Notes under the pieces: model-generated
What the model was told of the DNA's origin: nothing
Databases searched by the model: none
Seen by the model: the letters and a program-made list of their open reading frames with translations, nothing else
DNA from: a virus
Lineage: Duplodnaviria; Heunggongvirae; Uroviricota; Caudoviricetes
Length of the DNA: 10,682 nt
Strand: one strand, 5' to 3'
Virus record (IMG/VR): IMGVR_UViG_2541047502_000022
Location: 1-10,682 of that record
Position numbers and translations under genes: made by a program
In this document: positions 1 through 10,682 of the stretch, one piece after another
How positions within the stretch are numbered: the first letter of the stretch is position 1
Layout of the letters: the number at the start of each line of letters is the position of its first letter

Positions 1-15
1 GAGTTGGTATTCCAT

Positions 16-66
16 GTTAAGCATCCACAGGCTGGTATCTGCAACCGATTATAACGGATGCTTAAC
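16..66. repeat. 11-bp perfect inverted repeat GTTAAGCATCC / GGATGCTTAAC with 29-bp spacer, function unknown
   Basis: Arms at 16-26 and 56-66 are exact reverse complements. No U-tract follows. Lies upstream of int near the presumed left boundary of the element. Confidence 0.45.
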
Positions 67-218
67 GTAATGCGTGAAGTATGGACATATTTTATCAATT
101 AGTGTTTTTTGTCGTTTCATAATGTTTCAGATTGTTCATTATATTTTTGATTATAAACAGATTTGTGATTTTCCTTGTTCCAGCTTGTTTCACGTTGTAG
201 CCCTTTGTGCAACGATCG

Positions 219-242
219 GTGTAGTTAATGGTGTAGTTAATT
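219..242. repeat. Tandem direct repeat GTGTAGTTAAT(G/T) x2 immediately upstream of the integrase start
   Basis: GTGTAGTTAATG at 219-230 and GTGTAGTTAATT at 231-242, 11 of 12 identical and head to tail. The position suggests a protein-binding site or int promoter element. Confidence 0.45.
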
Positions 243-263
243 GTGATGACCGGAATCAAAATT

Positions 264-1493
264 ATGAGCAGAGCACTTAACAAACTGAGCGATACACAGC
301 TGAGGAAAATCAACGGCACACCCGCCCAAAAAACAGCCTTTCTTAATGACGGTGGAAACCTGAGCGTCAGGCATTCAACCAGTGGCCTTTTAACCTGGTA
401 TTTCACTTACAGGGCCGGAACGGGAAGGGGGGCACCACCGGAACGCATTAAGCTGGGAAATTATCCTGATCTGAGCCTGAAATCAGCCAGGGAAAAAGCC
501 GCCCAGTGTCGCGCATGGCTGGCAGAGGGGAAAAATCCACGTCATGAGCTTAATTACACCGTACAGGAAGCGTTAAAGCCGGTAACGGTTGGCGATGCGC
601 TCACCTACTGGCTTGAGTCGTACGCAAAGGAAAACCGCGTGGATTATGCCGCCCTGAAAAAGCGCCTTAATAATCACGTAATACAGCACATTGGTGCTAT
701 GCCGCTGGATAAATGCGAGCTACGGCACTGGCTGGCCTGTTTTGACCAGGTGGCAAAGCGAACGCCTGTTACTGCCGGATTCTTGCTACAGACGTGCAAA
801 CAGGCGCTTAAGTTCTGCCGGAGGCGGCGCTATGCAATCAGCAACGTTCTTGATGATATGAGTGTGGCGGACGTTGGGAAAAAACCGGATATAAGCGAGC
901 GTGTCTTAAGCACCAAAGAACTGGGCGAATTATTGCAGGCACTGGACAAAAAAATATTCTCCCCCTACTACATCGCGTTAATCCGCCTCCTGATTGTGTT
1001 CGGATGCCGGACGGTAGAACTGAGGTTATCGGAGATCAGCGAGTGGGATTTTACCGAAATGCTCTGGACCGTTCCGAAGGAGCACAGCAAAACGAAGGTA
1101 GCCATATTCCGGCCTATACCGGAAGCAATACTGCCGTTCATCACGCAGCTGGTGGAGCAGAACAGGCACACGGGCTTATTGCTGGGGGAAGTGAAACAGG
1201 AGGCCAGCGTATCGCAGTATGGAAGATTAGCGCACAGGAGGCTTAATCACCCTCACTGGTCACTGCATGACATCCGGCGCACCTTTACAACCATGCTGAA
1301 CGATTTAGGCGTTGATCCGCATGTCGTGGAGCAGCTTACAGGCCACCAGATGCCAGGAATGCAGCGAGTTTATAATCATTCCCGTTATCTGGATGCGAAA
1401 CGCAATGCGCTGGATATGTGGACGGAGCGGTTAGGGATACTGGCGGGAACACATGAAAACGTAACCACGCTACCAGTAGCCAGAAGAAAATAA
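264..1493 (+). CDS. int: Tyrosine site-specific integrase, P4-like
   Basis: ORF 243-1493. The C-terminal catalytic region has HDIRRTF (H-x-x-R) and YNHSRYL (catalytic Tyr); the N-terminus (KLSDTQLRK...NDGGNLSV) resembles the arm-binding region of P4-type integrases. ATG at 264 gives the usual N-terminal length; GTG 243 and ATG 246 are alternatives. Confidence 0.9.
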   Translation: MSRALNKLSDTQLRKINGTPAQKTAFLNDGGNLSVRHSTSGLLTWYFTYRAGTGRGAPPERIKLGNYPDLSLKSAREKAAQCRAWLAEGKNPRHELNYTVQEALKPVTVGDALTYWLESYAKENRVDYAALKKRLNNHVIQHIGAMPLDKCELRHWLACFDQVAKRTPVTAGFLLQTCKQALKFCRRRRYAISNVLDDMSVADVGKKPDISERVLSTKELGELLQALDKKIFSPYYIALIRLLIVFGCRTVELRLSEISEWDFTEMLWTVPKEHSKTKVAIFRPIPEAILPFITQLVEQNRHTGLLLGEVKQEASVSQYGRLAHRRLNHPHWSLHDIRRTFTTMLNDLGVDPHVVEQLTGHQMPGMQRVYNHSRYLDAKRNALDMWTERLGILAGTHENVTTLPVARRK

Positions 1494-1511
1494 TTTTTTT
1501 CGTGTTTTTTC

Positions 1512-1525
1512 AGTATGCGCATACT
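1512..1525. promoter_or_regulatory. Perfect 14-bp palindrome AGTATGCGCATACT, candidate operator
   Basis: Exact self-complementary 14-mer 19 bp after the int stop codon, in the int-alpA intergenic region. Confidence 0.35.
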
Positions 1526-1546
1526 GGATATGCGAACAGATACAAC

Positions 1547-1586
1547 GTGCAACAATGAGCAACAATGTGGAACAACTACGAACAAG
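1547..1586. repeat. Four helically phased imperfect repeats (GCAACAATG / GCAACAATG / GGAACAACT / CGAACAAGA)
   Basis: Roughly 10-bp periodicity of an N-G-N-AACAA core in the int-alpA intergenic region; candidate binding-site array for integrase arm, IHF or a regulator. Confidence 0.3.
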
Positions 1587-1857
1587 AGGCGAAAAAGCGT
1601 ACGGATTTATAAGTAGCTGATTTTTAATGTGTTACTGGTTTTTTATACACTAGCGAATCACTCTTTAAAGAGCGAGAAAAAAGGCATGGAACAATATTTT
1701 ATGCCTTTGTATTAACATGAATTTAAAAGATTTTATTCTTACTTTTTCATTTTCTGTAAATCATACATCCTCAGTATTTGCCATTCATCACTCTAGCGGG
1801 AACAATACGACACAATAAGACACCTGATGACTCTTTAAGAAACGAAAGGGGGCAATA

Positions 1858-2046
1858 GTGTTAAGCACTGATCGGTTTATACGTGAAAAAGAATGCGAAA
1901 AACTAACCGGCCTTAGCCGTACGTGTCGCTACCGCCTGGAAAAGGCCGGACAATTCCCATCACGTCGTAAACTTGGCGGTCGTTCCGTTGGCTGGTCTTT
2001 ATCCGAGGTTCTGGCCTGGAAGGATAGCTGCAAGGCAGTTCATTAA
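1858..2046 (+). CDS. alpA: AlpA-family transcriptional regulator / excisionase-like protein
   Basis: 62-aa protein with GTG start preceded by AAGGGGG 7 nt upstream. Sequence (CEKLTGLSRTCRYRLEKAGQFPSRRKLGGRSVGWSLSEVLAW) fits the AlpA/MerR-like small HTH family. Sits immediately downstream of int, as in P4-like islands and PICIs. Confidence 0.85.
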   Translation: MLSTDRFIREKECEKLTGLSRTCRYRLEKAGQFPSRRKLGGRSVGWSLSEVLAWKDSCKAVH

Positions 2047-2192
2047 TCACGCTGGCGGCACACAGCCGCCACACATCAATCATCTGAACACAGAGCTATA
2101 ACCATGAAGATTGAATATACGCCAGAACGTGGGCGGGGATTCGTTCGCCCTGGTGAGACTGGAAAACCACAAAATTGGGGTTTTTCAGGCAT

Positions 2193-2226
2193 AAAAAAAG
2201 CGGCCCCGAAATGGAGCCGCCTTTCT
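2193..2226 (-). terminator. Intrinsic terminator for the minus-strand RHH operon
   Basis: On the minus strand, GCGGC (2220-2216), an 11-nt loop, GCCGC (2204-2200), then seven U (2199-2193). The stem can extend by G-U and A-U pairs. Confidence 0.45.
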
Positions 2227-2315
2227 GAACAGATAACCCGCTGCGCCTTATGTGTATATGATCCCAAACATAAGCACGGGGATGATAGCCGCTATCAGGC
2301 TGGTGGGCAATGCTA

Positions 2316-2504
2316 TCAGTCTGGTTCAGTTCGTTGCCATACCTGCAATGGGCGCGTTTCCCTGTACTCTTTAAGGAATTGCTCAAGGGCAAAAGCACAT
2401 GGCGCGAATCTTTCTGATTCATGCTCTATCTTTCTGCGCCGTCTTTTCCGTGCCGGTGATAATGTTTTGGTCAATTCTTTATCGGTCATTGTGTTGTCCT
2501 GCAT
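2316..2504 (-). CDS. Hypothetical small basic protein, second gene of the minus-strand RHH operon
   Basis: 62-aa ORF in the same frame and strand as the RHH gene, starting 43 nt after its stop and lying before the minus-strand terminator. Contains a basic patch RKRRRRK. Weak RBS; alternative start at the internal Met (2489). Confidence 0.25.
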   Translation of the reverse strand: MQDNTMTDKELTKTLSPARKRRRRKIEHESERFAPCAFALEQFLKEYRETRPLQVWQRTEPD

Positions 2505-2546
2505 AGCAATGCGCCGTAATACCTCACACCACGGCGCTGATAGTTT

Positions 2547-2720
2547 TTATCCTTTGGGTTCTATGCCGCGTTGCTGTAATTCTTTGCGGAGAACGCGTTT
2601 AATCCAAGTGGCTAAAGATGTGTCGCCATCGGCCTTAGCAGCTTCTTCTAGCTGCGCTCTGAAGTCTTCCGGTAATCGCATTTGGTATGGAGGCGAACGT
2701 TTTTCTAATGGTGTTGACAT
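2547..2720 (-). CDS. Ribbon-helix-helix (Arc/CopG-type) DNA-binding protein, candidate repressor of the island
   Basis: 57-aa ORF found by hand translation of the minus strand: MSTPLEKRSPPYQMRLPEDFRAQLEEAAKADGDTSLATWIKRVLRKELQQRGIEPKG. The MRLPEDFRAQLEEAAKADG...S..A.I motif is the hallmark beta-strand plus helix A of Arc-like RHH proteins. Divergent from the plus-strand operon, with palindromic sites over its own start. Confidence 0.7.
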   Translation of the reverse strand: MSTPLEKRSPPYQMRLPEDFRAQLEEAAKADGDTSLATWIKRVLRKELQQRGIEPKG

Positions 2721-2762
2721 GGTAATTACCCTTTATTGCTATACCTACATGGTAATTACCAT
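2717..2762. promoter_or_regulatory. Paired palindromic operator candidates (ACATGGTAATTACC x2, core GGTAATTACC)
   Basis: The 14-bp direct repeat occurs at 2717-2730 and 2747-2760, each with the perfect 10-bp palindrome GGTAATTACC; the second extends to a perfect 14-bp palindrome ATGGTAATTACCAT (2749-2762). Centres are 30 bp apart. The first overlaps the RHH start codon and RBS. Confidence 0.5.
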
Positions 2763-2787
2763 TGTACTTGCCATTACACAAAAATCA

Positions 2788-2821
2788 ACGCCCCGCAGTG
2801 CTGGGAACACATACGGGGCGT
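2788..2821. other. 8-bp perfect stem hairpin (ACGCCCCG / CGGGGCGT) with 18-nt loop in the divergent control region
   Basis: Arms at 2788-2795 and 2814-2821 are exact reverse complements. On the minus strand it is followed by TGATTTTTG, so it may insulate the RHH promoter from upstream minus-strand transcription. Confidence 0.35.
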
Positions 2822-2850
2822 CTAACCAACAACGTAAACTAGGAGCCGTT

Positions 2851-3048
2851 ATGGTTGCCGTAAATCATATACCACACCTTGTACACACACAAACGGCCTT
2901 TGTGTGGCGTTTTCTGGCACTGAGTGCCGGAGAATCTCAAATCATCCACGTAACCGCCTGGACGGAACGCGAAGCGCGTAACCGTTGCCCGTCCGGTTGT
3001 GTTGCTGTATTTGCCGCCCGTATTCGTCAGGAGGTGCGCCATGATTAA
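2851..3048 (+). CDS. Icd-like small protein (putative host cell division inhibitor family), first gene of the plus-strand operon
   Basis: 65 aa; ATG 2851 preceded by AGGAG (2841-2845). The motif FVWRFLAL...TEREAR...VFAARI matches my recollection of the Icd-like family common in P4-like islands; assignment is from memory and unverified. Its stop overlaps the next start. Confidence 0.5.
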   Translation: MVAVNHIPHLVHTQTAFVWRFLALSAGESQIIHVTAWTEREARNRCPSGCVAVFAARIRQEVRHD

Positions 3049-3253
3049 TCTGTCACTTACTGACCTTAACCGCATTCAGTTTCGTGAGAAATTCACAGGG
3101 CAGCTACTGGTCAATGTGGATAAAGGTCGCGTGGTGTGTAATTACCACTTACCAGATGAAGCAATTGTCGCCACAAGGGAATCATTACAGGAAATCACAA
3201 AACGTGCCGGAATGATTAACACGAATATTCAGGGGATGCTTTATGCACAATAA
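3041..3253 (+). CDS. Hypothetical protein (70 aa)
   Basis: ATG 3041 with a strong RBS AGGAGG (3029-3034). Overlaps the upstream gene stop and the downstream start (ATGCACAATAA). No recognisable motif. Confidence 0.6.
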   Translation: MINLSLTDLNRIQFREKFTGQLLVNVDKGRVVCNYHLPDEAIVATRESLQEITKRAGMINTNIQGMLYAQ

Positions 3254-3707
3254 AACCACACCGGACGCAGCCGCCGAAGCCATCAAAACGCTGATGCACG
3301 CGCTGATTGATATTTCTGTTATCGCGGACAGGGCACATAAGCACGCCACCAGCGAAACAGAATATGCCGGTGCTTTCGTTCCTCACTCACTGGCTGTCAT
3401 GCAATTTAGTGCTGATACGGCGCTGAATGAGGCCAAAGCTATCCTGATTGCTGATTGTGAAAATGGGGGGGTTATGCGTGATGATCGTTTTAATTCCCTG
3501 AAACAGGAATTTTCCGGCGTTCCTGATGATGCGGCTGATGCGCTTTCGTCAATGCCAGAACTTATTAGAGCGGCTTTTTTCTTACTTTCCACGAGAGAAT
3601 ATAAATCAACGGGGCTTGATGTACTGAATATCGCCGCCGATTATGCGGAATATGTGGCAGAGGCGCGTTATAGAAGAAAATTTCCTGAGGATGTAAGCCA
3701 TGCGTGA
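3243..3707 (+). CDS. Hypothetical protein (154 aa)
   Basis: ATG overlaps the previous stop (translational coupling). Acidic, helix-rich composition; no motif recognised. Confidence 0.65.
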   Translation: MHNKTTPDAAAEAIKTLMHALIDISVIADRAHKHATSETEYAGAFVPHSLAVMQFSADTALNEAKAILIADCENGGVMRDDRFNSLKQEFSGVPDDAADALSSMPELIRAAFFLLSTREYKSTGLDVLNIAADYAEYVAEARYRRKFPEDVSHA

Positions 3708-3933
3708 TATTTACCACCAAACAATAGACCGCGCATTTCTTGCACTTTCTCACAGTGAAAACATGATGGAAATATTGCGCATATGGCTTGAAACACTTGG
3801 CGACAATGAACGCGACAAACAAAAATCAAGAATTGCCACGGCATTAATAACGCTTCTTGAGCCTGTAATAATGGAACTGCAAGAAATAGATCTATTGCAC
3901 GACAGATATAAAGAACAGCACACCGGAGAATAA
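3700..3933 (+). CDS. Hypothetical protein (77 aa)
   Basis: ATG 3700 overlaps the previous stop (ATGCGTGA). No motif recognised. Confidence 0.6.
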   Translation: MRDIYHQTIDRAFLALSHSENMMEILRIWLETLGDNERDKQKSRIATALITLLEPVIMELQEIDLLHDRYKEQHTGE

Positions 3934-3938
3934 AAATA

Positions 3939-4238
3939 ATGAAACTTAAATATTCTGGCTTAACTGCCAGTGGCAACACTCACCCTAAATTTACGCGCGG
4001 TGATATTTACCGCGACCAGTACGGCGGCACGGTAATGATTAAGGGCGTGGAAGAACGGCGCGTAACCTACCGCCGTGAAGGTTACGAATATGATTGCGTG
4101 ATGCCTGTTTATCAGTTCCGGCGTGATTTTTCTCTGGTACAGACCGCGCCGCATAACGTGCCCACCAGCAACGCCAGGGCACGGGCAAACATCCAGAAGC
4201 TGAAAACCATGGTTAACGGATTCAGGGGCAAGAAATGA
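3939..4238 (+). CDS. Hypothetical protein (99 aa)
   Basis: RBS GGAGA 7 nt upstream; its stop overlaps the helicase start (ATGA). No confident motif. Confidence 0.6.
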   Translation: MKLKYSGLTASGNTHPKFTRGDIYRDQYGGTVMIKGVEERRVTYRREGYEYDCVMPVYQFRRDFSLVQTAPHNVPTSNARARANIQKLKTMVNGFRGKK

Positions 4239-5635
4239 AAAGCGCACCGAACTTAAAAAAACAGCCTTACGACAAGATGACCGAAGTCATTATTTTTGCG
4301 GGTAGTGATGCCTGGGCACATGCGAAACAGTGGCAGGAACAGGACGGGCGACTGGCTGGCGATAATGTGCCTCCCGTTGTGCTGGCTGATGATCAACTGG
4401 ATGAACTGGCAGAACTGAGAATCATCGACGAGGGGCGCTATTGTGTCCGGCTGTACAAGGCAGGCCACATCAGGCCATCAAATATTAATGCCATTGCGCA
4501 CAAGCTGGCGGCGGCGGGTGTAACTGATGCGAATTATTACCCCGAAGGGATGCACAGCCATATGCGGGAGAACTGGCGCGAATACCTGGAACGGGTGCGC
4601 GGGAAAGAGCCGGCGGAAGAAAAAAACCACCAGCGAAAAACCACGCTACCGATGAGCGTTGGATCTACCGGATACGACACGCAACTGGATTACGTGGTTA
4701 AGGGGATTATTCCGGCGGTATCGCTATGCAGCATATACGGGGCTAGCGGGTCCTATAAATCATTCCTTGCCGGATCGTGGGCGTGCCATGTTGCCACTGG
4801 TCGCCAGTGGGGAGGCCGCAGGGTTGCACATGGTGCGGTTCTCTATGTGGTTGGTGAAGGCGGTATAGGTGTTCCGCGTCGTGTAAAAGCCTGGGAGGTT
4901 GTGCACGATGAGCAGGTGAAAAATCTGTATCTGGTAAACCGCCCCATCTTTCCGGCTGCCCCGCTTGATGTTGATGAAATGGTTATCGCTGCCCGTCAGG
5001 TGGAGCGGGAAACGGGTAAACCTGTACGCATGATTATTCTGGATACGCTGGCGCGTTGCTTTGGTGGGAATGATGAAAATGATTCCCGTGATATGGGGGC
5101 GTTTATCCGTGGTTGTGACGAACTGAAACGACGCACAGGGGCCACGGTGCTGGTGGTTCACCATTCCGGCAAGGATGAGACGAAAGGCGCGCGCGGTTCC
5201 AGTGCATTTCGTGCTTCGCTGGATGCTGAATACCGGATACGCAGGGAGGACGCAGGAAGCGAAGCGCTGGTTATCTCATGCACCAAAATGAAGGACGCGG
5301 AGGAACTCAAAGAAGCCGCATATGACTTACGCGTGGTGGAGCTTTTTACCGACGCTGACGGTGAATTAATCACGTTGCTGGTGGTGGTGGATGATCCGCG
5401 CCCTCCTGTTGAACTGGAGCGCATCGAGGAGGCAGGGAACAAGACGGAAAACCATACCGCGCTATGGGGGTGCATCCGTTCACGCACACAGAACGGCGAC
5501 AAGTGCACGATCCCGCTGTTACGTGATGACATGAAAAAGCTGGGGTATGAAATGAAAAACTTCCGGCGCTGGCTGTACAAGCTGGAAAAAGATGGGGTTA
5601 TTCGTATCGATGGGGATGATGTAGCGCCGCTATAA
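4235..5635 (+). CDS. Replicative helicase-like ATPase (RepA / AAA_25 RecA-fold family), candidate island replication initiator
   Basis: 466 aa. P-loop YGASGSYKSFLAGSWACHVATG (Walker A), hydrophobic stretch plus Asp MIILDTLARCF (Walker B), and VVHHSGKD, typical of RepA-like hexameric helicases. The N-terminal ~140 aa are uncharacterised. An iteron cluster follows immediately. Confidence 0.8.
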   Translation: MKSAPNLKKQPYDKMTEVIIFAGSDAWAHAKQWQEQDGRLAGDNVPPVVLADDQLDELAELRIIDEGRYCVRLYKAGHIRPSNINAIAHKLAAAGVTDANYYPEGMHSHMRENWREYLERVRGKEPAEEKNHQRKTTLPMSVGSTGYDTQLDYVVKGIIPAVSLCSIYGASGSYKSFLAGSWACHVATGRQWGGRRVAHGAVLYVVGEGGIGVPRRVKAWEVVHDEQVKNLYLVNRPIFPAAPLDVDEMVIAARQVERETGKPVRMIILDTLARCFGGNDENDSRDMGAFIRGCDELKRRTGATVLVVHHSGKDETKGARGSSAFRASLDAEYRIRREDAGSEALVISCTKMKDAEELKEAAYDLRVVELFTDADGELITLLVVVDDPRPPVELERIEEAGNKTENHTALWGCIRSRTQNGDKCTIPLLRDDMKKLGYEMKNFRRWLYKLEKDGVIRIDGDDVAPL

Positions 5636-5826
5636 AAGTGAGGAGCAAAAGCGAGGGGGATAGAAAGAGGGCCAAAATTAGCCCGCTCTCCCTCACTTTT
5701 CGACCTGTATACATCCTCAAAAGTGAGGGGTAAAAAAATACTTATGAAACACACACATAGAAAAACCGAAAATCCCAACTGCGACGAAGTGAGACGCTTG
5801 AAAAAGTGAGGCGAAAAAGTGAGAGG
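5633..5826. repeat. Iteron cluster, candidate origin of replication
   Basis: Six copies of the core AAGTGAG: 5633-5642 (+), 5689-5699 (inverted, CCCTCACTTTT), 5718-5729 (+), 5787-5794 (+), 5801-5813 (+), 5814-5826 (+), flanking an A-rich segment. Placement directly after the helicase gene matches PICI ori architecture. Confidence 0.5.
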
Positions 5827-5835
5827 TTGCGAGAA

Positions 5836-6087
5836 ATGACCCAAAAACGCAGAGACAGAACAGAGCCAAAATATAAAGCGTTAGACATGACTGAGCACAC
5901 CTTAAAGGTGGCAATCAGAACGATAGACCGCCACACGCGGGAAGGATACGCGAAGGAACATCCCGACCTGATAAGCGCATTCATGACCACGGCGGCGGCA
6001 AACTTTGCCACGCTGACAGAACGGGAGATTGCCGAAGCGGAACAGGTAACAACCATCAACGTTAAAACCGGAGAGGTGGAATTATGA
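5836..6087 (+). CDS. Hypothetical protein (83 aa)
   Basis: ORF 5806-6087. ATG 5836 is preferred (RBS GAGAGG 5821-5826); GTG 5806 lies inside the iterons. Its stop overlaps the ssb start (ATGA). Confidence 0.5.
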   Translation: MTQKRRDRTEPKYKALDMTEHTLKVAIRTIDRHTREGYAKEHPDLISAFMTTAAANFATLTEREIAEAEQVTTINVKTGEVEL

Positions 6088-6494
6088 CGGCACAGATAGC
6101 CGCTTACGGGCGGCTGGTGGACGACCCGCAGGTAAAACAGACCAGCAAGGGCACACCGATGACGCTGGCGCGTATGGCGGTATCTTTGCCATGCAGCCAG
6201 GCACAGGACGGACAGGCGACGTTATGGTTATCGGTCATCGCATTTGGCAAACAGGCCGGCTTCCTGGCTAAACATCAAAAAGGCGATGTTGCCAGCGTAT
6301 CCGGCACGATGCAGGTAAGCCAGTGGACCGGACAGAACGGAGAAACGCGGCAGGGCTGGCAGGTTATCGCAGACAGCGTAATCAGTGCCCGCGCGGCACG
6401 TCCAGGCGGGAACAGACGCAAAACCACAGGCACACAGGGTAATCAGCCACCAGCGGGAGGCGATGACCCTTACGGTGATGATATTTCGTTCTGA
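6084..6494 (+). CDS. ssb: Single-stranded DNA-binding protein
   Basis: 136 aa. OB-fold pattern (AAYGRLVDDPQVKQTSKGTPMTLARMAVSL...LWLSVIAFGKQAGFLAKHQKGDVASVSG...QWTGQNGETRQGWQVIAD), a Gly/Pro/Gln-rich linker, and an acidic C-terminal tip DDPYGDDISF like the SSB tail. Confidence 0.8.
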   Translation: MTAQIAAYGRLVDDPQVKQTSKGTPMTLARMAVSLPCSQAQDGQATLWLSVIAFGKQAGFLAKHQKGDVASVSGTMQVSQWTGQNGETRQGWQVIADSVISARAARPGGNRRKTTGTQGNQPPAGGDDPYGDDISF

Positions 6495-6504
6495 GGGGGT
6501 GACG

Positions 6505-6777
6505 ATGGTACATGACCGCATAGCGGAGGAACTGGAGGCGAAAGGCTTTTACCGGAGGGCGGCGGCGCGATGGGGTGAAGTCATGCAGCTGGTGGAGACA
6601 GACAAGGAACGGCATCACATCACGATGCGACGGCTGGAATGTTCAAGGAAGGCACAGAGGGCACCGGAGCCGCCGGATAATTTCGGAGACCTGAAAAAGG
6701 CAGTCGATCGCACTTATGCCGAAATGGGTATAGATGGTGCTGGTGATGAAATATGGCGCAATTACCAGGACAGCTAA
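6505..6777 (+). CDS. PerC-like transcriptional regulator (putative)
   Basis: ORF 6385-6777; likely start ATG 6505 with RBS GAGGGGG. The N-terminal motif AEELEAKGFYRRAAARWGEVM resembles the PerC/Pch family as I recall it; unverified. Confidence 0.55.
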   Translation: MVHDRIAEELEAKGFYRRAAARWGEVMQLVETDKERHHITMRRLECSRKAQRAPEPPDNFGDLKKAVDRTYAEMGIDGAGDEIWRNYQDS

Positions 6778-6782
6778 TCAAA

Positions 6783-6807
6783 CAGCCGGAGAAATCCGGC
6801 TTTTTTT
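6783..6807 (+). terminator. Rho-independent terminator
   Basis: GCCGGA, GAAA tetraloop, TCCGGC, then seven T (16-mer GCCGGAGAAATCCGGC at 6785-6800). Confidence 0.7.
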
Positions 6808-6903
6808 GCACCAGTTGAAACGGTATGGCGCATTACCGGGTTTTCGTCACGGTCAGGCATAGTTACTATCTGAAACAAACAGACACAACAGAGGAAAAAA
6901 ACA

Positions 6904-7128
6904 ATGCCGATGAAATTTGATGAGATATTAAAACAGCGTGATAAATACCATGCTGACAACATGGAGACGATGAGCATCAATGATTACCGCGCATTCCTGG
7001 AGACGGGCGCACTGATTGAAAAGGATCAGCATGGTTTTGTGAGATGTGCTCTATCCGGTGAAATGCTGGCGGTAAATCCTGAACAGATAGATGCATTGAT
7101 AGAATTTCTGAAAGAGATCAGAGACTGA
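6904..7128 (+). CDS. Hypothetical protein (74 aa)
   Basis: RBS GAGGA upstream of ATG 6904; followed by two tandem terminators. No motif recognised. Confidence 0.6.
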   Translation: MPMKFDEILKQRDKYHADNMETMSINDYRAFLETGALIEKDQHGFVRCALSGEMLAVNPEQIDALIEFLKEIRD

Positions 7129-7147
7129 GCCAGCACACAGCACACAT

Positions 7148-7170
7148 AGCCGGAGCAATCCGGCTTTTTT
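7148..7170 (+). terminator. Rho-independent terminator, second copy of the same hairpin
   Basis: AGCCGGA, GCAA loop, TCCGGCT, then six T. Same stem as at 6785 and 9422, one change in the loop. Confidence 0.7.
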
Positions 7171-7182
7171 GCGCCCAAAAAA

Positions 7183-7218
7183 AGCCCGATAAGGTCAGAG
7201 GGTTCTTATCGGGCTTTT
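7183..7218. terminator. Bidirectional terminator-like hairpin (11-bp perfect stem)
   Basis: AGCCCGATAAG (7183-7193), 11-nt loop, CTTATCGGGCT (7205-7215), flanked by a 7-A run upstream and TTTT downstream. Confidence 0.6.
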
Positions 7219-7295
7219 GCATATGAGGTTTTTGGATGCACTGGCGTTCGTGATCGGGATAATCATTTCATAATTTGCAACATAACTCAATATCA

Positions 7296-7323
7296 TTGCA
7301 TAAAATGCAATTCTGATTATAAT
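7296..7323 (+). promoter_or_regulatory. Candidate sigma70 promoter of the capsid operon
   Basis: TTGCAT (7296-7301), 16-nt spacer, perfect TATAAT (7318-7323). The -35 lies within the short palindrome TTGCATaaaATGCAA. Confidence 0.4.
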
Positions 7324-7352
7324 CATAACTGGATAAACATCCAGTTATGATT
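7321..7352. promoter_or_regulatory. 13-bp perfect inverted repeat, candidate operator of the capsid operon
   Basis: AATCATAACTGGA (7321-7333) and TCCAGTTATGATT (7340-7352) with a 6-bp spacer, overlapping the -10 and transcription start region. Confidence 0.5.
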
Positions 7353-7379
7353 TTTTTAGTCGAAGAGGAATTTCTTACT

Positions 7380-7586
7380 ATGGCTGAAGAGAAAAAAAGC
7401 GGTGTTTCGGTGTACATAAGCCCCGAAATCGTGGAGGTGCTCAAGCAGCGCCACAAAAAAAACTATGAAGCTGGCGTTGCGGCTGGACTGGATCCGCTGA
7501 TGACGCCGGAGCCGTCGATAGGTTCACTTGTACGCTCTTATTTACTTGCGGCGCTTGGGATGCATAAAAATTATGGGGGTGAATAA
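7380..7586 (+). CDS. Hypothetical small protein (68 aa), possibly RHH-like, first gene of the capsid operon
   Basis: ATG 7380 with RBS AAGAGGA (7363-7369); ORF-track start 7347 lies inside the operator palindrome. GVSVYISPEIVEVLKQRHKK suggests a beta-strand followed by a helix. Its stop overlaps the capsid gene start (TAATG). Confidence 0.55.
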   Translation: MAEEKKSGVSVYISPEIVEVLKQRHKKNYEAGVAAGLDPLMTPEPSIGSLVRSYLLAALGMHKNYGGE

Positions 7587-8641
7587 TGGCAGGCAAAGCA
7601 ACGGCACTTAACACTAACCAGCTTTTCATGTACCTGAATCGCGGGGATATTGCGGATTTTAAATTCAGCCCTCTGTTTACCACGCTGTTTTTCCCGAACG
7701 TGGCGACATTCAGCACGCAAAACATCATGCTGGATACCCTGGACATTGAAGAAGTCACCATGTCGGCGTTTTGTTCGCCTATGGTGGGTAGCCAGGTTCA
7801 GCGCGATAAAGGGTACGAAACCAGCACAATCAAACCTGGCTACATGAAGCCAAAGCACGAAATCGATCCAACGAAAACCATCATGCGCATGGCTGGAGAA
7901 GATCCGGCACAGCTTAACGACCCTACCTATCGCCGTATGCGCCTGATTACTGGCAACATGCGCCGCCAGATAAACGCCATTAAGGCACGCGTGGAATGGC
8001 TGGCGGTGAATGCGGTAACGACCGGAAAAAACATCATTGAGGGCGAAGGCATAGAACGCTATGAAATCGACTGGAAAATACCGGAAAACTGCATCATAGA
8101 GCAGGCCAAGGGTAAAAAATGGTCCGAGCAGGATAAAGACATGCACGACCCAATCTATGACATCGAGCTTTATGCTGATCAGGCTGGTTGCCCCGCAAAC
8201 GTCATGATTATGGGCGCTGAGGTATGGCGCACATTACGCAGCTTTAAAAAATTCCGTGAGCTGTACGATCTTTCCCGTGGTTCAGAATCCGCCGCCGAAC
8301 TGGCCTGTAAAAACCTGGGCGAAGTGGTGAGCTTTAAAGGCTATCTTGGTGATCTGGCCCTTATCGTCTATTCCGGCAAATACACTGACAGCGATGGTAC
8401 CGAAAAATATTTCCTTGAGCCTGATTTGCTGGTCCTGGGTAACACCAACAATAAAGGGCTGGTGGCCTATGGTGCGATAATGGATCAGGAAGCGGTAAGA
8501 ACGGGCGCAACACAAAACATGTTTTACCCGAAAAACTGGATTGAGGACGGCGATCCGGCGATTGAGTACGTGCAGACACACAGTGCACCGCAGCCGGTAC
8601 CGGCAGATATTCGCAAATTTGTTACCGTCAAAATTGGTTAA
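7586..8641 (+). CDS. Major capsid protein, lambda gpE-like
   Basis: 351 aa. Shared with remembered lambda gpE (341 aa): PGYMKPKHE, YRRMRLI, SFKKFRELYDLSRGSESAAELACKNLGEVVSFKGYLGDLALIVYSGKY, VLGNTN, YPKNWIEDGDPA and the C-terminal VTVKI. RBS GGGGTG upstream. Confidence 0.9.
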   Translation: MAGKATALNTNQLFMYLNRGDIADFKFSPLFTTLFFPNVATFSTQNIMLDTLDIEEVTMSAFCSPMVGSQVQRDKGYETSTIKPGYMKPKHEIDPTKTIMRMAGEDPAQLNDPTYRRMRLITGNMRRQINAIKARVEWLAVNAVTTGKNIIEGEGIERYEIDWKIPENCIIEQAKGKKWSEQDKDMHDPIYDIELYADQAGCPANVMIMGAEVWRTLRSFKKFRELYDLSRGSESAAELACKNLGEVVSFKGYLGDLALIVYSGKYTDSDGTEKYFLEPDLLVLGNTNNKGLVAYGAIMDQEAVRTGATQNMFYPKNWIEDGDPAIEYVQTHSAPQPVPADIRKFVTVKIG

Positions 8642-8653
8642 CGGGGGGATTCT

Positions 8654-8989
8654 ATGGACACTCCATACATTGAGTTATTTGCAGGCAGTCAGCAGGTATC
8701 CACGACGTTGGTACATTTTGCCGCTGATGCTGGCGTTATTCAGGAATTTACCCCGCTGATGCTGGCAGACAATGGCGAGTTTAAGCCGTGGGATGGTCAG
8801 GAATCTGGCAAGGCTGTTTATCTGACCTCGTACCCTGTGGACACGTCAAAGCAGAAATCAGCACAGTGTTACAAGACGGGGATATTCAATATTGCCGCCG
8901 TTAACTGGCCTGAGAGCGTCGACACCGATGCGAAAAAATGCGCCGCCTTTGCGGGTTCCGGCGTATCCGTTCAGCCGCTGGCCCGATAA
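8654..8989 (+). CDS. Head decoration protein, lambda gpD-like
   Basis: 111 aa. Shared with remembered lambda gpD (110 aa): TPLMLA, WDG, YKTGIF, WPE, AAFAGSG. RBS GGGGGG upstream. Confidence 0.85.
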   Translation: MDTPYIELFAGSQQVSTTLVHFAADAGVIQEFTPLMLADNGEFKPWDGQESGKAVYLTSYPVDTSKQKSAQCYKTGIFNIAAVNWPESVDTDAKKCAAFAGSGVSVQPLAR

Positions 8990-9001
8990 GCAGGGGGAAC
9001 G

Positions 9002-9415
9002 ATGGCAACGAATGAAAGCATCATGACGCTACCGCTGGCGAGTAAATTTAAAGTCGAAGCGCGGGCAATGGCTGACAGAGGTTTATCAACCTATGAGGCC
9101 GTATATCAACTAAACAAACTGGAAGAGCAGGACAAGCCGTGCGCTGATGCGATTATGGCGCTTCATGAGCATAAAGACTATCAGCCGCTGTTGCGTGCAA
9201 TGGCAAACGTGCCTTGTATCGATGTTGGTACGGCTAAAAGCATCCTTAGCATGACCATAGAGCAGGAACGTCCGAAGGTTGCGCCGGAACTTACCGCAGC
9301 CTTTGAAAACTTTATGGACATGCACAGCCCGCAAGCCGTATCAGCTGGCATGGCATACGATGGCAGAAACCAGGGCGATGACGGCGACATCGATCGCATA
9401 CTGAAAACCATCTGA
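9002..9415 (+). CDS. Hypothetical protein (137 aa) between the decoration gene and cos
   Basis: RBS AGGGGGAA upstream, followed by a terminator. No motif recognised. Confidence 0.65.
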   Translation: MATNESIMTLPLASKFKVEARAMADRGLSTYEAVYQLNKLEEQDKPCADAIMALHEHKDYQPLLRAMANVPCIDVGTAKSILSMTIEQERPKVAPELTAAFENFMDMHSPQAVSAGMAYDGRNQGDDGDIDRILKTI

Positions 9416-9419
9416 GACA

Positions 9420-9443
9420 AGGCCGGAGAAATCCGGCTTTTTT
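9420..9443 (+). terminator. Rho-independent terminator, third copy of the GCCGGAGAAATCCGGC hairpin
   Basis: GGCCGGA, GAAA loop, TCCGGC, then six T. The 16-mer at 9422-9437 is identical to that at 6785-6800. Confidence 0.7.
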
Positions 9444-9620
9444 ACGGGTCCTTCCTGGAATTATGGCCCGTTACGGGGCGGCGACCTCGCGGATTTTCGC
9501 TATTTATGAGCCTTTTCAGGGTGGTGGTGGTGGTTTTGTTGTTTGATCTATCTTTATGAATGAAAAGGGAAAGATGCAAGCAATACACCAACCTGAAGCA
9601 GTAATTAAGTTGGTGTATTA
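9444..9620 (+). other. Lambda-type cos site (cosQ-like, cosN, divergent cosB)
   Basis: 9444-9500 reads ACGGGTCCTT...GTTACG GGGCGGCGACCT CGCGGATTTTCGCTATTTATGAG. The 12-mer at 9476-9487 is identical to the lambda cohesive end as I remember it, and both flanks are near-identical to the lambda right end and left end. Downstream (9500-9620) diverges from lambda cosB and carries a (GGT)4 run (9519-9533) and an 11-bp inverted repeat AATACACCAAC / GTTGGTGTATT (9584-9594 / 9609-9619) abutting the Nu1-like start. Confidence 0.75.
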
Positions 9621-10163
9621 ATGAAATCTCATCTGATGAACAAAAAAAACATGGCGAAAAGCTGCCGTGTAAGTGCGACAGCGTTCGACAAGTGGGGAGT
9701 AACTCCCGTTGAGCGTAAAGGCCGTGAGGCGTTTTATGATGTTGCCAGCGTGATAGAAAATAGGGTTAACAATGCAATTAGCCAGCTTATAAACGACAAA
9801 GGCGAGATTGACGATGATGAACTTTTACGAGTCAGGATCAGATTACTGACAGCACAGGCAGAGGCGCAGGAACTTAAAAACGATCGCGATCGCGGTGACG
9901 TGATTGATACTGAGTTTTGCCTGTACGCGCTTTCAAAGCTGGCGAGTCAGATTTCATCAATCATGGACAGCCTCCCGCTTACTATGCAAAGGAGCTTCCC
10001 ACAGATTACCCCCGCCATGCTGGACAGGCTTAAAAGGGAAGTGGTTAAAGCCTGTAATGCCAGTGCCAGAGTTGCCGACAACCTCCCACAGATACTGGCT
10101 GATTACTTGAAAGAAACAACCGGAAACGTACCGGAAAAGTTGCTACAGAAGAAAGGCGAGTAA
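9621..10163 (+). CDS. Terminase small subunit, lambda Nu1-like
   Basis: 180 aa. The C-terminal two-thirds align with remembered lambda Nu1 (LTAQAEAQELKNDRDRGDVIDTEFCLYALSKLASQISSIMDSLPLTMQRSFPQI...LKREVVKACN versus lambda RLTRAQADAQELKNARDSAEVVETAFCTFVLSRIAGEIASILDGLPLSVQRRFPEL...LKRDIIKAMN). The N-terminal DNA-binding region is divergent. Alternative start ATG 9636. No terminase large-subunit gene follows. Confidence 0.85.
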   Translation: MKSHLMNKKNMAKSCRVSATAFDKWGVTPVERKGREAFYDVASVIENRVNNAISQLINDKGEIDDDELLRVRIRLLTAQAEAQELKNDRDRGDVIDTEFCLYALSKLASQISSIMDSLPLTMQRSFPQITPAMLDRLKREVVKACNASARVADNLPQILADYLKETTGNVPEKLLQKKGE

Positions 10164-10191
10164 CAGACGCGCAATTATTGAACAAAAATGA

Positions 10192-10253
10192 GAAAGGATC
10201 TGATAATGGCATTTTCTGGCTAAAATGCCTCGTGTCAGATCCTTTCTTTTTTT
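10192..10253 (+). terminator. Compound stem-loop with U-tract after the Nu1-like gene
   Basis: Outer stem GAAAGGATCTGA (10192-10203) with TCAGATCCTTTC (10235-10246), enclosing inner hairpin GGCATTTT / AAAATGCC (10208-10215 / 10222-10229), then seven T (10247-10253). Confidence 0.6.
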
Positions 10254-10272
10254 AATATTTTCATTGTTAAAC

Positions 10273-10682
10273 GTAAGCGTACAGCGAGGGCCGTATTGAC
10301 GGGGATGTGTTATTCAGCTGGCAGTGCTATGCGCCACGGAAGCAGTTCGCTGACCCGGTTGACCGGCCAGTCTGCTATGACGCCAAGCACATGGCGAAGG
10401 TAGCTTTCTGGATCCACGTCATTCAGTTTGCACGTCCCGATCAGGCTGTACAGTAGCGCTCCCCGCTCACCACCATGATCAGAGCCGAAGAACAGGAAGT
10501 TTTTACGACCCAGACTGACCGCCCGCAGGGCATTTTCAGCGATGTTGTTGTCGATTTCCACCCAGCCATCGTTCGCATAGTACGTCAGTGCCGGCCACTG
10601 GTTAAGTGCGTACGCGAACGCCTTCGCCAACTCTGAGTGTCGCGACAGGGTCTTCATCTTTTCACGCAACCAGCTTTCCAGG
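10273..10682 (-). mobile_element. IS66-family insertion sequence, partial (one end plus transposase 3' region), continues beyond the window
   Basis: GTAAGCG at 10273-10279 resembles IS66-family termini, and the adjacent minus-strand ORF encodes an IS66 TnpC C-terminus. The element runs off the window edge. Confidence 0.65.
10310..10682 (-). CDS. IS66-family transposase, C-terminal part (5' end lies outside the window)
   Basis: The translation [75 protein letters not shown] matches the conserved IS66 TnpC C-terminus. The reading frame stays open to the window edge upstream of the ORF-track Met at 10669. Confidence 0.8.

Follow-up and report, generated by a model that had tools for sequence, protein, structure and literature searches.

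The stretch of DNA analysed here (the window, 10,682 nt) raises the question whether an island combining satellite genes with lambda-type head genes, a cos site and a small terminase represents a new kind of phage satellite that encodes its own capsid shell. We assign the window, with a probability of roughly 0.88, to the classical ('Type A') Gram-negative PICIs of the EcCICFT073 group, as the allele catalogued as EcCIRM12579, located at the roxA(ycfD)-phoQ site, carrying an IS66 near its right end and packaged in a helper-dependent manner with its own Nu1-type TerS. What was directly observed is the identity of the element, its boundaries and gene content, and that portal, protease, TerL and tail genes are absent. 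Positions 1-10272 are 100% identical to many O157:H7 genomes, and the capsid, decoration and TerS accessions of the O157 copy are those of O55:H7 RM12579 at the EcCIRM12579 coordinates. This element was catalogued as a PICI (Fillol-Salom 2018, Table S1); the literature searched contained no experiments on the allele, which is catalogued only. Pfam searches detected all five PICI core components (int, alpA, replicase, capsid gene and terS) and zero forbidden ones in the window, and the int-alpA-replicase-capsid-terS layout is the SatelliteFinder definition of the PICI family (PMC10085698). A major capsid gene is present in 21 of the 29 reference Gram-negative PICIs (PMC10111431). The E. coli phage satellite in the window is therefore real but of a kind already described, and the novelty implied by the sequence-only reading does not hold. 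Added here are the recognition of orf137 as a Nu3-domain homologue, a Nu1-type TerS with its own cosB in place of Rpp, an inverted cos2, and the sharing of the chassis with Sakai.

The island was bounded by comparison with K-12, where the site is empty, and with an O157:H7 copy free of the IS (L001), which is 100% identical over 1-10272; it spans 11.2 kb between roxA and phoQ. The features at its two ends are:

83 to 92, unstranded: attL core GGACATATTT, left island boundary and sole copy within the window
218 to 241, plus strand: two tandem GGTGTAGTTAAT repeats, probable integrase arm-type sites
10273 to 10682, minus strand: end of an IS66-family element (ISEc8-like), outside the satellite proper (Pfam DDE_Tnp_IS66, IS66_C)
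10310 to 10669, minus strand: IS66 transposase C-terminus (Pfam)

In K-12 the roxA-phoQ gap measures 75 bp and both flanks align with a 10-bp overlap; relative to this empty site the 10-bp core GG(G/A)CATATTT is duplicated, one copy at each island end. Defining attL and attR in this way, as had been proposed, thus gave precise boundaries. A second copy of the attL 10-mer marks the right end in IS-free L001 (19293), and the same 10-mer is the att core listed for both EcCICFT073 and EcCIRM12579 (Fillol-Salom 2018, Table S1). A pair resembling the GGTGTAGTTAAT repeats, which probably serve in integrase binding, lies just inside attR (L001 about 19195-19218; direct repeat 185-242). The previously given span of 1-10272 required adjustment at both ends: the island begins at 83 rather than 1, and its right end lies past IS66. 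The match to IS-free O157 copies ends at 10272, with the IS66 terminal GTAAGCG at 10273, and the IS-free island continues for ~0.95 kb to phoQ, comprising the remainder of cos2, a 93-aa ORF and attR. Neither the window nor the IS-free copy through phoQ contained portal, TerL or tail genes, so their reported absence is real and not a window-edge artefact. Without portal, protease, TerL and tails the island must therefore depend on a cos-type lambdoid helper, in agreement with the sequence-only reading.

Islands at roxA-phoQ were first annotated as decayed lambdoid prophage remnants: the EDL933/Sakai allele was termed cryptic prophage CP-933C or Sp7 'untypable', and the island does contain lambda-family E, D, Nu1 and cos sequences. 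As an explanation of the window this is extremely improbable, and it is effectively refuted by the precise boundaries with a duplicated att core at a site common to other PICIs, the same compact architecture at several att sites, genes that are all intact and under purifying selection, and AlpA, RepA/primase and iteron modules that are of PICI type, not lambdoid. No remnants of A, W, B, C, tail or lysis genes were detected, and in the related genomes compared the same genes did not lie within a complete lambdoid prophage.

The left half of the island carries the integration, regulation and replication genes:

264 to 1493, plus strand: tyrosine integrase with P4-type arm-binding domain (Pfam Arm-DNA-bind_3 5.6e-18, Phage_integrase 1.5e-16)
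1858 to 2046, plus strand: AlpA regulator (Pfam Phage_AlpA 5.4e-17)
2316 to 2504, minus strand: 62-aa ORF, 96% identical to an annotated leftward CFT073 gene
2547 to 2720, minus strand: Arc/YlcI-like RHH candidate (PHROG Arc-like repressor 1.5e-6, NCBIfam YlcI_YnfO_N 0.0014, Pfam Arc 0.038)
2851 to 3048, plus strand: Icd-like ORF, first of a rightward overlapping operon (NCBIfam phage_ICD_like 5.2e-18)
3041 to 3253, 3243 to 3707 and 3700 to 3933, plus strand: operon ORFs (PHROG families of unknown function)
3939 to 4238, plus strand: DUF4222 protein, RgdR orthologue (Pfam DUF4222 1.6e-24; RGD at residues 20-22)
4235 to 5635, plus strand: RepA-family (AAA_25) replicative helicase, replication initiator (Pfam 2.5e-43; PHROG helicase/primase families)
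5634 to 5826, unstranded: replication origin with iterons AAAGTGAG(G) in two sets either side of an AT-rich stretch
5836 to 6087, plus strand: orf83 (Pfam/PHROG scans)
6084 to 6494, plus strand: SSB (Pfam)
6505 to 6777, plus strand: PerC-family regulator (Pfam 1.2e-42), 90% identical to Sakai PchE
6784 to 6801 and 7148 to 7165: terminator-like hairpins
6904 to 7128, plus strand: orf74 (Pfam/PHROG scans)

The integrase is 97% identical to EcCICFT073 int and 99.5% to Sakai Sp7 int, and AlpA is 94% identical to its EcCICFT073 counterpart, for which alpA is required for induction and transfer (PMC6092414, Table 1). The RHH protein called by the sequence-only reading at 2547-2720 is kept as a candidate, the matches to Arc-like families being weak. 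At 2316-2720 the O157 RefSeq annotation has a plus-strand Icd-like pseudogene instead of the leftward ORFs. Start and stop codons of adjacent ORFs overlap throughout the operon (2851-3933). The DUF4222 protein shares 81% identity with RgdR (Sakai ECs1581), a regulator characterised as activating LEE/type III secretion (PMC3378721). The helicase resembles the EcCICFT073 (62%) and Sakai (67%) primases over the N-terminal 122 aa only. All five copies of the iteron lie within 5635-5823, against a chance expectation of 0.29 (0/200 shuffles reached 5), and the published architecture of E. coli PICI origins is the same (PMC6092414, Fig. 2 legend).

The gene order given by the sequence-only reading was confirmed, with Pfam matches for int, alpA, the RepA-type helicase, SSB, PerC and the gpE-like, gpD-like and Nu1-like genes, and the proposed PICI-type chassis with a lambdoid E/D module, lambda-type cos and Nu1-type TerS was borne out. 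The claim of an own capsid shell concerns the head operon:

7321 to 7352, plus strand: predicted terminator-like hairpin with a 14-bp stem, directly upstream of the head operon
7380 to 7586, plus strand: orf68, first gene of the head operon (PHROG 3255, unknown function), 66% identical to its EcCICFT073 homologue
7586 to 8641, plus strand: gpE-type major capsid homologue, c1499 orthologue (Pfam Phage_cap_E 5.5e-50)
8654 to 8989, plus strand: gpD-type head decoration homologue, c1500 orthologue (Pfam HDPD, gpD family, 5.1e-18)
9002 to 9415, plus strand: orf137, homologue of the Nu3/gpC scaffold C-terminal domain (PHROG, hhalign)

The gpE-like protein shares 43% identity with lambda gpE and 96.6% with c1499, and no capsid closer than 47% was found among deposited phages; for the gpD-like protein, identity is 36% with lambda gpD and 98% with its EcCICFT073 homologue. 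The earlier statement that a scaffold is lacking is not strictly right, because orf137, between the gpD-like gene and cos, is a Nu3-scaffold-domain homologue. It matched PHROG 53 (head maturation protease, C-terminal part) at 4.7e-9, lambda Nu3 matched orf137's own family PHROG 1999 at 2.7e-26, and hhalign aligned orf137 44-117 with Nu3 119-187 (77% probability, E 2e-5). A distant orf137 homologue (P0041, 195 aa) is encoded directly upstream of D-like and E-like genes. These three genes are conserved under purifying selection, with dN/dS of 0.13-0.23 (gpE-like), 0.06-0.30 (gpD-like) and 0.23-0.63 (orf137).

Joint conservation of coat, decoration and scaffold-domain genes, maintained in two capsid lineages that have diverged deeply (54% identity), together with the distance of the gpE-like protein from any deposited phage capsid, favours a satellite that is partly capsid-forming, packaging the island in a gpE-like/gpD-like/Nu3-domain shell, perhaps smaller, around a helper portal; SaPIbov5 Ccm and PmCI172, which has a capsid homologue and small capsids, are precedents (PMC6092414). 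However, deletion of c1499 or c1500, whose products are 97-98% identical to those of the window, altered neither transfer nor lambda interference of EcCICFT073, the c1499::cat island transferred at 1e5-1e6/ml, and packaged EcCICFT073 DNA was all phage-sized with lambda (PMC6092414). The c1501::tetA island, affected in the orf137 orthologue by gene order, still transfers, and the window island lacks portal and protease. Dispensability and phage-sized DNA therefore argue against the self-built shell of the sequence-only reading, which we consider unlikely. By analogy with EcCICFT073 genetics, the head trio would be accessory and form no self-sufficient shell.

Since transfer with the three helpers tested does not require these conserved genes, they might instead act against phages, poisoning or diverting the capsid assembly of certain helpers or of lambdoid phages that are not helpers, or they might extend the helper range. 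Interference functions are common in satellites, and a scaffold domain in truncated form could compete for the coat protein with Nu3/gpC. Such a role is possible but doubtful: loss of c1499 or c1500 brought no relief of lambda interference, for which Rpp accounts (PMC6739421).

The assignment to helper-dependent PICIs directs attention to the packaging region:

9422 to 9620, plus strand: cos1 (alignment with lambda cos), with terminator hairpin 9422-9437, cosQ GGGTCCT 9446-9452 and cosN GGGCGGCGACCT 9476-9487
9488 to 9620: satellite-specific cosB1, with a (GGT) tract at 9520-9533 and an inverted repeat 9582-9592 / 9609-9619
9621 to 10163, plus strand: full-length Nu1-type small terminase (TerS), 180 aa (Pfam Phage_Nu1 3.2e-23; PHROG 57 8.1e-53)
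10190 to 10272, minus strand: inner half of inverted cos2, with R1' (10190-10203) and R2' (10233-10245) belonging to a phage-type cosB

As the sequence-only reading had proposed, this is a lambda-type cos: cosQ and the 12-nt cosN match lambda exactly, and the flanking sequences align with lambda cos. No repeated R-type elements were obvious in cosB1. TerS sits where EcCICFT073 has rppA. It aligns with lambda Nu1 over 3-180 at 36% identity, the homology extending through the centre and the C-terminus; its best phage match is N15 (44%). TerS and RppA shared zero similarity by BLASTP, and a PDB sequence search yielded no Rpp chain. The dN/dS of terS is 0.12-0.27. The cos1-cosB1-terS cassette is present in 766/5426 complete E. 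coli genomes and is conserved as a unit in PICIs at other att sites, with capsid genes only 54% identical; cosB1 and the TerS DNA-binding domain are kept together in three PICI lineages. Two PICI TerS lineages are 94-96% identical in the N-terminal and middle parts and only 57% in the C-terminal 54 aa, as would be expected of a tail that follows different helper TerLs. This tail is only 22-24% identical to those of lambda-type, 21-type and ST131-prophage TerS, so that any particular TerL partner would be tentative. Alternatively, PICI TerS could behave like Rpp and oligomerise together with helper TerS.

The second, inverted cos had been missed in the sequence-only reading. IS66 lies in the I1-equivalent spacer of cos2, and R3', cosN2 and cosQ2 are found beyond the insertion; L001 18150-18400 aligns along the entire lambda cosQ-cosN-R3-I1-R2-R1. 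The R type CAGATCC(G/T)TTCT also occurs in the cosB of a lambdoid prophage (L011), adjoining Nu1, A, W and portal genes. By sequence, cos2 copies a prophage-type cosB and is split in the window, whose copy may be impaired.

Among known systems, EcCIRM12579 shares att site and core, size, gene order and the accessions given above; it differs in that IS66 in cos2 is a feature of the window copy, and in two small RM12579 ORFs at 3816-4281 that are fused into one 154-aa ORF in O157 copies. EcCICFT073, the prototype Gram-negative cos PICI, has the same roxA-phoQ site, gene order, att core and cosQ/cosN with cos1/inverted-cos2 arrangement, with 89-97% nucleotide identity in most modules, 94% across capsid-decoration-orf137-cos1, and capsid, decoration and orf137 proteins 97%, 98% and 96% identical. 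In contrast, it has a primase-family replication gene with only the N-terminal 125 aa in common, RppA (144 aa), which needs helper TerS, instead of the full-length TerS, a cosB1 diverging from 9518 onward, and phage-21-type rather than CAGATCC-type cos2 R elements. The prototype cf-PICI EcCIEDL933 (Sakai Sp7, OI-51) shares att site, chassis and integrase, the alpA region, RgdR, SSB (97%), PchE/PerC and the last ORF, whereas its right half is a complete HK97-type head/packaging module (capsid, protease, portal, adaptors, TerS, TerL) in which no similarity to the window E/D/Nu3-domain/Nu1 genes could be detected; it builds its own small capsids and steals tails only. SaPIbov5 and other cos SaPIs also carry the helper's cos site, SaPIbov5 additionally a capsid homologue, Ccm (PMC6092414), and in pac SaPIs the satellite TerS redirects helper TerL (PMC6739421). 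However, SaPIs belong to another phylum with unrelated sequences and a TerS of pac, not cos/Nu1, type, and the small-capsid formation driven by Ccm is not seen for E. coli islands. Satellite P4 resembles the island in integrase type and AlpA/Vis-like regulation and, like it, has an Icd-like ORF, replicates autonomously and carries the cos of its helper, but relies on P2 rather than a lambdoid helper type. Pfam and PHROG scans detected no homologues of P4 Sid, Psu, Delta, Epsilon or alpha primase in the window; the earlier 'P4-like' label fits integrase and AlpA only.

For EcCICFT073, int and alpA are essential, pri-rep is important and the cos sites are functional (PMC6092414, PMC6739421). On this model, a cos-type lambdoid helper would activate alpA, AlpA and Int would excise the island, and the RepA-type helicase would fire the iteron origin to generate concatemers; helper TerL would cut the lambda-type cosN, and the DNA would enter helper-made proheads to which helper tails are added. 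From the sequence we propose that the complete Nu1-type TerS stands in for Rpp, its diverged winged-HTH reading the satellite-specific cosB1 beside cos1 and its C-terminal tail recruiting helper TerL. If so, helper TerS should be unneeded, whereas Rpp must borrow it, and an island that uses Rpp requires helper terS (PMC6739421). The inverted cos2 with its prophage-type cosB may permit packaging by the helper's unmodified terminase. Purifying selection on the E/D/Nu3-domain trio implies that these genes matter for something beyond this model.

The first 10,272 nt of the window (1-10272) are 100% identical to many O157:H7 chromosomes. In an IS-free copy (locus L001) the island fills the interval between roxA and phoQ, its end lying about 0.95 kb past window position 10272; this additional stretch contains the remainder of an inverted second cos (cos2), a 93-aa ORF and attR. 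NZ_CP038302.1 3,245,000-3,256,500 is an example of an IS-free locus. As proposed in the sequence-only reading, the att ends were defined by comparison with an empty site: in E. coli K-12, roxA and phoQ are 75 bp apart, and when this site is aligned to the two flanks the alignments overlap by 10 bp, GG(G/A)CATATTT, a core found in duplicate, one copy at either end of the island (window copy 83-92). The empty-site alignment and the duplicated core thus delimit an element of 11.2 kb. In most O157:H7 copies, the 1-10272 region is in addition interrupted at some point by an IS3-family element (+1.3 kb, the match being in two BLAST pieces). The ORF map and Pfam searches agreed with the gene order initially read from the sequence (int, alpA, operon, RepA-like helicase, ori, ssb, PerC-like, gpE/gpD-like, cos, Nu1-like), with the following main features:

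264-1493: P4-type tyrosine integrase (Pfam)
1858-2046: AlpA (Pfam)
2851-5635: rightward overlapping operon ending in an AAA_25 RepA-type helicase
6084-6494: SSB (Pfam)
6505-6777: PerC-family regulator (Pfam)
7586-8641: gpE-family capsid gene (Pfam)
8654-8989: gpD-family decoration gene (Pfam)
9002-9415: orf137, annotated hypothetical, homologue of the Nu3/gpC C-terminal domain (PHROG, profile-profile)
9621-10163: Nu1-family small terminase TerS (Pfam)
10273-10682: IS66 insertion in the I1-equivalent spacer of cos2, with the C-terminal end of the IS66 transposase on the minus strand (Pfam)

Portal, protease, TerL, head-completion, tail and lysis genes were not detected anywhere in the 11.2-kb island by ORF map, Pfam and PHROG searches in which every ORF was accounted for. 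The absence of portal, TerL and tail genes noted in the window therefore extends to the whole element between roxA and phoQ, and the idea of a satellite depending on a lambdoid helper was right in outline, the element having no portal, protease, TerL or tail genes of its own.

The SatelliteFinder definition of a PICI comprises an integrase, an AlpA/MerR/Stl regulator, a primase-replicase, a capsid-morphogenesis gene and a small terminase, and excludes tail, holin, portal and connector genes (PMC10085698). The island has all five core parts: an integrase with Arm-DNA-bind_3 and Phage_integrase domains (Pfam) at one end, the adjoining regulator (Phage_AlpA, 5.4e-17), the AAA_25 RepA helicase (4235-5635) with an iteron origin directly downstream, the capsid gene (Phage_cap_E, 5.5e-50) and the small terminase (Phage_Nu1, 3.2e-23; PHROG 57, 8.1e-53). 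Read against the published definition, it carries none of the forbidden genes, and its 11.2 kb lie within the size range of about 10-15 kb. Five core parts without any forbidden one make this configuration a textbook PICI layout, and 21 of the 29 Gram-negative PICIs used as reference have a major capsid gene (PMC10111431). PICI criteria further include a specific att site that is common to PICIs and unused by prophages (PMC6092414); the roxA-phoQ site with the GGACATATTT core is common to the island, EcCICFT073 and EcCIRM12579. The latter, from O55:H7 strain RM12579, is listed in Table S1 of Fillol-Salom et al. 2018 with 11.2 kb, the location ycfD-phoQ and the att core GGACATATTT (PMC6092414), and in the RefSeq record of this interval the capsid, decoration and TerS protein accessions are those of the window-identical O157 copy. 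The island is hence an already catalogued member of a well-studied PICI family, and the novelty implied by the sequence-only reading does not hold, the allele being on record as EcCIRM12579 (PMC6092414) and the layout being that of the PICI definition (PMC10085698).

The closest studied relative is EcCICFT073, the prototype Gram-negative PICI of uropathogenic strain CFT073, which has the same site and gene order. Most modules are 89-97% identical at the nucleotide level, and the stretch from capsid through decoration and orf137 to cos1 is 94% identical; protein identity is 96.6% for the capsid, 98% for the decoration protein and 96% for orf137. Helper-dependent induction, packaging, high-frequency transfer and interference have been shown only for EcCICFT073 (PMC6092414, PMC6739421) and for the same-site capsid-forming (cf-PICI) allele. 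Identification of the window with O-island 51 / CP-933C / Sakai Sp7, which the literature locates at this site, was considered and discarded, since the Sakai locus (NC_002695.2 1594711-1610171) proved to be the cf-PICI EcCIEDL933, whose right half differs. Common to both are the integrase (99.5%), the alpA region, RgdR (81%), SSB (97%), PchE (90%) and the last ORF, whereas the right half of the Sakai element is made up of a full HK97-type set of head and terminase genes, the head genes having no similarity to those of the window. Portal, head maturation protease, head-tail adaptor/connectors and TerL are all encoded by the Sakai allele and all missing from the island. Excision and packaging experiments on Sp7/OI-51 belong to this other allele and are therefore not evidence for the window island. 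O157:H7 genomes carry either the classical PICI or the cf-PICI EcCIEDL933 at one att site on a nearly identical chassis, which is a natural module swap.

Two further classifications were weighed. The proposed P4-like chassis stands for int, AlpA and an Icd-like ORF, the only P4-type parts of the island; no ORF matches psu-delta-sid, epsilon (ash) or the alpha primase-helicase in Pfam or PHROGs. A defective lambdoid prophage would show remnants of the order A-W-B-C-Nu3-D-E-FI-FII; in the island E, D, Nu3 domain, cos and Nu1 follow one another, with no other late genes. No remnants of the lambdoid series and no tail, lysis or immunity genes were found in or beside the element. The possibility that the same genes lie inside a full lambdoid prophage was likewise looked at and not borne out, the flanks being the core genes roxA and phoQ.

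In the replication module, five AAAGTGAG iterons flank an AT-rich stretch at 5635-5823, with none elsewhere in the window, against an expectation of 0.29; a count of five was not reached in any of 200 shuffles. The replication origin at these iterons is real. No primase domain was detected in the AAA_25 helicase, unlike the EcCICFT073 replication protein. Over its first ~122 residues (4235-4600) the helicase shares 62-67% identity with the N-terminal ends of the EcCICFT073 and Sakai Sp7 proteins, which belong to the primase family and are far longer; the remainder is unrelated. The N-terminal domain is common, and the replication enzyme fused to it differs. Annotations of 2104-2720 conflict: 2104-2697 is called a plus-strand 'Icd-like pseudogene' in O157 and O55 RefSeq, and in the CFT073 counterpart the annotation places two small genes on the minus strand, one of them 96% identical to window 2316-2504 (minus strand). 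Of the divergent RHH switch suggested from the sequence, a minus-strand ORF at 2547-2720 stands, its RHH character reduced to a weak Arc/YlcI-like match. The minus-strand reading of 2104-2720 fits the PICI-recognition hallmark of a divergent regulator pair adjoining int. The 154-aa ORF at 3243-3707 is a single fused frame in O157 copies; RM12579 and CFT073 have in its place two ORFs of 240 and 234 nt, which overlap but are separate.

An RgdR homologue at 3939-4238, passed over in the sequence-only reading, is 81% identical to ECs1581 and retains the RGD motif, and the product of 6505-6777 is a PchE/PerC homologue (90% identity). The RgdR and PchE/PerC families are regulators of LEE/type III secretion in EHEC, and homologues of virulence regulators are thus also aboard the island. 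Hairpins of nearly the same sequence, GCCGGAG(A/C)AATCCGGC with a T run behind it, lie at the ends of three units: perC (6785-6800), orf74 (7149-7164) and the head operon (9422-9437). Directly before the head operon there is another, distinct terminator-like hairpin (7321-7352; stem of 14 bp), which suggests regulated read-through into the head genes. Rfam detected no RNA families in the window, and a promoter scan of the window performed no better than on shuffles.

The sequence-only reading had assigned the island a capsid shell of its own. In EcCICFT073, deletion of c1499 (capsid) or c1500 (decoration) left transfer unchanged and did not relieve lambda interference, an island with c1499 exchanged for cat transferred at 1e5-1e6 per ml, a c1501::tetA-marked island still transferred, and particle DNA was entirely phage-sized (PMC6092414). 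From gene order we infer that c1501 is the orf137 orthologue. As the capsid and decoration genes concerned are 97-98% identical to those of the island, these genetics argue against a necessary self-made shell. Nevertheless, neither gene is in decay, with dN/dS values of 0.13-0.23 (capsid) and 0.06-0.30 (decoration), including comparisons across two PICI capsid lineages that are only 54% identical. Among deposited phage capsids, none exceeded 47% identity to the island capsid.

By profile comparisons, orf137 is homologous to the C-terminal domain of Nu3/gpC, the lambda scaffold. It matches the C-terminal part of PHROG 53 (head-maturation protease) at 4.7e-9, lambda Nu3 matches orf137's own family, PHROG 1999, at 2.7e-26, and profile-profile comparison of orf137 with Nu3 gave 77% probability (E 2e-5). 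The sole distant full-length relative among 1.8 billion representatives, a 195-aa protein (P0041), is encoded directly upstream of D-like and E-like genes, the position of Nu3 in lambda. The island therefore retains coat, decoration and scaffold domain together. Assignments of orf137 as Rpp or gpFI were dismissed: BLASTP matched it to neither RppA nor FI, the Pfam model Packaging_FI did not match, and the PDB sequence search returned noise only. The name 'head-tail connector protein', given by NCBI to some orf137 relatives, is unsupported by any NCBIfam or Pfam model. In the cspD-clpS PICI lineage (L014), which keeps the capsid, decoration and TerS genes, the orf137 slot holds the gene of an unrelated protein of 127 aa (9884-10267, minus strand), a helix-turn-helix regulator by annotation.

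Downstream of the head genes, cosQ (GGGTCCT, 9446-9452) and the 12-nt cohesive end GGGCGGCGACCT (9476-9487) equal lambda base for base, including their flanks, and the site, cos1, is real; it departs from lambda after an I2-like stretch. Homology to EcCICFT073 ends directly after cosN, where cosB and rppA are replaced by a different cosB (cosB1) and the 180-aa TerS, terS occupying exactly the same slot as rppA. In Rpp-type cos PICIs, cos1 is adjoined by Rpp (about 140-155 aa, wHTH and dimerisation helices, no TerL-binding domain); the island has a full-length Nu1 homologue instead. Residues 3-180 of TerS align with lambda Nu1 at 36% identity, spanning the winged-HTH, a well-conserved central part and the C-terminal region, which in lambda Nu1 is TerL-binding. 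BLASTP detected no match of TerS to RppA, and the PDB sequence search yielded noise only, with no Rpp chain at E<=1. The closest phage relative is N15 gp1 (44%). The recognition-helix residues are unlike those of lambda, which fits a different predicted DNA target.

The cos1-cosB1-terS unit is nearly unchanged in the PICI of ATCC 25922, located at another site, and in the cspD-clpS PICI, whose capsid gene is 54% identical, and to judge by these alignments it behaves as a cassette. It is present in 766 of 5426 complete E. coli genomes (about 14%), and the CFT073 rppA allele in 175. Between the TerS lineages of these PICIs, the first 126 residues are 94-96% identical and the last 54 only 57%, a pattern that would be expected if the tail were matched to different helper TerLs; identity of the tail to three phage TerS tails is only 22-24%. 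TerS would bind cosB1 and recruit helper TerL to cosN, and helper TerS would not be needed. EcCICFT073, by contrast, yields <1 transductant with phi80 delta-terS. The 2018 paper merely notes a terS homologue in some PICIs (PMC6092414), and no experimental work on the TerS variant of PICIs was found in the literature searched. Rpp has been proposed by its authors to have evolved from TerS. cosB1 contains a (GGT)4-5 tract at 9520-9533 (bp 45-58 from the cohesive end), and EcCICFT073 cos1 its reverse complement, (CAC)4, at about bp 54-65 (L003 about 13612-13623); the latter falls in the interval to which Murialdo and Feiss reportedly assigned their proposed Rpp-binding R3-PICI. A motif in opposite orientation may be common to the two cosB types.

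Intact copies of the O157 allele carry the inverted cos2 downstream of terS (L001 18150-18400). It aligns with the entire lambda cos including the cosB geometry, with R elements CAGATCC(G/T)(A/T)TCT. In the window it is split, R1' and R2' (10190-10245) lying on the window side and R3', cosN2 and cosQ2 beyond the IS. IS66-family (ISEc8) elements have inserted independently in the packaging module, in the cos2 spacer of the window and inside terS of strain OkiPb01717 (L006 12757-15202). R elements of the CAGATCC type are also present in a lambdoid prophage of ST131-type strains (L011 3490-3660), whose cosB lies directly upstream of Nu1, A, W and portal genes. The cos2 sites of ATCC 25922 (L008 about 3620-3825, minus strand) and CFT073 have phage-21-type CATGTCGG elements, and one PICI lineage (L014) is without cos2. 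A CAGATCC-type cosB was not found in the single resident O157 prophage inspected, whose cosB also has phage-21-type CATGTCGG elements. That the phage-like cosB of cos2 is the target of TerS was considered and rejected, as nearly identical TerS proteins occur with a phage-21-type cos2 (ATCC 25922) or with none and cosB1 stays constant. Since its R types vary or the site is missing, cos2 looks like a cos/cosB borrowed from a helper, a lineage-specific copy and not the partner of the island TerS.

The island type, its att site, the capsid and decoration genes and the cos sites were published in 2018-2019 and the allele is catalogued by name, so that the element itself has no discovery value; the TerS-for-Rpp substitution, the Nu3-domain gene and the apparent cos2 mimicry are modest, testable additions and no new kind of system. 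Taken jointly, they could mean that E. coli cos PICIs have in the TerS cassette a second way of packaging which, unlike Rpp, bypasses helper TerS entirely; that together with the head trio the cassette marks an intermediate of classical and capsid-forming PICIs, with shells built or remodelled under natural helpers other than lambda or phi80; and that the variable cos2, as a copy of helper cosB, serves a second, helper-specific capsid route. We give this combined reading a probability of about one in five. A satellite Nu1-type TerS may be an alternative to Rpp for hijacking lambdoid terminases, and the conserved coat, decoration and scaffold-domain genes are dispensable for laboratory transfer.

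Follow-up and report, generated by a model that had tools for sequence, protein, structure and literature searches.

The immunity I region of P22 combines the Arc and Mnt repressors, the Pant and Pmnt promoters, and the sar antisense RNA. In this system, a small, autoregulated RHH repressor acts at symmetric operators located within or over closely set opposing promoters, an antisense RNA of ~70 nt covers the RBS of a downstream gene, and the controlled operon starts with small genes of regulatory or antirepressor type. P4 immunity operates via premature termination based on CI RNA and seqA, without a protein repressor, and its late promoter, upstream of vis, reads through into the replication operon; immunity RNAs of this kind (P1 c4, P4 CI/seqA) are detected by the Rfam families C4 and isrK. 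Stl/Rpr (SaPI) islands place a repressor gene beside, and opposed to, the island replication operon (PMC6092414). In the field's account, AlpA activates Gram-negative PICIs and the helper-phage signal has yet to be identified, and the founding paper left unclear whether a global repressor exists in these elements (PMC6092414). AlpA over-expression alone induces the model satellite EcCICFT073 (PMC6092414). AlpA of P. aeruginosa is an antiterminator (PMC7969949), which is only a lead for the function of island AlpA. Later surveys list the gene considered below as an accessory 'YlcI/YnfO' or 'HicB' protein (PMC13612085), and literature searches returned no description of an RHH repressor, an operator, or an antisense RNA in PICIs.

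The window, the whole 10,682-nt stretch of DNA analysed here, is the E. coli O157:H7 counterpart of EcCICFT073. It has the gene layout of an EcCICFT073-type Gram-negative PICI, in the order int, alpA, replication module (DUF4222, helicase/primase, SSB), PerC, capsid/decoration homologues, and terS, and both its insertion site, roxA-phoQ, and its gene order are identical to those of EcCICFT073 (PMC6092414 for comparison). DNA matching the module occurs in 1777 of 5426 complete E. coli genomes. A minus-strand unit of two small genes occupies the same map position as the P4 immunity region, with the alpA/vis homologue on one side, the replication genes on the other, and an Icd-like gene nearby (Table 1). 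This Icd-like gene scores 64.8 bits against NCBIfam phage_ICD_like, for which the cut-off is 25. We consider it likely, at roughly 70%, that the 57-aa RHH product of the minus-strand unit represses the replication operon as well as its own gene and passes from island to island as an immunity-like cassette, probably seconded by an antisense RNA.

Table 1. Features of the small-gene unit, the facing promoters, and their surroundings (positions count from the first letter of the window).
Feature	Position	Strand	Details
alpA, convergent with RHH unit	1858-2046	+	Pfam Phage_AlpA, E 5e-17
Intrinsic terminator of minus-strand unit	2190-2226	-	-25.5 kcal/mol, z -4.1, then U7
Second small gene	2316-2489	-	57 aa from ATG 2489, or 62 aa from 2504
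Hairpin between small genes	2511-2537	-	Fold -16.9 kcal/mol
57-aa RHH gene, candidate repressor	2547-2720	-	ORF, homologues, codon pattern, fold matches
P_div, predicted promoter aimed at replication operon	2714-2742	+	-35 TTGACA 2714-2719; 17-nt spacer with O1; -10 TGCTAT 2737-2742
O1, candidate proximal operator GGTAATTACC	2721-2730		Between RHH RBS and ATG; in P_div spacer
O2, candidate distal operator GGTAATTACC	2751-2760		Abuts RHH -10; just past predicted P_div start
Possible degenerate third site (tentative)	2761-2774		Reverse complement ATGGCAAGTACAAT; 11/14 matches to palindrome
Predicted RHH promoter	2761-2788	-	-35 TTGATT 2788-2783; 16-nt spacer; -10 TACAAT 2766-2761
Candidate cis-antisense RNA, ~77 nt	2779-2857	-	Inferred from promoter element and terminator
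Conserved GC-rich hairpin in operon leader	2788-2821	-	Then U-run 2787-2779 on minus strand
Icd-like gene, first of replication operon faced by switch	2851-3048	+	NCBIfam phage_ICD_like; RefSeq annotation
Candidate antisense-RNA promoter	2864-2892	-	-35 TTGTGT 2892-2887; 17-nt spacer; -10 TATGAT 2869-2864

The two small reading frames of the preliminary description, 2547-2720(-) and 2316-2504(-), are both present, and its assignment of the first to the Arc-type RHH proteins is borne out by homologues, codon pattern, a PHROG match, and structure prediction. The 57-aa product is a real RHH protein, as indicated by its codon-position pattern, its fold matches, and 93 homologues of like length (nearly all 54-62 aa). 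Diversity at codon positions 1, 2, and 3 of its frame is 0.26, 0.14, and 0.57, and 60% of codon differences are synonymous. The alignment runs from (Y/F)Q(M/I/L)RL through a helix and D-G-D-x-S/T to a second helix, the superfamily layout of an N-terminal β-strand and two helices joined by a G-x-(S/T/N) turn. The AF2 monomer model places helices at residues 18-31 and 36-50, with the N-terminus extended as expected. Among the top 50 Foldseek matches in the PDB, nearly all are RHH proteins (AmrZ, Arc, CopG, ParG, NikR, PutA, and antitoxins) that superpose with an rmsd of ~1-1.5 Å over ~36 residues, each at an E-value of ~1 because the protein is short; the closest is AmrZ (3qoq), with 37% identity over 38 columns and an rmsd of 1.3 Å. 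A PDB sequence profile search returned AmrZ only at E 1, together with spurious designed helical repeats. Profile searches proposed for the two small products gave PHROG matches for each, that of the RHH protein being to PHROG 228, 'Arc-like repressor' (E 1.5e-6), but curated thresholds were unreached for the RHH protein: Pfam Arc (PF03869) gives E 0.038 and 14.3 bits, below its gathering score of 20.4, and NCBIfam YlcI/YnfO (NF041551) gives 18.7 bits against a cut-off of 30. The gene had been called unannotated, which holds for the O157 allele; other genomes annotate the same gene as hypothetical, 'Arc family', 'HicB family antitoxin', or 'YlcI/YnfO family'. In the window, RefSeq labels 2104-2697(+) an 'Icd-like pseudogene', a span that is part of a 314-aa plus-strand ORF at 2104-3048.

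The two palindromes first noticed near this gene are, as stated, exact copies 30 bp apart. Their true repeat unit is 14 nt, ACATGGTAATTACC, and O2 reads as a 14-bp palindrome, ATGGTAATTACCAT, at 2749-2762. The window contains three matches with at most one mismatch, against 0.25 expected, and none of 200 shuffles reaches three. The proximal copy had been placed over the start codon; it abuts the ATG instead. The tentative third site, read from the sequence, overlaps the RHH -10; four related loci (L002, L014, L018, and L068) have a better copy of it at a distance of 12 bp from O2. The RHH promoter matches 9 of 12 consensus positions, with a predicted start near 2754, and in related loci, too, the distal palindrome is immediately flanked by a -10-like hexamer. 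Transcription from P_div is predicted to begin near 2749, such that the two starts are ~5 nt apart, the promoters face each other, and O2 covers both start points. The arrangement had been termed divergent, but the promoters are face-to-face and overlapping and not simply back-to-back. Missed in that account was the position of the P_div -35, which is antisense to RHH codons 1-3 and thus within the RHH coding sequence. The P_div -10 in near-identical E. coli alleles is TACTAT; the hexamer of the O157 allele is without the key A, suggesting that the promoter may be weak in this allele.

These elements can be assembled into a simple circuit. An RHH dimer would recognise each 10-bp palindrome via its N-terminal β-ribbon. 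O1 would be bound in the spacer of a near-consensus σ70 promoter, P_div, that points into the Icd-like, replication, and packaging operon, and O2 where transcription from P_div and from the promoter of the repressor gene itself begins. Because the operators lie across both facing promoters, their occupancy would shut both, leaving the operon of the integrated island silent while the repressor limits its own level. The RHH protein would differ from island to island, and the operators, unchanged in location, would differ to match it.

Comparison with 60 related loci from ~25 genera outside E. coli is consistent with this model. Both palindromes hold their positions, -10 and about -40 from the ATG, with variable sequence in between, and O1 is at -10 in most of 43 unique upstream regions. 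Operator sequence tracks the RHH β-strand across genera: RSP(Q/P)(Y/F)QMRL accompanies GGTAATTACC, KTDQYQ(I/L)RL accompanies TGTAATTACA in 9 of 10 cases, RSPQFPMRL accompanies GGTATATACC, and GNPPFQFRL accompanies GTGTAATTACAC. Against the model, two Pantoea loci have the protein without the palindromes. Conserved position and co-variation thus support the earlier suggestion that the palindromes serve as operators of a repressor acting on the adjoining replication operon. These islands were thought to have no repressor; since this layout, with matching changes in protein and site, recurs across many genera, the RHH protein probably fills that role. The slot can also be filled differently. Unrelated YlcI/YnfO-type RHH genes with their own repeats over an equivalent promoter are found in EcCICFT073, L063, and L064, and the EcCICFT073 protein scores 67.4 bits for NF041551. 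These small prophage proteins, of which bona fide members sit in the identical slot of EcCICFT073 and other E. coli islands, share the size and predicted β-α-α layout of the window protein; their islands' operators are direct repeats of a different sequence. An hhalign comparison of the window RHH family with the EcCICFT073 RHH protein gave a probability of 0.5%, no significant relationship, and the two are therefore treated as two cassette types and not as one family. In phage records the window family is almost absent, with four matches, the best in a 15-kb record resembling a capsid-forming PICI. These patterns suggest an immunity-like specificity cassette, made up of the RHH gene and its operators, that can be exchanged between islands. 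Such swapping was not remarked upon in the preliminary description.

A more modest interpretation is that the RHH protein autoregulates only its own small operon, with P_div a by-product of the conserved RHH start. O2 abuts the RHH -10 and O1 covers the RHH ribosome-binding region on the DNA, as this would predict, the -10 of P_div in the window is poor, and AlpA alone induces EcCICFT073, which has a different RHH type (PMC6092414). We nevertheless regard restriction to autoregulation as improbable, given the conservation of P_div itself. A perfect TTGACA occurs at the fixed P_div position in 36 of 42 unique regions, and 35 of the 42 have a -10 with at least 4 of 6 consensus matches at the right spacing, the surrounding sequence being otherwise variable. 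Promoter scans return P_div with 11/12 matches at identical coordinates in loci as distant as Shigella and Pasteurella. The synonymous choice at RHH codons 2-3 is fixed, preserving TTGACA. Finally, in islands whose RHH genes are unrelated, repeats likewise overlie a TTGACG-17/18-TAnnnT promoter directed at the operon.

The second small gene bears on another possibility, that the pair constitutes an RHH antitoxin and a basic toxin (type II toxin-antitoxin) or a repressor and antirepressor. This small basic ORF is a real gene, as proposed, but the 62-aa start first assigned to it is most likely wrong: an AGGA RBS precedes the ATG at 2489, and the alignment of most homologues, which have 57-60 aa, starts at residue 6, making that ATG the most likely start. 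The N-terminus of the protein is basic (RKRRRRK), its core, SERFAPCAFALE-FLKE, is conserved, and it matches phrog_21027 (E 3e-16). Its homologues form 38 clusters, in E. coli and Shigella only, with in-frame indels around an invariant core. A gene order of RHH followed by small basic protein, operators suggestive of autoregulation, and the naming of homologues as 'HicB family antitoxin' in some databases (PMC13612085) would all fit such a pair. None of the 60 loci outside E. coli, however, has a homologue of the second gene beside the RHH gene, which stands alone in Xenorhabdus, and in E. coli the second gene also follows unrelated RHH genes. The toxin-antitoxin reading is disfavoured on account of this distribution. 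The RHH protein, moreover, ends 7 residues past helix 2, without a partner-binding tail, and the second protein has no PADLOC, Pfam, or NCBIfam match; PADLOC defence-system matches are likewise absent for both small proteins and the next four gene products. Neither a co-inherited adjoining toxin nor a C-terminal toxin-binding extension, as in type II systems, is therefore found. RHH antitoxins and plasmid copy-control repressors (CopG, ParG, omega, and AmrZ) share the fold class of the window protein, which differs from them in having no conserved toxin partner or C-terminal extension and in its phage-satellite context. We judge either form of pairing, which had been raised as an option, to be very unlikely.

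It is scarcely probable that the palindromes are bound by AlpA, an integrase/excisionase, or a host protein, with the nearness of the RHH gene incidental. AlpA is known to activate island genes (PMC6092414), which bears on this only indirectly. The palindromes change with the RHH β-strand rather than with alpA or int, genes that in these loci often lie far off or belong to other types. A 10-bp two-fold palindrome also fits one RHH dimer, and a search upstream of alpA found no operator copy. The idea that RefSeq is right, and that the region is a plus-strand Icd-like remnant (2104-2697) with chance ORFs on the minus strand, has a long open plus frame and the PGAP pseudogene call in its favour but is refuted by stop codons in the plus frame of 25 of 54 homologous sequences and by a synonymous share of codon differences of 39% in that frame versus 60% in the RHH frame, the Icd-like HMM moreover covering only residues 266-309 of the 314-aa ORF, that is, the separate gene 2851-3048; the plus frame stays open because it shares third codon positions with the RHH frame.

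The terminator said to close the minus-strand operon is confirmed; read on the plus strand, in the alpA direction, it is weak (z -1.6), and alpA has no effective terminator in its own direction ahead of the RHH gene. One-direction terminators also lie behind the RHH gene in Xenorhabdus loci and in one E. coli locus. The hairpin between the small genes marks the junction of the variable RHH cassette and the conserved backbone, and its sequence is found behind unrelated RHH genes in L062-L064 as well.

The operon leader contains a structured element and a candidate antisense RNA, both missed previously. In the alignment of the leader hairpin, 89% of cells are paired, 13 of 17 pairs show compensatory changes, and none of 500 shuffles is as good; its fold has a z of -3.2. 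On the plus strand, A.C mismatches outnumber G.U pairs (35 to 12), indicating that pairing is better on the minus strand, and the hairpin is read as a putative terminator of a leftward RNA. The RNA predicted to end there spans the Icd-like RBS (2841-2845) and start codon (2851). Upstream, a minus-strand TANNNT occurs at a fixed offset from the first-gene start codon in 41 of 45 unique loci, against a background of 3.7%, an offset that is constant although the encoded N-termini differ among loci. A 77-nt antisense RNA overlapping the start of the first operon gene is thus the probable product of this conserved, covarying leader; it would mask the gene's translation start as a second layer of control. 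Scanned against Rfam with E values up to 1 allowed, the window gave zero matches, which excludes the leader from the C4, isrK, and sar families. Readings as nut-like (boxA/boxB) or CsrA sites were set aside as well, with GGA loops in about half of loci and a wobble asymmetry favouring the other strand. A plus-strand terminator-like hairpin within the Icd-like gene (2886-2906) was dropped, its z values of +0.6 and +0.9 being no better than shuffles.

Set against P22 immunity I, the locus has the same combination of a small RHH repressor, inferred here to be autoregulated, symmetric operators at closely set opposing promoters, an antisense RNA over the RBS of a downstream gene, here only predicted, and a controlled operon that starts with small genes of similar type. 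It differs in that its protein has no significant Arc sequence match (Pfam E 0.038), the controlled operon is one of satellite replication and packaging, and the -35 of the target promoter is inside the repressor's own coding sequence. Unlike P4, the locus encodes a candidate protein repressor, and its structured leader, without an Rfam C4 or isrK match, is a different element. Some related loci have the RHH cassette and C4/isrK RNAs together in the operon (PMC10111431 cited alongside): L029 and L063 have both C4 and isrK (RF01695 and RF01394) and L062 has only C4, at positions further downstream. The comparison with Stl-type control holds for regulatory logic, with an opposed gene and operators over the operon promoter, a likeness of position and architecture only, but not as a family relationship. 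Stl proteins are much larger helix-turn-helix repressors with helper-phage-sensing domains, for which a 57-aa RHH protein has no room, and Pfam, NCBIfam, and PHROG searches with this protein returned no Stl-type or HTH family. In the window, int and alpA are on the opposite strand to the repressor gene, and Gram-negative island induction needs AlpA.

How AlpA would override the RHH repressor is suggested by P4. A transcript started at the alpA promoter may cross the RHH gene in antisense orientation and continue into the operon, like the read-through from the P4 late promoter. That AlpA alone suffices to induce EcCICFT073, a carrier of the YlcI/YnfO-type cassette, implies that any repressor there is bypassed or is not the sole control (PMC6092414). 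A broader scheme, which we put forward tentatively and hold to be rather doubtful, is that Gram-negative PICIs generally possess two-layer immunity, made up of a heteroimmune RHH cassette on a strong constitutive promoter, a ~77-nt antisense RNA, and AlpA read-through. It would cover classical and capsid-forming PICIs and their relatives. In this scheme, AlpA would act by read-through from the alpA promoter and not by classical activation at the operon promoter, and the read-through would silence the repressor and express the operon simultaneously.

Satellites of the Gram-negative PICI type are widespread, and virulence and defence genes travel with them. In O157:H7 genomes, a systematic annotation error, the antisense 'Icd-like pseudogene', hides the real RHH gene. 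If the proposed role of this gene is true, it would provide a concrete and easily testable candidate for what silences Gram-negative PICIs, as well as a possible explanation of immunity classes among islands. A further consequence would be a re-reading of published alpA-to-ORF3 reporter constructs, because they likely contained the RHH cassette.

A dimer of the 57-aa ribbon-helix-helix (RHH) protein that binds each of two palindromes would repress both the promoter of the divergent replication operon and the promoter of its own gene, the best reading from sequence comparison, at a confidence of roughly 0.7. Position, co-variation, and a conserved operon promoter support this repressor-operator interpretation of the preliminary description; the pairing of two small genes that accompanied it is not supported. 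Window positions 2100–3100 are 100% identical to E. coli O157:H7 chromosomes, and the island is inserted between roxA and phoQ. Its Icd-like gene is followed, in order, by DUF4222, a RepA-type helicase, SSB, PerC, capsid and decoration homologues, and terS. EcCICFT073, the model Gram-negative phage-inducible chromosomal island (PICI), shares both this site and the gene order (PMC6092414), which makes the window the O157:H7 counterpart of that island. At the right end, an IS66-family accessory/transposase-like ORF is present as a fragment (10310–10669, minus strand) where strain TR01 has a short hypothetical gene and then phoQ, so the window's strain carries an insertion at the island end. Just past int and upstream of alpA (1530–1590), about six (G/C)AACAA motifs spaced by ~10–11 bp may serve the integrase as arm-type sites or be bound by AlpA/excisionase.

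Features of the proposed RHH switch region and its neighbours (window coordinates)
Feature	Position	Strand	Remark
int	243–1493	+	First in island gene order
alpA	1858–2046	+	Second in island gene order
Terminator	2190–2226	−	−25.5 kcal/mol, z −4.1, then U7
Second small gene	2316–2504	−	62 aa; 57 aa from the most likely start, 2489
Hairpin	2511–2537	−	Directly after RHH stop codon
RHH gene	2547–2720	−	57 aa
P_div −35	2714–2719	+	TTGACA
Proximal palindrome	2721–2730		Candidate operator, exact GGTAATTACC
P_div −10	2737–2742	+	TGCTAT
Distal palindrome	2751–2760		Candidate operator, exact GGTAATTACC
Predicted RHH promoter	2788–2761	−	TTGATT-16-TACAAT, promoter scan
Predicted intrinsic terminator of leftward RNA	2788–2821	−	GC-rich hairpin then U-run, fold on minus strand
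Icd-like gene	2851–3048	+	Third in island gene order, after alpA
Candidate antisense-RNA −10	2869–2864	−	TATGAT, fixed offset inside first operon gene

The 57-aa ORF is a real gene by its homologues and the pattern of its codon positions. It has 93 homologues, almost all 54–62 aa long, in Enterobacterales, Pasteurellaceae, Aeromonas, Oceanimonas, and Gilliamella; among 54 unique homologous DNA sequences, diversity at the three codon positions is 0.26/0.14/0.57, and 60% of codon differences are synonymous. RefSeq annotates an "Icd-like pseudogene" in O157:H7 genomes (2104–2697, plus strand), part of a 314-aa ORF (2104–3048), a reading ruled out by stop codons in that frame in 25 of the 54 sequences, by a synonymous share of only 39%, and by the Icd-like HMM. 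Because the sole match of this HMM within the 314-aa ORF region is the separate downstream gene, the RefSeq call is an artefact, the antisense frame of two real small genes, which has its third codon positions in common with the RHH frame. The aligned proteins comprise a (Y/F)Q(M/I/L)RL strand followed by two helices that a D-G-D-x-S/T turn connects. Among family profiles, the PHROG "Arc-like repressor" matches (E = 1.5e-6), and in-register matches to Pfam Arc and NCBIfam YlcI/YnfO both fall below cut-offs. The AlphaFold model (pLDDT 78) shows an extended N-terminus and a pair of helices; its top Foldseek matches in the PDB are almost exclusively RHH proteins, AmrZ first (37% identity, rmsd 1.3 Å), with individual E-values near 1 owing to the short length of the protein. 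Evidence for an RHH protein is good, but does not come from curated thresholds.

The twin palindromes are confirmed. With one mismatch allowed, GGTAATTACC has three matches in the window against 0.25 expected, a count reached in none of 200 shuffles, and the full repeat is a 14-mer, ACATGGTAATTACC, whose distal copy is a 14-bp palindrome. In nearly all of 60 comparison loci with genes for RHH relatives (~25 genera), one palindrome lies directly 5′ of the RHH start codon. A second, immediately beside a −10-like hexamer, lies 30–31 bp (sometimes 34 bp) upstream of the first, with variable sequence between them. Palindrome and β-strand change jointly: RSP(Q/P)(Y/F)QMRL accompanies GGTAATTACC (proximal site, 18/22 unique regions), KTDQYQ(I/L)RL accompanies TGTAATTACA (both sites in nine of ten), RSPQFPMRL accompanies GGTATATACC, and GNPPFQFRL accompanies GTGTAATTACAC. 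Such joint change is the pattern expected of a repressor with its operators. A one-mismatch operator copy, TGTAATTACC, is also present in the window at 3137–3146, within a 70-aa gene of the operon. At up to two mismatches the window holds 14 matches against 3.8 expected (0/200 shuffles reach 14), an excess that could be a composition effect or reflect weak secondary sites.

Two predicted promoters are situated under the twin candidate operators. P_div, a conserved sigma-70 promoter read towards the replication operon, has a perfect −35 in 36 of 42 unique regions, antisense to RHH codons 1–3, a 16–18-nt spacer that contains the proximal palindrome, and a −10 with at least four of six matches in 35 of 42; the distal palindrome follows immediately past its predicted start. 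An independent scan scored P_div at 11/12, with identical coordinates, in one Shigella and one Pasteurella locus. As the RHH promoter faces the opposite way, the two predicted starts, near 2754 for RHH and 2749 for P_div, are ~5 nt apart. The near-identical E. coli alleles L067 and L068 have TACTAT as the P_div −10; because the A-to-G change in the O157 allele falls at the most critical −10 position, it may be a down-mutation that weakens the promoter in this lineage.

In EcCICFT073 and other islands of E. coli, the identical slot is occupied by an unrelated small RHH protein, a bona fide YlcI/YnfO member (60–67 bits), with its own repeats over an equivalent promoter: GGGCCACACC over TTGACG-18-TATAGT in CFT073 and GGTGTCAGCCAC over TTGACG-17-TAATAT in comparison locus L063. 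Sequences flanking the cassette are conserved among E. coli islands, and this mosaic of swapped RHH genes and repeats reads as the pattern of an immunity region. Both cassette types occur in series in one island (L067, E. coli O111:H−, 1423–2667), where the 57-aa RHH gene with GGTAATTACC operators comes first and a 101-aa protein of YlcI/YnfO type is encoded between it and the Icd-like gene. Phage records contain almost no members of the RHH family, with four matches, the best in a 15-kb record resembling a capsid-forming PICI.

The second minus-strand ORF also proves to be a real gene: its indels keep the reading frame, its core (SERFAPCAFALE-FLKE) is invariant, and its product matches phrog_21027. 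A toxin-antitoxin or repressor-antirepressor reading of the two small ORFs had been raised as possible. The second gene's restriction to E. coli and Shigella, its absence beside RHH in the 60 other loci, its occurrence after unrelated RHH genes, and the fact that the 57-aa RHH protein has no C-terminal tail argue against such a pair. In other E. coli islands the hairpin between the two genes is likewise conserved, behind RHH genes that are unrelated; it marks the cassette/backbone recombination junction and may reduce read-through into the second gene. The strong minus-strand terminator was also confirmed and is weak in the plus-strand reading; terminators after the RHH unit are effective in the RHH direction only, in the window and in other genera. 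The geometry suggests that AlpA might override the switch by transcription from the alpA promoter that enters the operon after crossing the RHH gene in antisense, a step judged less likely than not. It would resemble P4, where read-through likewise comes from the late promoter that precedes the alpA homologue (PMC10111431).

Conservation of the leader, which separates the operators from the first operon gene, persists in loci where that gene is a different one. The leader contains two hairpins backed by covariation (89% of cells paired, compensatory changes at 13 of 17 pairs; 0/500 shuffles equal it, and slid controls pair 26–43%). Pairing is better on the minus strand, because A·C mismatches outnumber G·U on the plus strand (35 to 12). 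Of 45 unique loci, 41 have a minus-strand TANNNT at an exactly constant distance into the first gene (background 3.7%), although the encoded N-termini differ. Covarying hairpins, minus-strand terminator, and fixed TANNNT together predict, with a slight balance in favour, that the leader (2779–2892, minus strand) encodes a cis-antisense RNA of ~77 nt (about 2857 to 2779). This RNA, which has no Rfam family match, would span the start codon of the Icd-like gene together with its ribosome-binding site and would add translational control of that gene. Neither C4 nor isrK, the known satellite immunity RNAs (PMC10111431), was found in the window. Rfam C4 (relatives of the P4 CI immunity RNA) occurs in comparison loci L062 (4405–4492), L063 (4251–4436), and L029 (4507–4723), within the first genes of the same operon and further downstream than the leader, and isrK (seqA-type partner site) is also present in L063 and L029. 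All three have an RHH cassette, so protein and RNA control layers coexist in some islands.

For Gram-negative PICIs, whether there is a global repressor has been stated to be unclear, with AlpA as the activator (PMC6092414); satellite immunity is discussed as RNA immunity only (PMC10111431), and later work counts the RHH gene product among accessory proteins, under the names YlcI/YnfO or HicB (PMC13612085). No description of the RHH repressor, its operators, or the leader RNA was found in the PICI literature searched, beyond which others may exist. Immunity I of phage P22 is closest in logic to the small RHH repressor switch proposed here. The kind of system is already known; its role, architecture, and phage-satellite setting appear to be new.

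Follow-up and report, generated by a model that had tools for sequence, protein, structure and literature searches.

The window, by which we mean the whole 10,682-nucleotide stretch of DNA under analysis, is a phage-inducible chromosomal island (PICI) of the EcCICFT073 type at the roxA/phoQ site of E. coli O157:H7, and the five small genes ahead of its helicase (here g1 to g5) are the conserved early operon of this well-studied type of satellite. Most of the locus is unremarkable: it is a mosaic version of a satellite operon already known. We consider it probable that the five genes serve as an early regulation and replication operon with a P4-like layout, with the working and the gene roles proposed below.

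The region is 100% identical to O157:H7 chromosomes, where it lies between roxA and phoQ, and the RefSeq annotation of these genomes gives exactly the same five genes. In FRIK944 and TW14359 the island is about 10.7 kb long and carries no lysis or tail genes, its morphogenesis genes being limited to a capsid E-like gene, a decoration D-like gene and a Nu1-type TerS. Integrase, AlpA and AAA_25 RepA domains follow one another in the PICI order int – alpA – replication gene, with an adjoining origin, and both the roxA–phoQ site and the gene order are common to the window, to EcCICFT073, the prototype Gram-negative PICI, and to the capsid-forming PICI known as OI-51, CP-933C, Sp7 or EcCIEDL933. 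The gene order, the site shared with known PICIs and the synteny with EcCICFT073 and Sp7 uphold the view of a preliminary description that the element is a satellite. A phage collection gave no matches, either in a megablast search with the region or in tblastn searches with g2, g3 and g4.

The early operon, the replicase and the adjoining repeats are laid out as follows.

2851 to 3048, plus strand: g1, an Icd-like protein of 65 aa (NCBIfam NF033153, 64.8 bits against a cut-off of 25)
3041 to 3253, plus strand: g2, 70 aa (PHROG 340)
3243 to 3707, plus strand: g3, 154 aa, with halves A (3243-3473) and B (3474-3707)
3700 to 3933, plus strand: g4, 77 aa, acidic (PHROG 2196)
3939 to 4238, plus strand: g5, RgdR (DUF4222), 99 aa, pI 10.2 (Pfam PF13973, 1.6e-24)
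4235 to 5635, plus strand: a RepA-family (AAA_25) replicative helicase of 466 aa, coupled to g5 by ATGA
5636 to 5830, unstranded: six or seven AAAGTGAGG-like iterons right after repA, read directly from the sequence and forming a probable origin of replication

The preliminary description had reported these five same-strand genes with an overlap at every junction, implying tight co-expression. The genes are present as described, each preceded by a Shine-Dalgarno-like sequence, and four of the five junctions do overlap: g1/g2 (ATGATTAA at 3041-3048), g2/g3 (ATGCACAATAA at 3243-3253), g3/g4 (ATGCGTGA at 3700-3707) and g5/helicase (ATGA at 4235-4238). The exception is g4/g5: five nucleotides (GGAGAATAAAAATAATG) separate the last position of g4, 3933, from the first of g5, 3939. 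Among six other E. coli islands compared, this junction has exactly the same letters in five, the divergent Sp7 included, and nearly the same in the sixth, L087. Overlapping junctions are ordinary in phage and satellite operons and represent no statistical anomaly; what gives the overlaps meaning is their conservation across islands, and the architecture is kept across seven E. coli island types with four different replicase families. Co-expression itself stands, in the form of a tightly packed early operon ahead of the replicase that is probably co-translated. All five ORFs are real and under purifying selection: compared with diverged copies in islands, each gives dN/dS values that lie mostly at 0.17-0.5. 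A promoter and terminator scan returned nothing above chance (6 promoter sites seen against 5.9 expected), and a promoter-like site inside g4 is not conserved across islands.

All five proteins match PHROG families, which carry no functional assignment except for two 'transcriptional repressor' families matched by g1. Pfam and NCBIfam scans returned families for g1 and g5 only, securing the Icd-like assignment that had been offered tentatively for the first gene; the accompanying statement that the other four belong to no recognisable family holds for g2 to g4 and fails for g5, which scores 85.7 bits against PF13973 (gathering cut-off 27). The g1 protein is 95% identical to ECs1577 of Sp7/OI-51. 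By analogy with P1 Icd and with the ECOR61 experiments considered below, g1 is likely to be a growth- or division-arrest component. The g5 protein is identical to the TW14359 copy (WP_000770178.1), shares 93% identity with C1493 and 81% with ECs1581, and carries the RGD motif of RgdR at residues 20-22, a motif specific to E. coli that reads PGD or PHD in other genera. Its predicted fold is an SH3/Tudor-like barrel followed by a C-terminal helix. The RgdR paper describes the cloning of the TW14359 (lineage LI/II) variant, its activation of type III secretion and its repression of motility, and gives the same two effects for RgdR (ECs1581), C1493 and the LII variant (PMC3378721).

The middle three genes encode uncharacterised satellite-specific proteins. 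They have no Pfam, NCBIfam or PADLOC family matches and are essentially limited to Escherichia; tblastn searches of 80 islands from other genera with a related RepA found g2, g3 and g4 absent from all, and these islands therefore provided no deep alignments for the three proteins. The g2 protein is a truncated, one-repeat version of a 121-aa two-repeat protein. In g3, two genes of about 73 aa are fused; CFT073 and a Nissle derivative have them as two distinct genes with translational coupling. The frame across halves A and B of g3 is set by a poly-G tract at 3465-3471 that has 7 G in the window and 8 G in EcCICFT073. The AF2 model of g3 is all-helical and of low confidence (pLDDT 65), and retrieved only generic four-helix bundles from the PDB with Foldseek (E>0.2); an exhaustive HMMER search reached only 53 representative clusters, and its long matches came from low-complexity sequence or from neighbouring genes fused by frameshifts or in assembly. 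A sequence search of the PDB with g3 and g5 returned chance matches only (E about 1). The g4 protein is predicted, by inspection of its sequence, to be helical, and in E. coli islands its gene always lies directly upstream of DUF4222. Our best guess is that g2, g3 (A and B) and g4 are protein-binding adaptors or modulators of g1, g5, Rep, or helper or host targets.

Comparison of gene content across islands, which the preliminary description had called for, places the operon among its relatives. EcCICFT073 and the window share the order int – alpA – divergent RHH – Icd-like – small genes – DUF4222 – replicase, continuing after the replicase with SSB – PerC – capsid E-like – decoration D-like. 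The early operon of EcCICFT073 reads Icd-like – 76 aa – 73 aa – 73 aa – 77 aa – C1493 – primase; g4 is 87% and g5 93% identical to their counterparts there, and the second 73-aa gene matches the C-terminal half of g3 at 90% identity. The two islands differ in the replicase (RepA helicase in the window, primase in EcCICFT073), in the 76-aa gene, in whose place the window has g2, in their RHH and Icd alleles (46% identity for Icd) and at the right end, where the Nu1-type TerS of the window replaces the CFT073 genes. In Sp7 the operon comprises ECs1577-ECs1582, RgdR being ECs1581, and the attachment site is that of the window. Its junctions follow the pattern of the window, with overlaps at four of five and a 5-nt gap at the remaining one; the g4/g5 junction is identical, and g4 and ECs1580 are distantly related (26-31%). 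The window has nothing corresponding to ECs1578 and ECs1579, Sp7 has nothing corresponding to g2 and g3, and Sp7 differs further in having a DUF927 primase and a full capsid and terminase module. The slot is mosaic between islands and consists of semi-conserved small core genes (g3 halves A and B, g4 and DUF4222); it is not a hotspot for large cargo.

The left operon of P4 (vis(orf88) – cI/Icd-like ORF137 – epsilon – orf151 – orf106 – alpha) resembles that of the window in having an AlpA/Vis-type regulator, an Icd-like ORF and three small overlapping genes followed by the replicase. The slot of the small genes is positionally equivalent to the epsilon/orf151/orf106 slot of P4, in line with the earlier suggestion that it corresponds to the helper-manipulation position of satellites. 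P4 differs in placing isrK and the C4/CI RNA immunity ahead of its Icd-like ORF, where the window has a divergent RHH gene and a different conserved hairpin. The window also bears a likeness to immI-type regions such as those of P1 (c4 RNA – icd – ant) and P22 (mnt – arc – sar RNA – ant), in that an Icd-like first cistron is coupled to downstream genes, a small RHH repressor adjoins it and an antisense RNA may cover the first ribosome-binding site, both repressor and RNA being putative in the window; unlike these regions, the window has no ant gene, and the C4 family was not detected with Rfam.

The control region upstream of g1 contains the following features.

1858 to 2046, plus strand: alpA, an AlpA-family activator (Pfam Phage_AlpA, 5.4e-17)
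2104 to 2850, plus strand: a long stop-free leader in the frame of g1 (ORF 2104-3048, 314 codons)
2316 to 2504, minus strand: an ORF of 62 aa located downstream of the RHH gene, with 96% identity to a hypothetical protein annotated in CFT073
2547 to 2720, minus strand: a ribbon-helix-helix (Arc/YlcI-YnfO-like) protein of 57 aa, assigned from weak HMM matches and position
2717 to 2763, unstranded: two ACATGGTAATTACC(C/A)TT copies, each with the palindrome GGTAATTACC, 30 bp apart, from sequence reading
2788 to 2828, minus strand: a conserved, covarying 10-bp hairpin (2788-2821) with an invariant TCTAACCA (2821-2828)

Gram-negative PICIs have AlpA as their master regulator, and its role has been established in EcCICFT073 (PMC6092414). 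The leader runs antisense to both minus-strand genes, and PGAP labels part of it an 'Icd-like pseudogene'. Among 20 strong Icd-like matches (19 loci and the window, from about ten genera), the frame of g1 is open for 122-368 codons upstream in 15, and the remaining two frames are open mostly for 31 codons or fewer. The RHH gene, unannotated in RefSeq copies of the island, yields matches to Pfam Arc (0.038), NCBIfam YlcI_YnfO_N (0.0014) and a PHROG Arc-like repressor (1.5e-6), all below curated cut-offs; at this position CFT073, the Nissle derivative and three further E. coli islands carry an annotated YlcI/YnfO gene. Transcribed divergently from the operon, the RHH gene encodes a candidate island repressor. 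The two ACATGGTAATTACC(C/A)TT repeats, which span a -35-like hexamer (TTGACA) and the start codon of the RHH gene and are missing from islands with other RHH alleles, are putative operators.

The hairpin lies just upstream of the g1 Shine-Dalgarno sequence and shows compensatory changes at seven of its ten pairs; none of 500 shuffles equalled its score. Pairing is 97.5% when read on the minus strand (16 loci) as against 93.8% on the plus strand (17 loci). A U-tract follows it on the minus strand (2787-2778) and gives it the look of a terminator for an RNA antisense to the g1 ribosome-binding site. No plus-strand target with complementarity to TCTAACCA turned up in a search. Since an Rfam scan of the window at E<=1 was empty, with a P4 control positive at 74.9 bits, C4/CI or isrK RNA is absent from the window, including the C4/CI-type antisense RNA that precedes the Icd-like gene in P1 and P4; in Serratia and Pectobacterium relatives, RNA-type modules (isrK and C4) occupy this same slot as alternatives.

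Taken together, we propose the following working of the operon. In the resting island, the RHH protein would hold the operon down from the two GGTAATTACC-containing sites, with a possible further contribution from an antisense RNA that would terminate over the g1 ribosome-binding site, at the conserved hairpin. A helper phage would then turn on AlpA, which would activate the genes downstream, as has been shown in the relatives EcCICFT073 (PMC6092414) and EcCIEDL933. Judging from the overlapping or 5-nt-spaced junctions, g1-g2-g3-g4-g5-repA would next be translated as one coupled train, in which g1 would likely arrest growth or division and RgdR, as a small basic SH3/Tudor-like protein, would reprogram host transcription, raising LEE type III secretion and lowering motility.

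A rival reading, which is compatible with this proposal, is that the operon is chiefly a phage-triggered growth-arrest module serving abortive infection or superinfection exclusion, in which detection of an early phage protein leads the Icd-like protein to stop the cell together with the small proteins and the replicase. It draws on a preprint describing a 'prophage-encoded superinfection exclusion system' in ECOR61, where the phage accessory protein orf24 triggers growth arrest, suppressor transposon insertions fell in an Icd-like gene and the next two genes (186 and 192 nt, with 8-nt and 1-nt overlaps), reconstitution of the arrest needed all six linked genes, primase included, and removal of the Icd-like gene abolished it (Silas et al., bioRxiv 10.1101/2023.04.06.535777). 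These gene sizes and overlaps match ECs1577-1579 of Sp7, the first of which is the close relative of g1, and on that basis the ECOR61 locus appears to be of the same operon type as that of the window; in addition, over-expression of AlpA drives uncontrolled EcCICFT073 replication that harms growth (PMC6092414). However, satellite induction with runaway replication could have produced the arrest as a side effect and nothing more, transposon insertions near the start of an operon are polar, and EcCIEDL933 leaves its helper phages unblocked. The two struck small genes (61 and 63 aa, of the ECs1578 and ECs1579 families) are missing from the window, the ECOR61 replicase is a primase, and PADLOC 2.0 gave no matches at E<=1 for g1 to g5, RepA or the two minus-strand ORFs. 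The helper-manipulation or defence function suggested in the preliminary description gains partial support from ECOR61 and finds no match among the PADLOC models, and we regard growth arrest as the chief function as possible, on a tentative footing. Rather less likely, in our judgement, is that g4 and g5, and perhaps also halves A and B of g3, act as accessory factors of replication, for instance in remodelling the origin, loading the helicase or activating the origin through transcription, and do not manipulate host or helper. In all the E. coli islands examined, which between them have four replicase families, DUF4222 stands directly ahead of the replicase and is coupled to it by ATGA, and an unannotated DUF4222 ORF sits just upstream of replication gene O in the lambdoid phage vB_EcoS-733R5; RgdR binds DNA non-specifically (PMC3378721), and the iteron origin lies right behind repA. 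One factor serving four unrelated initiators would nevertheless be unusual, 78 of the 80 non-E. coli islands with a related RepA lack DUF4222 and all 80 lack g4, and the RgdR phenotypes are transcriptional and were observed in uninduced cells (PMC3378721).

That one or more of g2 to g4 derepress a helper prophage upon entry into a lysogen, as antirepressors in the manner of P4 epsilon, is distinctly improbable, despite the shared operon position, the small, acidic and fast-evolving nature of g3 and g4, and the frequency of antirepressor genes (BRO, AntA/B, Rha) in other Enterobacterales PICIs (PMC13612085). No antirepressor domain was found, and published induction of Gram-negative PICIs runs from helper to AlpA, not the reverse (PMC6092414). 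Remote-homology comparison, which had been proposed as a check, led us to reject homology of g3 and g5 to epsilon, orf151 and orf106: hhalign probabilities were 0.4% for g3 against orf151, 0.1% for g5 against orf106 and at most 12.5% for g3 against epsilon, which fell to 0.6% with a more diverse profile, whereupon a 24-residue resemblance between g3 and epsilon also vanished. Least credible of all, to the point where we give it hardly any weight, is that the small ORFs are exchangeable anti-phage or anti-defence cargo of a satellite hotspot. The content from the Icd-like gene to g4 does vary between islands, and the GC content of g2 and g4 (0.40-0.42) is below that of g1 and g5. But the genes are very small and match nothing in PADLOC, a semi-conserved set (A, B, g4 and DUF4222) recurs in most E. 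coli PICIs examined, and the genes are translationally chained to the replicase, all of which is untypical of cargo hotspots.

Building on the early-operon reading, one may speculate further that the train from the Icd-like gene through the small proteins and DUF4222 to the replicase is a dedicated host-takeover and phage-sensing module of Gram-negative satellites, a view composed of three parts that we think doubtful as a whole. The 'novel superinfection exclusion system' of ECOR61 may be a PICI early operon that includes RgdR. DUF4222/RgdR may bind RNA polymerase or antagonise H-NS, since its fold resembles the RNAP-binding Tudor domains of UvrD, PcrA and CarD, and since raised LEE expression, lowered motility and raised Congo-red binding mimic the loss of H-NS. 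Lastly, an undescribed immunity module made of the RHH repressor and a cis-antisense RNA ending at the covarying hairpin may gate the operon, and may stand in for the C4/CI RNA of P4-type elements.

In E. coli O157:H7, RgdR affects type III secretion, motility and the colonisation of ruminants, and it is here placed as the penultimate cistron of a coupled train leading from an Icd-like gene to the replicase, in an operon copy that is unchanged across hundreds of sequenced O157 genomes. This placement makes testable why satellites retain the small genes beside RgdR, whether virulence regulation is a possible side effect of host takeover, and how Gram-negative PICIs, which are said to be repressor-less, are silenced. 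The ECOR61 growth-arrest locus, apparently of the same operon type, adds a possible link to phage sensing.

Five consecutive small genes precede the replication helicase gene repA in the window, as the preliminary description had reported, and the same gene calls are made in the RefSeq annotation of O157:H7 genomes that are 100% identical across the region. We refer to these genes as g1 to g5.

Genes of the operon
2851-3048, plus strand: g1, 65 aa
3041-3253, plus strand: g2, 70 aa
3243-3707, plus strand: g3, 154 aa
3700-3933, plus strand: g4, 77 aa
3939-4238, plus strand: g5, 99 aa
4235-5635, plus strand: repA, AAA_25/RepA-family helicase, 466 aa, directly after g5

Shine-Dalgarno-like sequences are found at all five starts. 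The earlier claim that every junction overlaps start and stop holds for ATGATTAA, ATGCACAATAA, ATGCGTGA and ATGA, but not between g4 (stop at 3933) and g5 (start at 3939), which are separated by a 5-nt gap that termination-reinitiation can still span. The junction sequence, GGAGAATAAAAATAATG, recurs without a single change in five of the six further E. coli islands that were compared, one of them the otherwise divergent Sp7; in L087, the sixth, it is nearly identical. Because dN/dS against diverged copies was mostly 0.17-0.5 for each gene, all five are protein-coding and under moderate purifying selection.

In O157:H7 chromosomes the region is flanked by roxA (ycfD) and phoQ, a site also occupied by CP-933C/OI-51/Sp7 (EcCIEDL933) and by EcCICFT073. 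The window runs from integrase and AlpA through g1-g5 to RepA, SSB, a PerC-family protein, capsid, decoration protein, TerS and an IS66 fragment; its gene order equals that of EcCICFT073, the prototype Gram-negative phage-inducible chromosomal island (PICI; PMC6092414), and the island is a mosaic member of this known family. In this 'classical' PICI, 7586-10163 holds genes for a major capsid protein like lambda E, a decoration protein like D, a small terminase of the Nu1 type and a 137-aa product, and none for a portal, protease or large terminase. The right end of the window carries a C-terminal IS66-family transposase fragment (DDE_Tnp_IS66 and IS66_C; 10310-10669, minus strand); FRIK944 and TW14359 have at this point a 93-aa hypothetical gene followed by phoQ, and the island copy in the window is therefore IS-disrupted. 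Directly 3' of repA, 5636-5830 holds six or seven iterons resembling AAAGTGAGG, of which one is inverted; they extend into the start of the next ORF and are the probable origin of replication. Across 80 islands of other genera whose RepA is related (49-72% identity in the C-terminal part), conservation is limited to the AAA_25 part of the C-terminus, which begins at about residue 104-135. The N-terminal domain (residues 1-130, 4235-4630) appears specific to E. coli islands in this comparison and may serve in origin recognition.

Both ends of the five-gene series could be assigned to families. The tentative Icd-like assignment of g1 was borne out by the NCBIfam model (64.8 bits, cut-off 25) and by 95% identity to ECs1577 of Sp7. 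A terminator-like hairpin, CACACAAACGGCCTTTGTGTG followed by GCGTTTTCTG, occupies 2886-2915 on the plus strand within codons 12-22 of g1; its GGCGTTTTCT part is kept across genera, and it could be an attenuator or could owe its conservation merely to conserved W-R-F residues. The product of g5, previously taken for a motif-less unknown, matches Pfam DUF4222 (85.7 bits, cut-off 27) and shares 93% identity with CFT073 C1493 and 81% with ECs1581 (RgdR). It has RGD at residues 20-22, where other genera have PGD or PHD, the RGD itself not being conserved outside. In the work of Flockhart et al., both ECs1581 and C1493 were shown to raise LEE1 and type III secretion and to lower motility, and separately cloned variants of O157 lineages LI/II (TW14359) and LII are reported to have like effects (PMC3378721). 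As TW14359 carries the same island, with identical protein accessions for all five genes, g5 encodes a characterized protein. Such g5 variants control LEE and motility in cells that have not been induced; their DNA binding is non-specific, and their action does not depend on Ler, GrlA or QseC (PMC3378721). The AF2 model of g5 (pLDDT 78 overall, >90 in the core) predicts a five-stranded SH3/Tudor-like barrel with a basic C-terminal helix. Elevated LEE expression, reduced motility and increased Congo-red binding form the pattern expected from loss of H-NS function; we regard the match of the RgdR phenotypes to this pattern, and the likeness of the predicted fold to RNAP-binding Tudor domains, as leads and not as evidence. 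An unannotated DUF4222-core ORF also lies directly 5' of replication gene O in Escherichia phage vB_EcoS-733R5 (4001-4141, plus strand), where the record annotates a minus-strand hypothetical protein instead; a true phage, too, therefore has DUF4222 next to a replicase.

The middle genes yielded less to homology searches: no PDB sequence match was found among g1-g5, the search with g3 and g5 giving chance hits only (E about 1), and tblastn of g2-g4 against about 50,000 phage genomes returned none. Other islands (L087) encode a 121-aa protein with two repeats, of which g2 corresponds to the first; a word-indexed search recovered 29 clusters, almost all of them labelled Escherichia, and none of the full-length matches bore a Pfam domain. 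At the profile level g2 belongs to PHROG 340, a family also matched by a Citrobacter island protein of 66 aa that is encoded just ahead of DUF4222. The g4 protein (PHROG 2196) stands ahead of DUF4222 in all the E. coli islands examined and is distantly related to ECs1580 of Sp7 (26-31%). The third gene, g3, is a fusion of two genes, here called A and B, which in CFT073 and a Nissle derivative occupy the same place as separate 73-aa genes coupled by ATGCGTGA. Its frame is set by a poly-G tract at 3465-3471: the 7 G of the window give the fusion, 8 G (CFT073 and the Nissle derivative) give the two coupled genes, and 9 G (two other islands) shift the last part of A into the third frame. B retains its own ATG at 3474, straight after the G-run, which doubles as its Shine-Dalgarno-like sequence, and the tract could be a site of slippage or phase variation. 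Fused forms are common and diverged, with two clusters of 150-155 aa comprising 191 and 257 members, in a family for which a search of 1.84 billion proteins gave no more than 53 representative clusters. The g3 model (five helices) reached a pLDDT of 65, and the fold search was uninformative.

Something similar to the region is present in about 1,680 of 5,426 complete E. coli genomes, most of it in 346, and the exact sequence in hundreds of O157 genomes. Seven island types share a common order, namely int, alpA, minus-strand hypothetical and YlcI/YnfO-type ribbon-helix-helix (RHH) genes, the Icd-like gene, two to four small genes, the g4 family, DUF4222 and a replicase, the last drawn from four families (RepA helicase, 'DNA primase family', P4-type primase, DUF927). 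From the Icd-like gene to g4, the gene set is a mosaic.

Genes between the Icd-like gene and g4
CFT073, Nissle derivative: 76-aa gene, A, B
L085, L086 (E. coli comparison loci): A, B
L087: A, long g2, B
Window: short g2, A-B fusion
Sp7: ECs1578, ECs1579

In the 80 RepA islands of other genera, tblastn detected g2, g3 and g4 in none and DUF4222 in two, a profile search found a strong Icd-like match in 11, and the same place holds other small, often acidic proteins (PHROGs 6805 and 6610). Judged by this mosaic gene content and the replacement by other small proteins across genera, the slot is a semi-conserved early-gene region with fast turnover. The suggestion that it carries anti-phage cargo was not upheld: PADLOC models matched none of g1-g5, and the slot is no defence-cargo hotspot.

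Several candidate control elements lie upstream of g1.

Elements upstream of g1
2104-3048, plus strand: long open leader in the g1 frame, 314 codons, 249 of them upstream of the g1 ATG
2547-2720, minus strand: 57-aa ORF with an RHH sequence pattern, divergent from the operon
2717-2763: two ACATGGTAATTACC(C/A)TT repeats, 30 bp apart, putative operators
2788-2821: conserved hairpin between the operators and the g1 Shine-Dalgarno, then invariant TCTAACCA at 2821-2828

The 57-aa ORF, unannotated in RefSeq copies of the island, matches the Arc and YlcI/YnfO HMMs weakly, under curated cut-offs; its place is that of an annotated YlcI/YnfO gene in CFT073, the Nissle derivative and three other E. coli islands. 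Its start codon falls inside the first repeat, and the repeats lie over this codon and a perfect TTGACA (2714-2719). The motif is absent from islands with other RHH alleles, and Sp7 pairs a related RHH protein with a different near-palindrome. Such an arrangement would look like an immunity-type repressor/operator module.

The hairpin shows compensatory changes in 7 of its 10 pairs across 16-17 loci from about ten genera, a covariation reached in 0 of 500 shuffles, and matches no Rfam family. Pairing is 97.5% on the minus strand (16 loci) versus 93.8% on the plus strand (17 loci), wobble pairs are legal on the minus strand only, and a minus-strand U-tract follows at 2787-2778. No promoter for a leftward RNA was found, and we therefore only infer that the hairpin terminates an RNA antisense to the g1 ribosome-binding site. 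The open leader crosses two minus-strand genes in antisense (2104-2850), and PGAP labels part of it an 'Icd-like pseudogene'. Among 20 strong Icd-like matches from many genera (19 loci and the window), 15 have an in-frame open stretch of 122-368 codons upstream, the remaining two frames being open for mostly ≤31 codons. It is possible that the leader is translated, shielding the alpA-to-icd transcript from polarity; in P4, translation of a leader ORF governs termination.

The analogy to P4 stands for position in the operon but not for homology. The P4 left operon reads vis(orf88), 'cI' ORF137, epsilon, orf151, orf106 and alpha, with 8-nt overlaps joining the first four genes, and the C-terminus of ORF137 is, as is g1, Icd-like in sequence; its 'transcriptional repressor' label is probably the source of such PHROG names among g1 matches. 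Comparison of g3 and g5 with epsilon, orf151 and orf106 found no homology. P4 has isrK, c4 targets and the C4/CI RNA upstream of the Icd-like part (Rfam), and an Rfam scan of the window gave no isrK, C4 or other match. Serratia and Pectobacterium RepA-island relatives carry isrK and/or C4 at the equivalent slot (L044, 4637-4723; L054, 4530-4721; Rfam), where the window has the RHH gene and hairpin, and by this placement RNA-based and protein-based control modules appear interchangeable.

In relatives, helper phages induce alpA, whose product turns on downstream genes and is needed for induction and transfer, and uncontrolled replication damages the host (PMC6092414, for EcCICFT073). In strain ECOR61, expression of phage orf24 is reported to lead to growth arrest; suppressor insertions fell in an Icd-like gene and the two genes after it, arrest required all six linked genes, primase included, and deletion of the Icd-like gene removed the effect (bioRxiv 10.1101/2023.04.06.535777). 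These two genes measure 186 and 192 nt with overlaps of 8 and 1 nt, the values of ECs1577/1578/1579, and by gene sizes and overlaps the locus appears to be the same operon type as g1 to repA. We propose that AlpA and release of RHH repression would switch on the g1-to-repA train, which would be translated in a coupled manner; g1 would share in growth or division arrest, g5 would reprogram host transcription, and g2-g4 may act as small binding partners.

Neither the island family nor the Icd-like gene nor RgdR is new, and published PICI maps show the middle genes as 'hypothetical'. To these our analysis adds the inference that the ECOR61 'superinfection exclusion' locus is a PICI early operon with RgdR, the poly-G-controlled A/B fusion, a covarying hairpin resembling an antisense terminator, and a candidate module of RHH repressor and operators in a class of satellites said to have no known repressor.

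What the first reader, a model, noticed from the sequence alone, without database searches (positions are those of the whole stretch)
5633..5826. Iteron array directly after the helicase gene, a candidate island origin
Six copies of an AAGTGAG core in both orientations within about 190 bp flank an A-rich stretch and sit where PICIs place their ori, downstream of the initiator helicase. The uncharacterised N-terminal 140 aa of the helicase is the obvious candidate iteron-binding domain. The last two iterons overlap the RBS region of the next gene.
Basis: partly seen in the sequence, partly recalled or inferred. Interest (0 to 1): 0.55.

Follow-up and report, generated by a model that had tools for sequence, protein, structure and literature searches.

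The report
Satellite island replication origin, iteron array

Summary
All six AAGTGAG copies in the 10.7-kb window lie in 5636-5823, against 0.9 expected.

The window is an O157/O55-type PICI at the roxA(ycfD)/phoQ site, of the kind catalogued in 2018 as EcCIRM12579. It is a sibling of EcCICFT073.

The array starts at the stop codon of a RepA-family helicase gene. The same layout follows the helicase gene in 64 of 77 relatives across Enterobacterales, whatever gene comes next.

Every copy changes together between elements: GTGAG, GTGGG, GTGGGGG or GTGCGG. The change tracks one position at the start of the recognition helix of a predicted C-terminal winged-helix domain (N/H/K/S at residue 442).

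The N-terminal domain does not track it:
- Three E. coli helicases are 99-100% identical in the N-terminal domain yet have different iterons.
- The window's N-terminal domain is 62% identical to that of the EcCICFT073 Pri-Rep, whose iterons (TCTACC) are unrelated.
- Relatives with no N-terminal domain keep the array.

Verdict: the origin reading is well supported by comparison but untested experimentally. The N-terminal binding idea is refuted. The kind is already known (SaPI/PICI origin organisation), so interest is modest.

The parts
4235..5635 (+). Initiator-helicase gene (466 aa), RepA/DnaB-like RecA-fold (SF4-type) core at residues 148-315
   Evidence: Pfam AAA_25 E 2.5e-43. RSF1010 RepA 1g8y is the only PDB sequence relative, E 0.005. 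RefSeq calls it 'helicase RepA family protein'.
4235..4600 (+). N-terminal alpha/beta domain (residues 1-122). Function unknown; it does not read the iterons.
   Evidence: pLDDT 67-90. 62% identical to the N-terminus of the EcCICFT073 Pri-Rep, which uses unrelated iterons. Only 42-49% identical to L003/L004, which use the same iteron. No Pfam hit.
5435..5632 (+). C-terminal winged-helix domain (residues 401-466), the proposed iteron reader
5555..5590 (+). Recognition helix and its N-cap (K441-K452). The N442 codon is at 5558-5560.
   Evidence: Among loci with a clear array: KN pairs with GTGAG in 23 of 23, KS with GTGCG in 6 of 6, KK with GTGGGGG in 32 of 32, and KH with G-type cores in 10 of 11 (alignment).
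5634..5643 (+). Iteron I1, AAAAGTGAGG, overlapping the helicase stop codon
5647..5656 (+). Iteron I2, AAAAGCGAGG (one mismatch)
5661..5670 (+). Decayed iteron position I3 (ATGAGG or GGTGAGG in relatives)
   Evidence: alignment
5690..5700 (-). Iteron I4, the only inverted copy (CCCTCACTTTT on the + strand)
   Evidence: inverted pair I2: 11 nt, 100% complementary
5701..5718 (.). 18-nt spacer between the inverted pair, containing the palindrome TGTATACA (5706-5713)
   Evidence: A (C)TGTATA(T/C)A element sits at this position in most of the loci printed and in all six E. coli sequences aligned
5719..5729 (+). Iteron I5, AAAAGTGAGGG, the partner of I4
5730..5775 (.). A-rich, A+T-rich stretch, the candidate unwinding element. 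Includes the conserved AAAAAAATACTTATGAAACA.
   Evidence: 66-74% A+T over 5730-5785 and 5730-5760. GC minimum of the region. The block is invariant in six E. coli elements.
5776..5785 (+). Decayed iteron position I6 (CAACTGCGAC; CAAGTGAGAC in L003/L004)
5786..5795 (+). Iteron I7, GAAGTGAGAC
5802..5811 (+). Iteron I8, AAAAGTGAGG
5815..5824 (+). Iteron I9, AAAAGTGAGA, overlapping the likely Shine-Dalgarno sequence of the next gene
5825..5833 (+). Iteron I10 variant, GGTTGCGAG, directly before the ATG at 5836
   Evidence: In L005-L007 the corresponding GGTGGG(G) abuts the ATG.
5836..6087 (+). Next gene (83 aa, unknown function). Not part of the origin.
   Evidence: A homolog follows the array only in the E. 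coli relatives L003 and L005-L007; other loci have different genes there while the array stays with the helicase.
6084..6494 (+). Island-encoded single-stranded-DNA-binding protein, a likely accessory of the replicon
   Evidence: Pfam SSB E 9e-16

Best explanation
The array at 5634-5833 is the replication origin of an EcCICFT073-family phage-inducible chromosomal island.

Proposed mechanism:
- The 466-aa protein encoded just upstream acts as both initiator and replicative helicase. It has a RepA/DnaB-like RecA-fold motor, and its C-terminal winged-helix domain reads the unit AAAAGTGAGG.
- The copies are laid out as two to three direct repeats that start in the stop codon, then an inverted pair around an 18-nt TGTATACA spacer, then an A-rich stretch of about 50 nt, then four to five direct repeats.
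- Several winged-helix domains of one or two hexamers bind these copies. The A+T-rich DNA between the sets melts and the helicase loads itself onto it.
- This variant has no primase domain, so priming would come from the host. The island's own SSB, two genes downstream, would coat the single strands.

Shown here: the repeats, their conservation and position, their concerted change together with one protein segment, and the fold of that segment.

Inferred: binding, melting, self-loading and origin activity.
For: 1. Statistics: 6 of 6 AAGTGAG copies lie in 190 nt against 0.91 expected for the whole window.

2. Identity of the element: 100% match to O157:H7 chromosomes between roxA and phoQ, with integrase, AlpA-like HTH, DUF4222, helicase, SSB, PerC, capsid, decoration and Nu1-like genes. 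It was catalogued as a PICI in PMC6092414.

3. Published rule and test: E. coli PICIs have their ori immediately 3' of the initiator gene, with two iteron sets around an A+T-rich region. The EcCICFT073 rep-ori segment drives plasmid maintenance, and deleting the ori reduces it.

4. Module swap: in the same slot EcCICFT073 has a D5-type initiator and 11 TCTACC repeats.

5. Conservation: 64 of 77 helicase relatives from many Enterobacterales genera have at least 4 copies of a 7-mer in the 260 nt after the stop codon. Only 7 of 385 control windows do, and the density is about 140 times that of the flanks. The layout is the same and the downstream gene is not conserved.

6. Concerted change of all copies between elements, tracking residues 441-442.

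7. Natural domain swaps place specificity in the last 66 residues. A divergent cassette, made of the 3' end of the gene plus the array, sits inside flanks that are 98-100% identical.

8. Fold: the C-terminal domain is a confident winged helix resembling ORC, Cdc6 and MCM winged helices.

9. Precedent: SaPI Rep proteins use a C-terminal winged helix to bind iterons immediately downstream of rep, and they self-load. Phage P4 alpha also has a C-terminal winged helix.

10. Alternatives excluded: cosN lies elsewhere, at 9476. No promoter-like site was found, no credible Rfam match, and the DUF4222 protein does not track iteron type.
Against: - There is no experiment on this replicon type. The only functional test is on EcCICFT073, which has a different initiator and different iterons, and there the ori deletion reduced colony numbers rather than abolishing them.
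- In the window two of ten iteron positions have decayed and two carry GCGAG instead of GTGAG, so this particular copy could be a weakened origin.
- The protein has no primase domain, and no DnaA box, IHF site or GATC cluster lies in the region, so how priming is obtained is unknown.
- The residue-to-base correlation rests on few independent lineages. Much of it could reflect one cassette moved by recombination.
- The full-length model is poor (mean pLDDT 64.6), so the geometry of the winged helix relative to the motor is unknown.
Confidence: 0.8

Rival explanations
1. The repeats are mainly an operator. The helicase's winged helix, or another regulator, binds them to control transcription or translation of the downstream genes (the 83-aa protein, SSB, PerC and the capsid genes), for example by occluding the ribosome-binding site at 5815-5833.
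For: The last two or three copies overlap the ribosome-binding region, and in L005-L007 the last copy abuts the ATG. Winged-helix initiators often autoregulate (general knowledge of iteron plasmids).
Against: The gene after the array is not conserved outside E. coli, while the array always stays attached to the helicase stop codon. Most copies lie 100-200 nt from the next start codon and bracket an A+T-rich stretch, which a simple operator does not need. No promoter-like site was found. This could well be a secondary role rather than a rival.
Confidence: 0.07
2. The repeats are read by something other than the C-terminal domain: the helicase N-terminal domain, the DUF4222 protein encoded just upstream, or a host or helper-phage factor.
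For: The N-terminal domain is folded and uncharacterised. DUF4222 always precedes the helicase gene in the E. coli elements.
Against: N-terminal domains that are 99-100% identical go with three different iterons. The same N-terminal domain (62% identity) sits on the EcCICFT073 initiator, which uses TCTACC iterons. Relatives without the domain keep the array. DUF4222 proteins 95-98% identical go with different iterons. A host factor could not explain element-specific iteron changes.
Confidence: 0.04
3. In this particular island the array is a decaying relic. The family's origin is real, but this O157-type copy no longer fires.
For: Two of ten positions have decayed and two are variant. An Icd-like gene in the same island is annotated as a pseudogene.
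Against: The helicase reading frame is intact and keeps all residues that are invariant in the family. Six exact iterons, the inverted pair and the conserved centre all remain. The 211-nt query 5630-5840 is at least 99% identical in 369 complete genomes, and among the hits listed these include O157, O26, O145, O45 and O55 strains. Relatives also carry GCGAG variants at some positions.
Confidence: 0.07

Closest known systems
Replication origins of PICIs/SaPIs (Ubeda et al.; Fillol-Salom et al. 2018, PMC6092414; Qiao et al. 2022, PMC9371898)
   Same: The origin lies immediately 3' of the initiator-helicase gene. Short iterons form two sets around an A+T-rich centre, with copies in opposite orientation near the centre. 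The initiator carries a C-terminal winged helix, and its N-terminal domain has no known function. The element itself is a catalogued E. coli PICI.
   Different: The motor is a RecA-fold RepA/DnaB-like (SF4-type) helicase, not the MCM-like AAA+ Rep of SaPIs or the D5-type SF3 Pri-Rep of EcCICFT073. The unit AAAAGTGAGG is 9-10 nt rather than 5-6 nt. Only one copy is inverted, and the outer sets on both sides point the same way.
EcCICFT073 pri-rep-ori module
   Same: Same island family, same integration site and same slot between DUF4222 and the hypothetical/SSB genes. The N-terminal domain of the initiator is homologous (62% identity). The repeats fill the intergenic space after the initiator gene.
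   Different: The initiator core is D5_N/DUF5906/Pox_D5 (584 aa), the iterons are TCTACC, and the intergenic region is longer (288 nt). Only that module has been tested experimentally.
Phage P4 alpha protein with ori/crr
   Same: One polypeptide combines a helicase with a C-terminal winged-helix origin-binding domain. The roughly 700-aa relatives of the window protein also carry a Zn-ribbon plus Toprim primase at the N-terminus, as alpha does.
   Different: P4 alpha has an SF3 helicase. From my own knowledge, P4 needs a second iteron cluster (crr) several kb from ori; here no AAGTGAG copy exists outside the array. The window protein has no primase domain.
RSF1010/IncQ RepA helicase with RepC and oriV iterons
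   Same: The helicase core is the same family: AAA_25, with 1g8y the only PDB sequence relative. Both are iteron-containing origins.
   Different: From my own knowledge, in IncQ plasmids the iterons are bound by a separate protein, RepC, RepA is only the motor (279 aa in the solved structure), and priming is by RepB'. Here origin reading and unwinding appear fused in one protein.

Membership tests
PICI/SaPI-type replication origin | Lies immediately 3' of the replication initiator/helicase gene | tested here: met
   The first iteron overlaps the helicase stop codon. The same holds in almost all relatives printed.
PICI/SaPI-type replication origin | Two sets of short iterons flanking an A+T-rich region | tested here: met
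   Left set at 5634-5729 and right set at 5786-5833, around 5730-5775. 5730-5785 is 66% A+T and 5730-5760 is 74%.
PICI/SaPI-type replication origin | At least two iterons on each side of the A+T-rich region pointing in opposite directions (as stated for SaPIs) | tested here: inconclusive
   There is one inverted copy (5690-5700) facing 5719-5729, but both lie on the left of the A-rich stretch. The right set is all direct.
PICI/SaPI-type replication origin | Initiator recognises the iterons through a C-terminal winged-helix domain | tested here: inconclusive
   The fold is predicted with confidence and matches winged-helix domains, and the domain covaries with the iterons. Binding itself cannot be tested here.
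PICI/SaPI-type replication origin | Initiator-dependent autonomous replication of the rep-ori segment | not testable with these tools
   Done only for EcCICFT073, which has a different initiator and different iterons.
Gram-negative PICI (EcCICFT073 family) | Integrase, AlpA-type regulator, replication module and packaging/interference genes transcribed in one direction, in an island of about 11 kb at a specific att site | tested here: met
   Gene content and order. The roxA(ycfD)/phoQ site is the same as for EcCICFT073 and EcCIRM12579.
RepA-family (AAA_25, DnaB-like RecA-fold) helicase | Significant match to the family profile over the ATPase core | tested here: met
   PF13481 E 2.5e-43, 148 bits against a cut-off of 27. 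1g8y RepA E 0.005.
P4 alpha / D5-type (SF3) primase-helicase | D5_N and Pox_D5/DUF5906 helicase domains and an N-terminal primase | tested here: not met
   The window protein has none of these, whereas the EcCICFT073 protein has them.
Classical iteron-plasmid origin (pSC101, R6K, RK2, P1 type) | Iterons of about 17-22 bp in helical phase, plus DnaA boxes and often IHF sites or GATC clusters, with a separate Rep initiator that recruits host DnaB | tested here: not met
   The units are 9-10 nt at spacings of 10-17 nt. No DnaA box, IHF site or GATC lies in 5600-5850. The adjacent gene is itself a helicase.
Lambda-type cos packaging site | cosN GGGCGGCGACCT | tested here: not met
   The only cosN is at 9476-9487, upstream of the Nu1-like gene.

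The most novel reading that the evidence does not exclude
The last ~200 nt of the helicase gene (the winged helix) plus the ~200-nt array form a compact, recombinationally swappable specificity cassette. It would follow a near one-residue, one-base code at the N-cap of the recognition helix: N442 with A, H with G, S with C, and KK with a G-run. The same N-terminal adapter and the same C-terminal reader logic have been joined to motors of two unrelated helicase superfamilies. If so, this is a RecA-fold, DnaB-like helicase that finds and loads onto its own origin without a loader, and its specificity could be re-programmed to build orthogonal replicons.
Probability: 0.3. Interest if true: 0.5.

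Novelty: new member of a known kind. Interest (0 to 1): 0.33.

Why it matters
It places the replication origin of a satellite island carried by several hundred complete E. coli genomes, including O157:H7, O26 and O145 strains among those listed. The same island carries a PerC-family regulator gene.

It corrects where origin specificity lies in the initiator, which tells an experimenter which domain and which residues to mutate.

It also shows that the PICI arrangement of an initiator-helicase with a C-terminal winged helix followed by iterons has been assembled on a third, RecA-fold helicase motor. That makes the family a convenient natural series for studying how initiator and origin co-evolve.

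The general principle is already published, so the gain is incremental.

Tried and rejected
1. The N-terminal domain as a degenerate Toprim. By eye, TEVIIFAG resembles ITEGYAT, but a profile-profile comparison with the Zn-ribbon/Toprim N-termini of the roughly 700-aa relatives found nothing (probability 0.3, 12 columns). Pfam gave no hit at E<=1. Not supported.

2. Fold search with the full-length model. The model is too poor (pLDDT 64.6, pTM 0.43). The best hit, T7 gp4, had E 0.003 and TM 0.17, which is uninformative.

3. Literature search for the iteron sequence as text. It returned only unrelated primer and gene sequences. Fig. 2a of PMC6092414, which shows iteron sequences for several E. 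coli PICIs, is not held. I therefore cannot say whether this exact iteron has been printed.

4. Non-coding RNA. Only a chance SprD match at 19.8 bits against a gathering score of 100.

5. Promoter or terminator. No sigma-70-like site was found. There is one weak terminator-like hairpin on the minus strand, at the chance level.

6. Packaging site. cosN is at 9476, not in the array.

7. Diversification to avoid cross-talk between co-resident islands. Weak, because most co-resident pairs in the sample share an iteron type (L011/L016, L012/L019, L017/L018, L057/L059). Only L040 and L052 differ.

8. Plasmid records as evidence of autonomous replication. The 17-kb Klebsiella 'plasmid' with a related helicase also carries tail, integrase and capsid genes, so it looks like an excised or misassembled satellite and is not clean evidence.

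Full report
**What is in the sequence**

AAGTGAG occurs six times in the 10,682-nt window. All six copies lie between 5636 and 5823: five on the plus strand and one on the minus strand at 5692. The expectation for the whole window is 0.91, and none of 200 shuffles reached six. With the longer unit AAAGTGAGG, every match with at most one mismatch is again inside 5635-5824.

The inverted copy at 5690-5700 forms a perfect 11-nt inverted pair with 5719-5729 across 18 nt that contain TGTATACA. The stretch 5730-5785 is 66% A+T, and 5730-5760 is 74%, against 46% in the upstream gene. It coincides with the GC minimum of the region. The array begins inside the stop codon of the upstream gene (TAAAAGTGAGG) and ends 3 nt before the ATG at 5836.

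**What the element is**

The window is 100% identical to O157:H7 chromosomes, and related sequence occurs in 989 of 5,426 complete E. coli genomes. It lies between roxA (ycfD) and phoQ. The genes are an integrase, an AlpA-like HTH, Icd-like genes, DUF4222, a 'helicase RepA family protein', a hypothetical gene, SSB, PerC, a lambda-E-type capsid protein, a decoration protein and a Nu1-like protein.

This is the site and gene order of the phage-inducible chromosomal island EcCICFT073. The O55/O157 version is listed as a PICI (EcCIRM12579, 'same as O157:H7 EC4115') in the supplement of Fillol-Salom et al. 2018. The CB9615 copy listed there matches the array at 99.5%.

That paper states that E. coli PICIs have their origin immediately 3' of the initiator gene, with two iteron sets around an A+T-rich region. 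It also shows that the EcCICFT073 rep-ori segment maintains a plasmid, with fewer colonies after deletion of rep or ori.

**A natural module swap**

In EcCICFT073 the same slot, between DUF4222 and the hypothetical/SSB genes, holds a different initiator. It is a 584-aa D5_N/DUF5906/Pox_D5 protein. Its downstream intergenic region holds 11 copies of TCTACC in both orientations around an A+T-rich stretch. Initiator type and repeat sequence therefore change together, which is what an initiator-origin pair should do.

**Conservation**

I fetched five divergent E. coli relatives and 80 loci from other Enterobacterales that encode helicase relatives. These include Xenorhabdus, Pectobacterium, Serratia, Morganella, Pantoea, Kosakonia, Citrobacter and others.

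In 64 of 77 usable loci, the 260 nt after the helicase stop codon hold at least four copies of one 7-mer. Only 7 of 385 control windows from the same loci do. The density of that 7-mer is about 140 times higher than in the flanks.

The layout is the same in the loci examined in detail:
- two to three direct copies starting at the stop codon;
- a spacer of about 25 nt;
- one or two inverted copies;
- a (C)TGTATATAC element;
- one direct copy;
- an A+T-rich stretch;
- three to five direct copies.

The gene after the array is not conserved outside E. coli, so the array travels with the helicase gene and not with its downstream neighbour.

**Concerted change, and who reads the repeats**

The core differs between elements at every copy at once. 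It is GTGAG(G) in the window, L003, L004 and Xenorhabdus. It is GTGGG(C) in L005 and L006, and GTGGGG in L007 and others. It is GTGGGGG in Pectobacterium, Serratia and Morganella, and GTGCGGC in L008, L034, L035, L039, L042 and L044.

First, L003, L006 and L007 have helicases that are 99-100% identical over residues 1-147, 98-99% over 148-330 and 100% over 331-400. Yet they use GTGAG, GTGGG and GTGGGG. They differ only in the last 66 residues, mostly at 438-448: GYEM-KNFSRWLRKL, GYDT-KHLKRWLAKL and GYEI-KHFRRWLGKL. L004 and L005 repeat the pattern on a second backbone.

At the DNA level, a divergent cassette sits inside flanks that are 98-100% identical. It consists of the last 120-230 nt of the gene plus the array.

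Second, the window's N-terminal domain is 62% identical (E 2e-51) to the N-terminus of the EcCICFT073 initiator, which uses TCTACC. It is only 42-49% identical to those of L003 and L004, which use the window's iteron.

Third, relatives of 350-380 aa have no N-terminal domain, and relatives of about 700 aa have a Zn-ribbon plus Toprim primase there instead. Both groups keep AAGTG-type arrays.

Across the loci with a clear array, the two residues before the F/L/M-x-R/K-W motif predict the core:
- KN goes with A in 23 of 23;
- KS goes with C in 6 of 6;
- KK goes with GGGGG in 32 of 32;
- KH goes with G-type cores in 10 of 11.

The DUF4222 protein does not track the iteron type.

**Structure**

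The covarying residue N442 caps the third helix, which is the recognition helix of this fold. The ATPase core is RepA/DnaB-like (AAA_25, E 2.5e-43; RSF1010 RepA 1g8y is the only PDB sequence relative). Phage homologues share only the core, residues 132-380, and not the winged helix.

**Mechanism proposed**

After induction, the helicase is made from the unidirectional island operon. Its C-terminal winged helices bind the AAAAGTGAGG copies next to its own gene. The inverted pair around TGTATACA and the adjacent A-rich block are the likely melting and loading zone. The RecA-fold hexamer then loads itself.

This variant has no primase domain, so priming would be by the host. The island's SSB would assist. 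This mirrors SaPI Rep proteins, which have a C-terminal winged helix, iterons immediately downstream of rep, self-loading and an N-terminal domain of unknown function. It also mirrors P4 alpha, but on a different helicase superfamily.

Binding, melting and origin firing are inferred, not shown.

**Rivals**

- An operator role for the last copies over the ribosome-binding site is plausible as a secondary function. It cannot explain the whole array or its linkage to the helicase gene.
- Reading by the N-terminal domain, by DUF4222 or by a host factor is contradicted.
- A packaging role is excluded, because the only cosN lies at 9476.
- A decayed origin in this particular copy cannot be excluded. 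Two of ten positions have decayed and two are GCGAG variants. Against this, the helicase is intact, and the 211-nt query 5630-5840 is at least 99% identical in 369 genomes.

**Novelty and score**

The element, the rule for where its origin lies and the winged-helix logic are all published for PICIs and SaPIs.

The additions here are:
- the explicit iteron map for the RepA-type replicon;
- the refutation of the N-terminal hypothesis;
- the assignment of specificity to residues about 438-448 of a C-terminal winged helix;
- the swappable winged-helix-plus-iteron cassette;
- the finding that one N-terminal adapter domain is shared by initiators of two helicase superfamilies.

This makes it a new member of a known kind, with modest interest.

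Noticed in passing
window 4235-4600; L002 5242-5616: The N-terminal ~122 residues of the RepA-type helicase are 62% identical to the N-terminus of the unrelated D5-type EcCICFT073 Pri-Rep. The same domain also matches records annotated as 'DUF5906' and 'primase-like DNA-binding' proteins, most of them next to DUF4222. It looks like a shared adapter module of unknown function, possibly a partner of DUF4222 or of a host replication protein.
   Followed up: partly
window 5290-5835 (compare L003 versus L007 and L006): A divergent cassette, made of the last 120-230 nt of the helicase gene plus the ~200-nt array, is embedded in flanks that are 98-100% identical. This suggests recombinational exchange of initiator specificity and origin as one unit.
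   Followed up: yes
L009 about 2586-2856 (Xenorhabdus beddingii): After a complete GTGAGGA array there is a second short run of GTGGGG-type copies (AAAAGTGGGGAGAAAAATGGGGAATGGTGGGGAAG). Two iteron types lie in tandem after one helicase gene.
   Followed up: no
window 9476-9487: There is an exact lambda-type cosN (GGGCGGCGACCT) 134 nt upstream of a Nu1-like gene (9621-10163). EcCICFT073 has a 144-aa hypothetical protein at the corresponding place and, according to the 2018 paper, no TerS homolog.
   Followed up: partly
window 4235-4610 versus L003-L007: The helicase gene is mosaic. The first ~375 nt are only 37-68% identical to L003 and L007, while the rest of the gene up to the 3'-end cassette is mostly 85-100% identical, so the N-terminal domain exists as distinct alleles.
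   Followed up: partly
window 2104-3048: A single 314-aa open frame here is annotated in RefSeq as an Icd-like pseudogene (missing its C-terminus) followed by a separate Icd-like CDS.
   Followed up: no
window 5633-5835: The plus strand of the whole array is 65% purine, and all but one iteron are on that strand. This is a strong strand asymmetry, and its meaning for the direction of helicase loading is unknown.
   Followed up: no
L088 (CP018459.1, 16,971-nt circular Klebsiella 'plasmid') and NZ_CP148328.1 (10,790-nt E. coli 'plasmid'): These small circular records are deposited as plasmids. L088 carries integrase, a related helicase, capsid, head-tail adaptor and tail tape-measure genes. For NZ_CP148328.1 only a DUF4222 gene and a primase-like replicase with the shared N-terminal domain were seen. 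They may be excised satellites captured as episomes.
   Followed up: partly

Follow-up and report, generated by a model that had tools for sequence, protein, structure and literature searches.

A candidate LexA operator and twin TTGCA-type sites at the predicted capsid-operon promoter of an Escherichia coli phage satellite

The window, by which we mean the whole stretch of 10,682 nucleotides analysed here, is an E. coli phage satellite. Its gene set, and an identity of 99.8% with E. coli 042, mark it as a phage-inducible chromosomal island (PICI) of the EcCI042 / O-island 51 type. EcCICFT073, EcCI042 and O-island 51 / CP-933C form one PICI family (PMC6092414, PMC3378721). The helper-induced activator in EcCICFT073 / EcCI042-type islands is AlpA (PMC6092414), and packaging in such islands is redirected by a Nu1-like Rpp protein (PMC6739421). 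Over the region studied, the identity is 99.8% to E. coli 042 and 99.6% to O157:H7 genomes, and related copies were found in 602 of 5,426 complete E. coli genomes. The genes and the cos site are as follows.

243-1493, + strand, integrase
1858-2046, + strand, AlpA
3939-4238, + strand, DUF4222 protein
4235-5635, + strand, RepA-type helicase
6084-6494, + strand, SSB
6505-6777, + strand, PerC
6904-7128, + strand, 74-aa protein
7380-7586, + strand, 68-aa protein, gene 1 of the operon (start as annotated in E. coli 042)
7586-10163, + strand, remainder of the operon after the 68-aa gene
7586-8641, + strand, lambda E-like major capsid protein
8654-8989, + strand, gpD-like decoration protein
9002-9415, + strand, 137-aa protein
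9476-9487, + strand, cosN (exact match)
9621-10163, + strand, Nu1/Rpp-like small-terminase homologue

The stop codon of the 68-aa gene overlaps the capsid start codon, and its product belongs to phrog_3255, which PHROG annotates as of unknown function. The island carries virulence regulators (PerC/PchE, with RgdR in relatives), so the logic of its induction bears on EHEC biology. The literature that we searched deals with AlpA induction, Rpp and cos; it gave no account of capsid/packaging module transcription in Gram-negative PICIs, and no mapped 5' ends or binding results for the promoter described below.

Three sets of relatives were compared: BLAST matches in complete E. coli genomes; contigs with capsid homologues 51–68% identical (Salmonella, Edwardsiella, Lelliottia, Serratia, Cedecea and others); and the products of two IMG/VR pattern scans, anchored on the -35/-10 block and on the upstream repeat alone, respectively. 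Among species-representative genomes, a scan with the capsid protein gave no match, and the promoter DNA pattern gave chance matches only, in Firmicutes MAGs. Mimicry of a lambdoid late promoter was considered and rejected, since the promoter block gave only chance matches in 50,697 phage records. The region between the 74-aa and 68-aa genes contains the following features.

7148-7170, + strand, canonical intrinsic terminator, AGCCGGAGCAATCCGGCT with a T run, listed by the terminator scan; it ends the 74-aa gene
7178-7222, second terminator-like hairpin, with a 14-bp G+C-rich stem, an 11-nt loop, an A run 5' and a T run 3'
7262-7280, + strand, upstream copy of a 19-nt direct repeat, ATCATTTCATAATTTGCAA, centred near -65
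7292-7310, + strand, downstream copy of the direct repeat, ATCATTGCATAAAATGCAA, near -35
7296-7301, + strand, -35-like hexamer TTGCAT, matching TTGACA at 3/6 positions
7318-7323, + strand, -10 hexamer TATAAT (6/6), spacer 16 nt
7321-7352, perfect inverted repeat, arms AATCATAACTGGAT (7321-7334) and ATCCAGTTATGATT (7339-7352), loop of 4 nt (7335-7338)
7326-7328, hypervariable trinucleotide in the left arm, between the -10 and the LexA-like core: TAA, GGA, GAG, GAT, GAA, TGA or CAA
7327-7346, LexA (SOS) box-like core AACTGGATAAACATCCAGTT (CTG-N10-CAG), heterology index 6.06
7351-7357, + strand, T7 run, kept also in clades without the hairpin
7363-7370, + strand, Shine-Dalgarno region AAGAGGAA of the 68-aa gene, within a conserved block TTTTTAGTCRAAGAGGAAT

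Of the candidate promoters for the operon (small ORF, capsid, decoration protein, cos and Nu1-like gene), TTGCAT-16-TATAAT at its head is the best by sequence, and transcription would start at about 7328–7331. The first-pass annotation had placed a near-consensus promoter here, heading the capsid operon. The position is borne out, and the -10 and the 16-nt spacer, which lies within the 16–18 nt of a sigma-70 promoter, fit that description, but the -35 does not, with only three of six positions matching; as a result the promoter falls below the threshold of the promoter scan and is absent from its list. Two arrangements further upstream, a TTCATA-18-TATCAT promoter at 7267–7296 and a -10 of TAAAAT at 7301–7306, would place the downstream hairpin within the transcript, but both were discarded, as neither -10 hexamer is conserved.

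The TATAAT hexamer is invariant in the BLAST-derived alignment and is replaced by TAAAAT in two other clades; together with the -35 palindrome, it is also invariant or nearly so in alignments that were not selected on either element. The same holds, in the unselected alignment, for the hairpin at 7178–7222 and for both TTGCA-type sites. This hairpin bounds the conserved promoter block on its left and is invariant in 10/10 aligned islands, including the capsid-forming PICI. Pattern searches for IHF, Fur, lambda CII (TTGC-N6-TTGC) and P2 Ogr (TGT-N12-ACA) sites gave nothing convincing, a CRP-like pattern was represented by a single half-match with two mismatches, over the -10, and Rfam gave no matches anywhere in the window at E <= 1. 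The idea that the repeat is a cos site was rejected, the exact cosN being at 9476–9487.

The inverted repeat includes the final AAT of the -10, and the T7 run lies at its 3' end. It had been described at first as a 13-bp perfect repeat; it is real, and perfect in the window, but its arms are 14 bp long and the perfect form is one allele among the relatives. No longer perfect inverted repeat with a 3–10 nt loop occurs in the window, and a 14-bp repeat arose in none of 200 window shuffles and in one of 200 random 10.7-kb sequences at the local G+C content of 32%. As RNA, the repeat folds into a hairpin of -17.7 kcal/mol (z -7.6), with corresponding values of -13.8 for the O157 allele and -16.5 for Salmonella. 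The perfect form is found in about 30 of 101 related copies, most of the others having one or two mismatches, nearly all at 7326–7328. Over 471 nt, the sole difference between O157:H7 and the window is a change of TA to GG at 7326–7327, and an intermediate GAA allele exists. The comparison shows a polymorphic element, of which the long perfect palindrome in the window represents one allele. The inverted repeat occurs only in Salmonella and the main E. coli clade; neither Edwardsiella nor the L016/L017 clade of E. coli has a significant hairpin, yet both keep the T run and a block AGTCAAAGAGGAAT.

Three pairs of the stem are changed on both sides in 30 distinct sequences (7324/7349, C-G to T-A; 7326/7347, T-A to G-C; 7327/7346, A-T to G-C), and 13 of the 30 carry a G-A mismatch at 7326/7347. 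The stem covariation score of this set was higher than in 500/500 shuffles, although kinship alone can exceed this control without any structure, and the covariation was not significant in a smaller sequence set. The both-sided changes could have arisen because a hairpin is selected for, or because a quasi-palindrome is corrected from a template.

Within the repeat, a pattern check flagged CTGGATAAACATCCAG, of the form CTG-N10-CAG. The 20-nt core around it, AACTGGATAAACATCCAGTT, agrees with the LexA consensus TACTGTATATATATACAGTA at 14/20 positions, with CTG and CAG intact. Heterology indices were calculated with our own symmetrised rebuild of the matrix, rather than the published one, from the 18 E. 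coli LexA boxes of PMC3009722 Table 4, amongst them ruvA CGCTGGATATCTATCCAGCA and cho CACTGGATAGATAACCAGCA. The index of the core, 6.06 (5.16 with the unsymmetrised matrix), lies within the range of 1.8–12.2 spanned by these 18 documented boxes. The core is the best LexA-type site in the window, and its index is reached in 0/100 shuffles, the best of which gave 9.65. Its allelic variants have indices of 6.4–10.2. Across 940 kb of fetched loci, the sites with an index as good as 9 or better are copies of this promoter site, bar three elsewhere in other islands.

Along the core, CTGGAT and AT(C/A)CAG are fixed, the variable positions being box positions 1–2, 9–12 and 15 together with the flanks, and CTG-N10-CAG is fixed in every main-clade copy that was retrieved without selection on the core. 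The variant in which ATCCAG becomes ATACAG breaks a pair of the hairpin and approaches the LexA consensus (index 6.42). Variation of this sort is easier to reconcile with a LexA box than with a plain stem. The strongest support for the LexA reading, again by sequence comparison, comes from the boxes of three more islands. L107, with a capsid 67% identical, has TGCTGGATGTTTATCCAGTT (index 6.18), which lacks the outer arms and whose distance from the -10 is 17 nt greater, and Lelliottia L018 (capsid 58%) has a canonical CACTGTTTTTTCATACAGTT (index 6.85) without the long hairpin; in both the box starts 45 nt 5' of the small ORF, and the RNA fold is no better than that of shuffles. Salmonella L013 has GACTGGATGAAAATCCAGTA, with an index of 7.45. 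A LexA-like box is absent at this promoter from the E. coli L016/L017 clade, Edwardsiella, the 51–55% capsid clade, L105, L106, L108 and the capsid-forming PICI. In the window, the LexA-like core begins 4 nt after the invariant TATAAT and would lie over the predicted start point. LexA boxes hold such a start-site position at the sulA, lexA and colicin promoters.

Conservation reaches furthest not in the downstream repeat but in the two upstream TTGCA-type sites. These sites form the 19-nt direct repeat, which was absent from the first-pass annotation; the copies are spaced by 30 bp, and two matches were found where 0.04 were expected. The downstream copy contains the palindrome TTGCAT-AAA-ATGCAA at 7296–7310, which covers the -35 and half of the spacer, so the earlier remark that the -35 sits within a short palindrome holds. 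The upstream copy is conserved in E. coli and Salmonella islands and in the capsid-forming PICI, and TTGCA-N5-TGCAA sites 16 nt from TATAAT or TAAAAT are also present in Salmonella L013, Edwardsiella L014 and the E. coli L016/L017 clade. The capsid-forming PICI, L008, which has an HK97-type capsid, a protease and a portal and no lambda-type module, shares the block up to 7332 and then diverges, and its homologous promoter scores 10/12. A common block followed by divergence indicates that the promoter and the twin sites are the module junction of different island types.

The twin sites are candidate sites for a second regulator. As no island gene is common to all carriers, a factor acting there is more likely to be a host or helper protein. 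In CytR operators, the half-sites are arranged as TGCAA-N2-3-TTGCA or occur as octamers GTTGCATT (PMC3454398). The twin sites appear to be built from the same (A/G)TTGCAT-type half-sites, a resemblance only; unlike those of CytR operators, the half-sites are in the opposite orientation (TTGCA-N5-TGCAA), and the flanking CRP sites of CytR operators were not found at the twin sites in the pattern check.

We tentatively favour, at a little below an even chance, a sigma-70 promoter whose start site is covered by an operator for host LexA, with a second regulator at the twin sites. The stretch 7262–7357 would then be the regulated sigma-70 promoter of the capsid / cos / small-terminase-like module. 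With a consensus -10 but a weak -35, this promoter probably needs, or responds to, a protein at the twin sites, where the second regulator would act at the TTGCA-N5-TGCAA sites near -35 and -65. A host LexA dimer on the core at 7327–7346 would hinder initiation, and DNA damage, which is also an inducer of the helper prophage, would relieve this block. The outer arms, AATCAT / ATGATT, may contribute a hairpin function; these 6–7 bp arms and the three compensatory pairs are not accounted for by LexA.

The relevant expression results that we found are those of a single study, on one strain (EDL933, which has the GGA allele) at one time point, and they show no induction of the capsid gene by DNA damage. 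After 2 h with ciprofloxacin, the CP-933C capsid mRNA had changed by -1.8-fold, whereas in the same RNA-seq lexA was up 6.5-fold and the island primase up 5.3-fold (PMC11125564 Table S1), and the island capsid protein was detected both with and without ciprofloxacin (PMC11125564). To judge from this presence of the protein in uninduced cells, and from an mRNA that ciprofloxacin does not raise, the operon does not look tightly repressed; the first-pass annotation had suggested capsid genes either held off or turned on. The lack of a rise in capsid mRNA despite the lexA response also means that loss of LexA is not sufficient for induction under the EDL933 conditions. Either LexA is inactive here, or the weak -35 makes the promoter need a second input. 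A literature search by locus tag returned no SOS expression results for the island. A broader scheme, which we consider unlikely though not to be neglected, is a two-key switch common to classical and capsid-forming Enterobacteria PICIs, in which LexA, in some clades, and a helper-phage or host factor at the twin sites would together signal the timing of capsid production and packaging; in a variant of it, the full hairpin and U run may also be a terminator passed only by antiterminated polymerase.

The 32-bp palindrome might instead be the operator of a dimeric or tetrameric regulator encoded by the island itself (the 68-aa protein as an autoregulator, PerC, AlpA or the 74-aa protein), working as an off or on switch. 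Dyad symmetry over the start site would suit such a protein, both arms are conserved in sequence between E. coli and Salmonella islands with capsids only 68% identical, and gene 1 of the operon is small and conserved in the E. coli, Salmonella, Edwardsiella and Lelliottia relatives, a layout typical of autoregulators. We nevertheless give this explanation only a slim chance, because no cis candidate tracks the site. Over about 85 loci, PerC is encoded in some 60% and the 74-aa protein in some 30%, and none of the candidates is universal: PerC is missing from about 40% of the islands with the same promoter and repeat, AlpA is undetectable or 49–68% identical in many islands with the element, and the 74-aa protein too is absent or very divergent in many islands whose repeat is identical. 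The L016/L017 clade and L014 keep a 68-aa homologue without the repeat, and, conversely, two alleles of this protein, about 68% identical, occur with the same repeat and do not follow its variants. The AlphaFold model of the 68-aa protein (pLDDT 72.6, two helices) matches no DNA-binding fold; the absence of a Pfam family and of a PDB match at E < 1 is uninformative rather than exclusionary. Another gene, of 83 aa and beside ssb, is widespread in E. coli islands and was not detected in Salmonella L013 or L107. A site common to the capsid and alpA promoters, TTKCATNNNNTGYAA, matching once upstream of alpA at 1745–1759, was rejected, as it is lost in alpA-promoter variants that keep the same capsid promoter; in the comparison of relatives, the alpA promoter lacks the motifs conserved at the capsid promoter. 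The first-pass annotation, which saw a dimeric regulator across the promoter and named PerC, AlpA and the 68-aa protein amongst its candidates, was right that a candidate dyad-symmetric operator overlaps a promoter here and probably wrong about the identity of the regulator.

Two further explanations were considered. The repeat could act as RNA, its 14-bp hairpin and U7 being an intrinsic terminator or insulator against transcripts from the replication genes, perC, the 74-aa gene or a weak upstream promoter, with the capsid module read only from its own promoter or by a polymerase antiterminated by an AlpA- or Q-type protein. The terminator scan lists the element (14 pairs, 4-nt loop, T run), its stable fold is followed by U5–7, three stem pairs have changed on both sides with the covariation score noted above, the one-sided changes are mostly G-U compatible on the + strand, and, just 5' of the capsid ATG, a terminator-like hairpin and T7 are also present in the capsid-forming PICI, whose promoter is the same. 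In P. aeruginosa, AlpA is an antiterminator with a DNA site between -35 and -10, and terminators precede gene 1 (PMC7969949). However, the left arm overlaps the invariant TATAAT, and a transcript from that promoter would thus carry only the 5-bp inner stem, whilst the candidate -10 hexamers further upstream are poorly conserved. The stem is not G+C-rich, with G-C at 4/14 pairs, an A-U-rich base and one G-C among the six pairs nearest the U run, and two canonical terminators already stand within 170 nt upstream. Moreover, the LexA-like core persists in L107 and L018, where no significant fold accompanies it, the T run is retained in clades that lack the hairpin, the 7326/7347 pair is mismatched in many of the distinct sequences, related sequences can beat the shuffle control without any structure, and AlpA is not detectable in many islands with the element. 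We regard termination here as unlikely, although worth keeping in mind. Less probable still, the long palindrome may have no regulatory role of its own, being a quasi-palindrome that is kept and re-perfected by template-switch mutation, with an incidental likeness to LexA boxes and, at most, a 5-bp inner stem that forms a 5'-terminal hairpin stabilising the mRNA. Imperfect alleles do dominate, close strains form a step series TAA - GAA - GGA, the compensating changes are adjacent pairs copying the opposite arm (L029 and L082: GGA / TCC), and the operon is expressed uninduced in EDL933. Such a history sits poorly with a CTG-N10-CAG core that is fixed in the main clade while its neighbours vary, with the differing LexA-like boxes at the same place in L107 and L018, and with the near absence of equally good sites from 940 kb of related DNA; we judge it very unlikely.

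Several known systems offer comparisons. As with P. aeruginosa AlpA at PalpB, the island of the window encodes its own regulator of the AlpA family, a conserved stretch of DNA lies between -35 and -10, and a hairpin with a U run precedes gene 1 of the target operon (PMC7969949). Unlike at PalpB, the window hairpin overlaps the -10 and so cannot terminate the transcripts of that promoter, the conserved motif bears no relation to GGGACG-N5-GGTA, and many islands with the window-type promoter have no detectable AlpA. The ruvA box has the half-sites CTGGAT ... ATCCAG with the same central spacing of 4 nt, and the ruvAB and cho boxes share the CTG-N10-CAG frame, with heterology indices comparable to, or better than, that of the core (PMC3009722 Table 4). 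In contrast, ruvAB and cho are chromosomal repair genes under demonstrated LexA control, and the site of the window sits in a longer, 32-bp palindrome of a mobile element.

The packaging operon of the S. aureus pathogenicity islands, SaPI operon I, is under LexA control (Ubeda et al. 2007, as reported in PMC6092414). On that account, the two share a satellite packaging or capsid-morphogenesis operon with a host LexA site, here a predicted one, at its promoter, and LexA couples SaPI operon I expression to SOS, the signal by which the helper prophage is induced as well. They differ in phylum and in LexA consensus, and the operons are not homologous; moreover, LexA binding in the window is a prediction, and the capsid gene was not SOS-induced in the one EDL933 dataset. 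Satellite packaging operons controlled by LexA are of a kind already known, to which the window may, with somewhat less than an even chance, add a candidate case. The twin sites, which are common to capsid-forming PICIs, suggest a second regulator, perhaps the real timing signal. If LexA does act here, the allelic series at 7326–7328 and the clades without a box are natural variants for gauging how much its control matters, and the E. coli islands would have reached the solution of the staphylococcal SaPIs, SOS control of the packaging operon.

The relative locus L008, a capsid-forming PICI, has a promoter homologous to the window's capsid promoter (TTGCGA-16-TATAAT), followed by a leader of ~160 nt with a terminator-like hairpin (3279–3308) and a run of seven T residues at its end. 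The hairpin and T run lie directly 5′ of the start codon of the HK97-type capsid gene.

L008, 3122–3317: promoter and leader region, E. coli JNEC-KY176, capsid-forming PICI

This leader hairpin with its T run suggests that control by attenuation or antitermination may operate in capsid-forming PICIs. In the window itself, a tandem pair of terminator-like hairpins (7148–7222) is found upstream of the promoter. The second of these (7178–7222), unchanged between classical and capsid-forming PICIs, is possibly bidirectional, as it has an A run on one flank and a T run on the other.

LexA-like sites are also present away from the capsid promoter, two of them in the int–alpA spacer of the window.

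Window 1522–1541: LexA-like site TACTGGATATGCGAACAGAT, int–alpA spacer, heterology index 12.1
Window 1633–1652: LexA-like site TACTGGTTTTTTATACACTA, int–alpA spacer, heterology index 8.2, CAC replacing CAG

According to published work, alpA expression is not SOS-dependent (PMC6092414). The same spacer contains short tandem repeats at 1545–1590, of the form GCAACAATG / GCAACAATG / GGAACAACT / CGAACAAGA, which may represent arm-type sites or binding sites for an excisionase. In other islands, strong LexA-like boxes occur upstream of the capsid promoter at a distance of several kb (relative loci L088, 8812, and L084, 1241 / L085, 10316); examples are TACTGGATTAAAATACAGTA (index 4.2) and AACTGTACAAAAAACCAGTA (index 7.9). 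These distant boxes hint that some PICIs receive SOS inputs at other places.

The first gene of the operon (7380–7586, 68 aa) exists as two alleles among the relatives, ~99% and ~68% identical to that of the window, and both are freely combined with variants of the capsid, the repeat and the replication module. Such free mixing indicates that recombination is frequent at this junction. In the clade with 51–55% capsid identity (L019–L024), there is no small ORF before the capsid gene, and a protein of 114–145 aa with an AlpA domain, encoded 3′ of the gpD-like gene (~4900–5300 in each locus), takes the position that the 137-aa gene (9002–9415) has in the window. Over residues 46–119, the 137-aa protein is similar to the C terminus of phrog_53 proteins (phage head maturation protease / scaffold; E = 4.7e-9); it may be a Nu3-like scaffold.

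The island's right end is adjoined by a fragment from the C terminus of an IS66-family transposase (10310–10669, minus strand); E. coli 042 has different small genes beyond the position of the Nu1-like gene.

Window 9476–9487: cosN GGGCGGCGACCT, 3′ of the 137-aa gene and 5′ of the Nu1/Rpp-like gene

This sequence matches the lambda-type cosN exactly, and the island's cos site is therefore located here, within the operon of the promoter under study.

Follow-up and report, generated by a model that had tools for sequence, protein, structure and literature searches.

Among described satellites, the element closest to the locus studied here is EcCICFT073, whose genes c1498-c1501 (Fillol-Salom et al., 2018, 2019) encode, in this order, proteins of 68, 351, 111 and 137 amino acids. 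Two of these genes, c1499 and c1500, were described as capsid and decoration genes, and the single deletion of either one left both transfer by the resident prophages and interference with lambda unchanged; all of the DNA packaged from this island was phage-sized (Fillol-Salom et al., 2018; PMC6092414). In tests of one expressed gene at a time, c1503 (RppA) alone blocked lambda and phi80 (Fillol-Salom et al., 2019; PMC6739421). Capsid genes are present in 21 of 29 reference Gram-negative PICIs, and are stated to be dispensable for transfer (PMC10111431).

The stretch of DNA analyzed here in full (the window; 10,682 nucleotides, IMG/VR record IMGVR_UViG_2541047502_000022) carries these four genes, with order and lengths unchanged, and represents an 11.2-kb classical Gram-negative PICI of the Escherichia coli O157:H7 EC4115/TR01 type, a sister of EcCICFT073. 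The window matches O157:H7 TR01 at 99.96% over 10,272 bases; in that genome the island is flanked by roxA and phoQ, the two genes between which EcCICFT073 is also attached. The 11.2-kb PICI of O157:H7 EC4115/TW14359 listed in Table S1 of Fillol-Salom et al. (2018; PMC6092414) is of this island type. Identity with O-island 51 was considered and rejected, as OI-51 is the cf-PICI EcCIEDL933, which shares the same att site. A scan of genome contigs for relatives confirmed none. Induction and high-frequency transfer by a helper phage have been published for the sister EcCICFT073 only.

Inspection of the window reveals a left-end integrase (243-1493, + strand), an AlpA regulator (1858-2046, + strand), a DUF4222 protein with the RGD motif of RgdR (3939-4238), a RepA-type helicase (4235-5635, + strand), an SSB (6084-6494), a PerC homolog (6499-6777) and the capsid cassette (7380-9415, + strand), with the end of an IS66-family element starting at position 10273. 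The integrase at the left end, alpA, the replication module and the single direction of transcription are those of a classical PICI, as are a size of about 10-15 kb, a chromosomal att site and the lack of tail and lysis genes; family profile searches found no tail or lysis families among the window's ORFs. None of the window's ORFs has the size, or the similarity by Pfam and PHROG comparison, of a portal, a protease or a large terminase, and neither an S49 nor a ClpP protease appears in the ORF list or in the Pfam matches; the ORFs longer than 300 aa with family support are the integrase, RepA and the shell protein only. An earlier note on this DNA, made from its letters, had described a small element that has neither portal nor protease and so depends on a helper, a view borne out by these ORF, Pfam and PHROG surveys. 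An Rfam search of the window returned nothing.

The four cassette ORFs all lie on the + strand at the positions that the earlier note had given, each behind a G-rich Shine-Dalgarno sequence, and RefSeq has these four coding sequences annotated in O157:H7 TR01 as well. The cassette is present (at least 80% coverage) in 594 of 5426 complete E. coli genomes. It is of a known kind, already catalogued in the literature; the new detail reported here is that it amounts to a complete shell kit, Nu3-type scaffold included. An NCBIfam search with all of the cassette proteins gave zero hits.

The calls of an E-like shell protein and a D-like decoration protein both held up. The first, the c1499 homolog (7586..8641, + strand, 351 aa), is a major capsid protein of the lambda gpE family, matching Pfam Phage_cap_E (PF03864) over residues 28-349 with an E-value of 5.5e-50 and 170.7 bits against a cut-off of 22.9, and matching the lambda capsid structure 7VI9 at 1.6e-80. 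It is about 97% identical to its EcCICFT073 counterpart, and also about 97% identical to PDB entry 3BQW, deposited as 'putative capsid protein of prophage', so that an experimental structure already exists. Lambda gpE is 43% identical to it, and its counterparts in phage 21, PhiR5_1/PhiR12 and Gifsy-1 are 46-47% identical; no record among 50,697 phage genomes exceeds 47%. The second, the c1500 homolog (8654..8989, + strand, 111 aa), is a head decoration, or cementing, protein of the gpD/SHP family (Pfam HDPD, PF02924, E 5.1e-18; 65.7 bits against a cut-off of 29.1), whose closest solved structure is SHP of phage 21 (1TD0, E 1.7e-13) and which shares 35-36% identity with its PhiR5_1 and lambda counterparts.

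The 137-aa protein encoded last in the cassette (9002..9415, + strand; c1501 homolog) proved to be the component that the earlier note had thought absent. By its sequence it is a stand-alone homolog of the Nu3-type internal scaffolding proteins, with two Nu3 repeats followed by an FxxFMxxHSP tail. Comparison with PHROG 53, 'head maturation protease', places it on the C-terminal end of that family (positions 495-567 of 583, E 4.7e-9), and the sole tblastn target is the 3' end of the gene for the C/Nu3 protease-scaffold in PhiR12 and PhiR5_1 phages. BLASTP aligns it, at 37% identity over 83 residues (E 3e-10), with residues 416-493 of a 501-aa protease-scaffold protein, a region beyond the S49 peptidase domain, which ends near residue 293. 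An HMM was based on six Nu3-type scaffolds (lambda Nu3, phage 21 gp6, PhiR5_1, Gifsy-1, N15 gp6 and one metagenomic protein), in which a repeat of about 45 residues occurs one to three times before the FxxFMxxHSP tail, and was run on every ORF of the window and of three related loci, as well as on 500 shuffles of the query. The 137-aa ORF scored 46.9 bits (E 2e-13), as compared with 6.9 bits for the best shuffle, in a colinear alignment that covers two repeats and the tail (profile positions 66-179 on residues 8-122); profile-profile comparison by hhalign gave a probability of 96.7%. Lambda Nu3 taken by itself gives a weak match (E 0.013) and no BLASTP hit.

An FI-like role, which the earlier note had thought possible by position for the small proteins, is rejected for this one: PF14000, which does match the FI protein of PhiR5_1, has no hit in the 137-aa protein, nor does any other Pfam family, and BLASTP against lambda FI returns an E-value of 0.44 over 13 residues. 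The gene stands by itself downstream of D, and is not nested in frame in the 3' part of a protease gene C. Protein searches, both word-based and exhaustive, recover close E. coli relatives near-exclusively, together with a 134-aa relative (40% identity) and a 195-aa Nu3-like protein. PDB sequence searches with the 137-aa protein and with the small terminase described below returned nothing meaningful, and an AF2 model of the 137-aa protein computed without an alignment was unusable (pLDDT 45). Within the literature library searched, no paper links Nu3 with PICIs. Some copies of the 137-aa protein are named 'phage head-tail connector protein' by NCBI, which may echo the old name 'head-tail preconnector' for the C/Nu3 product.

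At the other end of the cassette, the 68-aa protein (7380..7586, + strand; c1498 homolog) is translationally coupled to the shell gene, the ATG of which overlaps its stop codon. It belongs to phrog_3255 (E 2.5e-46), a family of unknown function, and tblastn against phages found nothing; in EcCICFT073 this gene is a divergent allele, with about 66-69% protein identity. The earlier note had called it possibly RHH-like. An AF2 model (pLDDT 73) shows a strand-helix-helix pattern, and an RHH fold is only weakly supported, with weak RHH_1/BrnA matches in 3 of 13 family members; an RHH-type regulator or an assembly accessory is a possible identity. Position 7380 is the likelier start of the gene, because the other candidate ATG, at 7347, falls within a conserved hairpin.

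This hairpin (7321..7358, + strand), picked up by a terminator scan, consists of a 14-bp stem followed by a T-run, and folds as RNA at -20.4 kcal/mol (z -7.0). Across 18 variants, 94% of cells pair and three pairs show compensatory changes. It overlaps a perfect -10 hexamer, TATAAT (7318..7323, + strand), that is nearly invariant across variants, has no good -35 and is a candidate for a regulated promoter that would drive the cassette. Its -35 position is occupied by the palindrome TTGCATAAAATGCAA (7296..7310), in which TTGC...TGCAA is conserved across 49 distinct upstream variants, Salmonella included, and which is a candidate operator or activator site. Judged from these features, the hairpin is probably a terminator that shields the cassette from upstream transcription, and the regulated promoter would lie within it. 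The interval 7265-7360 is conserved at 81% between E. coli and Salmonella, as compared with 68% for coding sequence; blastn of the upstream region against phages found nothing.

Downstream, the cassette is closed by an intrinsic terminator (9419..9443, + strand; hairpin and T6, -16.6 kcal/mol, z -4.2), whose hairpin recurs at 6784-6801 and 7148-7165. A cos region follows (9445..9620, + strand), composed of a cosQ-like sequence (9445-9458), a cosN, GGGCGGCGACCT (9476-9487), that is identical to the 12-base end of lambda, and a cosB region that is unlike those of lambda or PhiR5_1 and contains an inverted repeat at 9582-9619. EcCICFT073 has this terminator and cosN after its cassette as well, but similarity between the two islands ends about 30 nt past cosN, and where the sister island has RppA the window encodes a Nu1-type small terminase (TerS; 9621..10163, + strand; PF07471, E 3.2e-23). 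The island TerS shares 42% identity with the Nu1 protein of PhiR5_1 and 36% with that of lambda, no phage exceeding 44%, and its C-terminal half is better conserved than its DNA-binding N-terminus. In lambda, it is the C-terminal half of the small terminase that binds the large terminase.

We next asked how the cassette has been maintained, using 80 IMG/VR loci with a shell protein 91-100% identical to that of the window and pooling pairwise dN/dS values. The shell gene is intact in all 80 loci (dN/dS 0.14), the 68-aa gene in 79 of 80 (0.26), the decoration gene in 77 of 78 (0.10) and the scaffold gene in 66 of 71, with two frameshifts and three deletions (0.28); TerS gives 0.18. For comparison, rppA, a packaging gene proven by experiment, stands at 0.19, above both E and D. 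Between the window and a Salmonella island, E has a dN/dS of 0.12, at saturated dS. The cassette is thus kept by purifying selection and is no decaying remnant. Among the 50,697 phage records, none has an E, D, scaffold or TerS that is closer than 35-47% identity to that of the island, so these genes form a long-resident, satellite-specific lineage rather than a recent capture.

These values bear on one alternative account of the cassette, namely that it is a set of dispensable late genes, left over from recombination with helper prophages or retained as a backup copy from a time when the island was embedded in a helper, and has no present role. Such an origin would fit with genes that are not needed for transfer in the laboratory (PMC6092414), and with the finding that related integrases target prophage gene E in islands that carry an E of their own (PMC10111431). 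The swapping of cassettes between islands would fit as well: RM11911 has the same cos and TerS, with the cassette slot filled by a single ClpP-protease/shell fusion gene. The genes that follow the cassette vary too. In ZH063, the same cassette is followed by a 144-aa Rpp-type protein that replaces TerS; among 62 loci with enough sequence downstream of the cassette, TerS follows in 38, an Rpp protein in 13 and other genes in 11. A Salmonella island beside a prophage gpJ gene, embedded in its helper, shares the 68aa-E-D order at 53-68% identity: its 77-aa gene, E and D precede a 79-aa ORF, cos and two Rpp-like genes. By eye, the 79-aa protein after D resembles a Nu3 tail, but this candidate was rejected, as its score of 6.7 bits is at shuffle level. 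Set against a lack of present function are an E gene that is intact in every locus despite up to 9% divergence, the dN/dS values of E and D, the ceiling of 47% identity to any phage and a promoter region conserved from E. coli to Salmonella, and we consider this account, which the selection data contradict, unlikely.

The reading that we favor, with somewhat less than even confidence, makes the cassette a self-consistent and redundant set of shell parts, which would assemble on a helper portal. On this model, the island's shell, scaffold and cement would be mutually matched, and would assemble a DNA-fillable shell on the portal/protease initiator of the helper; the large terminase of the helper, which the small terminase of the island would steer to the island cos, would fill this shell, and helper tails would complete the island particle. 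Portal, protease and large terminase would come from the helper because the island has none. Where the helper is lambda, phi80, the resident CFT073 prophage or the like, its own shell would suffice, making the kit redundant in laboratory crosses; a benefit would be expected where the shell genes of the helper are defective, interrupted, limiting or incompatible. In lambda, a gpD-type protein binds only to the expanded, DNA-filled gpE lattice; with D and E under tight constraint and a matching scaffold beside them, this property argues that island shells are built and filled.

In further support of a shell kit, the cassette has its own conserved promoter-like region, its own terminator and four Shine-Dalgarno sequences, and the 68aa-E-D order recurs in the helper-embedded Salmonella island. 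Against it stand the published deletions of c1499 or c1500 in EcCICFT073, which, in a cassette that was otherwise intact, changed neither transfer by resident prophages nor interference with lambda, and the phage size of all packaged DNA (PMC6092414), as well as the failure of singly expressed cassette genes to block lambda (PMC6739421) and the frameshift or loss of the scaffold gene in 5 of 71 related islands. A suspected disruption of the scaffold gene by the c1501::tetA marker was examined and rejected: the primer arms place the marker after the c1501 stop codon, and the rest of the cassette was therefore intact in the deletion tests. On the shell-kit model, dispensability in the laboratory would best be explained by redundancy with the helper's own shell.

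The deletion data also weigh on a second alternative, in which the island's shell protein, its scaffold or both redirect assembly to small capsids that suit a genome of about 11 kb and exclude that of the helper. The earlier note had raised smaller capsids as a possibility, and shell and scaffold homologs are indeed the two types of protein that SaPIs use for this purpose (PMC6893505); moreover, PmCI172, a Gram-negative PICI with a capsid gene, makes small capsids. The sister island, however, packages phage-sized DNA with lambda and interferes just as well when E or D is deleted (PMC6092414), and packaging of Gram-negative PICIs as concatemers of phage length has been reported (PMC10111431). 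Four 11.2-kb copies come to about 45 kb, which, given the known packaging limits of lambda, should fit a lambda head. The length of the scaffold is that of N15 gp6, likewise 137 aa, and says nothing on capsid size, because N15 builds full-size, lambda-sized heads with it. We see no sign of a capsid size change in the sequence; size redirection is unsupported, is contradicted for the sister island, and in our view is highly unlikely.

A third alternative would assign the cassette an anti-phage role rather than one in transfer, with island shell proteins co-assembling or competing with the phage shell or portal and so poisoning capsid assembly. Interference by PICIs commonly acts at the capsid stage, and proteins 35-47% identical to those of lambdoid heads are close enough for mixed contacts. 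Yet deletion of E or D did not relieve interference with lambda (PMC6092414), RppA was the only protein to block lambda and phi80 when expressed singly (PMC6739421), and a decoy would have no need of a matched decoration protein held at a dN/dS of 0.10. Interference of this sort is unlikely.

Together, these observations sharpen the puzzle posed by capsid genes in such islands: the kit is complete and matched, it includes a scaffold, and its E and D are constrained more strongly than rppA. The testable question that follows is whether islands make their own shells when helper shells are unavailable. The RgdR and PerC homologs on the island make its routes of transfer relevant to the spread of virulence regulators in EHEC.

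The head genes of phage 21, PhiR5_1, lambda and N15 encode homologs of the island's shell protein (at 43-47% identity), of its decoration protein (35-36%) and of its scaffold (37% over 83 aa), and the cosN is identical, but their gene order is scaffold-D-E, as opposed to E-D-scaffold in the island, and their scaffold is nested inside the protease gene, whereas that of the island is a separate gene. Relative to the phage head genes, the island lacks protease, portal, W, FI and FII, and has an extra 68-aa gene before E. The cf-PICIs, such as EcCIEDL933 (OI-51), share with the window the int/alpA/rep backbone, the att site and a satellite-encoded shell protein; they differ in having their own portal, protease, head-tail connectors, HNH protein and large terminase, along with small capsids. 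These genes are absent from the window, in which no family match to a portal, protease or TerL was found. SaPIbov5 Ccm and SaPI1 CpmB are likewise satellite-encoded homologs of a helper shell protein (Ccm) or scaffold (CpmB), but they remodel shells made of helper protein into small capsids, while the island instead has a matched set of shell, cement and scaffold. It is possible, although we regard this broader proposal as doubtful, that classical Gram-negative PICIs of this type stand halfway between satellites that steal whole capsids and the cf-PICIs, building their own E, D and Nu3-type shell on a stolen portal, protease, large terminase and tail, which would make helpers with broken or incompatible shell genes usable, such as the many defective lambdoid prophages of O157 strains, with the 68-aa protein as the switch of the cassette.

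Comparison with sister islands indicates that shell cassettes of differing phage head types are exchanged at a single slot. In the island of E. coli RM11911 (L006, 7085-8998), the four-gene cassette is replaced by one 637-aa gene that fuses a ClpP protease to a shell protein (PF00574 + PF25209) and sits in the cassette slot; the cos site and TerS of this sister island are the same as those of the window. The 68-aa gene that opens the cassette exists as two alleles, which share ~78% nucleotide identity (7380-7586 in the window versus 8250-8456 in the comparison loci L007/L008), whereas the neighboring shell gene is ~95% identical in the same comparison. This disparity places a recombination boundary at the junction between the 68-aa gene and E. 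Among the 80 IMG/VR loci with a shell protein 91-100% identical to that of the window, the O157-type allele is found in 31 and the CFT073-type allele in the remaining 49.

The Salmonella version of the island lies directly 3' of a prophage gpJ tail gene (L005, 1-587; L004, 9001-12025), an arrangement that indicates a helper-embedded PICI. There, a 79-aa ORF occupies the position of the scaffold gene, and two tandem Rpp-like wHTH genes are situated 3' of cos. Upstream of the cassette, non-coding positions 7265-7360 are 81% conserved between E. coli and Salmonella, above the 68% seen for the genes themselves. No counterpart of this segment was found in phage genomes or Rfam. Within it, the -35 position is taken up by a palindrome, and there are also a perfect TATAAT and a hairpin of 14 bp that shows a few compensatory changes.

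Inspection of the late region revealed three copies of one terminator hairpin, AGCCGGAG(A/C)AATCCGGCT followed by a T-run, positioned 3' of the PerC gene (6784-6801), of a 74-aa ORF (7148-7165) and of the scaffold gene (9421-9438). This repetition indicates that the late region is divided into units, each with its own termination. The PerC-family regulator (6499-6777) and a 99-aa DUF4222 protein (3939-4238), which has at residues 20-22 the RGD motif diagnostic of the LEE regulator RgdR, are predicted to be accessory virulence regulators borne by a mobile satellite.

Within the divergent cosB region, an 11-bp inverted repeat (AATACACCAAC / GTTGGTGTATT, 9582-9619) adjoins the TerS start codon, and could be a site for TerS binding that is specific to the island, or else an element that controls translation. 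Further downstream, an IS66-family end (GTAAGCGTACAG...) begins at 10273 and interrupts the window (10273-10682). In TR01, ZH063 and O104:H21, an inverted second copy of cos lies just past the matching point (38 bp past it in TR01); the stretch concerned in the comparison locus L001 is 15011-15086. The second cos is displaced by the IS in this window. Two cos sites have been reported for the sister island EcCICFT073, to which the inverted second cos of TR01, ZH063 and O104:H21 is the counterpart.

Follow-up and report, generated by a model that had tools for sequence, protein, structure and literature searches.

A cos-type island of Escherichia coli O157:H7 with its own small terminase and cosB as a candidate system for recruiting helper TerL

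We found that the region from cosQ to the end of terS in the window (the whole stretch of 10,682 nucleotides that was analysed) is probably the packaging module of a cos-type PICI, in which a TerS encoded by the island and a private cosB would recruit the TerL of a helper phage. The helper packaging motor would thereby be diverted, probably by a route undescribed for such islands. The evidence consists of sequence identities, gene context, conservation, co-variation and purifying selection. The preliminary description of this DNA had already proposed that the island TerS and its own cosB steer helper TerL. The comparative data support that proposal, but neither the origin that it gave for cosB nor its conservation pattern for TerS.

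The island and its cosN region

The window comes from an island of E. coli O157:H7 and corresponds to EcCIRM12579, a PICI that has been catalogued and is a sibling of EcCICFT073; its TerS is identical to the EcCIRM12579 TerS. Islands of this type lie between roxA/ycfD and phoQ, and the att core GGACATATTT is found on both sides of 11,210 bp, giving an island of about 11.2 kb. It carries int, alpA and genes for a RepA helicase, an SSB and gpE-like and gpD-like proteins. As in other Gram-negative PICIs, an integrase, AlpA and a replication module are encoded in one direction on an element of about 10–15 kb with its own att, and lysis and tail genes are absent. TerL, portal and tail genes were not found in a gene-content search of the island. 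It does not have the gene set of a capsid-forming PICI (its own TerL, portal, protease, head-tail connectors and HNH); its capsid-related content is limited to the gpE-like and gpD-like genes and a possible scaffold-like ORF. Nor was a Ppi homologue found in it, or the Rpp homologue of Rpp-type cos PICIs, a protein of 139–154 aa with DNA-binding and coiled-coil dimerisation domains that is encoded beside cos. Induction by a helper phage and transfer have been demonstrated only for the sibling EcCICFT073 (PMC6092414).

Upstream of the module, a hairpin read from the sequence (GCCGGA-GAAA-TCCGGC followed by T6; 9422..9443, + strand) ends the capsid-gene operon and is identical in EcCICFT073; it is absent from the list returned by a consensus terminator scan. 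Downstream, an inverted-repeat search found 19-nt arms ending in a T-run (10185..10253, + strand); this repeat resembles a terminator at the end of the cos-terS module. An IS66 fragment lies just 3' of the module in this copy.

The cosQ heptamer GGGTCCT (9446..9452, + strand) is exact and lies 30 nt upstream of the start of the cohesive end, which is the lambda spacing. It was found in all eight satellites and in the phages compared. The cohesive-end 12-mer of cosN, GGGCGGCGACCT (9476..9487, + strand), is identical to that of lambda at 12 of 12 positions in the lambda alignment, as the preliminary description had stated. Numbering the first base of this 12-mer (position 9476) as bp 1, so that the 12-mer occupies bp 1–12, we found 33 identities to lambda in the 34 positions of bp 1–34 (9476–9509). 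The sole change is a G to A at 9493 in the right flank (bp 13–34; 9488..9509, + strand; 21/22), of which the CGCTATTTATGA part is kept in all satellites. To the left of the 12-mer, 25 of 35 nt match lambda; the cosQ block and the TTACG adjacent to the 12-mer are exact and the middle has diverged. Both cosQ and cosN are therefore those of a lambda-like cos site. BLAST similarity to lambdoid phages is limited to approximately 9440–9520, and the similarity to lambda ends after bp 34, where a (GGT)5 run, an 11-bp inverted repeat and the Nu1-family gene follow. The EcCIRM12579-type island has no second cos site.

cosB elements and the region upstream of terS

The (GGT)5 run, read as (GGT)4 in the preliminary description, occupies 9520–9534. 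Its 12-mer pattern is expected by chance 0.03 times per window. Most of the run belongs to a conserved block at the position of R3, TGGTGGTGGTGGTTTTGTTGTT (bp 47–68; 9522..9543, + strand), which is kept in 8/8 satellites; the Kosakonia satellite has it in an unchanged register, with identity at 20 of 22 positions. The block is homologous to the N15/Monarch R3 GGTTGTTGTTT, from which it differs by fixed T to G changes at bp 54 and 57; in N15, R3 has been mapped at bp 48–59/60 (PMC4669245, PMC9026076). We propose this block as the candidate main binding site for the island TerS. The site is ambiguous in its register, as the (GGT)n run at bp 45–59 and the GTTGTTGTT core at bp 60–68 overlap two possible registers.

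A second conserved block (bp 106–118; 9581..9593) is an R-like element in inverted orientation, with CAATACACCAACC on the + strand and GGTTGGTGTATTG as its reverse complement on the − strand. Across the satellites it is conserved as AATACACC(A/C)AC at an equal distance from cosN, with one substitution in the satellite L084, and in the Monarch-like phage L007 the inverted R2, AAATACAACAACC, aligns with it. It is our proposed candidate for the R2 equivalent, and it also forms the left arm of the 11-bp inverted repeat. Between the two blocks, at the position of lambda I1, a TATC...TGA sequence (bp 74–84; 9549..9559, + strand) is conserved and has no match to the IHF consensus. No match to this consensus, WATCAANNNNTTR, with one mismatch or fewer was found between cosN and terS (9488–9620), and matches in the whole window are below the chance expectation. 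The site I1 that lies between R3 and R2 in a lambda-like cos is therefore missing; I1 is absent from N15 too (PMC9026076). A lambda-like cosB has an R element for TerS binding near bp 48–65 and accessory R elements; no lambda-type R sequence is present in the island cosB. The loss of the lambda R and IHF elements that had been described is thus borne out, but their replacement by unrelated sequence is not: judging from these alignments, the island cosB is a variant of the N15/Monarch-type cosB and not a random rewrite.

The 11-bp inverted repeat beside the start codon was correctly described. It is perfect (9582–9592 and 9609–9619), and its last base lies 1 nt before the ATG at 9621. The window holds three further perfect 11-nt inverted repeats, so this repeat is unremarkable by itself. 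Its right arm, GTTGGTGTATT (9609..9619, + strand), extends into the ribosome-binding region of terS, where GGTG lies 5 nt before the ATG, and is a possible equivalent of R1. The repeat is perfect in the O157 lineage only; 8–9 of the 11 positions pair in other E. coli variants, without a compensating change, and the right arm is absent from the Kosakonia, Superficieibacter and Enterobacter satellites. We rejected a family-wide RNA or DNA palindrome, since the right arm degenerates uncompensated in the other variants.

The repeat might instead act as an mRNA hairpin that masks the terS ribosome-binding site and controls translation, in which case its arms would not be an R2/R1 pair. Folded as RNA, it reaches −17.1 kcal/mol (z = −3.3), and none of 200 shuffles was equally stable. 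Furthermore, the only Shine-Dalgarno-like sequence, GGTG, sits in the right arm. These points are offset by the confinement of the perfect repeat to one lineage and by the left arm, whose DNA sequence is conserved at a constant distance from cosN and matches the inverted R2 of a Monarch-like phage. We regard the hairpin as rather doubtful. It concerns a single element and would be compatible with a packaging role of the remaining cosB. Upstream of terS, a promoter scan revealed no site resembling a sigma-70 promoter.

The island TerS and its relatives

The ORF at 9621..10163 (+ strand) encodes a Nu1-family small terminase of 180 aa, in agreement with the earlier assignment as a Nu1 homologue. 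It scores 82.6 bits against PF07471 (cut-off 30), matches phrog_57 over residues 1–174 (E = 8e-53) and aligns with other members of the family. The protein comprises a predicted N15-type winged-helix DNA-binding domain (residues ~6–50), a central helical domain (72–130), a C-terminal region (131–166) and a 14-residue tail. Residues 131–166 (36 aligned residues) correspond to the region mapped to gpA binding and would thus be the helper-facing region. Nu1/gp1-family small terminases have a C-terminal domain for binding their cognate TerL, which is normally encoded directly downstream; the island has no TerL, and the C-terminal region is retained. Identity to lambda Nu1 is 38% in the DNA-binding domain, 54% in the central domain and 31% in residues 131–166. 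This pattern contradicts the conserved C-terminus and divergent N-terminus of the preliminary description, as the C-terminal region is the least lambda-like part. The DNA-binding domain is not an orphan either, being 58–62% identical to N15-type TerS.

The recognition helix reads xAFDKWGV in both the island and the N15-type TerS proteins. A comparison across 8 satellites and 11 phages showed three changes in this domain, relative to N15-type phages, that are fixed in the satellites (Q to T, I to V and K/R to A), and these accompany the T to G changes at bp 54 and 57 of cosB. The Gln to Thr change falls in the recognition helix. In the window, the satellite-specific residues are V17, T20 (at the start of the recognition helix) and A42. 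All TerS domains are under purifying selection (dN/dS of 0.09–0.28), with 0.11–0.24 for the C-terminal region, where K138, P156 and Y162 are invariant and A144 is nearly so across the satellites and the aligned lambda and N15 TerS proteins. A profile built from satellite sequences only found lambda TerS 1–98 (6HN7_B) as its top PDB match (E = 0.008). The single-sequence PDB search returned only noise, without a match to the Nu1 domain or Rpp, and an AlphaFold2 model made with 17 satellite sequences (mean pLDDT 55, pTM 0.34) was too poor for a test of the fold. We also considered whether the island protein is a long Rpp and rejected this, as RppA gave E = 3.4 in BLASTP and a tblastn search of the window with RppA gave nothing below E = 1.

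The closest relatives of the island TerS (54–100% identity) are all encoded in satellites without TerL. The 70-odd relatives at 50% identity or less are all followed by a TerL gene overlapping the end of terS. The cos-terS module occurs without TerL in five genera or more, in elements that differ in integrases, replication genes and insertion sites. Of 5,426 complete E. coli genomes, 761 carry it intact, members of the O157:H7 lineage among them. Eight satellites have five different cosN 12-mers and common cosB blocks; seven of them keep the same register, and L084 is shifted by 1 bp.

Two satellites are embedded in their presumed helpers. A Kosakonia prophage and the satellite inside it have a common variant 12-mer, GGGCGGCAGACT, and the R3 and Nu1 of the prophage are of lambda type. 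The E. coli L26 satellite sits in the portal gene of a prophage that has a TerS equal to lambda Nu1, a gpA N-terminus identical to lambda at 178 of 178 residues and a full lambda cosB; both elements carry the lambda 12-mer. In both pairs, therefore, cosN is common to satellite and presumed helper, and cosB and the TerS DNA-binding domain are different. Resident lambdoid prophages of O157:H7 are the candidate helpers of the island: they agree with it in cosQ, the cosN 12-mer and bp 13–34 and have other types of cosB. One prophage of this host with the island's cosN is of 21 type.

The C-terminal region of the island TerS (131–166) is 42% identical to the TerS of an O157 type-2 prophage and 31% to that of lambda; in the corresponding region of the L26 satellite TerS, identity is 44% to lambda and 33% to type-2. 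The Superficieibacter satellite TerS has a lambda-like C-terminal half, with 81% and 64% identity in its two segments. The helper-facing end of TerS thus appears to track the helper, a reciprocal pattern that rests on differences at 4 of 36 residues. Between the island and helper TerS proteins, the central oligomerisation domain is the most similar part (51–59%); in the region mapped to TerL binding, identity to the candidate helper TerS proteins amounts to just 31–44%.

A predicted packaging route, its alternatives and related systems

DNA binding by TerS, recruitment of TerL, cutting and interference with the helper are predicted from these comparisons as follows. A gpA-type helper TerL would nick at 9476/9487 and terminate there; it should be able to do so because cosQ, cosN and bp 1–34 match lambdoid prophages of the same host. 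From bp 35 onwards, the helper cosB would be replaced by a satellite-specific one derived from N15/Monarch, composed of the R3-position block, the inverted R-like block and, in the lineage of the window, a putative third R-like copy overlapping the terS ribosome-binding site. The full-length island TerS would bind this cosB through its N15-like winged-helix domain (V17, T20, A42) and recruit helper TerL through its C-terminal region. Concatemers of the island would then be cut and packaged into helper capsids, where four units of 11.2 kb would make about 45 kb. Two steps call for caution. Lambda and 21 discriminate between TerL partners through the C-terminal region of TerS, so the low identity of this region to the candidate helpers means that cross-binding with helper TerL is not assured. 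In addition, the N15-like domain need not be strictly private, since N15 TerS also packages lambda DNA (PMC4669245).

The similarity of the central domain to helper TerS fits mixed oligomers equally well. The island TerS might thus behave like Rpp, without binding TerL itself: it would form mixed dimers or oligomers with helper TerS, through the dimer interface of the DNA-binding domain or the conserved central domain, and provide the cosB specificity; the helper TerS subunits, diverted from phage DNA, would bring in TerL. The sibling EcCICFT073 works in this way, Rpp being encoded at the corresponding locus (PMC6739421), and for that island TerS was argued by Murialdo and Feiss to be the bridge to TerL (PMC9026076). 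The DNA-binding domain of RppA and the island TerS also fall in the same PHROG, and the weak resemblance of the extreme C-terminus to the candidate helpers would be expected. However, all satellites, unlike Rpp, have kept the full C-terminal region under purifying selection, with residues that are invariant across the aligned phage TerS proteins. Its alleles track the terminase type of the helper, one satellite being half lambda-like at this end, and no sequence similarity to the Rpp dimerisation domain exists. We therefore consider this mode unlikely, and recruitment of TerL by the island TerS itself is the reading that we prefer.

We also asked whether cos and terS are an inert remnant of a degraded lambdoid or N15-like prophage, with the (GGT)5 run and the inverted repeat being incidental. 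Phage-derived head genes of EcCICFT073 can be deleted without a measured effect (PMC6092414) and this island has such genes; perfect inverted repeats of 11 nt are no rarity in the window, and the IS66 fragment directly follows the module in this copy. Yet a remnant would hardly recur without TerL in so many genera and among differing integrases, replication genes and sites, stay intact in so many E. coli genomes under purifying selection, or hold the register of cosB while cosN varies with the helper. On distribution and selection, we rejected this very improbable explanation.

The closest known system is EcCICFT073, for which cos1 and RppA were described by Fillol-Salom in 2018 and 2019 (PMC6092414, PMC6739421). 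It has the same attachment site (ycfD/roxA-phoQ) and gene order as the window island, and the two are near-identical in DNA as far as bp 34 of cos. In both islands cosQ and cosN are conserved, cosB is foreign and a packaging gene lies directly 3' of cos, an arrangement already published for EcCICFT073 (PMC6739421, PMC9026076). The difference is that rppA stands exactly where the window island has a full-length terS. RppA (144 aa) has no BLASTP similarity to the 180-aa TerS and matches only the DNA-binding-domain part of the TerS profile, whereas the island TerS covers the whole profile. The EcCICFT073 cosB has ACCACCACC at bp 55–63, and the (GGT)5 run of the window island is its reverse complement. 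Since this proposed Rpp site is the triplet motif of the window island read from the opposite strand, the two sibling types, one with Rpp and one with TerS, may use a single ancestral DNA element through different proteins.

The cosB and TerS of N15/Monarch phages were characterised by Feiss and co-workers (PMC4669245, PMC9026076). The R3-position element of these phages is likewise triplet-periodic and at the same place as in the island, and Monarch-like phages also have an inverted R2-like element ~50 bp beyond R3. The island differs from them by the fixed changes in the R elements (T to G) and in the DNA-binding domain (Q to T, I to V, K/R to A), by the absence of TerL after terS, by its divergent C-terminal region with the 14-residue tail and by a cosN 12-mer that is lambda's and not N15's.

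Lambda packaging specificity is a classic system, and the island follows the same logic as lambda and phage 21, in which cosQ and cosN are identical and cosB and the TerS DNA-binding domain differ; the preliminary description had drawn this parallel. Unlike in that pair, the third specificity here belongs to a satellite, and the island TerS must work with a foreign TerL because the satellite has none of its own. Among the pac-type staphylococcal SaPIs, a satellite small terminase redirects the large terminase of the helper (summarised in the cf-PICI preprint, doi 10.1101/2022.09.08.507074), the strategy that we propose here. SaPIs, however, use headful packaging and a separate Ppi that blocks phage TerS, whereas the island is cos-type and has the nicking site in common with the helper. 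Relatives of the module also occur in helper-embedded PICIs (PMC10111431), inside lambda-like prophages, in capsid gene E in Kosakonia and Enterobacter and in the portal gene in E. coli L26; the window island is not embedded, and the published 11capE was described as lacking terS (PMC10111431). The 2018 catalogue marked terS homologues in some Gram-negative PICIs (PMC6092414), and terS counts among the core PICI components in SatelliteFinder (PMC10085698). In a full-text literature search, we found no account of cos PICIs that combine a Nu1-type TerS with an N15-like cosB.

We tentatively suggest, as something short of an even prospect, a third, hitherto undescribed route for cos satellites to capture lambda-type packaging. 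It would combine a private full-length TerS whose DNA-binding domain has shifted, jointly with the R sites, from the N15 specificity (Q to T and T to G), a C-terminus swapped or tuned to suit the TerL type of the helper, and a cosN that follows the helper. In addition, siblings of the Rpp and TerS types may share the ancestral DNA element. If true, this third route would supply natural orthogonal TerS/cosB pairs and a way to ask directly which of the TerS subunits anchors TerL at cosN. Murialdo and Feiss, prompted by the Rpp islands, asked how TerL is positioned at cosN by TerS (PMC9026076). The window island and EcCICFT073, with the same backbone, cosQ and cosN, form a natural experiment, as the TerS mimic of EcCICFT073 needs phage TerS and the complete TerS of the window island may not. 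Orthogonal cos/TerS pairs could possibly be used in the engineering of cosmids and phage delivery. The island also carries a gene for a PerC-family regulator, and some PerC homologues encoded on islands are activators of the LEE virulence locus (PMC6092414). Mobilisation of the island by resident prophages, some of them Stx-associated, would therefore bear on how virulence-related genes spread.

Identity of the island and its cos site

We found that the window is a PICI whose genes read, in order, integrase, AlpA, Icd-like, RepA-type helicase, SSB, PerC-family regulator, gpE-like major capsid protein (7586-8641), gpD-like decoration protein (8654-8989), a 137-aa ORF (9002-9415, phrog_1999), cos and terS. 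The gene content of the window includes no TerL, portal, tail or lysis genes. A 100%-identical island lies between roxA (ycfD) and phoQ in many O157:H7 genomes, with the att core GGACATATTT on both sides of 11,210 bp. For this site the 2018 PICI catalogue has two entries: EcCICFT073 and, from O55:H7, the 11.2-kb EcCIRM12579 (PMC6092414). Since the TerS of the RM12579 island is the identical protein (WP_000835281.1), the island is already catalogued.

As the preliminary description had it, the 12-mer at 9476-9487 (GGGCGGCGACCT) is identical to the lambda cohesive end. The near-identity claimed for about 30 nt on each side holds on the right, where bp 1-34 (9476-9509, with the 12-mer's first base as bp 1) match lambda at 33 of 34 positions with a sole G-to-A change at 9493, but not on the left. 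There, 25 of 35 positions match; the cosQ block (GGGTCCT, 9446-9452) and the TTACG beside the 12-mer are exact, and the roughly 16 nt between them have diverged. In a BLAST search of 50,697 phage records, lambdoid similarity is limited to about 9440-9520.

No resemblance to lambda cosB was found past bp 34; what lies there is, judged by its blocks, a variant of the N15/Monarch-type cosB. We aligned eight satellites (islands with a related cos-terS module), which carry five 12-mers (GGGCGGCGACCT, GGGCGGCAGACG, GGGCGGCAGACT, GGGCGTCGACCT and GGGCGTCAGCGT), by distance from cosN. All keep the blocks at bp 47-68 (TGGTGGTGGTG(G/T)T(T)TGTTGTT), bp 74-84 (TATC...TGA) and bp 106-118 (AATACACC(A/C)AC), in exact register in seven and with a 1-bp shift in L084 of E. 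coli PM4-5. The bp 47-68 block is identical at 20 of 22 positions between the window and the Kosakonia satellite, and N15-type phages read GGTTGTTGTTT at its position. This is the R3 element, which experiments placed at bp 48-59/60 in N15 (PMC4669245, PMC9026076). At bp 54 and 57 the satellites have G where register-matched N15-type phages have T, N15 itself being offset by 1 bp. Alternatively, the contact site could be a GTTGTTGTT core occupying bp 60-68, roughly one turn of the helix away from the N15 position. In the Monarch-like phage L007, the aligned counterpart of the bp 106-118 block is AAATACAACAACC, an inverted copy of the phage's own R3 and hence an R2 equivalent. A scan found no IHF consensus between the R-like blocks. 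The GGT run (9520-9534; chance expectation 0.03 per window) has five units, not the four counted previously. In L084, the orientation of the cos-terS module is inverted with respect to the capsid genes, and the R3-position block, with a 1-bp deletion, reads GGGGGGGTGGTGGTTTTG.

The inverted repeat reported beside the start codon is indeed a perfect 11-bp repeat (9582-9592/9609-9619) ending one base before the ATG at 9621. The window holds three other perfect 11-nt inverted repeats, so it is unremarkable alone. Its left arm corresponds to a conserved R2-like element, given the similarity of the bp 106-118 block to the L007 R2 equivalent. Only in the O157 lineage is the right arm perfect; other E. 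coli variants match it at 8-9 of 11 positions and show no compensating change, and three genera lack it, having a plain GAGG ribosome-binding site at that place. The arm may be an R1-like copy, part of an RNA hairpin over the terS ribosome-binding site (-17.1 kcal/mol, z = -3.3), or both.

The small terminase and its satellite clade

The Nu1 homologue noted next to cos is borne out: terS (9621-10163; 180 aa), named 'terminase small subunit' in RefSeq, encodes a Nu1-family small terminase that matches PF07471 with 82.6 bits and phrog_57 over residues 1-174. Identity to lambda Nu1 is 38% in the DNA-binding domain (residues 6-50), 19% in the linker (51-71), 54% in the central domain (72-130) and 31% in the region mapped to gpA binding (131-166). 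By these values the gpA-facing part, thought earlier to be conserved, is the least lambda-like part, linker aside. The N-terminal domain is clearly of the N15 gp1 type on alignment, with 58-62% identity to TerS of N15, Trabulsiella and E. albertii phages. Its recognition helix reads TAFDKWGV in the island and QAFDKWGV in the phages, and a satellite-only profile gave lambda TerS 1-98 (6HN7 chain B) as the best PDB match (E = 0.008). V17, T20 and A42 (window numbering) occur in 8/8 satellites, and I, Q and K/R at these positions in 11/11 N15-type phages; T20 opens the recognition helix and is equivalent to lambda R17. These fixed differences parallel the fixed T-to-G changes in the R elements, a pattern that would be expected for a shifted specificity but is not proof of it.

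E. coli has many TerS relatives with 76-100% identity; those with 54-59% identity are found in Enterobacter, Citrobacter, Kosakonia and Superficieibacter. At every examined locus with at least 54% identity, the order is replication gene, gpE-like, gpD-like, small ORF, cos and terS, and no TerL is present. At every examined locus with at most 50% identity, an overlapping TerL gene comes next, as in phages. This distribution indicates a satellite-specific TerS clade. The cos-terS module occurs with varied integrases, at varied insertion sites and with either a RepA helicase or a primase as the replication protein. With 80% query coverage as the minimum, it is present in 761 of 5,426 complete E. 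coli genomes.

Helper pairs and the proposed packaging mechanism

We consider it fairly probable, from these comparisons of sequence, that cosQ, cosN and the first 34 bp would be the helper-compatible part, that the satellite cosB and TerS would form a private recognition pair, and that the TerS C-terminus would recruit helper TerL. Several relatives of the island interrupt late genes in lambda-like prophages, an arrangement known from PMC10111431 as helper-embedded. The Kosakonia prophage L072 and the satellite L005 in its capsid gene have in common cosQ and the variant 12-mer GGGCGGCAGACT, which differs from that of lambda at three positions. In the prophage, R3 (GTCGTTTCCGTTCTTCTTC) and Nu1 are both of the lambda type; in the satellite, the (GGT)n block is found together with an N15-like TerS. 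Likewise, the E. coli L26 satellite, with a TerS 84% identical to that of the window, sits in a prophage portal gene and has the lambda 12-mer in common with this prophage, which possesses lambda Nu1, a gpA N-terminus identical to lambda (178/178) and a complete lambda R3-I1-R2-R1 cosB. Both pairs fit the prediction that cosN, unlike cosB and the DNA-binding domain of TerS, follows the helper. To that extent the earlier suggestion that the island TerS steers helper TerL is partly supported, although the conservation pattern cited for it was misdescribed.

Resident O157:H7 lambdoid prophages, which are candidate helpers, have cosQ, the 12-mer and bp 13-34 in common with the island and belong to other specificity groups. 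In L086, the R sites and the DNA-binding domain are of the phage-21 type, and the C-terminus and TerL of the lambda type; in L088, whose repeats are of the CATGTCCGG type, the DNA-binding domain is unrelated and the C-terminus and TerL are 'type-2'. Residues 131-166 of the window TerS are 42% identical to type-2 TerS and 31% to lambda. This is reversed in the L26 satellite (44% to lambda, 33% to type-2), and the C-terminal half of the Superficieibacter satellite TerS is lambda-like (81% and 64% identity in two segments). Between the window and the L083 and L085 (E. coli L26) alleles, synonymous divergence in the C-terminal part is about five times that in the DNA-binding domain, indicating mosaic ancestry. 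Together with the identities, this suggests that the helper-facing end seems to track the helper terminase type, the numerical differences being small.

The main rival reading is an Rpp-like mode, in which the island TerS would form a mixed oligomer with helper TerS. It agrees with the high similarity of the central domain to helper TerS and with an extreme C-terminus of low identity; we regard it as unlikely, however, for a C-terminus that is retained, is under selection and seems to track the helper. Between E. coli variants, dN/dS is 0.09-0.28, alike in the DNA-binding, central and C-terminal parts; that cos and terS are an inert remnant is also unlikely.

Relation to EcCICFT073 and minor features

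Already known are the island itself and the principle, published for Rpp islands, that an altered cosB stands next to a conserved cosN. In EcCICFT073, conserved cosQ and cosN stand with a foreign cosB, and phage TerS is the partner with which Rpp heterodimerises (PMC6739421); according to Murialdo and Feiss, an 'R3-PICI' would lie at bp 55-63, and phage TerS would be needed because Rpp is without a TerL-binding end (PMC9026076). EcCICFT073 has the gene order of the window island and near-identical DNA up to bp 34, the upstream hairpin, cosQ and cosN included, and then diverges, carrying a 144-aa rppA in place of the 180-aa terS. BLASTP found no similarity between the two proteins; the window TerS covers the TerS PHROG profile in full, and RppA matches it in the DNA-binding-domain part alone. 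R3-PICI (EcCICFT073 cos1) reads ACCACCACC, the reverse complement of the (GGT)n run at nearly the same position, and a similar TTGAT.TAT.TTTA..ATG follows in both islands; they may carry one ancestral element in opposite orientations. EcCICFT073 also has a second cos site, unlike the window island. This cos2 (minus strand) has the CATGTCCGG/AACCGGACATG repeats of the L088 cosB, and is thus a plain phage cos copy including phage cosB.

Homologues of terS were marked in some Gram-negative PICIs in 2018 (PMC6092414), and terS counts among the core components of PICIs in SatelliteFinder (PMC10085698). In the literature searched, we found no cos PICI described as having a lambda/N15-family TerS together with an N15-derived cosB of its own, and this combination is absent from the cf-PICI preprint's list of satellite packaging strategies. 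The published helper-embedded example 11capE was described without terS, whereas the Kosakonia, Enterobacter, Cedecea and L26 relatives carry a Nu1-type terS; this group (L005, L080/L081, L079, L085) is inserted in major capsid gene E or the portal gene.

Beside the partial head module, the window has neither portal nor protease. More weakly, the 137-aa ORF also matches the C-terminal portion of a head maturation protease family (phrog_53), the place of the nested scaffold Nu3 in lambda. Deletion of the EcCICFT073 homologues of the gpE-like and gpD-like genes left lambda plaque formation unrestored (PMC6092414). The RepA-type helicase (AAA_25; 4235-5635) is 62% identical to the EcCICFT073 primase (L003 5742-7496) over the first 125 residues only, pointing to a mosaic replication gene with a common N-terminal domain. 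PerC homologues of the regulator (6505-6777) adjoin cos in L086 and L088, and some from islands switch on the LEE virulence locus (PMC6092414). An Icd-like gene (2104-3048) is incomplete (pseudogene) according to RefSeq, and the 314-aa ORF mechanically listed over it is probably no real gene. An IS66-family (ISEc8-like) transposase fragment (10273-10682, minus strand) stands, in this copy, in place of the island's last gene region; in most O157:H7 genomes the match to the window ends at 10272 and a 93-aa gene (phrog_1561) follows.
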